Counted from the first letter of the stretch, positions 1 through 64,000 are shown. The stretch: DNA of 64,000 bases from Eledone cirrhosa (GCA_964016885.1 OZ024755.1:29326001-29390000), one strand, 5' to 3'. Notes: a model not told the origin generated them from the letters alone. Numbers and translations are program-made.

Positions 1-552
1 AGCCATATTCAATTTAAACATATTCATACTGACAGATGCATTATTACTCCTCTATTAAGCCTTTTTAAAACAACAATGGAGGCAGCTCTTCTACATGCAA
101 GTTTAACAATATAGTAACACACATTCACAATACCCTAAGCAAATATTTGTGCTGTGCAAAACCAACAAACATGCCAACATAATGTTGGTATGTATTGATG
201 AACACGTTGACATGTCGATGTCGTATTCCGACGGATTTAAATCATCACAACCTGGAGGTAAAAACAATATATTTTCTAAGATATAAACGGGTAATATTTA
301 ATCAATATAGGACTATGTACCAACTTACGTTTGCCATTGAATGCCACTCACAGAGTGAGGCTACTAAATAATGATTCACCTATATAGACAAAGATAGGTC
401 ATATATAGGGATATGTAACAATGTCGTCTTTCGAAAGGAGTGTGTTGTTGTTGATATATATGAATAGAGTATCTGCAGAAAAGGCAGACAGTTAGATACC
501 ACGAACATACAAGTGCATCATTACCTCTTCAACTACTTTTCTGGCAGTATAG

Positions 553-3500
553 TGTCAACCATTAAGGTATTACTCCATTTGTAACGCCAGTTTGTACAAT
601 TGTCAAACATTAAGGTATTACTCCATTTATAACGCCAGTTTGTACAATTGTCAACCATTAAGGTATTACACCATTTGTAACGCCAGTTTGCACAATTGTC
701 AACCATTAAGGTATTACACCATTTGTAACGCCAGTTTGTACAATTGTCAACCATTAAGGTACTACACCATTTGTAACGCCAGTTTGCACAATTGTCAACC
801 ATTAAGGTATTACAGCATTTGTAACGCCAGTTTGTACAATTGTCAACCATTAAGGTATTACTCCATTTGTAACGCCAGTTTGTACAATTGTGAACCATTA
901 AGGTACTACACCATTTGTAACGCCAGTTTGTACAATTGTCAACCATTAAGGTATTACACCATTTGTAACGCCAGTTTGTACAATTGTCAACCATTAAGGT
1001 ATTACTCCATTTGTAACGCCAGTTTGTACAATTGTCAACCATTAAGGTATTACACCATTTGTAACCCCAGTTTGTACAATTGTCAACCATTAAGGTATTA
1101 CACCATTTGTAACGCCAGTTTGTACAATTGTCAACCATTAAGGTATTACACCATTTGTAACGCCAGATTGTACAATTGTCAACCATTAAGGTATTACACC
1201 ATTTGTAACGCCAGTTTGTACAATTGTCAACCATTAAGGTATTACACCATTTGTAACGCCAGTTTGTACAATTGTCAACCATTAAGGTACTACACCATTT
1301 GTAACGCCAATTTGTACAATTGTCAACCATTAAGGTACTACACCATTTGTAACGCCAGTTTGTACAATTGTCAACCATTAAGGTATTACACCATTTGTAA
1401 CGCCAGTTTGTACAATTGTCAACCATTAAGGTATTACACCATTTGTAACGCCAGTTTGTACAATTGTCAACCATTAAGGTACTACACCATTTGTAACGCC
1501 AGTTTGTACAATTGTCAACCATTAAGGTATTACACCATTTGTAACGCCAGTTTGTACAATTGTCAACCATTAAGGTATTACACCATTTGTAACGCCAGTT
1601 TGTACAATTGTCAACCATTAAGGTATTACACCATTTGTAACGCCAGTTTGTACAATTGTCAACCATTAAGGTATTACACCATTTGTAACGCCAGTTTGTA
1701 CAATTGTCAACCATTAAGGTATTACACCATTTGTAATGCCAGTTTGTACAATTGTCAACCATTAAGGTATTACACCATTTGTAACGCCAGTTTGTACAAT
1801 TGTCAACCATTAAGGTATTACACCATTTGTAATGCCAGTTTGTACAATTGTCAACCATTAAGGTATTACACCATTTGTAACGCCAGTTTGTACAATTGTC
1901 AACCATTAAGGTACTACACCATTTGTAACGCCAGTTTGTACAATTGTCAACCATTAAGGTATTACACCATTTGTAACGCCAGTTTGTACAATTGTCAACC
2001 ATTAAGGTATTACACCATTTGTAACGCCAGTTTGTACAATTGTGAACCATTAAGGTATTACACCATTTGTAACGCCAGTTTGTACAATTGTCAACCATTA
2101 AGGTATTACACCATTTGTAACGCCAGTTTGTACAATTGTCAACCATTAAGGTATTACACCATTTGTAATGCCAGTTTGTACAATTGTCAACCATTAAGGT
2201 ATTACACCATTTGTAACGCCAGTTTGTACAATTGTCAACCATTAAGGTATTACACCATTTGTAACGCCAGTTTGTACAATTGTCAACCATTAAGGTACTA
2301 CACCATTTGTAACGCCAGTTTGTACAATTGTCAACCATTAAGGTATTACACCATTTGTAACGCCAGTTTGTACAATTGTCAACCATTAAGGTATTACACC
2401 ATTTGTAACGCCAGTTTGTACAATTGTCAACCATTAAGGTACTACACCATTTGTAACGCCAGTTTGTACAATTGTCAACCATTAAGGTACTACACCATTT
2501 GTAATGCCAGTTTGTACAATTGTCAACCATTAAGGTATTACTCCATTTGTAACGCCAGTTTGTACAATTGTCAACCATTAAGGTACTACACCATTTGTAA
2601 TGCCAGTTTGTACAATTGTCAACCATTAAGGTATTACTCCATTTGTAACGCCAGTTTGTACAATTGTAAACCATTAAGGTATTACACCATTTGTAACGCC
2701 AGTTTGTACAATTGTCAACCATTAAGGTATTACACCATTTGTAACGCCAGTTTGTACAATTGTCAACCATTAAGGTATTACTCCATTTGTAACGCCAGTT
2801 TGTATAATTGTCAACCATTAAGGTATTACACCATTTGTAACGCCAGTTTGTACAATTGTCAACCATTAAGGTATTACACCATTTGTAACGCCAGTTTGTA
2901 CAATTGTCAACCATTAAGGTATTACACCATTTGTAACGCCAGTTTGTACAATTGTCAACCATTAAGGTATTACACCATTAGTAACGCCAGTTTGTACAAT
3001 TGTCAACCATTAAGGTATTACACCATTTGTAACGCCAGTTTGTACAATTGTCAACCATTAAGGTATTACACCATTTGCAACGCCAGTTTGTACAATTGTC
3101 AACCATTAAGGTATTACTCCATTTGTAACGCCAGTTTGTACAATTGTCAACCATTAAGTTATTACACCATTTGTAACGCCAGTTTGTACAATTGTCAACC
3201 ATTAAGGTATTACTCCATTTGTAACGCCAGTTTGTACAATTGTGAAACATTAAGGTATTACACCATTTGTAACGCCAGTTTGTACAATTGTCACCCATTA
3301 AGGTATTACACCATTAGTAACGCCAGTTTGTACAATTGTCAACCATTAAGGTATTACACCATTTGTAACGCCAGTTTGTACAATTGTCAACCATTAAGGT
3401 ATTACACCATTTGCAACGCCAGTTTGTACAATTGTCAACCATTAAGGTATTACTCCATTTGTAACGCCAGTTTGTACAATTGTCAACCATTAAGGTATTA

Positions 3501-5686
3501 CACCATTTGTAACGCCAGTTTGTACAATTGTCAACCATTAAGGTATTACACCATTTGTAACGCCAGTTTGTACAATTGTCAACCATTAAGGTATTACTCC
3601 ATTTGTAACGCCAGTTTGTACAATTGTCAACCATTCAGGTATTACTCCATTTGTAACGCCAGTTTGTACAATTGTCAACCATTAAGGTATTACTCCATTT
3701 GTAACGCCAGTTTGTACAATTGTCAACCATTCAGGTATTACTCCATTTGTAACGCCAGTTTGTACAATTGTCAACCATTAAGGTATTACACCATTTGTAA
3801 CGCCAGTTTGTACAATTGTCAACCATTAAGGTATTACTCCATTTGTAACGCCAGTTTGTACAATTGTCAACCATTCAGGTATTACTCCATTTGTAACGCC
3901 AGTTTGTACAATTGTCAACCATTCAGGTATTACTCCATTTGTAACGCCAGTTTGTACAATTGTCAACCATTAAGGTATTACTCCATTTGTAACGCCAGTT
4001 TGTACAATTGTCAACCATTAAGGTATTACTCCATTTGTAACGCCAGTTTGTACAATCGTCAACCATTCAGGTATTACTCCATTTGTAACGCCAGTTTGTA
4101 CAATTGTCAACCATTAAGGTATTACTCCATTTGTAACGCCAGTTTGTACAATTGTCAACCATTCAGGTATTACTCCATTTGTAACGCCAGTTTGTACAAT
4201 TGTCAACCATTAAGGTATTACACCATTTGTAACGCCAGTTTGTACAATTGTCAACCATTAAGGTATTACACCATTTGTAACGCCAGTTTGTACAATTGTC
4301 AACCATTAAGGTATTACACCATTTGCAACGCCAGTTTGTACAATTGTCAACCATTAAGGTATTACTCCATTTGTAACGCCAGTTTGTACAATTGTCAACC
4401 ATTCAGGTATTACTCCATTTGTAACGCCAGTTTGTACAATTGTCAACCATTAAGGTATTACACCATTTGTAACGCCAGTTTGTACAATTGTCAACCATTA
4501 AGGTATTACACCATTTGTAACGCCAGTTTGTACAATTGTCAACCATTAAGGTATTACTCCATTTGTAACGCCAGTTTGTACAATTGTCAACCATTCAGGT
4601 ATTACTCCATTTGTAACGCCAGTTTGTACAATTGTCAACCATTAAGGTATTACACCATTTGTAACGCCAGTTTGTACAATTGTCAACCATTAAGTTATTA
4701 CACCATTTGTAACGCCAGTTTGTACAATTGTCAACCATTAAGGTATTACACCATTAGTAACGCCAGTTTGTACAATCGTCAACCATTAAGGTATTACTCC
4801 ATTTGTAACGCCAGTTTGTACAATTGTGAAACATTAAGGTATTACACCATTTGTAACGCCAGATTGTACAATTGTCAACCATTAAGGTATTACACCATTT
4901 GTAACGCCAGATTGTACAATTGTCAACCATTAAGGTATTACACCATTTGTAACGCCAGTTTGTACAATTGTCAACCATTAAGGTATTACAGCATTTGTAA
5001 CGCCAGTTTGTACAATTGTCAACCATTAAGGTATTACAACATTTGTAACGCCAGTTTGTACAATTGTCAACCATTAAGGTATTACTCCATTTGTAACGCC
5101 AGTTTGTACAATTGTCAACCATTAAGGTATTACTCCATTTGTAACGCCAGTTTGTACAATTGTCAACCATTAAGGTATTACACCATTTGTAACGCCAGTT
5201 TGTACAATTGTCAACCATTAAGGTACTACACCATTTGTAACGCCAGTTTGTACAATTGTCAACCATTAAGGTATTACTCCATTTGTAACGCCAGTTTGTA
5301 CAATTGTCAACCATTAAGGTACTACACCATTTGTAACGCCAGTTTGTACAATTGTCAACCATTAAGGTACTACACCATTTGTAACGCCAGTTTGTACAAT
5401 TGTCAACCATTAAGGTACTACACCATTTGTAACGCCAGTTTGTACAATTGTCAACCATTAAGGTACTACACCATTTGTAACGCCAGTTTGTACAATTGTC
5501 AACCATTAAGGTACTACACCATTTGTAACGCCAGTTTGTACAATTGTCAACCATTAAGGTACTACACCATTTGTAACGCCAGTTTGTACAATTGTCAACC
5601 ATTAAGGTATTACAGCATTTGTAACGCCAGTTTGTACAATTGTCAACCATTAAGGTACTACACCATTTGTAACGCCAGTTTGTACA
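553..5686. repeat. 48-bp tandem minisatellite, ~107 copies
   Basis: Unit tgtcaaccattaaggtattacaccatttgtaacgccagtttgtacaat repeated head-to-tail with point variants only and no visible indels. It explains the long repetitive ORFs on both strands. Confidence 0.97.
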
Positions 5687-5826
5687 ACAGAAAATAACGT
5701 CGATCTGTTGCGATGTATATTAACTATTTTCATTTTATACTGAAGTATTATTCACACATACCCAAACCAACATAACCCTACTTGATAAGCCTTGTCTTTA
5801 CTTGCTTCACGTACTCTATTTCTACT

Positions 5827-5934
<108 letters not shown>

Positions 5935-6079
5935 TTCTCTCACTCTCCTCTTAATGTTTCTCACTTGCTCTTGCTGCTACTACCCCTGAGGGAGACAGTT
6001 GATTTAGATTTTTGTGATGGTAACTGTTGAGATTGATCACACTTCCTTTCGCTCTGTATTTCAGTGTCGAGAAATTAAT

Positions 6080-6264
6080 TGTTTCTACTTTAGGCACAAG
6101 GCCAGCAATTACCCAGTGCATTACTGGTACTTTATTTTATCTACCCCGTAAGGATGAAAGGCAAAGTCAACCTCGGCGGGATTTGAACTCAGATCGTAAA
6201 GGGACGTAACTATGCTGGAAAGCATGGCGTCCGACCCTCTACCGATACTGCCAATCCACCACCA
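6080..6264 (-). mobile_element. tRNA-derived SINE (family A, Meta-domain-like core), full length with TSD
   Basis: Minus strand has A-box TGGCAGTATCGG, B-box GAGTTCAAATCC and core GCCTTTCATCCTTACGGGGT. A 20-bp direct repeat ttcagtgtcgagaaattaat flanks it at 6060-6079 and 6265-6284. Confidence 0.9.
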
Positions 6265-6509
6265 TTCAGTGTCGAGAAATTAATGATTGCCTACATCTGG
6301 GGTTTTGTGCTTTACATGTACATGCACAATATGTTGTCCATTGAATACTTGTTGTAATTTACCAGGTATGTAACACTATAGCTGTTAACATCTCACATGC
6401 ATCGCACCAGCAGAGAGGCCATACTGTTGGGCAAACTGGCATTACGTGTGCACTACCACCTTAATGCATGGACGCTGCAGAGGTAACAACGATTCACTTG
6501 CTGCATGTG

Positions 6510-6897
<388 letters not shown>

Positions 6898-6899
6898 CA

Positions 6900-6956
<57 letters not shown>

Positions 6957-7832
6957 GTATGTATGTATGTATATATGTATGCCTCTATTGTAACGAGTCG
7001 GGTGGGGGACGGACGGTTGAGCACTTGTCGTTTCAACAGCTAGCTCCAGACTGGAACTAGGCGTTGAAACAGCAAGAGCGAAGCCGTCGGGCCCGGCCCT
7101 TTTACAATAGAGCCATACTCTACTATCCCAAGTATCGAGTACTCAGTTGAGTAATGGTCTAACTAAATTTAATCATTGCATTTATACAGGTGAATGTAAG
7201 TTATGTAAAATGTGACAGAAACCCCTCAAATATGGAACGATGTCACAATTACGCATTTGGGCGTTTTATCTCATTATCAGAAGCTAACTGTAGCCCTCTC
7301 AATTCAATATACAACCTTAGTTTACTCTGGATATATTTCTAAAAGTCCTCGCTTTGAAAACTAATGAATATACTTCATCTGTTGAATGCTCTCAAAATAT
7401 ATTTTAAAAGGTTCTGGAATTGAAAATTAATGAATATTCTTAAACCAATGAATACTCTGAAAATCCTACCAACCCACACACGTGCAGATATTCCTGCGTG
7501 TCCACATGCACGGGTTTACATACAATTACGATACCAATATAATGCAGATATCTTACGAAGCATATAACGAAAATTAGATGCGACATTTCGTCTAATGGCA
7601 TTCGTGTTTTGGCCGTATAACGAAGGAAAAATTAAATTAACGTATTTATTTTATAATTGAAAGTAATCATGTATTTGCGTGCTTTTTATTCATGGTATAC
7701 TATAATTAATTATCGTTTAATTATAGATACACACAAACAAGCATACATATATACATACACACATACACACATATATATATATATACATATACACGCACAC
7801 ACACATATATATATACGCGTATATACATATTT

Positions 7833-7865
<33 letters not shown>

Positions 7866-7984
7866 CGCATATATACATATTTATATATATATATATATAT
7901 ATATACGCATATATACATATTTATATATATATATATATATATATATACACGCATATATACATATTTATATATATATATATAGGA

Positions 7985-8198
7985 ACGATCGACTTTCGTC
8001 AAATCGGACCGAGGGAACAATGTTTCCGTTGGTCTTTCCAATTGCTAATACTATCTATCGGTCGCAACTCCAGGTAGAAGGAGCAACGTGAAATAAAGTG
8101 TCTTGCTCAAGGACATAACGCATCGCCTGGTCCAGGATTCGAACTCACAACCTTACGATTGCGAATCCAATTCTCTAACCACTCAGCTACACGCCTTC
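7985..8198 (-). mobile_element. tRNA-derived SINE (family B, V/CORE-like core)
   Basis: Minus strand GAAGGCGTGTAGCTGAGTGGTTAGAG..GAGTTCGAATCCTGG..TGTCCTTGAGCAAGACAC; homologous to 37020-37232. Confidence 0.85.
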
Positions 8199-8228
8199 AT
8201 ATGTATATATACGCATATATACATATTT

Positions 8229-8263
<35 letters not shown>

Positions 8264-8315
8264 CGCATATATACATATTTATATATATATATATATATAT
8301 ATACGCATATATACA

Positions 8316-8347
<32 letters not shown>

Positions 8348-8430
8348 CGCATATATACATATTTATATATATATATATATATATATACGCATACATACAT
8401 ATTTATATATATAAATAAATAAATATATAA

Positions 8431-8557
<127 letters not shown>

Positions 8558-8564
8558 TATATAT

Positions 8565-8618
<54 letters not shown>

Positions 8619-8984
8619 GAGATAGAGAGAGATAAAGAGGAAGAGAGAAGGAGAGAGGGGGGGAGAGAGGGAGAGAGGGGAAGAGATAGGGAGAAAGAGG
8701 CAGAGAGAGTGAGATTGTTTAACAAGCGATTTGATCTGTGGTCCTGAGTATTTAACAACTACTTCATATAAAATCTCACATATATGATATATCCTCTATT
8801 GCATTATTTGTATATTTTAAACTGTAGAAAATTTCCAGGGTCCATCTTTGACATTGGCAATAAAAAAAAAATTGTAAATTAAATTATATAAGCTGTAATG
8901 GAAAATTTCTATTTTTTTCATACTTTTTTCTTTTTTTTTTCAATCAAAACATAAATTTCCTTTCTAATTATGGTATCTGATTTA

Positions 8985-9130
8985 GACACAAGGCCGACAT
9001 TTTTGAGGGAGGCGATGATCAAATGAATCGAATCTAGTGTATTACTGGTATTTTATTTTATCGACCCCATAAGGATGTAAGCAAAGTTAACCTCAGCCTG
9101 ATGTGAATTCAGAACCTAAAGGACCGTATC
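8985..9130 (-). mobile_element. SINE family A, degraded
   Basis: cacaaggcc..tactggta..tttatcgacccc.taaggatg..gttaacctc match family A. Confidence 0.7.
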
Positions 9131-9986
9131 TAAATGTTATGCATTTTCTAAATGTTATGCATTTTCTAAGAATTCTGCCAAATCACTGACTTTATTTCCT
9201 TTCTAATTATGAAGTTTCATTTCGGTTATCGTTAACTTTTAGTTTTTAAAAAGGCGAGGAAGATATAACGAAGCATCTTGCCCCTCCGCAATCATTGTAG
9301 TTGTAAACAATGCAACTATTTTCCACCTCTATCCAGGTGTGTCTCTTGCTGCTGCATCTGACACTGTCACTCGCCTTCCTATTACATTCCACTATTTCCT
9401 TTGCTGTAAAGAAAATACCAAATTTTCCTTTAACTACAACACATGTTACAACTGGACTTCATCCTATTACATTCTGAGTGACCCCCACAGTGTATTCTTT
9501 AAGGTACTTACCTGATATTGCTTGTGGTCATCGGATTTCTATCAGGATTGCCTGTTATTAAAGACCTCCTTCGATAATATGTTATTGTGTGTCACGTCTG
9601 TTTCCACTATATATCCATACTGTTCCGCAAGCGGGACAAAAAATATAACAGTAGAACCCATACCAAAATCTCTGGGGCCGTTTTCCGAGTGTTTCAGGGA
9701 TTCATTATCTTAAGTAATCATCACAACAATCCTCGACATGACTTCCATCAAAATCCCTTCTTTTTTAAAGCTACATTTAGGTCACCTTAAATCTAAACCT
9801 TTCCTGTATTAATTTTTCGAGCAAGTAGGCACTAACCATTGTAGTGTATTTTAAGGAATTCGTTTCCTGCTGCTTCGTTTGGATTCTTTACACAAAAGAA
9901 AATGAGAGAATATTTTTATATTTTGTCGATTTGTCGATGTCCACAATGAATTTCCGATTGAAATCCATGGTTACAAAATGTCAACA

Positions 9987-10029
<43 letters not shown>

Positions 10030-10031
<2 letters not shown>

Positions 10032-10239
10032 CGTTTCTGAATTTGTTTAGCAAGATTCTTTATCTGAAATCGTGTGTTGAAACCGATATTGTTATACTTT
10101 GGGAGGGTCATGTTGCCAATAAGAAACACACGCACCAGTTGCTTTCACTTCCAACCAACCAGAAATTTATAAATTCCTAAATTTATAAATTTATTATGGT
10201 GCGTGTGTTTCCTATTGGCAACATGACCCTCCCAAAGTA

Positions 10240-10243
<4 letters not shown>
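10030..10243. mobile_element. (TA)n-flanked foldback mini-element, same family as 51488-52057 and 42765-42900
   Basis: Inverted arms gttatactttgggagggtcatgttgccaataagaaacacacgcacca / tggtgcgtgtgtttcctattggcaacatgaccctcccaaagtataac. Confidence 0.8.
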
Positions 10244-10271
<28 letters not shown>

Positions 10272-10275
<4 letters not shown>

Positions 10276-10733
10276 ATTAAATAAATGGAAACTATATTTA
10301 TAAAACCATATTTATTTCGTTATATATATTTCAGGGATATCATATTAACAATATGTTATGCCTTCTTCAGATAAAATACAATATAAACAGTCTTATAAAT
10401 AAATAGATACGACATACCTTTCAATCACCTTGCATTTGGGTGGTTGATTTGGCAGTTTTCAATCACCTTGCATTTCCCAAATGCAAGGTGATTGAAAGGT
10501 ATGTCGTATCTATTTATTTATAAGACTGTTTATATTGTATTTTATCTGAAGAAGGCATAACATATTGTTAATATGATATCCCTGAAAAATATATATAACG
10601 AAATAAATATGGTTTTATAAATATAGTTTCCATTTATTTAATATCATAAATATACTCCAAATACTTGTTGAGTGCTTTTATATCAGTTATAAATATTTAC
10701 TCGTTGTTAACCCAACAATTTAAATATAACTTT

Positions 10734-10736
<3 letters not shown>
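10272..10736. mobile_element. (TA)n-flanked palindromic mini-element with HHR-like motif; further copies 43490-43900, 56698-57225, ~62000-62110
   Basis: About 160-bp inverted arms. CTGAAGA-AGG..CCT-GAAA-(AT palindrome) occurs in both arms; stem I pairing is imperfect. Confidence 0.75.
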
Positions 10737-10768
<32 letters not shown>

Positions 10769-10891
10769 GGAGGTGAGTTTTATTGTAGTACAATAAAGCA
10801 ATGCAGATATCGGATAAGAAGCACTCTACAGTTTGTGGGACTGGAGTATGCATAATATAAGATCAAAAGATGGTTAAAGGAGTTCAATATA

Positions 10892-10958
10892 TTTTATTAT
10901 GCGCATTTCAAAAACAAACATCATCAAACAATAATATTTGTGTTTTCATCAGATAAAA
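10892..10958 (-). ncRNA. Type I hammerhead ribozyme
   Basis: Minus strand TTTTAT-CTGATGA-[AAAC..GTTTTT stem II]-GAA-ATGCGCAT-A-ATAAAA: perfect 6-bp stem I, palindromic stem III, AUA cleavage triplet. Lies within a (TA)n-flanked insert. Confidence 0.75.
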
Positions 10959-11034
10959 CAGGAGAACATGATATGAAGGCTAAAAAAACACTTGTTGATA
11001 GTGCAGTTTTAAATCAACATATATATATATATAT

Positions 11035-11089
<55 letters not shown>

Positions 11090-11481
11090 TGTTGACATTT
11101 TGTAACCATCATATATATATGCATGTATGCTGGCAGCACAGGCAGGCATTAGGATGTGTGTTTTCCTGCTAGCGGCCTATCAAATATATCGATCTTCATC
11201 TGAGGAAACCGTTCCCATAATCAACAGCAAATGCATGAATGACATCTCGATTGCATGAAGAACCGTAGAAATAATTATTATGATTAAACGATATATGTAA
11301 CCACAGCATCTTATTTTATTATTTATATATTTTTACACACACATGTGTATTTCTGTCTATTCTGGTAAAAGAAGTAAGAATTTGCTTGCTATTTACACAA
11401 TTTTTGTCATATTTAATGATACAACTGCTAATTAAACTCTAGGGAATGTTCAGTTTTATTAAATTTGTTGTACAGTCTCAA

Positions 11482-11700
11482 CCCTTTAGCATTTACGTTA
11501 TTCTATATTTACTATTATATTTTCACAATAAAGGCTTTATCTAAAAGAATTATCTCACATAATATCGAATCTATGTGATTGATATTATTTATTTTGAGAG
11601 CAATACCTTAGTGTAGGTGTGAACGGTCAGTTACAGCCAGTTGAATCGAAAGAGGTGAAATAGTTCTGATCGGATACGGCCGGTTTAAATGCTTAAAGGG
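11482..11700. mobile_element. piggyBac-like MITE
   Basis: Termini CCCTTTAGCATTTA / TAAATGCTTAAAGGG flanked by (T)CAA and TTAA; second copy at 60053-60270. Confidence 0.7.
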
Positions 11701-14221
11701 TTAAATACAATATACATTTGTTAATATCAGGGAGCTGTTTATTCGATGTGCCTTACCTAAATTTATGAATAGCCTAAGAATTCTGTTAGAAGAGAAACTA
11801 CGTATTTTAATGTCCACAATAGTTCATAGAAGGATATTCCACGTGATTCATAAACATACTGTAGTATCTAAGAAGCTTAAAAAACTGATATTGCTATGAG
11901 AAAAAAATATCTAGGATTTTAAAAGTCTGGAAGGGAAATAATACCAAATTTCTCAATTAGATGACCCAATACGATTGACACTCATTGTATTGAACTATTA
12001 GGTTTAAAGAGGAGATCCTTCCTGAAAGGAATGTGTATTAGCTAGTATATGTCGCATACATTTTCATTTTCAATTTTAAACACGCCTAGGATGAGATTTA
12101 TTATTATACATACAAAAATGATCCAAAGTTGCTGATATTTTTCACGATGTATACTACTTGAAGCTTTAATGGGATTTGCATAATTTAACTTAATTATTGT
12201 AATATTGCTTGTAATATGCACTTAATTAGCACAGCTTCATCCAATATAACATAGCGCTTTATCATAACAACATTAACTGAGTTAGGCAGAATCATCGCGT
12301 CTGAGCCAAGAAATGTTTAGAGGTTAGAGTACCTTGGAAAGAACGATTTGAATAAGTCAACGTGAGAGCCGCTGGTACTGTGAGGCGTTTAAAGTGAGTT
12401 GTTGAAGCTACGGATGGCAGTCACTCAGTGAGCTTTCCCATCGATTTGGGCTTTACAGGATTAACGAAGAGGAGAACCATTTATCATTTAATCTACGAGC
12501 GAAACCAGAGAGAAAGCCACCATAATAAATGAAGCTTGCTGGAGGGTGGATAGCTGAAAGTGCCGTAACACCGAACAACCCAAATTAATATTACTGATCA
12601 TCATTCCAAGCGCATCTACTAGAATGTATTTTGCAGATAACATACGGGGATGAAATTGCATAAAATCTTTACAAAGTTGCATACACACATTAATGTAATC
12701 CAATTCCACATCCATGATCACAAATATGATAAATAATGAATAACATTGATTGAAAAGGTAGAAGGGTTACCGATCGAATGCGTATTTAATTAGCTTTACA
12801 AAAATATTCTTCATTGCCTGCAAATTTTATTACACTTCAACACAAGATGTATTATACTTTTAATTGCAATGTTAATGATTTGTGTTATATCCACCGTAAA
12901 GCAAATAATGCCTGCCAGCTGATAATTTTGATTTAACCACTTTATTGAAATAATTATCTTAAATTTTATCCTGAACGAAAAATAAACCATGTTCATCCTT
13001 GTTAAACTTTCATTAAAATTAGACGTTAAAAGCAATTCACATGATCAAAATATTGTTTTGTTCTCATCGTGTATGTCTGATACAGAAGTGGATGCTTGCT
13101 TATTTTGAGCTAAAAATTCCTCTATTAGTAAAGAGATCAAACATTTATTCAATTTCCATATTCTCGAGAAAGAAATGCAGACTACATTATTATGAGAATA
13201 AAGTAAAGATGGCGCTAATATATTGGATGTATTTTGTAAGACAATATCGTCATATCAGTAGCAAACGTCTCCAAAAAATACGGCCGAGTCCCCAAGTGAG
13301 ACCAACCAAGATTATATATATTATCCAGCCATCATGCTTTTCGTATACCTCTGGCATTCCTTCCGATTAGCTTTGACCTTAGAATCCATCCATATTAGAC
13401 ATTCTCGCCACATCCATAGTATCAAAGCTGTTCACCGTTCGATTCGGAGACGTAGCGACTCTACCTGGAGTGACTCTCGGATCACATTCTGCAGTACATC
13501 CTAAGATTGTTATGCAAATATTTAATCATAAACTCACTCATTAGGTATTTGCATTTGATGAAGTTTATTTCGTTGCAAGCATTCAAAGCAGGCTTACAAT
13601 TTGCCCATCACTCCAATAATAAAAGTTGCAAATCTAAAGATAAGCCAACTAGCAGCTCGAACATCAACCATTGCATTTGGAACCAGAATGTGAGATTAGG
13701 TTGGCGCATCACATATCTGCATTTCCAAGTCTCTTCAGTTGTTTTAGGGACCTGATAAATGTCCTCTCCGGACCGTTGGGGTACACATCCTACAAACGAT
13801 GGGCTATGGTTATTGCTGTCTTTTCTTCCGATAGCATAGGATCAGCTCATTTGATTTTATTACCAAAAAGCAATCTTCCCTTTCTACCTATGGACTAGAC
13901 TTGATTTTTGCTCTTTAAACTCTCTTGTTGGTGGCCGAACTTTGTGGCGAAAAATATCGCATTTAGATGCGCAGTCTGGCGGACTTTAGCGTCAAAGTAT
14001 TAGTAAATAGTACGTACTATCTTGTACATAGCTTTTACAAAAAGGTATCACCTCGATGTTGGAGATTTTTGTGCTCAATAAAGTCATTATTATTATTGTT
14101 GTTGCTTTCTTACTATTGTGTGCCTTGTTTATTTCAATGCGCACGCGCACACACACACATATATATATATGAGTGTGTGCAAGAAGAAGAAGAAGATGAC
14201 AGACCGTTTCTCTTAAACAAG

Positions 14222-14437
14222 AAGGGCTGTGAATTGGCAGTATCGGTAGAGAGTCGGACACCATGCTTTCCAGCATAGTTAAGGCCCTTTACGTTCTGAG
14301 TTCAAATCCGGCCGAAGTTAACTTTGCCTTTCATCCTTACGGGGTCGATAAAATAAAGCACCAGTAACGTACTGGGGTCGATTTAATCGACTTTTCCCTC
14401 CCCCTAAATTACTGGCTTTCTGCCTATACTAGAAATT
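14222..14437 (+). mobile_element. SINE family A (long-tail variant)
   Basis: A-box, B-box and core present; tail gtcgatttaatcgac..tgcctatactagaaa. Confidence 0.85.
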
Positions 14438-15354
14438 ATTTATACTAAACAACCGCCAAACTAATATCTACCTCCCGCTGACCTGTCTTCCTTTAATATA
14501 CCAATCTATCCATATTTCAATGACCAAAGAAACATCTATCATAAAACCCTCAGTCCAGAAGATCACAATTAACGAAGGTTGCAAATGCTCATACGTCTGT
14601 ATTATAGAACACTTGTTATTGAGCAATAAACTCCTAATGATAGAATGAAGAAATGAGAAAGAAAAATATTGTGGATTACATGGACTGATTACCCAACATA
14701 TTTTGACGTGATTTCACAAAAGATAGATCCTGGAAACATTATCTAGTTTAATACGAATACACTTTAGACAAGTCTGTAAATTATGGCAAAAATTATTTTC
14801 TTGATACAAATATAAGAACAAATTATGTATGCTAACAGCATCTCTTGTTGAGGAGAATACACAAAGGGGCTATGCTTTCCCGTTATGAATATAGAAATCT
14901 TCCTCTAAAATTCTAACTTCCAAGTCTCATCTATTGTAGGTATAATTTGGTCATGCTTTGGATATATTTTTCTCTTCAATCATCAAATAATACTTTGTGT
15001 TAGATGCGTTCAAATGTGTATAGCGAGGTACACGCGCTTTAGCTATTTATTGATATCACTTTTGAAGTTTGTTTTTTTTAAATTGAAGTCTCAAATAAAT
15101 TTGCTGAGAGTTTTAAACTCAGAATTGGCGAAGATATGAATACCGTCGAATTTTAAACACAATAAACATTTATGAGTTAAATGACAAATATAAAACACGT
15201 TTGTCAACTTGTGAATATCCTAGACATTGCCAAATACGATATACCAAGGGATTTTCAATAAATTAATGCTCATCAACTACTTCTTCGGAAGCAGGATGGG
15301 ACACAAAAGAATTATTGAGTGTGACTTTGCGTGTAGAAGTGAAATAATGGTATT

Positions 15355-15857
15355 TGATTTAGGCACAAGCCAGCAATTTTAGGGGAGGGGAAAGTCGATT
15401 AAATTGACCCCAGTGCATTACAGGTGGTTTATTTTATCGACTCCGTAAGGATGTAAAGCATAGCTAACCTCGGCGGGATTTGAACTCAGAACGTAAAGAG
15501 CCGTAACTCTGTGCTGTAAAACAAGTGTCCGACGCTTTACCGATATCGCCATCCACTACCCTACTTCAGTGAAATAAAAAAAATCATATGCTTTAAAAAT
15601 ACGTTGTAATTTATAATTTCGTCTACATTGAGGTGCATGTCAACATCTATGATAAATAATATAAAATCATTTATATTTTTGAAACAAGGCCAGCAATTAC
15701 TCCAGTGCATTACTGGTACTTCATTTTATCGACCCCGCAATGACGAAAGGCAAATTCACCTGAGCAGGATTTTAACTCGGAACGTAAAGGGCCATACCTC
15801 TATACTGCCGCAAAGAATGGTGTATGACGCTCTACCGATGCTGCCAAGCCACCGCCT
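15355..15857 (-). mobile_element. Two SINE family A copies (15355-15560, 15685-15857)
   Basis: Both carry tttatcgac(t/c)ccg.aa(g/t)ga..aaag..cctcggcgggatttgaactc-like cores. Confidence 0.8.
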
Positions 15858-16338
15858 TATGAAATAATATGTAGAGAAACTAATGCAGTACAACGATCAT
15901 ACCAATGAAATATGAGAATATAATTTAGAACAGATGGCCTTTTAATTGTTAAATCTTTAGTGGAATATTTTATGCTGACGAGTCAATTATTCGGGGATAT
16001 TAACAATCCAAGGAAGTGAAACATGAACCAAGTGACGTTTGACAAAGACCAGACTTTCTGTCTGTGAAAGATGAAAATAATAAAAAAAAAGGAAGATGCT
16101 GCATTTAGAAATCCTCAAATTTGTTTCATCTTCTCACGCTTGCCGTTTCTCTCTCTCTCACTCTCTCGTTCACCTTTTTCTCTTTGTTCCTCTTATTCTT
16201 CTTACATATACATATCCCCCCTCCCCCACACACACATAGACAAACATACATACACACATACATACATACATACATACATACATACATACATACATACATA
16301 CATACATACATACATACATACATACATACATACATACA

Positions 16339-16426
<88 letters not shown>

Positions 16427-16507
16427 AACGGAAAAAATGAAACCAAATTTCAGTTCCCACTCTTAGTACGGCTGATACTTAAATATGAGTATGTATACGT
16501 ACATACA

Positions 16508-16584
<77 letters not shown>

Positions 16585-16587
<3 letters not shown>

Positions 16588-16785
16588 ACAGACCAGTGTC
16601 TGTCCTTAGGGCATCAACATACGTTAACCTTGGTCTTCCTCTTGTAGTGTGTCCATGTAGGGGCTCCGAAAGGAGTACTGAGTGCAATGTCAACTCTGGA
16701 TGTCGGTGAGCATGTCCAGCTAACCTCAGTCTCCTCTGTGTCACTTTTGAGCTGACTTTTGGGATGCAGGACATGGCAGCGATAA
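16585..16785 (-). mobile_element. RTE-clade LINE 3' fragment
   Basis: Translation [43 protein letters not shown] is typical of the RTE ORF C-terminus (RLxxxGH..R..RGRP). Homologous piece at 62175-62290. Confidence 0.8.
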
Positions 16786-16844
16786 TGAGGGACAGAGACT
16801 GCTGGAGAGAACTCGTCCATGGATCTCGGGAATTTTACCCGCCT

Positions 16845-16883
<39 letters not shown>

Positions 16884-17002
16884 GTATGGATTCACCGAAC
16901 ATTTATTATAATGCTCGGTGTGTTTGTAATATTAAGCCGCAGTGTCCAGCAACCTTCATTGCTCGTTTGTTTGTTTGTTTGTGCGCGTGCGCGTGCGCGT
17001 GC

Positions 17003-17045
<43 letters not shown>

Positions 17046-18078
17046 GAACATTCCGTCTGAAATCTTTCATTAGCTCTTTATTATTTATGGTCCGTGTCTT
17101 TATATTCATACAATAGCTTGGATTAATTTTGCTTATAATTACACCTTAGTTGAAGCTTGAACTTGTCTAGCCATATCTTACCCACCTTTTCCCTTTGATC
17201 TCCTTATTTCATATTATACATTATTTATCATTTGTTTTTTTAAACATGCGTTGTTACTTCCTTTTTCTAGTCGTGTAAGCGAAATAGAATATATAGAAAT
17301 ATAGATTTTAAAAAAGGGTAACGATCCCATAACTCTTTATGGAGTCGTAGAGGCCCAGTCAAACGGCGTGTCTAGGGCACTTTTAAACCTGGCGGAGCCA
17401 AACCCTCTCCAGGTCTGAACACAGCCAATTTATTCTATAGAAAAAGAATCGACTCCAGTACTGAACAGGTACTTTTTTTATCGACCTCGAAAGGTTAAAA
17501 GGAAAACGTGACCACCGGTGTGATTTAGAATAAGAACGCGCAATGAGGTGGGGGCAAATATCGTAAAGCATTCTATTCGACATCTTAACGCCTATACAAA
17601 TTTACCGCCTATAGAATTATGAGAGAGTTTTAATGTGGCCTGTGTATGGTCTTAGACAACATTCCTATTGTTCTTGGAATATTATCTGCCATTGTAACTA
17701 CTACAACAAACAAACCTTCAATATGTTATGCTTATTTGCAATATATCGACATTTCTACGTAACTTGGTAAATAAATAGACCTGTCTCATATTACTGTCGC
17801 TGAAAGAACCTGTATCATAGTAACATATGATATATGAGGTTAACATTGTTTATATTAAAGTACCAGTAATGCACTGGGTTAATTGCTGGCCTTGTGCCAA
17901 AAGTAGAAACAATTATTAATATTAAAGAATAAAAAAGAATTACTATGAGGTTGAGTTGAAGGGAACTGTTTTATTTCAGGAATAATAAACCGCAATTTGT
18001 ACACATCAACAACAATAATGAAAACAAATTATTCCCATTTTCCTTCTCCTGAAATCGCATTTGATATATATATATAAT

Positions 18079-18123
<45 letters not shown>

Positions 18124-18125
18124 AT

Positions 18126-18164
<39 letters not shown>

Positions 18165-18279
18165 TATACAATATATATAATATATATATGTATATATGTA
18201 TGTATATGTTTACATTTTTTTAAAAACTATTTTATATTTTTTTCAAATATGCTGTTGACTAACAAGTGCATGAAAATTG

Positions 18280-18320
<41 letters not shown>

Positions 18321-18444
18321 CGTTTTCTATGTCATTTTAAATCATTAACGAAATAGACGTTGTGTCGAGTTCGCATATATTTATGCATAAATACATGTTC
18401 GTATACTTGCACACGCGCACACACACACACACACACTACACACA

Positions 18445-18479
<35 letters not shown>

Positions 18480-18550
18480 GCATATATATATATATATATA
18501 CATATATAATTTTGTATATACATACATACATACATACATACATACATACA

Positions 18551-18581
<31 letters not shown>

Positions 18582-18683
18582 TATATATATATATATATAT
18601 ATATTGATATGTTTATGGGATAAAAACTTAAATCTCGTTTTTAGGTTTCATATATCAATTCATTTCAATAAAACTTGTGGAAT

Positions 18684-20368
18684 TTATGTTTGTTTTGAAC
18701 TTTTGTCTTCGCTGCGACCAAGTCGCAGCATTGACATAGATCGCTTATTGTTGTCACTTCTGCCTAGTCTTAACATAGAGACTGCACGTTTGTCCTCCTC
18801 TACATTGTCGCTTCCACTTCGTCCAAGTCGCAACATGGATACAGCTCTCTTTGAATTCATGTCTTCGCCTCCGCTTCGTCCTAGTCTTAACATAGAAACA
18901 GCCCTCTTCATATCGTCGGCGCCGTTTCGACCAAGTCTTAACATTGACACAGCACGTTTTGCTTCATCCATGTCGGAGCCACTACGTCCCAGCCGTAACA
19001 TAGATACAGCTCTCTTTCCTTCAACTGATCCTGCTCGTCCCAATCTTAACATGGAAACTGCTCTTTTTTCAGATGAATATCCTTGGTCTTTCCCATAGCC
19101 CAACATAGAAACAGCAGGGTTCACCGCATCTAATTCGCTCCGTCCAAGACGTAACATAGATACAGCTCTTTTGTCATCACCAGGCATGCTGCGCCCAAGC
19201 CGCAACATAGAAACTGCTCTTTTCTCATCCCCAGACATACTGCGTCCAAGGCGCAGCATAGACACTGCTCTCTTTTCATCAATAGGCATACTGCGTCCAA
19301 GCCTTAACATAGAAACGGCTCTTTTTTCATCAACAGGCATACTGCGTCCAAGCCTTAACATAGAAACGGCTCTTTTTTCATCAACAGGCATACTGCGTCC
19401 AAGCCTTAACATAGAAACTGCTCTCTTTTCATCAATAGGCATACTGCGTCCAAGCCTCAACATAGAAACTGCTCTTTTATCATTACCAGACATGCTACGA
19501 CCAAGGCGTAGCATAGAGACTGCTCTTTTATCTTCAGCAGGCATGTTGCGCCCAAGGCGTAACATAGATACAGCACGCTTATTTTCTTCGAAGTTGTTTT
19601 GTAATTCACTTCTACCTAACCGTAGCATTGAAAGAGCTCTTTTATCATTATATGCGCCACTACGGCCTAGCCTTAGCATGGAAACTGCACGCTTTGTGTC
19701 ATCGAATACCGGAATAACATTATCTTCAGTTTCTGCTGCTGCACCTTCACCGGAGTTTTCATCCTCTACTTGCCGTTTTCCTAATCGCAACATTCTAACT
19801 TGCCTCTTTTCGTTGTTTCCTATAATTTTATACTGCATGCATACACCATTTACGTTATGGATTTCACATTCGGGTTGTACTTCATTTGTTGAGACTGGCA
19901 AATATTCATCGGCTATTTCACCTTCAGAAAATCCATCTTGCCTTCTTTGTGGAACAGCTATTTGGTGCGGGAAAAGGATGCTATCAGTACTGTCACCAAT
20001 TTCGTTTTCTTCATTTTCTCGTAGATCTTCGTAATCTGGAAACGATCTCTTCTTTAGACGTCCTAACCTAGGCACAGGTGCTAATCGAAATTCGTAATCA
20101 TTTGACCCTGTAGGCATAGATCGTCTCAGAAGCTGGACTACACGTGATAAAGCATCACCGTTGTACTGATCACCTGTGAGTTCATTCATAGATCTCAATG
20201 CAGACGACGGTTTGTGTCCTTGTTGTTCTAGAATAGCTGCAACTATTGTTTTTAAATCTGCTGGATTGTATCCCCCACTACTGCGTTTATCAATATTTGG
20301 CTGAGCTTCATCATTTACGTTCAATTTGTTTTTCTTCTCGGCTGCATTTTTGTCGTCGCTGCAGTTAC
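18684..20368 (-). CDS. myomodulin: Myomodulin neuropeptide precursor, terminal coding exon (signal-peptide exon upstream, not located)
   Basis: 16x [11 protein letters not shown] plus [16 protein letters not shown] and [10 protein letters not shown]; molluscan myomodulins end in -MLRLamide. Acceptor ttttgttttatatttcAG|gt aac tgc at 20369/20368 (phase 1); stop TAA at 18684-18686. Confidence 0.95.
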
Positions 20369-20964
20369 CTGAAATATAAAACAAAAGCATTGTTAAACTT
20401 TGAATATGTATACACTCATCGGTGATATAACCATATATGTTCAGAAAACATGATGTTATATATGTGCATTGCCGTATATATGTAGTCATAAGGTTACTTG
20501 TTCAATAACCCATATGTTTTGACATATTTCGTTACATGAACCAGTGAGCGGGAAGGACCAATCGCCGTCGAAACCTCAGGCGTATTTGAACCCCGTACTG
20601 TCGAGTTCCCCCACAAGATCGGAGTGTTGGCGGCCCGTCTGAGGAGGGAGCCCCGCTAGGTTGGGTGACTGTTGCAGCGGGTGTCACTGGGCATCGTCCG
20701 GGGGAATGCTTTTGCCGTCTTGTCCGCGGGGCGCAGCACTTCTGTCCTCTTGCCATAGGCCCAAATCTCAATCACCCTTCCCCTTCACCCATCCCCTCTC
20801 TTCTGCGGCAACAGATCTCTTGCCATCCCTTCCCCCTCCCGTTCTTTTCCTTCTTTCTTACTTTCTCTCTTTTTTCTCTATATTTCCCTAATCTTTCTTT
20901 CGTTTTACTTCCCTTTTTTTATTATTGCTGCCATTGTAGTTGTCATTACAATTATTATTATTAA

Positions 20965-21555
20965 GGGCCGTGAATTGGCAGTATCGGTAGAGCATCGGAC
21001 ACCATGCTTTCCAGCGTAGTTATGTCCCTTTACGGTCTGAGTTCAAATCCCGCCGAGGTCAACTTTGCCTTTCATCCTTACGGGGTCGATAAAATAAAGC
21101 ACCAGAAACGTACTGGCTTTGTGCCTATAGTAGAAATCATTTATACTAAACAACCGCCAAACTAATACCAGTAATGCATTGGGATAATTGCTGGTCTTGT
21201 GCCAATAGTAGAAACAATCATAACTATTATTAATGGTATTGTAAATAATTGTTTCTACTTTAGGCACAAGGTCACCAATCACCCAGTGCATTACTGGTAC
21301 TTTAATGGTATTGTAAATAATATCATGTTTATACAGTTTTTATCAAATATATACAGTATATTATTTGGTATGGATTGGCAGTAACGGTAGAGGGTCGGAC
21401 GCCATGCTTTGCAGAATAGAGTTATGCCCCTTTATGGTCTGAGTTCAAATCCCGCCGAGGTTAACTTTGCCTTTCATCCTTACGGGGTCGATAAAATAAA
21501 GTACCAGTAATGCACTGGTTTAATTGCTGGCCTTGTGCCAATAGTAGAAACAATT
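20965..21555 (+). mobile_element. Cluster of SINE family A copies (20965-21140, 21370-21555, plus tail fragments in both orientations)
   Basis: A/B boxes and core repeated; tattatttggtat direct repeat flanks the second copy. Confidence 0.85.
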
Positions 21556-22383
21556 ATTTGGTATAGTTACGAAACTGCATGTGGCATGCAAGTGTCTGAT
21601 GTGACCAGATATCAAATCTGTCACGGTATCTACAAAGTGTTAATTACTTATCTTAATCGATTCCTGATACTTAGAATAATCAAATGGATCTTCCACTGAC
21701 AAAATGTGAGAAACTATAAATACGATATCAATACAAACAAAATGTCTGGGTTTCAAATTTACCGTAGTATATTTCGTGAAGTATTGACTGAATATTAACT
21801 TCTATAAGATGAGTAACATAAGATATTGATGTACAATGTAGTGTACATGAAGGCATAAACTGTATGTTTATATAAAATAAACATATGGTATTATCGCTTT
21901 TAAAGGAACGTATTTTTTATTCGAGAATGCCAGACAGCGCTGTTTTAATAATTGTTAGTGTTTCAGCAACGACGTTCACTCACCCAGCACTGACATGGAA
22001 ATAGACTAAGGTCTATATAGAATTGGCGTGATTGATTAAGATGTTCTGGAGATATTCTCTTGGCAGTAGCACTAACACAGCGTTTAAGTATAATAGATAC
22101 CTATATGAAAACATATATAAACAAATAATTCGTTTATATAAAATAGACATATCGGTAGATTCACTGCCGAAGGAAAATAAATTTTCGTAAGGAAAAAATA
22201 GGTGATTCTCTATTTTCCTCTATGAACATATCAGGGTTTTCAGTATATATTGATTTATCGTATACATATACATATTTGTATACATATATGTATACATATA
22301 CGTACATACATATATTTATGCACACGCACATACATACATATATATAGAGAGCGAGAGAGACAGAGAAAGAGAAAGCGAGAGAG

Positions 22384-22482
<99 letters not shown>

Positions 22483-22773
22483 GAGAGATAAAGTATACAG
22501 TACTAAATTATATACATGCATCAAAATGAAATGTATCGATTATTAAAATGGAATCGTTTGATAATTTACAAATTTCCTATGAACAATATTTCCGTAAACT
22601 AATTCCTGTTTTAGTTATTTTCCCCTTATTACTTCCGGTCTCGGTCTTTCGCTTTCTTATTCTCTCTCTTTCTCAAACACACCTGTTTTTGTATCTCTTT
22701 TCCATAAAGATTTGCTACAGCGTAAGTTTAAAAATATAACTGACGCAATCGCCAGCACTGTCAGCCTATATAA

Positions 22774-22802
<29 letters not shown>

Positions 22803-22808
<6 letters not shown>

Positions 22809-23028
22809 GTATAGGATTATCCTAGATGTAGTAATGGTTAATTACTACACTGGATATGGTTGACGTACGGCGAGAGGTTACTCTACGTGTTATGGAAGAA
22901 TTGTTGAAGAAACTTAGTTCCTGATCCTTCTGTATTCCGGAGTGTATATAAAGAATGAATAATAACAGGTAGACATCATAAAACGGAATAAATTACCTTT
23001 TTATGATGTCTACCTCTTATTATTCATT

Positions 23029-23032
<4 letters not shown>
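22803..23032. mobile_element. (TA)n-flanked short derivative of the PLE at 33330-34787
   Basis: 22803-22938 matches the reverse complement of ~34652-34787. 22950-23030 is an inverted repeat of the 33330-33375 terminus. Confidence 0.7.
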
Positions 23033-23079
<47 letters not shown>

Positions 23080-23364
23080 GTGCCCCGCAAAAGTTTACAA
23101 CACATTAGGAAAAATGCGGTTTTAGGTATTTTTAATAAAGTTAGGGTAATGAAAATGTAACTACTGATAGAACATATAATGAGGCATTTAATGATACAAT
23201 CATATTTTTTTTTAAATGACAAGGAAATAACTCATGAAGAAACATCTATATATATATATATATCCAAGAAATGTCATCATGAATAGACCTGTTATTTTTA
23301 TCTAAAAACATCTTTTCCAGTTCTACCCCGCCCGTCCCTTCAATCTATCGTATTTCTCATTCTT

Positions 23365-23400
23365 TCTTCTGATGAAGGACTAGCATCCGAAACGTTGAGA
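23365..23400 (+). ncRNA. Minimal type I HHR (PLE pLTR type); family copies at 39213-39248 and 54760-54794
   Basis: TCTT-CTGATGA-A-GGA ctagca TCC-GAA-ACGT-T-GAGA, palindromic ACGT stem III, followed by a conserved ~80-bp tail ending in a microsatellite in all three copies. Confidence 0.75.
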
Positions 23401-23481
23401 CCCTCTTCCTGCTATTTCAAGCGTTAACCTAATATTCCTTTCATATACTGTACTGATTGTGTTGTTATTTCTGTTTACCTT

Positions 23482-23553
<72 letters not shown>

Positions 23554-23568
23554 ATTAGGGAACAACTA

Positions 23569-23629
<61 letters not shown>

Positions 23630-23812
23630 TTATCTCAGGTTCAATCGGGGGTAACCACACCAAGTAAGATACTCAATACATAGCAGAGTATAAACACTTA
23701 ATATAGAAATGGCTTCTACAGGACTAGAACTGTTTCATTCGGCATAAATCACCAGGACCGATTTCTCCCGAATAAAACAGTTCTAGTCCTGTAGAAGCCA
23801 TTTCTATATTAC

Positions 23813-23902
<90 letters not shown>

Positions 23903-24668
23903 ATATAATATATATACATATAATATAATATATATACATATAATATACTATATATATATATATATATAACACTTAGAAGACGGTGTTGAACAAAAATATA
24001 TAATAAAATAAAATGAAAATATATATGAATAGATTTTTTTAAAGATGGGAATCATGGCCATGATAATATGAAGCTGGAATTAAGTAAATGCTATAAACAA
24101 TAAATCATATTCATAGGGACCACCCAAGAATGAAATAAAACGATAAAAGAACAAGGGCATTAAATATAGGGAAAGCGTGACCATAAGAGACTTGTTTAAT
24201 ATAGACAGAAACATGAATATCTCCTGGCTACTAGAGGCAGGACATGCAGCTGCAATATATACAAATAAAACTGTTTGGTAAAAATCCGAGCAAATTAATG
24301 AAAACCAAATATACATTAAAATAACATATGAAAGATCACTCAATCTTAAAAGCAATAAACAAAACAACCATAATGAGACAATTGAAGTGACAAAGAAACA
24401 AGTGATAAAATGACATTAGAAATACACCATAAAAATGAATTATCCGAAATCAATGAATACTTATAATAAGAGGTCCTTGCTACATCACAAATAATTAGCC
24501 GGTATTCAAAACGACGCTGACGATTCTTTGAACAAGGATGAGGTATTTCCCGGCGAAGAGATAATATCTGAAGCGCGCAGAGATTATTTAATTTGATTTC
24601 TGTGAACGGAGTCAAGAGTTGAAAAAAGAAATGTAGCCTATACTAAATTTCTCCTATAACGTCTAATA

Positions 24669-24719
<51 letters not shown>

Positions 24720-25199
24720 GCATATTCTCCTGAAGAAGGGCTTATGCCTGAAACCTCGTTCCCCACCTCAAGAGCGTGAAACTAATAAACTTTTGTTTGT
24801 ACTGCCTCTCTGTTTTCGTTCTCGTTCCGGTTTTCACGGCGGGTAGTGAAGACGTATGTATATTTTCTTACTATGATATTTTGTAATATAATTTACATAG
24901 ATCAATAATGGAATGGATATACGGGGAACTATCCCCCAGAAACGATCGTAAAATAATGAATTTTACTATCAATTAACCGTTTTTTTGTTTAATTTAATTG
25001 TTTTACTATTTGTATTTTTGACTCTGTATCTAATGAATTATATCGTTGAAAATGTTGTATTTTAAACTTTGTTTCACGACATCTTCTACATACGGATTAC
25101 ATTGAGTTCTTCATGCGGTTTAGACCCTACCATTAATATTCTGGATTTATTTGTGTATATATATGTATATATGTATATATATATATACATACATACATA

Positions 25200-25445
<246 letters not shown>

Positions 25446-25578
25446 TTTTGAGTTTATGTTGTTTGTATACCAACACCTCAGTGAACTAACAACCAAACAA
25501 GGAACCGGGCATATCAGAGTATTGACAATATTATACACCTAAACAACATATGTACTTGTCTATACCATACTAATTCAA

Positions 25579-25635
25579 ACTGCCTGAAGAGGTCACAGCC
25601 AAAGATGGCTGTCACTGAAATATATATATAGCAGT
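25579..25635 (+). ncRNA. Type I hammerhead ribozyme
   Basis: ACTGC-CTGAAGA-GGTcACAGCCA aaga TGGCTGTcACT-GAA-ATATATATAT-A-GCAGT; stem I ACTGC/GCAGT is perfect and stem III is palindromic. Confidence 0.75.
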
Positions 25636-25744
25636 AATAAACGAAGCTAAATTTTAATCATTTGACTTTTATTTAACTTTATTTTATATATATATAGTAA
25701 TAATAATAAAATTGAAGACTAAAATCCAAAGAGGGCTCGATAAT

Positions 25745-25828
<84 letters not shown>

Positions 25829-25833
25829 CGAGC

Positions 25834-25871
<38 letters not shown>

Positions 25872-26224
25872 TCTAGTAAATATTTGGTTGAAATATCCAA
25901 GCGTAAGAGCACTCAGTTCATAGGACTGGTATAAATAATTACAACAGTGACATAATCGAGTACTTAGGTTTCGTTGTGTTCTCATTTATGCTGTCATAAG
26001 TAAAATAAAAATAAAGATGGCTATCTTTATTTTATTTTTCTTATGTGTACCTATATGTAGCGAATGATATACTGATAAATGTTTAAAGTGCGTGTTGGGA
26101 ACAATCTGCTGTGTTTATCTTTGTGGATTATCAACGTACGTAACGTGTTTATTTGCCCTAGTTGTCAGGATGACACTTGGCAATAAATGGAAACAAAATG
26201 GAAGGAGAAGCGAGAAGAGAAAAT

Positions 26225-28055
26225 AATTGTTTCTACTTTTGGCACAGGGCCAGCAAAATACACAGCACATTACTGGTACTTTATTTTATCGACCCCTGTA
26301 AGGATGAAAGGCAAAGTTAACCTCGACGCGATTTGAACTCAGAATGGCAAGGGGCGTAACTCGATGCGTCAAAGCATGGCGTCCGACCCTCTACCGATAC
26401 TGCCAATAATGACATAAGCCTAATCGGCATTCCAGGATTGTAAGGGAAAACGCATTGAAAGAACACGGCTTTCAAAGCTGAAGGAAAACATTAAAATAGT
26501 ACAGCCAGTTTGGTAACAAAAACATTCTTAGTGGAATCTTGAAGAAGGGTTTGAAAAGGAAATACTCGCACGGAATATTGTTTTCAATAAGAAAGTTTTG
26601 TTTGAACATCTTTGTTTGCAACCTATATTTGTTCTGAGATTCATCAGTTTTTGTAAAACATCGTACGTAAATTGATATATTGTTTTTATTCATATAGTTT
26701 GGAAAATACGTAATCGCATTGTTCTCATAACAATATGAACAATATATAATAAGTTGTTTGGATGTTTACCCAATTATCCCACTGTTTATCTCAGCGTTTG
26801 AGTAAAATAACATCTGGCCAATTTAGGAAGGATTTAACATGTCCTTTATATCTTAGATAATTTGTGAACCATCAAACTATTCTAGATCTATCGACGAACC
26901 ACACACGAATGCGTTTTCGAAAATCTAAATAAACGAAACCTATAAATTGAAAAGATTCAGTAATGGAGCTGGTGGATTGGCAGTATCGGTAGAGGGTCGG
27001 ACGCCATGCTTTGCAGCATAGAGTTACGGTCCTTTACAGTCTGAGTTCAACTCCCGCCGAGGTTAACTTTGCCTTTCATCCTTACGGGGTCGATAAAATA
27101 AAGCACCAGTAACGTACTGGGGTCGATTTAATCGATTTTCTCCTCACCCAAAATTGCTGGCCTTTTGCCTATATAAGAAACCATTATTTAAAGAATTAGA
27201 GTGGTGGATTGGCAATATTGGTAGAGGGTCAGACGCCATGCTTTGAAGCATAGAGTTACCTCCCTCTATGATCTGAGTTCAAATCCCGCCGAGGTTAACT
27301 TTGCCTTTCATCGTTACGGGGTCGATAAAATAAAGTACCAGTAATTCACTGGTTAATTGCTGGCCTTGTGCCAAAAGTAGAAACAATTATTTAAAGAATT
27401 ATTTAAAGAATTATTTAATTACAACCTGCGGTATTATACCTTTAACTTAGACTACACATAACAGACTCACTGATGAATCCTCGGATATATTCATGTCTTT
27501 GAACCTTACTAAGAATTTCCATGTATATCAAAGAAAAGGCGCTTTGATGCAGAAAGTAAGCAAAGAAATGTCACATACTTAATTAGAAACTACTCTAATT
27601 CTTTAATTAAATTAGCTTGTAATTAAATTAGCTTCACCGATCAAAGAAAATTTATTTAACTACAATTTATATTATATTATATTATATTATATGATTGCCC
27701 GTACAGTCAAGAACATTTCTCATGTTTCATCGCTATTGCACGGCCTTTGTTTTTGGTATTCCTCTTCTAAGCAAACATTCATAGGTTAAAGTCGAATATG
27801 GTGACCCCATTAATGGACCCAAAGTTTTGACATCTGCCTGCCTAAATTCTACCTCTCTATATTTTCTCCAATCTGTTACCAAGTGTAGTACGTGTAATAA
27901 CGAAAGTTATTACTGGTGCTTTATTTATAGACCCCATAACGATGAATGTTAAAGCTAACCTCGGCTGGATTTAAACTAGGAACGTAAAGGGACGTAGCTC
28001 TATGCTACGAAGCATGTTGTCCGACGCTCTACTGATATTGTCAATCCACCACCCT
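26225..28055. mobile_element. Four SINE family A copies (26225-26405 -, 26970-27185 +, 27200-27390 +, 27910-28055 -)
   Basis: Each shows the A-box/B-box/core motifs of family A. Confidence 0.85.
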
Positions 28056-29064
28056 TTCACTCATATAATGCCAAGATGATCTATTCGGGATTAAATGAAA
28101 TGCTCAAAGAGTACCTTATGGAGCCGTTTCTAACATGAGATTGCAATTTTCCTTATGTTGTTAGGGGTTTCCAGTGATTTATACAATTTTATTATTCAAT
28201 CGTACGCACAAAACCAATCTGGTAGACAAGTACCCGCATTAAGATGACGTCAGAGAATGTGTGTAATCAAAATGGTGAAATCACAAACAATTATCAAAGT
28301 ACTTAACTGTTGCTCGTAAATCTAAGTGACCAAATAATAACAAATGTAAATATTCAACTAAATATATTGGTATTCTGTCTTATCATATTAGCAACATTCG
28401 GTTAGTATTTCCGATGGGTTATTTACTTCACCGAAAAGAACAGCGTATAATCAATGTTCAATTTCCGCTTTCAAAGGAAGCTGTAACAGCAATTAATTAC
28501 TTAAAAGTAGCACATATGAAGGCTGTCAATTCTAAAATAAACGAACATATGGATCTATTTTTAATCACAATTGTAGACTTCTAATATTTCTTTGTTTTTT
28601 TTTTAATATTTCTAAATTTAACTGAGAGAGGTTGGGATAGAAAAAGATGTTAGCGCAATAAGTGTGGTTGTTAAAAATAAATTGTTCTTCCACTTACAGT
28701 ACCGATTAATCCGTAATCCATAGATAATATATTTGATATAAATCTCCAAGTAGGATTTAAGAATTGGCATCTATCATACTTATGCCGTTCTGTTACAAAA
28801 TCTTACCTGATTCTCGATTTCCTAATCCTACTGCAGATACACTCTTGTATTATTTGCGTTTCTACTTCACAGGCGCTAATTCGTTATATTGTAGCTTAAT
28901 TTTAACTGGAATTGTTAATTTAGATTAAGGAACTTAATTTACGCCATCCGCATATATTATGAATTATCGTATGTTTGCGTGTCAAAGTCTGTGACAGTGA
29001 AGCAATAATTCTATAGCAGTTAGAAGGATGGGGTTGATAACCTATGAAATTATAAACTATAGTT

Positions 29065-29330
29065 CCACGTGTCGGAACACGGAAGAGCCGAACTCCCACT
29101 GTCATCGCCTCCATCTCTCTCGCCCTCCCCCATCTCTCTCTAATATGAGCGAATTGGGTCCCATGTGCTGGGCGCCCCACTGCCCCTGCGGACAGAATGG
29201 AGAAGGTGTTTCCCCGGAGGATAGTAAGGGAGATGCGCTGGAAGAGCCATTCCATCTCGCGAGGCTCACAACCACGGCTGGCCAATTTCGAACTAGTCGC
29301 TCACCTTCATCATCCTTGTGGAAATGGACA
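29065..29330 (-). mobile_element. CRE-clade-like (restriction-like endonuclease) non-LTR retrotransposon 3' fragment
   Basis: EPREMEWLFQRISLTILRGNTFSIL matches the C-terminal motif (L.QRIS..I.RGN) of CRE-type ORFs; homologous to 32770-33050. Confidence 0.7.
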
Positions 29331-29519
29331 GTGATGCAGCATTTTATGTGTTAAATATTTGATATCATCAAGAAAGCTCCTAGTTGCTTTATGTTCATGT
29401 TTAAGGAGTTGGGTGACATTTTAATGTTTTCCATTTACCTATGCAATAAAGTTTTACGTTTGATAACTGAGTAGACAATATTTACAAAGCATCATTGGAG
29501 AGTATTATTCTGTTGGTAT

Positions 29520-29707
29520 CAGGGGTGGTGGATTGGCAGTATCGGTAGAGGGTCGGACGCCATGCTTTCCAGCATAGTTACGTCCCTTTACGATCTGAGT
29601 TCAAATCCCGCCGAGGTTGACTTTGCCTTTCATCCTTACGGGGTCGATAAAATAAAGTACCAGTAATGCACTGGGTAATTGCTGGCCTTGTGCCTAAAGT
29701 AGAAACA
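29520..29707 (+). mobile_element. SINE family A, intact young copy with 16-bp TSD
   Basis: attattctgttggtat at 29504-29519 and 29708-29723; clean A and B boxes. Confidence 0.92.
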
Positions 29708-29741
29708 ATTATTCTGTTGGTATACAACTATTATGCAGTAT

Positions 29742-29799
29742 ACACCTGAAGATGTCACCGGGTTGTTACGCAGCCTGGCCACTGAAATGTTTAGAGTGT
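29742..29799 (+). ncRNA. Degenerate HHR-like motif
   Basis: ACAC-CTGAAGA-tg..CCGGGTTG ttacg CAGCCTGG..ca-ct-GAAA-tgttta-GAGTGT; stems I and III are imperfect. Confidence 0.45.
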
Positions 29800-30774
29800 T
29801 TGCAGAAATAAATAATTAAGGGAATTCAACCTTTTCTTTAAGAAAGTGTAGGTTTAGTGTCAGGTGATCTACAAGTTCCGTGTGGATAATACATTTGTGC
29901 GGAAGTTTAGGGGAGAATGAAGAGTATTACCATATATCTTGAAATAGGCATTCCTCAAGATGATGTCTATTGCTTTTATTGTTTTGCTGTGGGAGAATGT
30001 AACGTTGAAATTGAAATGTTAGATCTTCACAAGATGTTTCAATTGCTATCTTCTCATGTTACTACACATATTTATTGTTTCCCAGTAGATACCAGCAGTA
30101 TGTTTTGTACATAAAAACATGATTGAAAGTGGCTATCATCTTTCTTTAATACCAATAATATACGCTACATTCTATGCAATAATCAGTGGAGAAAGCATTG
30201 AAATATGGTGGGAACAATGAAAGGTTACATCTGACGTCGTTTGGAAACAAACAAAAAAAGTCAATATATTACAAGATATCATGGAATAGGTTTACCAAAA
30301 TTTATGAATGCATTAGAAAACGTGTAGCTTCAGGAAATATTCGTAAAAGGGTTCGAGAAAAATTTCACCCAGAAATAAAAGGAAAGCCACACGAAATCAT
30401 TAGAGTTCAAGATGAACAAAGTCTTAGATCACAAAAAGAAATTATTCATTCAATTCAACGAATGAATGGTAAAACGTAGAGATTAGAGAAAGCTTGAAAT
30501 CGTATCAAGTAATTCAACCGTAATATGTTCCGAGAAGATAAATAAAGCATTTACTGGTCAATAAAAATTACAGAACAATGTGGAAATATTTTGAGATATG
30601 TGTGAGAAAGAAACATATACATGATCCAAATGTACAGATCCATAAATCGTAGTAATTAGATCAATGAAATCAAGAAAGCTATTGATAGAATGTTAACTAC
30701 ATAACGCAAAGTTTAATATGCATACTGTGTATGGGACCCCAGACAGAATGAAAGATGTTGCTTTGTACATATTC

Positions 30775-30960
30775 TTATCTTCGCCCACTTGTTCCTGAGA
30801 GGGTCGTGGGGTCAGAGTCCTTAAACACTCATTCCAGTTCGTCCTGTCAGAAGCAACCGTCTACAACTGATCCGGCTGGATACCCAAGCGTGACCAGCCA
30901 AGCTCAAGGTTAATATCCGACCATCTTGCTCGAGATCGACCCTTGGGTCTCATACCTGTT
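30775..30960 (-). mobile_element. RTE-clade LINE 3' end fragment
   Basis: Minus-strand translation RPKGRSRARWSD..LGWSRLGI..VASDRTNW..LRTLTPRPSQEQVGE. Confidence 0.65.
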
Positions 30961-31759
30961 GGTTTCGCCCGAAAAATCTGTCCAGCGATTCTTTCCTGAA
31001 ACATTCTAACCACATCTCTGAGCTGTGATCACTGAATTCGGAGAAGTAGTGGCTCCACCTGGAGTGACTTTCTGATCTCCGCACTACGCAATTTATGATG
31101 CAATTTGTACATGAATACACCCCCCCCCCCCCCGGTAGCACTGCCAAATGAGGGATTTCTGGAAGTTATCCATATTCCCCCATTCAAAGGTCTTACGAAA
31201 CTGAATGGTCGTTGACTAGGCGACCCTGCGTCCAGGACGACCCTAGGCCACGAATATTTAAATAACCTTCTCTTATGATGGCAATGTTGGCATGCTAAAA
31301 GAGAGAGGAAATGTTTCTTACTTCTCGTGGGATTGTCGGGATCGGATGGTTCCACCTCCATGGTTGAGAAGGTTCTTTTCGGGAACCCCTTTAAAAACCT
31401 TGACGGGGGTTTCATATTCGGCGTTTTCACGTGCCGAAGAAGGTTCTTCGTAATCTTTTTGTATGAACCGAGCGACATACCTACCATCAATATGTCCTTG
31501 GTACGCGAAATGTGCTGGTGCCGAATATTTTCCCACTTTTTTTCTATGTCTTGCCATCGTGTTATCACGTGCCTCAAATACTTGTTGGCCCTTCTTAAAA
31601 GCACGGAGTTGTGTGCTTTGTATTCTTGTTTTTTTTGTGGCTGTTTTCGAATGTAGAAATATAATCCGTTTATGGTATTCTTTTCTAATCTGTTCTTTCG
31701 TCTATGTCGTGAACCGTATCTAGTTCAATGATTCCTAAGTATTATTTCTTAATATTATT

Positions 31760-32268
31760 TTGGTGATGATGGTAATGACATGATGGTGGTGGTGGTGGTG
31801 GTGGTGGTGGTGGTGGTCTTGGTGATGATGATGGTGCAGGTGTTGTTGGTGGTTGTCTCGTTGATGGTGGTCTTGGTGATGATGAAGGTGGTGGTGGTGG
31901 TGGTGGTGGTTGTGTTGGTGATGATGATGGTGGTGGTGATGGTGTTGGTGGCGTTGGTGCTGGTAATGGTGATGAATATGATGATGATGGTGGTGGTGGT
32001 GGTGGTGGTGGTGGTGGTGGTGGTGATGTTGGTGATGATGATGGTGGTGATGGTGTTGGTAATGGTGATGAATATGATGATGATGGTGGTGGTGGTGGTG
32101 GTGGTGATGTTGATGATAATGATGATGATGATGATGGTAGTGATGGTGGTGGTGGTGGTGATGTTGATGATAATGATGATGGTAGTGATGGTGATAGTGG
32201 TGGTAATGATGATGAATATGATAATGATGTTGATGAATATGATGATGATGATGATAATAATAATAATT
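31760..32268. repeat. Compound (GGT)n/(GAT)n/(AAT)n trinucleotide microsatellite abutting a SINE tail
   Basis: Direct inspection; continuous with SINE family A (minus) at 32265-32437. Confidence 0.9.
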
Positions 32269-32769
32269 GTTTCTACTTTAGGCACAAGGCCAGCAATTAC
32301 TCAGTGCATTACTGGTACTTTATTTTATCGACCCCGTAAGGATGAAAGGCAAAGTCAACCTCGGCGGGATTTGAACTCAGATCGTAAAGGGACGTAACTA
32401 TGCTGGAAAGCATGGCGTCCGACTCTCTACCGATACTAATAATAATAATAATAATGAAAACGACGACAAGGAGGAGGACAATAACGATGCAAATGAAAAG
32501 CCTTGCATAAAAAAATCGAAGTAAATAGAAAGAAATCGATAACGATATATTGTTTATTCGACATTGGAAGATTACAAAACGAACACTATTGTGAGATTTT
32601 ATATAAAACTGACGAGACATATATAAAACTGTTTTTACACTTATAGGAAATAATATTTAGAAGAACGAGGTTAAATTACGAATGTTTGGTCAAACTTCTG
32701 ATCAAAGGTAAACCGAATAAAAACTGACTTATGTGTACACAACACCACCTATAACAAAAGTAGATATGG

Positions 32770-33050
32770 CACCCTTGGCAGTGGAGACCCTAGAGCTACT
32801 TCCCTACTCGTATACCATAAGCGCTGAGCTGGCTAGCTGTAGCAGTGGAGACTTCTGGTGTCCTTGGCCCTAGGGCTACTTCCCTACTCGGTGAGTTGGG
32901 CAGCCGCAGGTCTGAGCCCCGCAAGATGGAATGGCTTTTCCAGCGCATCTCCCTTACCATCCTCCGGGGAAACGCCTTCTCCATGCTGTCCGCCGGGCCT
33001 GTGGGGGAGGCCAGCACGTGGGACCCAATTTGCTCATAATGTTTTCCTGA
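32770..33050 (+). mobile_element. CRE-clade-like non-LTR retrotransposon 3' fragment
   Basis: PLAVET..AVETSGVLGPRATSLLGELGSRRSEPRKMEWLFQRISLTILRGNAFSML. Confidence 0.72.
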
Positions 33051-33329
33051 TATGCAGGTAGATAAACGAACTGCACAGATCGATGACCACCAGGCATATA
33101 TATATATATATATAAATAAATATAAGTATGTATACGTACATACATATATGTATACAGACGTACAGTAGTATGTATATATATATATGCACACATATATATA
33201 TACGTATGGATTCACCGAACATTTATTATAATGCTCGGTGTGTTTGTAAACAAACATCCCGAATTAAGCCGTACAGTGTCTAGTAACAATCGTTACTCAT
33301 TTGTTCAATATATATATATATATATATAA

Positions 33330-34785
33330 AGAATGAATAATAACAGGTAGACATCATAAAAAGGTAATTTATTCTGTGTGCTTACAAATGTTCCCACGGT
33401 GGTTATACAGCCTAGTTATGCTATGTGCAAATTTATAACTATTTGCAAAACTCAATTATCAAATGCTGTGACCACTGTATCATCAGAGCAGAATGGTTAA
33501 AATGTACAATGTAAATACCCTTAAGTGAGGTTATTGGTGAAGATAGAGTAGAAAAGGAAGAGAGAAAAGAAGGGGAGAGGAAGAGAGAGAGAAAGATATG
33601 AAGGGGTTGGAGAAATAGGAGAGAGTGGTTTGTAGATATCTTAATCAAAATGTTATGGTAGGGGTTTAATTATACTGGTTACACTTAAAGCGACCACCTT
33701 AAGCGATGCGTTGATAGTCAAGGTTGGAATTATTTATTGCCCCAGAGGGCAGGTTCATAGATGTGGAGAGGGAGGAAGGTAGGCCTAGGGCGAGAGAAAG
33801 AGAGTGGAATCGATATAGAGGGAGAGATAGAGAGGGGACAGATGAAAACTATGGGGTGGGTGAACTTTGGGTTCGTAGTAGTAATCTGCGAATTGCACTA
33901 AGTTACCATTTATAGTGATAAGCAGGGTATTGTCTTGTAGTGTTGGGGAAGAGAAGGTGGTTAGCTAGAAAGCAATGTTATAGTTACGGGTTCGAATGTT
34001 AAGTTATAGTGAGAGAATTTAGCTTTTAGCTTGTGGTTGCAGTATAATGATCGTTCGATTCTATCGTTAAGTAGTTTATTTTTGGATTTTAAGATGTAAA
34101 AGAGTTCAAGGTTATATAACCTACAGTACTTCAATCCACTCCGATATGCACTTGCGCTGGAAAGTATATCCCATTTTAAGGTGAACTGTTGGTTGCGTTC
34201 ACGGAGTTGCCAGGTCTTGTTGGCGAGCGTGGTCACAAAACGGTGATCAGGATGTTTAATTGAGAATCGATGACCGTACCAGCGAGATTTAAACGAGGTG
34301 GTGGTAGACCCGATGTAATACCATTTCTGGTCGTTCGATTCAACTGTGCATTGGTAAACAATGTTGGACTTTAGGCATTTATTCTTTAATGGACATCTTT
34401 CAGGTAGATGGCAGTTACAGTTTTTGTTGTGGGTAGCGGGTATACCATGGATAGGTTGTGATAGCAGTATAGGTGGGTGGTGTAATACCCGTCTCCCATT
34501 TAGTGGTTAGTAGGCAGATATTACGTTCTGCCCATCTGTTATCAAAATATTATGTTTTGTAGTGTTGTTTAATTGCTTTAAGTTAAGTTCTTTTATGTAT
34601 GCTTCAAGGTTTGGTCCCGTGGAGTATGGAAGGATCAGGAACTTTGGTGCCCGGAATACAGAAGGATCAGGATACAAGTTTCTTCAACAATTCTTCCATA
34701 ACTCGTTGAGTAACCTCTCACCGTACGTCAACCCTATCCAGTGTAGTAATTAACCATTACTGCATCTAGGATAATCCTATACCTA

Positions 34786-34787
<2 letters not shown>
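33330..34787 (-). mobile_element. Penelope-like element remnant (Naiad-like GIY-YIG endonuclease plus 3' UTR), (TA)n-flanked
   Basis: Minus frame ~34440-33961 reads CNCHLPERCPLKNKCLKSNIVYQCTVESNDQKWYYIGSTTTSFKSRWYGH...KWDIL...CRLYNLE...LLNDRIE...CNH (CxCx5C linker, VY..YIG). HHR-like motif downstream. Confidence 0.85.
33379..33490 (-). ncRNA. HHR-like motif with ~85-nt extended stem II and A13G core change
   Basis: TGCT-CTGATGA-TACAGTGGT...ACCACCGTG-GGA-ACATTTGT-A-AGCA, located in the PLE 3' UTR. Confidence 0.6.
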
Positions 34788-34864
<77 letters not shown>

Positions 34865-35646
34865 ATTGTATATCAGGAAGAGAGGGTGGAGATTTTATGC
34901 AGAAATTTGGTGCATCAGAGGAAAGTAAGATGTAGTATTTAGAAAACACATGTTCTAAAATCACGCGTTGCTTTTCATATGTAAATGGACATGATCTACA
35001 AGAGCTTTCTGGGAGTGTATTGCATTAACCATATGAAAACATGTCATCGGCTTCGCATAATGTCTGACACTGGCCTTACTTTAAAAGAAAGAACTGAATC
35101 CATACGCTAGAAGTATATTCTATTCATACTAGATATATATTCTATTCATACAGTGCATGAAATATTCAATAACGTACGCAAACACAAACCATGTAATGAA
35201 CACATGCAATATATTCGTATTTTTTTTCAAACGAATGCTCTCAGTGAACCTTTATATAAAAATCAATTCATTTCCGCCTCATTGATATGGTTCTTTTGTA
35301 ATAGATAAATCAATTAGTTTCCTTGCTAATTTATACAAATTCAAGTACTTAGAAGCTTCCCGAAACTCTCAGAGTTGCCTATCAAACGAAACATTAGATA
35401 AGAGATGAGCATCGATTTCAATATATAATCTAATGCTAAAAACATCTATATTGGATCTGATCTCACAAACTCACACAGATATTTATATATATAAATATGC
35501 ATCATATACATTTTAGATTGAAATCAATCCGATGCATCATTCTGCATGGTGTGTGGAGTATATATATATATATATAATCCAGCTGGTGTTATTAAGTTAG
35601 ACATGACCTGGGCCAATACTGGCCGAAACCTATCAACGTTATCAAT

Positions 35647-35729
<83 letters not shown>

Positions 35730-35830
35730 GTAAGGGATTAATCAACTGAGTAGGTGGGGATAAGATAACGGTCCCTCGGTAGTGAAGTAGATAGACGAAA
35801 GCACTCAACGACCTGTGTAAAAGTGCAAGT

Positions 35831-35865
<35 letters not shown>

Positions 35866-35872
<7 letters not shown>

Positions 35873-36990
35873 GTTAAGAATGCGATAGTCAATAGTGTAC
35901 AACAAAGATTGTCCAGACTTTCTGCTAATAGATCTATATTTAATAGTAAGGCTGTATATTATAATGAAGCGCTACATAAAGCTGTATATAACAATAACAT
36001 TGAGTATATAGATAAACATACTGAAATCCATCATAATAAAATTAATTATAATCATAAAAATGAATATAAACACAACAACTGGATGAATAAATCAAAGAAG
36101 AAAGTAAGAACTAGATCTATAATTTGGTATGCACTGCCAGCATCCTTATGTATTAAGACACTTATTCTTCAATAGACACACAGTTAAACACACAGTTAAA
36201 CTCTCATACTCTACTACTATGAATATAGCTCAAAATATAGCAAAAATAAATAATAAGAATCTAAAATCAAACCAACCTCTACTAAGCAACAACAATAATA
36301 ATAATAATCGATTAATTAATAGAAATAACAATAATAATAGTCTAAACGTGAATAATAGTATAATACCTTTAAATAGCAATGCGAATGGTATAATACCTGT
36401 AAATAACAATGAGAATAATTATAATTGAAGAAATTGGTCCAAATAATTGCCTTGATAACAATATTGTATATGAATGTACCATTAAGGCAAATGGTAATGT
36501 ATATAATCACATAGGTGCCACTTCATCTAAATTTAAGGACCGGTGGTTTAATCATACCTTCAATAGACCGGATAAACAATTTTCAACTTCACTTTCACAA
36601 TTAGTATGATCTTTAAAAGACAATAACATTAAATACTCCATCTCTTGGAGAAAATTAAGTGGTACTATCCCGTACAGAAACTCTGCCATCTAAGAATTTT
36701 GCCATCTTTGCAATGAGGAAATCCTTCACAAAATCAAAAACTATGACAATTTAATCAACAAAAAGAATGAATTATTTAGTAGTTGTCATCATAAATTTGG
36801 TAAGACTTTCCAGGCAATGTACCAGTTCCCCAAAATTAAGGACAAATAACACCTTGAATATATGTAAATTCTGCCTAATTGAAGTGATGATCTATAGATA
36901 TTTATATGTAATAGCATAACCTCATTGAGAGTTTTTTTTATCCTACGAATTGATTATGATAGCTGACTATTTAATTTGACATGAATTAAG
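35866..36990 (+). pseudogene. Decayed Penelope-like element (RT thumb, linker, GIY-YIG; Naiad-like)
   Basis: RLSRLSANRSIFN..YNEAL..; R.R.IIWY..P; FNRHTVKLSYSTT.N; CLDNNIVYECTI..HIGATSSKFKDRWFNH; CHLCNEE..LINKKNELFSSCHH. Multiple stops and frameshifts. Confidence 0.85.
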
Positions 36991-37019
36991 ATATATACGA
37001 AGATATATAAGATATATAT

Positions 37020-37232
37020 GAAGGCGTGTAGCTGAATGGTTAGAGAATTGGATTCACAATCTTGAGGTTGTGAGTTCGATTCCTGGACCGCGCGATGCGT
37101 TATGTCCTTGAGCAAGACACTTATTTCACGCTGTTCTTTCTACCTGGAGTTGCGACCGATAGATAGTACTACCAACTTGAAAGACCAACAGAAACAATGT
37201 TTCCTCGGTCCGATTTGACGAAAATCGATCGA
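37020..37232 (+). mobile_element. SINE family B
   Basis: gaaggcgtgtagctgaatggttagag..gagttcgattcctgg..tgtccttgagcaagacactt; homologous to 7985-8198. Confidence 0.85.
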
Positions 37233-37884
37233 TATATATATATACATTAGATATGTTGAGGGTCTTAAAAAATCGTTGGACGAGAGTAAAGATATTCCCT
37301 ATAAGTTAAAAAATGTTTTCTACATTTTAAAAGAGTTATCTTCCTTTTGTTTAGATTGTCTGTAAATGTTATTAGCTTGCCAAAAAAATATAGATTAATA
37401 ATTAATATTTAATAGTTTAATAATACATAGACTATTATTAAACTTAAACTATATATATTAGAATAATTAAGTATGGAAGTAAATATAAATATAACCCATC
37501 ATTAAGTGAAATAAAGTTTATGGAGAGTAAACATAACCATAGTTAGATTTTAAAAAATAAATGAAAATTAAAAATAACGAAGTTTCACATAAAATAGAAT
37601 TTTGAATTAATTTAGATGATAACTGAATAACTATATTGATGTGGATATATGCATTTTTAATATATCTTAATACCGATTTAATATTTATTTAATAAGCATT
37701 AAAGAAAAATTGTTTAATTATTACAATATAATGCTAAATAGAATATCTTACCTTATAATAAATCATTGTCATAATCTAGAATTCAATTAATTTAAGCATA
37801 TAAATTTGTAATGAACTTAAATATTCGATTGCCGTTGAAATTAATCTATGCCTAATAATCTAGATATATTATAAACTTATAATA

Positions 37885-38020
37885 ATCTCGCCGAGGTTAA
37901 CTTTGCCATTCATCCTTACGGGGTCGATAAAATAAAGTACCAGTCACGCACTGGGATCGATTTCATCGACTTTTCCGTCCCCCCAAAATTGCTGGCCTTG
38001 TGCCTACATGAGAAACCATT
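37885..38020 (+). mobile_element. 5'-truncated SINE family A with TSD
   Basis: Core and tail present; aaacttataat repeated on both sides. Confidence 0.75.
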
Positions 38021-38459
38021 GTAAACTTATAATTAACTGAAGCGTAATCCAATACAAGTGTTATTCACTGATAAATAATATGAAAAGTTTTTTGAATTTT
38101 TGTCTATCATTTGAAAACAACGGGTTTTTGTATTCTCTCCTTTACTTTATCTTTTCCTTGTCCTTTTCTTCTTTATCCACTTTCAACTCCCCTTCTATAT
38201 TTCTTCGTTGCTTTACGCTCTCTTCTTCTCTAAGTTTATCATATTATTTGTGGTATATAAATGTTGAGCGTTGGTGAAATAACTTACTGCCACTACAGGA
38301 ATCGAAGATTCAAGACCTTAGCGGTATGTCGTATAACCAATCTCTTATATATTTTATCTGATGAAAACGTACTGAAACACCATTGTACCTTTGAAATATG
38401 TATAATAAAATATATACTTTGGTTATGATATTTCTCATTTATTAATATATGGAATAATA

Positions 38460-39125
<666 letters not shown>

Positions 39126-39341
39126 ATGGATGGACCAGTTATTTTCATCTAAAGACATTTATTTCCAATTCCAACCCGCCCGTCCCCTCAATCTATCTTA
39201 TTTCTCATTCTTTCTTCTGATGAAGGAATACCATCCGAAATATTAAGACCCTCTTCCTGCTATATCAAGCGTTAACCTGACACATCCCTTCCATATACTG
39301 TACCGATTGTGTTGTTATTTCTGTTTGCATTTTACATACAT

Positions 39342-39440
<99 letters not shown>

Positions 39441-39741
39441 GTGGAAGTATACAATTAAAAAATGGAGTATAAAACCTATAAAACTTATAGATTATAATTT
39501 CCAGTCACGGACTGAGGCGATAGCTCAATGTTTATCACATGCAAGACAAGCGTTAAGAAAAGAATTCGTTTAGAGCGTTGAAAAAGTTAGTGAAGCATTT
39601 AGGAAATAAGCAGAGCATATAAATTCAAAAGTATTTGAAACAAATTAACCAAATTCATTTAAGAACTGTTAATTTAGTTCAAATACACTTTTATATATAT
39701 ATATATATATATATTATTATTGGTGCTCTGAAATAGCGATA

Positions 39742-39900
39742 TATATATGAATGTATGTATAGTATATTTGGCAATATACCGTATGTTTAATTAAAATCAT
39801 TTAGAAGACCATACGCTATCACTTTAAAGCTGATAGCGAATGATCCTCTAAATGTTTTTAATTAAACATACGGTATATTGCCAAATATACTATACATACA

Positions 39901-39908
<8 letters not shown>
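39742..39908. repeat. (TA)n-flanked inverted repeat (~62-bp arms with inner hairpin)
   Basis: gaatgtatgtatagtatatttggcaatataccgtatgtttaattaaaa / ttttaattaaacatacggtatattgccaaatatactatacatacattc. Confidence 0.8.
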
Positions 39909-39929
<21 letters not shown>

Positions 39930-39935
<6 letters not shown>

Positions 39936-40297
39936 GTTCTACTTTTTGGCACAAGGCCAGCAATTACGCAATGCATTACTGGTACTACTTTATTTTATCG
40001 ACCCCGTAAGGATGAAAGACAAAGTAAACCTCGGCGGCATTTGAACTCAGAATGCCAAGGACCGTAACTCTATGCGTCAAAGCATGGCGTATAATATACA
40101 TATAATTCTTTCTACTTTTTGGCACGAGGCCAGCAATTAACCTGTGCATTACTGATACTTTATTTTCATATATACATATAATTGTTTCTACGTTAGGCAC
40201 AAGGCCAGCACATACCCAGTGTATTACTGGTACTTTATTTTATCGAGCCCGTAAGGATGAAAGGCAAAGTTAACCTCGGCGGGATTTGAACTCAGAA
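39930..40297 (-). mobile_element. Tandem partial SINE family A copies
   Basis: Three tail/core segments tctac.t(t)ggcac.aggccagca. Confidence 0.8.
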
Positions 40298-40489
40298 TAT
40301 ATTTTTCATATATACATATGTGTGTGTATCTACATATGTAGGTGATCAACTCCAGGCATGTGCGTGTTTGGCCTATTCTATTCTATTCTTTAATTTTGGC
40401 ATCAACTATTTCGACACCATATTTTCACTTGTGTATGCGAATGTGTTTACTAAGGTCATATTTCCTGGAATAATCATTAATGATATCGA

Positions 40490-40558
<69 letters not shown>

Positions 40559-42938
40559 TGTTATAACCGGAAATGAATAGAGAATGTATGATTCTAAATA
40601 AATTCAGTTTATGGCGTGCTTGCTAACCATTCCATATTCATTTTTTTGTTGTTGTTAATATGTTTGCATTTAGAGTTACCAGTAGAATTATGTTTGTAAT
40701 CAAGGATTTAATTAAATATCTTTACTCATTTAACTTCTGTGTTATTAAATGTTTCACTTCGTATCAGAATATTTGATTGGTATTTAGAATGGTGATAGAT
40801 AATGATCCTTTTATTTCATTTTGTCTATGCCGTAGAGAATGGTGCTCTCCTCCAATGATACGTGGTAAATTCGTGGTAAATGATACTTGAAACGACTATG
40901 GACCTAAATACATTAAATACTATTTACAAGCTTGAACGTATGTGTTTCAGTTGAACGATTTCTGATTTCTAATATTAGTACACTTATTGTTTCTTTATCC
41001 TTTGATGAATCAGAAATGTTTTTTTATTCATTCACACTTTTAGACTAAGAGATTGTGGTAAAGTTGTTGTTTTTCAGATAAAAATGAATACGTTCCATCT
41101 AATGTCTGAAACCATAAAGTTAGAAATGGAAGTATTGTGTGGTATAAATCAAACATTAGTGCAAATCTAAGCACAAATATTCCCCAACAAATTCGAAGTC
41201 ATGTTTGTCAATGAGAATTGAAGGCCTACTCTGTCGCAAAATTTCATCTGATTTAATTTCACCTAATATACGAAATTTAATTAGCAGTTAAAATATGTAA
41301 TATTTCAGTAGATATTTGATCTTCTAGTTCTTCAAGCTGTGCCTACTCTTGAATTTCACCAGTCTATGCGAGCCTGTGAACCTTACGGGCAATATGCCAT
41401 CTTTTCTGACTAAATAAAAGAAAAGGAACAAATATTTCCCTTATGTTTCTTATTTAAATTCCTTGTTACTGATCTGATTTATTTTTTATCTTTAACCTTG
41501 TTGGTAATGGTGTTTATATAGTTTGATTATAATTTCCAATATCTTGGTTAGGTATTTGTTTTCCTTCGATTCCTGAGTCGATATTACTGATACATTTATT
41601 TGTTGAAAAAGTATTGATGTGTTTGAATCCATTTAAAAGATTTAATTAAAATCCAAATATATAAAAACAAGTCGTTTCCTTATCATTCTGTATATCATGC
41701 TGGTATAATTTAGAAAGATTGGACATAAAAGCAAATATTATTCTTAATCTGTTCATTTGAATTCTATTCATATGTAAACAAAATTTGCTCACAATTTTCC
41801 CATCTGAATTTCTTGGCCATATATTTGCTCATTATTTAATGTTTCTTTTTTAGTATCTTCAAACGTGATTATTTACCTATATATGATCCGCTGCAATGTA
41901 TTGGACAGTGGAGACATTCCTGACTGGCATATTCTCATTAGTCCTCTCAACTGAGAATCGATATATTTCGAAAACATAATTGGATTTCAAACAGGATATC
42001 TTGTCTTCAACGTTATTGTTCCTGATGATTACGAAATTTTAACTTTCATAAGATTTTTTTTTTTTTATAGATAAAGAAAGAATCATCAAACGTATGGAAA
42101 CTGATATTTCTGTTAATGATTTCGTTTCTGTTAAAAGTTATTAAATGAGACTGTAATATTTCAATATTGAACATTTTTGAAGGGACAAAATATTTAGTAC
42201 GGCACCCCCATCTATATTCCATTAACTGCTACGAATAATATTTTCAAACAAACAAACGGTATAATATCTAATAAGGCAAGTTCTTTTCAGCCCAATTGAT
42301 ATTTCCCTTGCATATTCTCCGTAAATATGATATCAACAGCGTAGCCCCAGCTAGGTCTCTTGACGTGCTAAAATAGCGGCCAAGTCATTCATATATCACA
42401 TTCTAAGACCGTTTATCATTCTGAAACGATTAAACATTGTTGTATGATTTCGTCTTAAATAAAATACGTTCTACAGATACCAGTACAATCAAATGTATGT
42501 GTTATAATTTTAAAGACTGATTTAAGACAGATGTCATTATTCCCAGCATTCATTATTCCCAACTGAACATAGGTGAAGTAAAATCACGTTGGTGACATAT
42601 ACTATTCATGAGTCGATTGCACAATAAAATATAATTTAGCTACCGAATAAATATAACTCCAACATATATCTGTAATACATAATGTATAGCTCAGCCTGAC
42701 ATATTACCACGTTGGAATAATTTTAGAGAAATTATAATTATTAAAGTTGTCTTATTTGTTTTGTAAAATTTCTTATCTGAAAACGTGTGTTGAAACAGAT
42801 TTTGTTATACTTTGCGAGGGTCATGTTGCCAATAAAAACACACGCACCCATAAGTTTTCACTTCAATTTATTATAAATTTCCGGTTGGTTGTTTGAAATG
42901 AAATCTATTTCTATGCACGTCCCTGTTTCTTGATATAG

Positions 42939-43005
<67 letters not shown>

Positions 43006-43410
43006 CGGGGGTGGGGGTGGGTGGTGGGTGGGTGTGTGGGTGTGTGGGTGGGTGGGTGTGTGTGTGTGTGTGTGTAGGTGTGTAGGTGTGTCGGTGTGTG
43101 TGTGTGTGTAGGTGTATCAGTTTCAGCGTGTAAACATACATTATTTTCCCGATGAATAAAGAGAGCAACTACAGGACCACTGCCGTTTTACAAAACGCCT
43201 ATTTTTCATATAAACACTCCTCGGGTAATTATGCGTACAATGTATTATTGGTGGAGTGATTCTTGACATTAGCTTTTTGGAAGGGAACACTTCAGCTTCG
43301 GTAAAACATAAGCTAAACCCTGACAACTACAACTAGTATCATTCTACTTGAACACTGCCAGGATTAGCGAACTGTTCTGTAATATAAACAGTGACTATTG
43401 AAATAATGCT

Positions 43411-43490
<80 letters not shown>

Positions 43491-43899
43491 AAAGTTCTAT
43501 TTAAAGTTGTTGGGACACAACAAGTAAATATTTTTATAACTGATATAAAGCACTCGACAAGTTTTTGGAGTAGATATACGATATTAATAAATGGAAACTA
43601 TATTTATAAAACCATATTTATTTCATTATACATATTTCAGGGATACCACATTAAATTATGGTATGCCTTCATCAGACAAAATACAATATATAACAGTTTT
43701 ACAAATAGCTTTGACGTACCCAGACAGCCTCCAAAACTAATGGTTGTATTTTAAAAGGGTACGTCAAAGCTATTTGTAAAACTGTTATATATTGTATTTT
43801 GTCTGATGAAGGCATACCATAATTTAAAGTGGTGTCCCTGAAATATGTATAATGAAATAAATATGGTTTTATAAATATAGTTTCCATTTATTAATATCG

Positions 43900-43935
<36 letters not shown>

Positions 43936-44181
43936 TAGTGAGAGAGTGAGAGAGAGAGAGTGATAGAGAGAGGGGGGCAGGTATGCATGTATGACTGCTT
44001 GATTCGAAGACCAACTAGACGATTAATTGAATCGTTTTCAACGCGTAACTTACATTACCTCACCTACATGTAATAGATATCCATTGTATATGCTTACATA
44101 CATACATACATACATACATGCATGGATACATACACATATGCACACACACACGCCCACAGACACAGACACACGCGCACACAC

Positions 44182-44219
<38 letters not shown>

Positions 44220-44226
<7 letters not shown>

Positions 44227-44665
44227 CAAATAACGAAACGAAATTAAATTTCGTTTCGTTTGTAACTCACTTTTGTATGACTGACGCTTAAACAATTAAG
44301 TTAAAGATGTACATCCATATATGTATACTGAAATACTAGTATGTATATGAATACACACACGTATACATATGTAGGTGTACCAAGTTTTTTCACTGGTCAC
44401 TTTACTGTGAGTGGCCAGCTATTCTGTATGTAAACACACAGACAAACCGGTTTTTAGAGTCATACTGGTTTTTGAGGAAACACCTCTCCTCTATTCTCCA
44501 GAAAGCCAGACAAGGAATATTGAACTAGTTTCGTTGTTGTTACAACTCATCAGCAATATTTACCTATCTTCCGGCCTCTCTAGAGAATCGTAAAAGCACA
44601 TATCGTTATATGCTTTTTCTATGAAAATTAGTAGTGGGCAGACTAATTTGCATAGAGTGTGAGTA
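44220..44665 (-). mobile_element. Inverted, near-full copy of the 467-bp retrozyme-like unit, with minus-strand HHR at 44516-44560
   Basis: Reverse complement of the array unit; abuts (TA)n on the left and joins the forward array through a TA microhomology at ~44664-44665. Confidence 0.9.
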
Positions 44666-47600
44666 GAGAGGCCGGAAGATAGGTAAATATTGCTGATGAG
44701 TTGTAACAACAACGAAACTAGTTCAATATTCCTTGTCTGGCTTTCTGGAGAATAGAGGAGAGGTGTTTCCTCAAAAACCAGTATGACTCTAAAAACCGGT
44801 TTGTCTGTGTGTTTACATACAGAATAGCTGGCCACTCACAGTAAAGTGACCAGTGAAAAAACTTGGTACACCTACATATGTATACGTGTGTGTATTCATA
44901 TACATACTAGTATTTCAGTATACATATATGGATGTACATCTTTAACTTAATTGTTTAAGCGTCAGTCATACAAAAGTGAGTTACAAACGAAACGAAATTT
45001 AATTTCGTTTCGTTATTTGTTTTTATCGTCTCCGTTGAACCGGTACTTACTCACACTCTATGCAAATTAGTCTGCCCACTACTAATTTTCATAGAAAAAG
45101 CATATAACGATATGTGCTTTTACGATTCTCTAGAGAGGCCGGAAGATAGGTAAATATTGCTGATGAGTTGTAACAACAACGAAACTAGTTCAATATTCCT
45201 TGTCTGGCTTTCTGGAGAATAGAGGAGAGGTGTTTCCTCAAAAACCAGTATGACTCTAAAAACCGGTTTGTCTGTGTGTTTACATACAGAATAGCTGGCC
45301 ACTCACAGTAAAGTGACCAGTGAAAAAACTTGGTACACCTACATATGTATACGTGTGTGTATTCATATACATACTAGTATTTCAGTATACATATATGGAT
45401 GTACATCTTTAACTTAATTGTTTAAGCGTCAGTCATACAAAAGTGAGTTACAAACGAAACGAAATTTAATTTCGTTTCGTTATTTGTTTTTATCGTCTCC
45501 GTTGAACCGGTACTTACTCACACTCTATGCAAATTAGTCTGCCCACTACTAATTTTCATAGAAAAAGCATATAACGATATGTGCTTTTACGATTCTCTAG
45601 AGAGGCCGGAAGATAGGTAAATATTGCTGATGAGTTGTAACAACAACGAAACTAGTTCAATATTCCTTGTCTGGCTTTCTGGAGAATAGAGGAGAGGTGT
45701 TTCCTCAAAAACCAGTATGACTCTAAAAACCGGTTTGTCTGTGTGTTTACATACAGAATAGCTGGCCACTCACAGTAAAGTGACCAGTGAAAAAACTTGG
45801 TACACCTACATATGTATACGTGTGTGTATTCATATACATACTAGTATTTCAGTATACATATATGGATGTACATCTTTAACTTAATTGTTTAAGCGTCAGT
45901 CATACAAAAGTGAGTTACAAACGAAACGAAATTTAATTTCGTTTCGTTATTTGTTTTTATCGTCTCCGTTGAACCGGTACTTACTCACACTCTATGCAAA
46001 TTAGTCTGCCCACTACTAATTTTCATAGAAAAAGCATATAACGATATGTGCTTTTACGATTCTCTAGAGAGGCCGGAAGATAGGTAAATATTGCTGATGA
46101 GTTGTAACAACAACGAAACTAGTTCAATATTCCTTGTCTGGCTTTCTGGAGAATAGAGGAGAGGTGTTTCCTCAAAAACCAGTATGACTCTAAAAACCGG
46201 TTTGTCTGTGTGTTTACATACAGAATAGCTGGCCACTCACAGTAAAGTGACCAGTGAAAAAACTTGGTACACCTACATATGTATACGTGTGTGTATTCAT
46301 ATACATACTAGTATTTCAGTATACATATATGGATGTACATCTTTAACTTAATTGTTTAAGCGTCAGTCATACAAAAGTGAGTTACAAACGAAACGAAATT
46401 TAATTTCGTTTCGTTATTTGTTTTTATCGTCTCCGTTGAACCGGTACTTACTCACACTCTATGCAAATTAGTCTGCCCACTACTAATTTTCATAGAAAAA
46501 GCATATAACGATATGTGCTTTTACGATTCTCTAGAGAGGCCGGAAGATAGGTAAATATTGCTGATGAGTTGTAACAACAACGAAACTAGTTCAATATTCC
46601 TTGTCTGGCTTTCTGGAGAATAGAGGAGAGGTGTTTCCTCAAAAACCAGTATGACTCTAAAAACCGGTTTGTCTGTGTGTTTACATACAGAATAGCTGGC
46701 CACTCACAGTAAAGTGACCAGTGAAAAAACTTGGTACACCTACATATGTATACGTGTGTGTATTCATATACATACTAGTATTTCAGTATACATATATGGA
46801 TGTACATCTTTAACTTAATTGTTTAAGCGTCAGTCATACAAAAGTGAGTTACAAACGAAACGAAATTTAATTTCGTTTCGTTATTTGTTTTTATCGTCTC
46901 CGTTGAACCGGTACTTACTCACACTCTATGCAAATTAGTCTGCCCACTACTAATTTTCATAGAAAAAGCATATAACGATATGTGCTTTTACGATTCTCTA
47001 GAGAGGCCGGAAGATAGGTAAATATTGCTGATGAGTTGTAACAACAACGAAACTAGTTCAATATTCCTTGTCTGGCTTTCTGGAGAATAGAGGAGAGGTG
47101 TTTCCTCAAAAACCAGTATGACTCTAAAAACCGGTTTGTCTGTGTGTTTACATACAGAATAGCTGGCCACTCACAGTAAAGTGACCAGTGAAAAAACTTG
47201 GTACACCTACATATGTATACGTGTGTGTATTCATATACATACTAGTATTTCAGTATACATATATGGATGTACATCTTTAACTTAATTGTTTAAGCGTCAG
47301 TCATACAAAAGTGAGTTACAAACGAAACGAAATTTAATTTCGTTTCGTTATTTGTTTTTATCGTCTCCGTTGAACCGGTACTTACTCACACTCTATGCAA
47401 ATTAGTCTGCCCACTACTAATTTTCATAGAAAAAGCATATAACGATATGTGCTTTTACGATTCTCTAGAGAGGCCGGAAGATAGGTAAATATTGCTGATG
47501 AGTTGTAACAACAACGAAACTAGTTCAATATTCCTTGTCTGGCTTTCTGGAGAATAGAGGAGAGGTGTTTCCTCAAAAACCAGTATGACTCTAAAAACCG

Positions 47601-50600
47601 GTTTGTCTGTGTGTTTACATACAGAATAGCTGGCCACTCACAGTAAAGTGACCAGTGAAAAAACTTGGTACACCTACATATGTATACGTGTGTGTATTCA
47701 TATACATACTAGTATTTCAGTATACATATATGGATGTACATCTTTAACTTAATTGTTTAAGCGTCAGTCATACAAAAGTGAGTTACAAACGAAACGAAAT
47801 TTAATTTCGTTTCGTTATTTGTTTTTATCGTCTCCGTTGAACCGGTACTTACTCACACTCTATGCAAATTAGTCTGCCCACTACTAATTTTCATAGAAAA
47901 AGCATATAACGATATGTGCTTTTACGATTCTCTAGAGAGGCCGGAAGATAGGTAAATATTGCTGATGAGTTGTAACAACAACGAAACTAGTTCAATATTC
48001 CTTGTCTGGCTTTCTGGAGAATAGAGGAGAGGTGTTTCCTCAAAAACCAGTATGACTCTAAAAACCGGTTTGTCTGTGTGTTTACATACAGAATAGCTGG
48101 CCACTCACAGTAAAGTGACCAGTGAAAAAACTTGGTACACCTACATATGTATACGTGTGTGTATTCATATACATACTAGTATTTCAGTATACATATATGG
48201 ATGTACATCTTTAACTTAATTGTTTAAGCGTCAGTCATACAAAAGTGAGTTACAAACGAAACGAAATTTAATTTCGTTTCGTTATTTGTTTTTATCGTCT
48301 CCGTTGAACCGGTACTTACTCACACTCTATGCAAATTAGTCTGCCCACTACTAATTTTCATAGAAAAAGCATATAACGATATGTGCTTTTACGATTCTCT
48401 AGAGAGGCCGGAAGATAGGTAAATATTGCTGATGAGTTGTAACAACAACGAAACTAGTTCAATATTCCTTGTCTGGCTTTCTGGAGAATAGAGGAGAGGT
48501 GTTTCCTCAAAAACCAGTATGACTCTAAAAACCGGTTTGTCTGTGTGTTTACATACAGAATAGCTGGCCACTCACAGTAAAGTGACCAGTGAAAAAACTT
48601 GGTACACCTACATATGTATACGTGTGTGTATTCATATACATACTAGTATTTCAGTATACATATATGGATGTACATCTTTAACTTAATTGTTTAAGCGTCA
48701 GTCATACAAAAGTGAGTTACAAACGAAACGAAATTTAATTTCGTTTCGTTATTTGTTTTTATCGTCTCCGTTGAACCGGTACTTACTCACACTCTATGCA
48801 AATTAGTCTGCCCACTACTAATTTTCATAGAAAAAGCATATAACGATATGTGCTTTTACGATTCTCTAGAGAGGCCGGAAGATAGGTAAATATTGCTGAT
48901 GAGTTGTAACAACAACGAAACTAGTTCAATATTCCTTGTCTGGCTTTCTGGAGAATAGAGGAGAGGTGTTTCCTCAAAAACCAGTATGACTCTAAAAACC
49001 GGTTTGTCTGTGTGTTTACATACAGAATAGCTGGCCACTCACAGTAAAGTGACCAGTGAAAAAACTTGGTACACCTACATATGTATACGTGTGTGTATTC
49101 ATATACATACTAGTATTTCAGTATACATATATGGATGTACATCTTTAACTTAATTGTTTAAGCGTCAGTCATACAAAAGTGAGTTACAAACGAAACGAAA
49201 TTTAATTTCGTTTCGTTATTTGTTTTTATCGTCTCCGTTGAACCGGTACTTACTCACACTCTATGCAAATTAGTCTGCCCACTACTAATTTTCATAGAAA
49301 AAGCATATAACGATATGTGCTTTTACGATTCTCTAGAGAGGCCGGAAGATAGGTAAATATTGCTGATGAGTTGTAACAACAACGAAACTAGTTCAATATT
49401 CCTTGTCTGGCTTTCTGGAGAATAGAGGAGAGGTGTTTCCTCAAAAACCAGTATGACTCTAAAAACCGGTTTGTCTGTGTGTTTACATACAGAATAGCTG
49501 GCCACTCACAGTAAAGTGACCAGTGAAAAAACTTGGTACACCTACATATGTATACGTGTGTGTATTCATATACATACTAGTATTTCAGTATACATATATG
49601 GATGTACATCTTTAACTTAATTGTTTAAGCGTCAGTCATACAAAAGTGAGTTACAAACGAAACGAAATTTAATTTCGTTTCGTTATTTGTTTTTATCGTC
49701 TCCGTTGAACCGGTACTTACTCACACTCTATGCAAATTAGTCTGCCCACTACTAATTTTCATAGAAAAAGCATATAACGATATGTGCTTTTACGATTCTC
49801 TAGAGAGGCCGGAAGATAGGTAAATATTGCTGATGAGTTGTAACAACAACGAAACTAGTTCAATATTCCTTGTCTGGCTTTCTGGAGAATAGAGGAGAGG
49901 TGTTTCCTCAAAAACCAGTATGACTCTAAAAACCGGTTTGTCTGTGTGTTTACATACAGAATAGCTGGCCACTCACAGTAAAGTGACCAGTGAAAAAACT
50001 TGGTACACCTACATATGTATACGTGTGTGTATTCATATACATACTAGTATTTCAGTATACATATATGGATGTACATCTTTAACTTAATTGTTTAAGCGTC
50101 AGTCATACAAAAGTGAGTTACAAACGAAACGAAATTTAATTTCGTTTCGTTATTTGTTTTTATCGTCTCCGTTGAACCGGTACTTACTCACACTCTATGC
50201 AAATTAGTCTGCCCACTACTAATTTTCATAGAAAAAGCATATAACGATATGTGCTTTTACGATTCTCTAGAGAGGCCGGAAGATAGGTAAATATTGCTGA
50301 TGAGTTGTAACAACAACGAAACTAGTTCAATATTCCTTGTCTGGCTTTCTGGAGAATAGAGGAGAGGTGTTTCCTCAAAAACCAGTATGACTCTAAAAAC
50401 CGGTTTGTCTGTGTGTTTACATACAGAATAGCTGGCCACTCACAGTAAAGTGACCAGTGAAAAAACTTGGTACACCTACATATGTATACGTGTGTGTATT
50501 CATATACATACTAGTATTTCAGTATACATATATGGATGTACATCTTTAACTTAATTGTTTAAGCGTCAGTCATACAAAAGTGAGTTACAAACGAAACGAA

Positions 50601-51017
50601 ATTTAATTTCGTTTCGTTATTTGTTTTTATCGTCTCCGTTGAACCGGTACTTACTCACACTCTATGCAAATTAGTCTGCCCACTACTAATTTTCATAGAA
50701 AAAGCATATAACGATATGTGCTTTTACGATTCTCTAGAGAGGCCGGAAGATAGGTAAATATTGCTGATGAGTTGTAACAACAACGAAACTAGTTCAATAT
50801 TCCTTGACTGGCTTTCTGGAGAATAGAGGAGAGGTGTTTCCTCAAAAACCAGTATGACTCTAAAAACCGGTTTGTCTGTGTGTTTACATACAGAATAGCT
50901 GGCCACTCACAGTAAAGTGACCAGTGAAAAAACTTGGTACACCTACATATGTATACGTGTGTGTATTCATATACATACTAGTATTTCAGTATACATATAT
51001 GGATGTACATCTTTAAC

Positions 51018-51023
<6 letters not shown>
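44664..51023 (+). mobile_element. Tandem array of ~13.6 x 467-bp HHR-containing units (non-LTR retrozyme-like)
   Basis: Exact 467-bp period (the spurious 60-aa ORF recurs every 467 bp); 14 HHR copies starting at 44686+467n (n=0..13); ends in (TA)n at 51024. Confidence 0.9.
44686..44730 (+). ncRNA. Minimal type I hammerhead ribozyme (first of 14 copies)
   Basis: AATATTG-CTGATGA-GTTGT aaca ACAAC-GAA-ACTAGT-T-CAATATT: 7-bp stem I, 5-bp stem II, palindromic ACTAGT stem III, GUU triplet with predicted cleavage after 44723. Confidence 0.9.
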
Positions 51024-51073
<50 letters not shown>

Positions 51074-51223
51074 AAGAGGGTGTGCTAAGATAGCAGGTGG
51101 ACCATAACGCACCAAAGTACTCGATGCTTGGGGTAGTAGTGTGGGTAATATGAGAAGATTCAGGACCCCGTTCGGATCTAGCTGTCGAAACGGCCGGAGC
51201 TCGGCCGTCGGGACCTGAATCTG

Positions 51224-51259
<36 letters not shown>

Positions 51260-51446
51260 AACCAGTAAGACCCCGAGAGCTGAGCTCAAGCCGTTTCGAC
51301 GGCTAATTCTGGACTGAATTAGCCGTCGAAACGGCTTGAGCTCAGCTGTCGGGGTCTTACTGGTTCCTATTATCCACTCTACTACCTCAAGTATTGAGTA
51401 CTTTGGTGCGTTATGGTCCACCTGGTTCCTTACCACATTTCCTTCG

Positions 51447-51487
<41 letters not shown>

Positions 51488-51490
<3 letters not shown>

Positions 51491-52057
51491 TTTCTGAATT
51501 TGTTTAGCAAGATTCTTTATCTGAAATCGTGTGTTGAAACCGATATTGTTATACTTTGGGAGGGTCATGTTGCCAATAAGAAACACACGCACCAGTTGCT
51601 TTCACTTCAATTTAATTTAATATATATTTATAAATTTACAAATTTATAAATTTCTGGTTGGTTGGTTGGTTCCACAACCAGATAGTTGTTTATATATATA
51701 TAGTCATAGTTCTTTCGTCACACACTCTGTGACCTCTTCAGTGACTGGGGATTTCTTTCTTCGTTTCTGTGCCTTTCCTTTCTTCTATCCTACGCCAGAA
51801 AATGGCGTAGGATAGAAGAAAGGAAAGGCACAGAAACGAAGAAAGAAATCCCCAGTCACTGAAGAGGTCACAGAGTGTGTGACGAAAGAACTATGACTAT
51901 ATATATATAAACAACTATCTGGTTGTGGAACCAACCAACCAACCAGAAATTTATAAATTTGTAAATTTATAAATATATATTAAATTAAATTGAAGTGAAA
52001 GCAACTGGTGCGTGTGTTTCTTATTGGCAACATGACCCTCCCAAAGTATAACAATAT
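51488..52057. mobile_element. Perfect palindromic mini-element (arms 51543-51797 and 51803-52057) with an HHR on each strand
   Basis: 255-bp arms with loop gaaaa. HHR + 51854-51898: AGTCA-CTGAAGA-g-GTCACA gagtg TGTGAC-GAA-AG aa CT-A-TGACT; mirror copy at - 51702-51746. (TA)n on both sides. Confidence 0.88.
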
Positions 52058-52287
52058 ATATATATATATATATATATACATTAAAATAACAGATTAAAGT
52101 TTAAGTAAAATATCGCAGCTTTCACCCTTAACGGGATCTTCTGAAACTCGGTTAAGGATTAGGGTTAAACTTTAATCTGTTATTTTAATAAATATTTGCT
52201 CTATGGTTTTATATATTTTTATATATATTATATATATATTATTCTTATCCACCCCTCTTCGCATTTTAGTCTTCACGGTTATTATTG

Positions 52288-52327
<40 letters not shown>

Positions 52328-52339
52328 TACATATATATA

Positions 52340-52612
52340 TACAAAGTGTTAAAACGATAACATTTTAGTTTAGAACATTTATTTGCTGACAATTGTTTCT
52401 TCCAGAGGGAAGTCTGGGATCATCGGAGCAGAGGGAATGTCGAAACATGTGACTAAAATCTACGACACTAACAATAATTATGTACCCTAAATGTTCTGAA
52501 TGACTGGGATTTTAGTCACATGTTTCGATGATTCCAGACTTCCCTCTGGTAGAAACAATTGTCAGCAAATAAATGTTCTAAACTAAAATTTGATGGTTTT
52601 AACACTTTGTAT
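52340..52612. mobile_element. Foldback mini-element with U4C-variant HHR (- 52384-52430); second copy at - 55343-55389
   Basis: TGCT-CCGATGA-T(C/T)CCAGA..TCTGGA(A/C)-GAA-ACAATTGT-C-AGCA: palindromic stem III, GUC triplet, CCGAUGA core in both copies. Confidence 0.7.
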
Positions 52613-52728
52613 CTCGGCTCTTGAAAATTTGCATTGAGCCTTTTGTCATAACGGTAACCGGCTAGTACTTAGTACTACCCTTCATATTTATAATTGTATT
52701 AGACATATATAAATATTAATATTATTAT

Positions 52729-52766
<38 letters not shown>

Positions 52767-53082
52767 AAATGGGGAGAAGAATACTGCAGGTTGCACATGG
52801 ATAACATGTAATAAAATGAGTCCCTCATCAGTGATTTGCCGACGATCATAGATATTTCATTGCATTAAAAATCATATACCTCACGTCGGTGCAATAATAA
52901 CTAAATTAAGTTATTAGGACAATTAAAACGCGTAAAGCGAGTGAGACAAGATAACAACAAAGAGGAGAGCTAACCGTAGAGAGGAAGGGAACAAGCTACT
53001 TAGTTATTCTGTTAGCATAAGCTAGGTGAATATATGAGCGCTTAGAAAAAAGACCTTTCGGGATAGATATATAAATACCGTT

Positions 53083-53113
<31 letters not shown>

Positions 53114-53226
53114 GGTTGGCTGAAAGATATCCCGTATTTTACATAGTAACCGTATGAAATATGGATGGTTGTCTGTCATACACAATATATGCTGAGAAAT
53201 GTATCTACTGCTGTTTGTATTGAATT

Positions 53227-53297
<71 letters not shown>

Positions 53298-53635
53298 CTA
53301 GATTATACATATATAGATATATCAATATACTCTCAAGTGTTTGGTTTGCTTTGTTTAATATATTTGACATTATCCTTTGTTGAAAATATATTTGAAGGTA
53401 AACGTGAAGATCTGTATGTACCCACATCATCATTACCATTATAGGAAACGGGTAATCATGTTATTATTCCAATATTATATTGTTTAATGTCACCCGCTAC
53501 ATGGTAGATTCAATACTTCAGAGAAAATATTAACTAATAAATACACAAGGGAATGGTGACCTTGTATGTTATTAATATTTAGAAATCCTTAATTCTGATG
53601 ACTGATGAGAATCAGCATTAGTACACCGTCTAGAT

Positions 53636-53876
53636 CAGACATGTCAAACATTGGGCTCGCGGGTGGCAGTGACCCTTTACAAGCACGCACACATGTGGCC
53701 CGCACAAAGGTTTTTACAGTGCGGGCGTCATATAAAATAAAAAATATAAGTTGTAATGTGCGCAATTAGTTGTCATATGTGGTCCTCAGACAACACATAT
53801 GTGACCCATGTGGTCCTCAGACAACACATGTGTGACCCATGTGGCACTCGGGGAGACCCTCAGTTTGACGTGCCTG
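53636..53876. mobile_element. hAT (Charlie-type) MITE
   Basis: TIRs CAGACATGTCAAAC / GTTTGACGTGCCTG; 8-bp TSD gtctagat (53628-53635) / gtctaaat (53877-53884); internal catgtggtcc repeats. Confidence 0.85.
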
Positions 53877-54159
53877 GTCTAAATAAACTATCGTATATTA
53901 CATTTTAGAACAATATTGTGTATGTTTCGAAAGTAGTTATTGATGTAAAAGGTACGTTGATCTAATAGCAGTTGTCACTAAATAGACGTAGATACGTTTA
54001 ATTTCAGATGCTCTAAAATATGTGCTAAACGGACTGTAAATTTTGTTCAATTTTCTACAATAAAAGGCAAATATTCCGTATAACACTTTAAAAAATGACC
54101 AAACCTATATTGAATAATGTAATATTACTTGCATGGTGACCGAAAAGAAATGGAGTGAT

Positions 54160-54352
54160 AAATGTTTCTACGTTTGGCACAAGGTCAGCAATTACCAGTG
54201 TATTACTGGTACTACTTTATTTTATCGACTCCGTAAGGATGAAAGGCAACGTTGACTTCGGCGGGATTTGAACTCAGAATGGCAAGGCCCGTTACTCTAT
54301 GCGTCAAAGCACGGCGTCCGACCCTCTACCGATACTGCCAATCCACCGCCTA
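54160..54352 (-). mobile_element. SINE family A with TSD
   Basis: Family motifs; aatggagtgataa on both flanks. Confidence 0.88.
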
Positions 54353-54872
54353 ATGGAGTGATAATGCCGAAAATATATACGCAAATATCACAGTTTCTCT
54401 GTTGAATTATTTAGCAAAGTTCACATTGTTAATGAACTACAAAAGACATATCAGAAATTAATCTATTCTTCTTTGACTTTAAACGAATTTGATGTCTCGT
54501 TCTAGTTCATAAATCGATATTCGCTTTCTATAGTGCCTAATTTATTTGCATTAAATTCGATTGTGACGCATTATTGTAAGTGATAATTTCGTTCTGTTTA
54601 ATGCCCAAAAATGTAAAGATTTATAGGCTATTATACACGAATTCACTGAATATACACATCTGATTTTCTGCTCCCCGCTTTTCTTCATTTTGCCACCTTC
54701 CTTCCTCTTATCACTCTTTATCTCATACATTTTCTATTAAGTTCTACTTCTAATTCTATATTCTGATGAAGGAATAGCGTCCGAAACATTAAGACTCTCT
54801 AACTGCTACTTCAAGTTTCAAACTAATATATATCTTCCATGTACTGTGCCGTTTGTTTTGTTATTTATTACA

Positions 54873-54981
<109 letters not shown>

Positions 54982-55841
54982 TAACAGATTTAAGTTTAAG
55001 CGAAGAATCGCTGCTTTCATCCTTAACGGGATCTTCTGAAACTAACAAAGTCAATCTGTAAACGCAGAAGTGAATATTTCAAAAAACGTTGCGACCGGAA
55101 GAAGACAGGAAGACGATACTTTGGTTCGTGGAAACGTTCCCTGGCAAAGAACGGGAAAAAACGAATATAATACGTCATTAATAGACAGAACCACGTTTAT
55201 GGTATAAAAGAAGTCGTAGACTAATATTCTCTTAGGTGGTTCATAGAGACGTTGTTTGGCAATGAACGGAAAAAACGAAGATAATACGTCATATGTGGAT
55301 CGTGGAGAACAATTGCACACAGAGTATTAGTATATATATATTTGCTGACAATTGTTTCGTCCAGAGGGATGTCTGGAATCATCGGAGCATAGGGAATGTC
55401 TAAACAGGTGATTAAACTCCTATCCTTCAGAATATTTAGGTAGATACATAACTGTTGCCAGTGTCCTAGAATCACGTAGAGAATCGGGAGTTAAAAGAAT
55501 GTTATACTTCAGAGAACACAATTATAAGGAGCAATGGCGAAAAGTGAAAACGGTACAGGCAAAAGAAGTTACAAGCAAGAAAAAATGTAAGATAGGATAA
55601 ACATGAGATATCATAGCATTGGAGATCAGGTAATGTTAAGATAATGCAAGAGTCAATACAATTAACAAGGCACGTATGAGGTAAGAGTTATATTACAACT
55701 GAAATAAGCATATTTCGTGTAAAATGTAAAAACATTTTACAAGTGTAGTAAAAGCATGTCACAAGTACTTAGTACTACCCTCCATATTTATAACTGTATA
55801 TTAAACATATATAAGTATAAATATTATTATTATTACTATAT

Positions 55842-55916
<75 letters not shown>

Positions 55917-56166
55917 GATTTGCAAGGTTTTTTTATATGAAATCGTGTGTCGAAACAAATATTGTTAAACTTGGGGAGTAAAACCGAATGGAATAACAAC
56001 AATAACCATACCAAAACAAACAATACTGACTTAAGAGAAATATAAATAAATAAATAAATAAACAGAATAAAAATGGCGTGAACATTACAATACAACACAA
56101 TAGGAGGGAACATGATAATAGTACCACTGATGATGTTGCAGACGTGCAACGAAAGAACTTTGTTAG

Positions 56167-56241
<75 letters not shown>

Positions 56242-56402
56242 CTGTATTTTTAACCGATGGTCAGTCAATGATAAAAATTGATTGGCAAATAAATTAACTG
56301 TGGAGGTATAAAAGATGCAGAAGCGAAAACCAACCAAACAGTGAGTGTGTTCTGTTATTATTTCTGGCAATATTATTACAACAATATGACCCTCCCCAAG
56401 TA

Positions 56403-56463
<61 letters not shown>

Positions 56464-56656
56464 AGAGAGTATAACGAAGTTACTGTAGATTCACCCAGGT
56501 CAGCACTCGATCTTTGGGTTTACGTCAGTAGCGAGGTGTAGAGCTTTTGATTCCAGAGTCGGGTCAGATCGATACAGATCGAACCTTGAGCTGATCAATA
56601 GCGAAACGCGCGTCACCAACCAATAAACGTAATGAAGGCTTAACCAATCATCCTTA

Positions 56657-56698
<42 letters not shown>

Positions 56699-57221
56699 GA
56701 TATTAAACAAATGGAAACTATATTTATAAAACCATATTTATTTCATTATATATATTTTAGGGATATCATATTAAAAATATGGTATGCCTTCTTCAGACAA
56801 AATACAATATAAACAGTCTTATAAATAGATAGATTTGACATACCTTACAACTTCAACTTCCATTTAAAAAGTTGATTTTTAAATGGAAGTTGAAGTTGTA
56901 AATCAACTTTTAAATGGAAATCAACTTTTTAATGGAAATCAACTTTTAAATGTAAATCAACTTTTTAAATGGAAGTTGAAGTTGTAAGGTATGTCAAATC
57001 TATCTATTTATAAGACTGTTTATATTGTATTTTGTCTGAAGAAGGCATACCATATTTTTAATATGATATCCCTGAAATATATATATAATGAAATAAATAT
57101 GGTTTTATAAATATAGTTTCCATTTATTTAATATCGTAAATATACTCCAAATACTTGTTGAGTGCTTTTATATCAGTTATAAATATTTACTCGTTGTAAC
57201 CCAACAATTTAAATAAAACTT

Positions 57222-57280
<59 letters not shown>

Positions 57281-57534
57281 TGACTACTTTGTGGGGTCTG
57301 GTTGGATATACACATGTTATGTATGTGAGGCAAACAGAAATTCATTGAAATCGAATAGTGACTATATTCGTGGGAAGAGTACCCGACGACTGGTAGCAAC
57401 ATATTAGAGACTCACATTGACTTAACATTATACATGTACGGTAGTATATATTCAAATATGTACGTACAATTTGCTATATTATGTGAAACCTGTATACACT
57501 GCATTTTTTATATATATCCATTATTATATATATT

Positions 57535-57718
57535 TGTTTCTACTTTAGGCACAAGGCCAGCAATTACCCAGTGCATTACTGGTACTTTATTTTATCGACC
57601 CCGTAAGGATGAAAGGCAAAGTCAACCTCGGCGGGATTTGAACTCAGATCGGAAAGGGACGTAACTATGCTGGAAAGCATAGCGTCCGACCCTCTACCGA
57701 TACTGCCAATCCACCGCC
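57535..57718 (-). mobile_element. SINE family A with TSD
   Basis: Near-identical to the 29520-29707 copy; ttattatatatatt on both flanks. Confidence 0.9.
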
Positions 57719-58198
57719 ATTATTATATATATTGATTCTTAAATAGTGTACTTGCTGGATAAAATAAAGGTCAATGGTGGAACTTTATACTGCATTATTT
57801 TCAAATACTTATTCTGGGGTGATCTGGTGATAATAAATATAATAGATATCGCTCCATGATTGAATTAGTGAAAAAAATGAAATTCAAGTAAATAATTATT
57901 AGAAAGGTTATATTGAATTTCAAGTATTTTTCTCTTGTGATATTTCAGGAAATGATCAATCCTAATTGCTGTTTCTCAGGATAGCTTTATCGGGAAATGT
58001 TTAATGAAACCAATTCAGAATGAATAAGAAGTCTATACAAGTAAACATTAGTTTCTATGAGGAGAGAAAAATATTTAACTAAGATAAACGGTTGATTGTA
58101 TTGTTCAAATTTCACTGACACTCTCTATTAAAGGTTTATCGTATCTAGAATATGACAATGATAAGGGACAAACTGGAAAATGTTTGACAGTTTTGTCT

Positions 58199-58580
58199 GC
58201 ATAAAATACTATTATTGATGTCAAATGAAAGCTACTTTATTTCTCTTTCGGATATATATTTTACAGAATCTTGTAATCTATCATAAAATTGGGGATTATT
58301 TGAAGCCTTCATAGGTTTTTACTGTTCCTTTCTGTTAGATAGATATGTAAAGGATGCTACATTTTCAGTAAATAACTATTAGAAACATTATACTGAATTT
58401 CAAGTTGCGTGTTCATAAAATAGTATTATTGATGCCAAATGAAAGCTACTTAGTTTTATTTCGGACATATATTTTACTGAGTCTTGTAATCTGTCATAAA
58501 ATTAGTGATTATTTTGAAGTATTGCCTTCATAGGTTTTACTGTTCCATTCTATGCAAAGTACACTACATTTTCAGCTGAT
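58199..58580. repeat. Degenerate two-copy tandem duplication (~214-bp period)
   Basis: cataaaata.tattattgatg.caaatgaaagctact..ttcgga.atat.ttttac.ga.tcttgtaatct occurs at ~58200 and ~58414. Confidence 0.8.
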
Positions 58581-59037
58581 GCAGTGGTATTGTATATTCA
58601 CCACTTTTTCATACGATATGTGTTTTTTTTTTATCTGTGAACATCTCAACTGTTTGAATGAAAATTGCAACTAGCACTGCAGAAACGTATATACACAAGT
58701 TTTAAAAGCACTGGTGTGTGATTTTAGGAAACTTTGGATGCTATTTTATTCGTTTCAAATGCGTATGTAGAGGCTCATTTTATTTGTTGTGTCATGCGCT
58801 GTGATGCGTTTGAGGGGTCAATTTCTTTAGCAAAGGATTGTAACAGAATAGATAATACATATTATTAGATGGTAAAACAAGGCATTAGTGGGTTGGATGG
58901 ATTGTTAGAAACATAAGTGCGACGAACAAAATACGTTTATTTATAACCCTATACATACGAAGCTCAAATCCATTCAACGATAACTAGACCAGTCATTTTC
59001 CATCCTTATTAAGCCAAATCACACCATTGTGAATGAA

Positions 59038-59087
<50 letters not shown>

Positions 59088-59193
59088 ATATTAAATTTGA
59101 AGACTAAAATCAAAAGAGGGCTCGATAAGGATAAATATATATCAAATATATAAGAACCCTAGAGTAAATATTTATTAAAATAACAGATTAAAG

Positions 59194-59253
<60 letters not shown>

Positions 59254-59269
59254 TTCATTAACCATATAT

Positions 59270-59357
59270 ATAGAAGTGGTAACACAACAGTTAGTTTACC
59301 ATACCGAGAACAATTGTTCTCGGTATGGTGAACTAACTGTTGTGTTACCACTTCTAC
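59270..59357. repeat. Near-perfect ~42-bp-arm hairpin beside (TA)n
   Basis: tagaagtggtaacacaacagttagtttaccataccgagaacaattgttctcggtatggtgaactaactgttgtgttaccacttcta. Confidence 0.85.
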
Positions 59358-59752
59358 CTAACTCGTCCCATGGACCGAGTGCTCTACCACTACGGATATT
59401 ACCTTCCAGTGTTCTACCTCTCTCTCTTTATATATATATATAACAACGAGAGTGTGGTAAGGAACAAGGTGGACCATACCGTACCAGAGTACTCAATACT
59501 TAGGGTAGTAGAGTGGGTAATAAGAAAAGACTCAGGACCCCGACGGCTGAACTCCGGCCGTTAGGATCTAGCTGTCGAAACGGCCGGAGCTCAGCCGTCG
59601 GGGTCCCGAGTCTTTTCCTATATTTAAAGAAATTTAAGAATGAATTCTGGCTCAAGCGTGGCGCTACAAATATATTCAAATGAAGAATGAGATGAAATGG
59701 TCTCAAGCAGGCTAAAATCAATCTTATTTTATATTCCTGAAAGAGAAAATAA

Positions 59753-59946
59753 TGATTTCTACTATACGCACAAGGCCAGCAATTGTTTATAGGAGGGAAA
59801 TACTGGTACTTTATTTTATCGACCTAGTAAGGATGAAAAGCAAAGTTAACCTCGGCAGGATTTGAACTCAGACCGTAACAGGCCGCAACTCTATACTGCA
59901 AAGCATGGTGTCTAACGCTCTACTGATTATGCCAATCCACCACCCT
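59753..59946 (-). mobile_element. SINE family A with TSD
   Basis: Family motifs; tcctgaaagag.aaataat flanks both sides. Confidence 0.82.
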
Positions 59947-60052
59947 CCTGAAAGAGTAAATAATCAAATAAATAATGCTCATTAGCCTTTATATTTTGCT
60001 TTAAAAAATCTGTTGATTGCTGGACAATCAGTTTAAATGGCCCTGTTTCTAA

Positions 60053-60270
60053 CCCTTTACCATTTACATTACTCTATATACACTACTGTATTTTTGTGGT
60101 AAAGGCTTTATCTTACATAATTATATCACATAATATATAATCGAGATTTGGATGTTATTTATTTTGAGAACAATACCTTAACGTTAGTATAAGCGGTCAT
60201 TTACGGCCAGTTTGAATAGCAAGAGGTGAGAGAATTTTGGCCGGATACGGCCTATTTAAACGCTAAATGG
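60053..60270. mobile_element. piggyBac-like MITE (second copy)
   Basis: CCCTTTACCATTTA ... TAAACGCTAAATGG-TTAA; colinear with 11482-11700. Confidence 0.65.
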
Positions 60271-61622
60271 TTAACCCCAATGAAACTGATTCTGGGACGG
60301 AATAATTTAAACTAGTCTGGACCAGTACCTATAAATATTAGAAGGTATCACTAAGACATATGTCTTCTCTGTATATTAGAGGTTTTCTTCACCTCAGCTT
60401 CTCCGTTCACTTCATTATCAAGCGTGGTTTTGTTTTACATTTGTAAAATCGAGATGTTTAATAATATTTTCCATAACATGAAAACGGTTAAGATTAGAAT
60501 AGAAAACCTTTCTTTCTTCTTCTTCTTCTTCTTCTTCTTCTTCTTCTTCTTCGTGCAATTACTGCACGTATGCCCAACACGCCAGCTTTTACATTAAAAG
60601 TGCAATAAATCGATTCATAACGGAATTCCGATTACTGGATGACTGATCATTTGATAAATGACATCTCACAAGCAAGTAATCTAATATAATGAGTAAACGT
60701 ATTTAGTATTATTTGTTTTTTCAATTCCCAAGTGCCTTTATTACATAAAACCCGATTCAGTAAAGGTTAATTCCTTGTTATACGCATTGAAATAGAAAGA
60801 AAACTATTTAATTTGCCCTGGTCACGAAACAATCACTCTGCGACAGTATCAATTCTGTATATAGGTCGTAAAATATTCAGTTACATGGAAAATGCCATGT
60901 TTCCTTTTTTTTTTTGTAACATCTTTCAGATATCTTCATTTACATTTGAACAGATACACGTTGAATAAATACTAAGCAAAATATTTTTCAAACAGTTTGT
61001 CGTCATTTAACATATGCACTTTCAAATGACCAAATGACAAGTCACTTATTCGTTACTAGGAAACGACTTACTAATTTATTATAACAATCTGCCAATACGC
61101 AACAAATTACCTCGCTGTCTGATGTTACATTTTAGGGTGAATGAGCAATATGAATACATTTATTTTAAAGACATGATTTTTTTTTTCTCAAAATATCGTA
61201 GGAAACATAGTGGAATGAACTTGGCTATTAAACCCTCCGTCTTTTCTTTATCTTATAGGAAATGTTTTTGTTTCTATAGACCAGAAAAGTAAACTAAAGA
61301 GGAAAAATATAAGAGAGGAAACTACGTTCATACTGCATAGATGATTAATCACAGTGACATTGATAATATAATAAAACCGGGGTATAGTAAACACGGAAAG
61401 TATACATCCAATAAAATATTTAAAGTACAAAATAATATTTTAAAATACATGTCTAAAAGGAAATACGTTCTCTTAACAAACGAATATGTCGCACACACGC
61501 ACACATATATATGTATACATACATACATACATACATACATACATACATACATACATACATACATACATACACACATACACACACATACATATGTATATAT
61601 ATATATATTTTATGTATATATA

Positions 61623-61682
<60 letters not shown>

Positions 61683-61755
61683 AATAGTCAAAACAAACAC
61701 AGATACGCATAAACACAAAGTTTCACTAGTTTTACGTTTCGGAAGATGTTGAGGG

Positions 61756-61837
<82 letters not shown>

Positions 61838-62291
61838 AAGAAGGTGTGGTAAGATACCAGGTAGACAATAACGCACCAAAGTACTCAATACTTAGGGTAG
61901 TAGGAAAAGAGTCAGGACTGAGTTTGGATCTAGTTATCGAAAGGGTAGGAGCTCAGCCGTCGGCGTCCTGACTCTTGTCCTCTACATATATATATATCAA
62001 TGATATTAATAAATGGAAACTATATTTATAAAACCATATTTATTCTAAGGGTACCAAAACTTTGGTACGCTCTCATCAGATAAAATACAAAGTTTGTTTT
62101 ATAAATAATGACATATACAGGAATAAGACCTTAACAGTTAAAGTTTCACCTGGATAGGTAAAACTTGAATCGTTAAGGTCTCATTATCACTGCCATGTCC
62201 TGCGTCTCCAACAGACCAGTGTCTGTCCTTAGGGCATCAACATATGTTAACCTTGGTCTTCCTCTTCCAGTGTGTCCATGCAGGGGCTCCC

Positions 62292-62584
62292 ACATAAGAA
62301 ACGGAGAATCAGTGTTGCGACGAATAAAATTTATTAGACATATTACAATCGTTTCTCTGGCGACCAGCTCCAGACAGGATCGATGCAATGATCGAATCTG
62401 ACTCTGAAATCGCAAGCTCCTCAGATACATCTCGATTCTACGAAGCAGAGTTTCCAAAATCTTGGATTTAAGAGTCAGGTTCGATCATTGCATCGATCGT
62501 GCCTCGAGCTGGTCGCCAGAGAAACGATTGTAATATGTCTAATAAATGTTATACGTCGCAACACTGATTCTCCGTTTCTTATGT
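62292..62584. mobile_element. Foldback mini-element (~115-bp arms) adjacent to RTE fragment 62175-62290
   Basis: acataagaaacggagaatcagtgttgcgac.. / ..gtcgcaacactgattctccgtttcttatgt; arms contain GAA-ACGATTGT-A (possible HHR 3' half). Confidence 0.7.
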
Positions 62585-62661
62585 GATATTATACTCTGCT
62601 CTGTAAGAGCATCGAGTGCTCAAACGGCCTACCACATGCGGATGCTTTAAGCATCCCACAC

Positions 62662-62721
<60 letters not shown>

Positions 62722-63084
62722 AAAAAGTGTGGACGTTAGAAAACGTTCTCTACAGATCACCTTATATAAGGAAAAGGATAAACTCAAAAAGGTTTGAAAA
62801 ACGCACCTGGTATAAATATAAAGGATCGTTGTAACATATAGAAAAATTGATGTTAGCAAAGCCTGCTTTCTCCGTTTTGGATTATCAAAACATATGTTAT
62901 TAGGTCAAATCCTTTTTCGTTAATTCTCATGCATGCTGATTCTCGACCACATCGATTTGGGTCACTTCTGTCTTTGCTAAAGTAAGGGATACAACTGATT
63001 GTTTCGTTGTCACGTGTATGCAGAAAAATGTTCATCTGTGACAAGTGGCGTAATTCTACCTTCTTTTAGTATGGAAAATTATGT

Positions 63085-64000
63085 TTCAAGTGAGTTGAAT
63101 CTTGGTTTGAATTTTCTGATAAAGATTTTCTCTTTATTAATAACTGCGTTGTTACAACTGGTAAACATTGAAGTTTGGTAGTGTTTTGCCTCCACATTAT
63201 TTTATATGTTTGCTTAGAGGGATCGTTTTAGCATACAAGGTACTGATTTGCTGCATATGGACTGTCATTCTTTGTCAGGCTGTCAGTCCCGGCTGTCCTA
63301 CACAATATCTGTCTTTGAAGTGAAATTTAGGGCCTTCCAGTGGGTAGTTGCACATTCCGCAATAAAATCGAGTACAACTTTTCACATGAGGTCCTCTAAT
63401 TGAGGTTTTTAGCGTTGCCCTTGTCAGTATTGTTTTTGTAATGGTTTGTGTCCATAATGACAATTGTACATCCTTTGTCAGCTTCTTTAATAACAATATT
63501 TTTATGCAGTGTTAGGTCGTTCAGTTGTTTCCATTGCTGTATGCTGGAGTTGGACTTTTTTTGTGGCCTTTTCAGTTTATCAATTGGGAAGTTATAGATG
63601 TAGTCACAGATTTCATCGAGGGCTGCATTCCAGACTCTTAATGGTAGTTATTCTTTTTTTTGCTTTTTACAAGTATTTTATCACTATCTTTTACTTCAAA
63701 ACAATATTCCGTTAGTCTGAGTCTTCTACAGAAGTCCGAAATATCATCTTTAATTTCGGCTACATTAATTGTTTGTGGTGCTGATATGAATTGTTATCCT
63801 TTGTTTAGGATATATATTTGTGAGAGGTCGATTCGGGTATGGCTCCTCTATATTATTCCTCCTGTTAGTATTTTATATGTAGTAATATTTGTAATTGCTG
63901 TGTAATTCCTAACTGTATCCGTTGAATTGTTGCTTAAACTTATATGTTGTGTGTTGGTTTCGGTTCAGTCTGAGATTATTTATCTTCTTCCCTGTGTTGG
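63085..64000 (-). pseudogene. Internally deleted, decayed Penelope-like element (Neptune-like)
   Basis: N-terminal motif ILNKG*QFISAPQTINVAEIKDDISDFCRRLRLTEY (~63700-63820) lies close to the Cys linker SCTRFYCGMCNY and GIY-YIG remnant VGQPG..RMTVHMQQI..PLSKHI; most of the RT is missing. Confidence 0.75.

Follow-up and report, generated by a model that had tools for sequence, protein, structure and literature searches.

The locus examined here raises the question of how a 467-bp unit without coding capacity came to be written more than 13 times in succession, and once in the opposite direction, into a (TA)n tract of the Eledone cirrhosa genome. The DNA analysed (the window) was a stretch of 64,000 nt, to which all window coordinates refer; positions in the unit were counted from the predicted ribozyme cut site, with window position 45191 as unit 1. 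The array is a recent insertion from a repeat family that carries hammerheads, encodes no protein and has two fixed ends; the family is new, within a known class, the metazoan non-LTR retrozymes.

Structure of the array

As the first-pass annotation had described, a period of 467 bp was found, with 13.62 copies at 44664–51023 (plus strand), and the sole internal mismatch of this plus-strand array was a T>A at 50807. The unit had a GC content of ~35%, no LTR and a longest stop-free frame of 62 codons, in keeping with its description as non-coding. A single inverted unit of 446 nt (44220–44665), 100% complementary, was fused to the array head-to-head with a 2-nt overlap at the junction (44664–44665); elsewhere in the family the junction was mostly −2 to +5 nt. 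Flanking (TA)n was present on both sides (44183–44222 and 51023–51068), the last bases of the left tract being common to the end of the inverted unit, and in pure TA the length of the target duplication was not measurable.

The inverted unit had been regarded as an added head; it is rather a second primed arm, of a kind present at most loci. This L-site (“long”) arm ran on the minus strand from unit 325 round to 303 (0.96 unit), with its RNA-sense 3′ end facing outward at 44220. The plus-strand S-site (“short”) arm ran from unit 408 round to 229, with its 3′ end facing outward at 51023, and was the third longest among 146 arms. The array had also been said to start and stop at arbitrary points of the unit, which was true of the two inner ends but not of the outer ones, since the L-type end at 44220 and the S-type end at 51023 (unit 303 and 229) lay at family-wide sites.

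A single monomer between two successive cut sites (unit 1–467) occupied 45191–45657 (plus strand) and corresponded to a predicted 467-nt circle. The predicted fold of the circular monomer had −146.5 kcal/mol, compared with −93.2 ± 5.6 kcal/mol for 60 dinucleotide shuffles (~9 SD below). A “tail” between the two start sites (unit 230–303; 45420–45493, plus strand) contained an AC-rich perfect hairpin. The most conserved 40 nt of the unit (219–258; 45409–45448, plus strand) spanned the S start site and, judged by sequence, is a likely protein-recognition element.

Two further features of the window were observed in passing. A 605-codon frame (18684–20501, minus strand) contained many near-identical amidated-peptide repeats; it had no Pfam match, gave generic neuropeptide look-alikes by protein comparison, and resembles a molluscan myomodulin-type precursor. 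At 553–5687 stood a 48-bp tandem array of 107 copies with 97% matches, probably a minisatellite, whose plus strand had a stop-free frame of 1,714 codons.

Genome-wide distribution of the family

Exact-pattern searches of the 3.0-Gb genome gave 8,137 matches for a conserved 30-mer, 7,690 for the hammerhead core, 6,937 for the tail hairpin and 2,132 for L-end/(TA)n junctions, and reversed-pattern controls gave 0 matches. S ends numbered 718 on the forward strand; the reverse-strand count (1,378) was inflated by a variable gap and left unused. The unit was confirmed to form a dispersed family of ~8,000 units, for which at least 2,132 insertion ends were counted.

Eighty-seven loci, a small share of these insertion ends, were examined: the window, the 31 best matches, 28 hairpin clusters (every one listed in the initial 54.5 Mb of C1), seven loci found by the core pattern only and 20 picked by the end pattern. 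Apparent local duplicates (L048/L056 and L179/L180) were kept in the counts. An older subfamily of 87–90% identity with ~469-bp units (L164, L169–L176, L179–L181 and L187) had the same two ends. At L100, a LINE with a 1,040-codon frame (2448–7210) lay between both arms of a retrozyme insertion.

Insertion ends, arm pairing and target sites

Outer ends fell at two sites in the unit, S at ~229–234 and L at ~301–303, about 70 nt apart. At the 87 loci, 138 of 146 arm ends were at these standard sites, whereas 5%, the share of the unit covered by both windows, would be expected by chance; the end windows were defined after inspecting the first 32 loci and held in later sets. Leaving aside the 20 end-picked loci, the figure for the other 67, chosen without regard to ends, was 108/113.

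The two kinds of end occurred together. Outward-facing pairs within 16 kb on C1 (0–123.5 Mb), drawn from the L junctions (first 100) and S junctions (first 70) listed there, comprised 42 S+L, one LL and one SS among 44, an S+L excess with p = 1.6 × 10−11 against independent choice, and the right end of the single LL pair (L164) turned out to own a separate S arm. When arm pairs were aligned (n = 44), 36 were S+L, none was LL or SS, and eight had one disturbed end, four of which still reached a standard site past a small deletion or an inserted repeat. Several loci appeared one-armed, with a second arm of merely 11–16 nt. Each insertion has arms that face outward, with one S end and one L end.

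TA-rich flanks abutted 121 of the 138 standard ends, and the window insertion itself lay in (TA)n, in agreement with the proposed TA targeting. Target duplications at informative two-armed sites (non-pure TA) were 12 bp in six cases, 13 bp in two and 16 bp in one; two periodic targets gave an ambiguous 32 bp. Because insertions nearly always begin at two fixed points, copying by a borrowed Penelope-type enzyme from both sides of a cut is likely, and Penelope-like element (PLE)-type priming at two sites would, on this anatomy, very probably be the way in which the family inserts.

The hammerhead motif and conservation of the unit

A complete type I hammerhead was present in every unit, giving 14 plus-strand motifs and one minus-strand motif, 15 in all. 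The first plus-strand motif lay at 44675–44746, with a predicted cut after GUU at 44723, and was repeated every 467 bp; that of the inverted arm was at 44500–44571 (minus strand), with a predicted cut after 44523. Stem I could be extended past an internal loop, as claimed. The hammerhead had been called minimal, a term that suited stem III (1–2 pairs around a palindrome) but not stem II (5 pairs) or the extended stem I. A full-length match to Rfam Hammerhead_HH9 was obtained (37.7 bits, 32.9 for the last copy; E = 9 × 10−7), although it was under the 52-bit gathering score; Rfam microRNA matches, which scored below their cut-offs, were rejected as artefacts of the palindrome. Because stem III is too short for closing alone, neighbouring hammerheads are predicted to cut in pairs, and in a predicted two-strand fold the palindromic stem III paired between copies. 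GUU is a slower cleavage triplet.

Thirty-one variants were recurrent (in at least five of 67 loci), and none of them fell in the catalytic core or in the tail, part of this variant set having been picked by the tail pattern. One compensatory pair of stem II, changed on both sides, was found at 10 loci. A catalytic core free of recurrent variants, together with this compensatory change, indicated that the ribozyme matters for spread. Predicted pairs were broken by 7 of the 31 recurrent variants against 11.5 expected (p = 0.04), and by 47 of 109 singletons, as expected for neutral change; this test of structure selection was weak (minus-strand control p = 0.10, recurrent versus singleton p = 0.06). 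In 27 loci chosen without the use of unit 219–258, this segment had a divergence of 0.58%, compared with 3.5–10% in the other seven segments.

Arm length

The median length of the 146 arms was 1.6 units, and only three reached 13 units or more. A short insertion of the same family, made by the same two-site priming, might therefore have acquired its 13.6-unit arm later, by unequal exchange, or the arm might have been inflated in an assembly for which identical units are hard. Such growth did occur in the family: at L103 (30.7 units) variants stood in irregularly repeated blocks, which shows later expansion in place, and L046 (27.5 units) contained a block of shared variants. For the window array this history is unlikely. 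One variant in 6.8 kb of units, which marks it as the very young copy it had been taken for, leaves little time for repeated exchange, and other young loci had arms of 9.6, 10.7, 10.8 and 12.9 units with 0–2 private changes, so that the tail of arm lengths is continuous.

The template of the arms

The two arms of a locus were far more alike than were different loci. Arm-to-arm divergence was 0.17% within a locus and 2.7% between loci (36 loci), the corresponding values in 16 C1 loci being 0.34% and 3.8%; 140 of 155 arm-fixed variants were also fixed in the opposite arm, and 14 of the 15 misses came from one locus. Variants fixed in every unit were found at 11 of the 32 youngest loci and mostly differed between loci. 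Such locus-specific variants, fixed in all units, implied that each insertion coincided with, or came after, a bottleneck of one monomer.

Inner ends were near-uniform over the unit (KS p = 0.09), with no region avoided; 1 of 88 lay within 3 nt of the cut site, and an apparent enrichment just past it (7/88 within 27 nt) was rejected (p = 0.25). Across 343 cut-site crossings, three indel columns were found nearby. Cut linear monomers were thus not the template, since inner ends ignored the cut site and the crossings were nearly free of indels. The shared private variants of the arms and the cut-site-blind inner breakpoints favour the circular monomer, the template already inferred in the first-pass annotation, and on these patterns such a circle was probably what was copied. 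The strand that leads inward from the target was, in either arm, antisense to the hammerhead strand, as would be expected if both arms are first-strand cDNA.

The template could instead have been an uncut linear multimer transcript of another array, the hammerhead being a slow or conditional passenger. A weak stem III and a GUU site fit such a passenger, uniform inner ends fit a multimer as well as a circle, and an uncut multimer from an already uniform array might have been copied, although a circle is the simplest account. Some arrays were heterogeneous, as multimers might be. Variants recurred in every second (or fourth) unit at L036, L037, L044 and L052, at L044 in both arms and in register, and could be a record of dimer circles as templates; L046 and L053 switched subfamily or haplotype part-way, which suggests template switching or later exchange. 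The mixed arrays at L046 and L053, like the expansion at L103, speak against a purely single-run origin of the arrays. Uncut RNA was the dominant substrate of a lizard PLE (PMC11167929). Against this, many young loci have variants of their own, fixed throughout the units of both arms, which require the one-monomer bottleneck, the state of the catalytic core and of stem II speaks for a ribozyme that matters, and the modelled monomer folds as a closed, strongly paired circle. A multimer template was accordingly considered rather improbable, and the circular monomer was retained.

Penelope-like elements of the same genome

The window itself contained a 3′ piece of an RT + GIY-YIG PLE (33961–34506, minus strand; L062), and a first look at the genome gave 58,899 candidates of this kind. 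Two PLE families, both large, were reached from this GIY-YIG fragment and from a second PLE protein. One served as an internal control: it encoded RT with a GIY-YIG domain at the C terminus in 786 codons, had ends at 690 and 825–833 of its period (~140 nt apart, whereas published PLE tails are 30–40 nt) and (TA)n targets, and showed one end of each kind at all 10 loci with both ends in view. The second coding family likewise had two ends. The involvement of PLE machinery put forward in the first-pass annotation was thereby strengthened, as the retrozyme insertion anatomy (two fixed ends, inverted arm, TA target) matches that of coding PLEs in the same genome.

A helper PLE sharing sequence with the retrozyme unit was looked for in a sample of a few of the tens of thousands of PLE candidates. 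Family 1 scored 70, within the range of shuffles (55 ± 8, maximum 80), the 3′ regions of family 2 gave no similarity, and 14 further PLE 3′ regions also scored within shuffles. Twenty loci with an L end and no detected S end or hairpin, taken as helper candidates, were all retrozyme copies. At L122 (1068–2706), a retrozyme arm was joined to a PLE end, with similar TA tracts on either side; a mixed insertion was rejected here in favour of two adjacent insertions plus a deletion, which fit the strand order (−,+,−,+). An apparent link at L142 was plain adjacency in a TA tract.

Several other hammerhead-like features were noted. Type I motifs of at least three other families occurred in the window at 10952 (minus), 25584, 38358, 43675 (minus), 43803 (plus) and 57036, several of them inside short inverted pairs in TA tracts (10270–10648, 43574–43904 and 56709–57125), and 51543–52057 was another short inverted pair; these are likely PLE stubs. 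At L092, the terminal repeat of the control PLE, between two tandem frames, had by eye a hammerhead-like core with halves ~90 nt apart, which the fold did not recover.

In a genome so rich in PLE stubs, the array might be debris, i.e. a PLE-end stump or an ordinary satellite multiplied in place, which is very improbable given that none of the 87 loci passes from the unit into a PLE reading frame, that flanking DNA is not part of the unit, that the dispersed insertions, thousands in number, show ends and duplications of their own, and that subfamilies down to ~88% identity retain the same two ends.

A model of insertion

We consider it reasonably likely that, at this locus, a cut in a TA tract let a PLE RT prime on each strand and copy an RNA circle of 467 nt from two set start points. 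Arrays would be transcribed into multimers, in which cutting by paired hammerheads is predicted, and the monomer would be circularised by a host ligase; because a circle of one monomer has a single hammerhead, it would resist re-cutting. A PLE protein probably then binds the conserved 219–303 element, and its endonuclease would make a cut in (TA)n staggered by ~12 nt, the target and the duplication being observed and the enzyme proposed. One DNA end would start at unit ~303 and the other at ~229–234; these end positions are observed, and priming there is the suggested cause. The number of units that a cDNA copies on its way round the circle would vary (here 0.96 and 13.6), and the two cDNAs would be joined at arbitrary points, with the observed overlap of 0–5 nt, to give an outward-facing inverted pair.

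A bolder version, to which we give slightly less than an even chance, is that both halves of a PLE RT dimer copy one circle, each with its obligate own site and own DNA strand, with strand displacement through up to at least 13 turns, while a hammerhead active only as a dimer keeps the circle intact.

In L1 twin priming, both target strands prime on one RNA and an inversion joined by microhomology results; the position of the second priming varies, and there is no overlap between the two pieces. The retrozyme differs in that neither site varies and the whole unit is repeated in each piece.

Relation to known elements

The following comparisons draw on parts of the published texts. In animal retrozymes (coral, mussel and axolotl), circles, dimer cleavage and a proposed PLE helper have been published (PMC7229834). 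Among frog retrozymes, one of nine dimers was cleaved in vitro, a link to PLE ends was drawn by homology, and array growth by unequal crossover was suggested (10.64898/2026.07.22.740005). According to a review, metazoan retrozyme repeats have no conserved motif pointing to a helper element (PMC7761336).

The present family agrees with the metazoan non-LTR retrozymes of these reports (PMC7229834; 10.64898/2026.07.22.740005) in its tandem non-coding unit of a few hundred bp, with GC below 50% (~35%) and neither LTR nor reading frame, in the complete type I hammerhead core of every unit, conserved across loci, in its strongly self-paired predicted circle, and in its dispersed loci, target duplications of >4 bp and PLEs in the same genome; a weak palindromic stem III is also known from axolotl family 1 (PMC7229834). 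It differs in length, 467 nt being slightly over the 150–450 bp first described, and in its two fixed ends (one per arm), outward inverted arms and (TA)n targeting, which are not described in the parts of those reports compared. In the frog families, a PLE with a homologous end was given for 24 of 57, whereas none was found here among the PLEs sampled. A plant-type LTR retrozyme, whose two LTRs contain type III hammerheads and whose duplication is 4 bp, was ruled out by the type I motif, the tandem units and the ~12-bp duplication, and an autonomous PLE by the absence of an RT and GIY-YIG reading frame.

The ends of the family are those of a PLE-type insertion: two fixed 3′ ends with the tail on one arm, an inverted 5′-truncated arm and an AT-rich target. 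In PLEs, the tail is bounded by two sites at which the RT starts, and each of the two strands is cut and extended (PMC11167929); tail and inverted arm are also published (PMC8557442; PMC3846280). With endonuclease-bearing PLEs (PMC8557442; PMC3846280; PMC11167929) the family shares the inverted 5′-truncated second arm, the tail on one end only, the two start sites, a tail with an AC-rich stem-loop, targets of AT-rich or (TA)n sequence, a type I hammerhead and target duplications of similar length (~12 bp here, 8–10 bp in rotifer). Unlike them, it lacks a reading frame and both of its arms can span many units; its tail is ~70 nt instead of the published 30–40 nt. The pairing of one end of each kind is strict and quantified here, whereas in vitro both strands of the lizard PLE used the same start sites (PMC11167929). 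Non-autonomous Chlamys PLEs, e.g. MRC1 (PMC8557442), likewise form multicopy head-to-tail insertions via PLE machinery, but resemble an autonomous partner at the 3′ end and belong to a clade without canonical hammerheads.

A literature search, with most subscription journals outside its range, found no publication that dealt with a retrozyme of cephalopods or with the ends of retrozyme insertions. The main text of PMC7229834, as far as it was covered, does not mention octopus, cephalopod or inverted, and in the portions of the literature consulted no retrozyme was tied to PLE two-site priming by insertion anatomy.

Significance

For the re-entry of animal retrozymes into the genome, published links to PLEs are a shared type of ribozyme, co-occurrence and homology of ends; in the present family the PLE signature is borne by the insertion ends themselves. 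The strict pairing of one S end with one L end also has a bearing on how PLEs themselves insert, since their tail has been described only as optional on one end. The class is known, and the ends make its mobilisation step directly testable: the predictions are two start sites, one per strand, a ~12-nt stagger and an 85-nt recognition element, and a lizard PLE in vitro system exists. If both halves of an RT dimer do copy one circle, an animal genome would have recorded twin-primed rolling-circle reverse transcription in thousands of insertions, and the conserved element of 85 nt would be a portable signal for this mode of copying. A natural pair of template and protein, writing tandem DNA of several kilobases from a small circle, would be relevant to RNA-templated genome writing.
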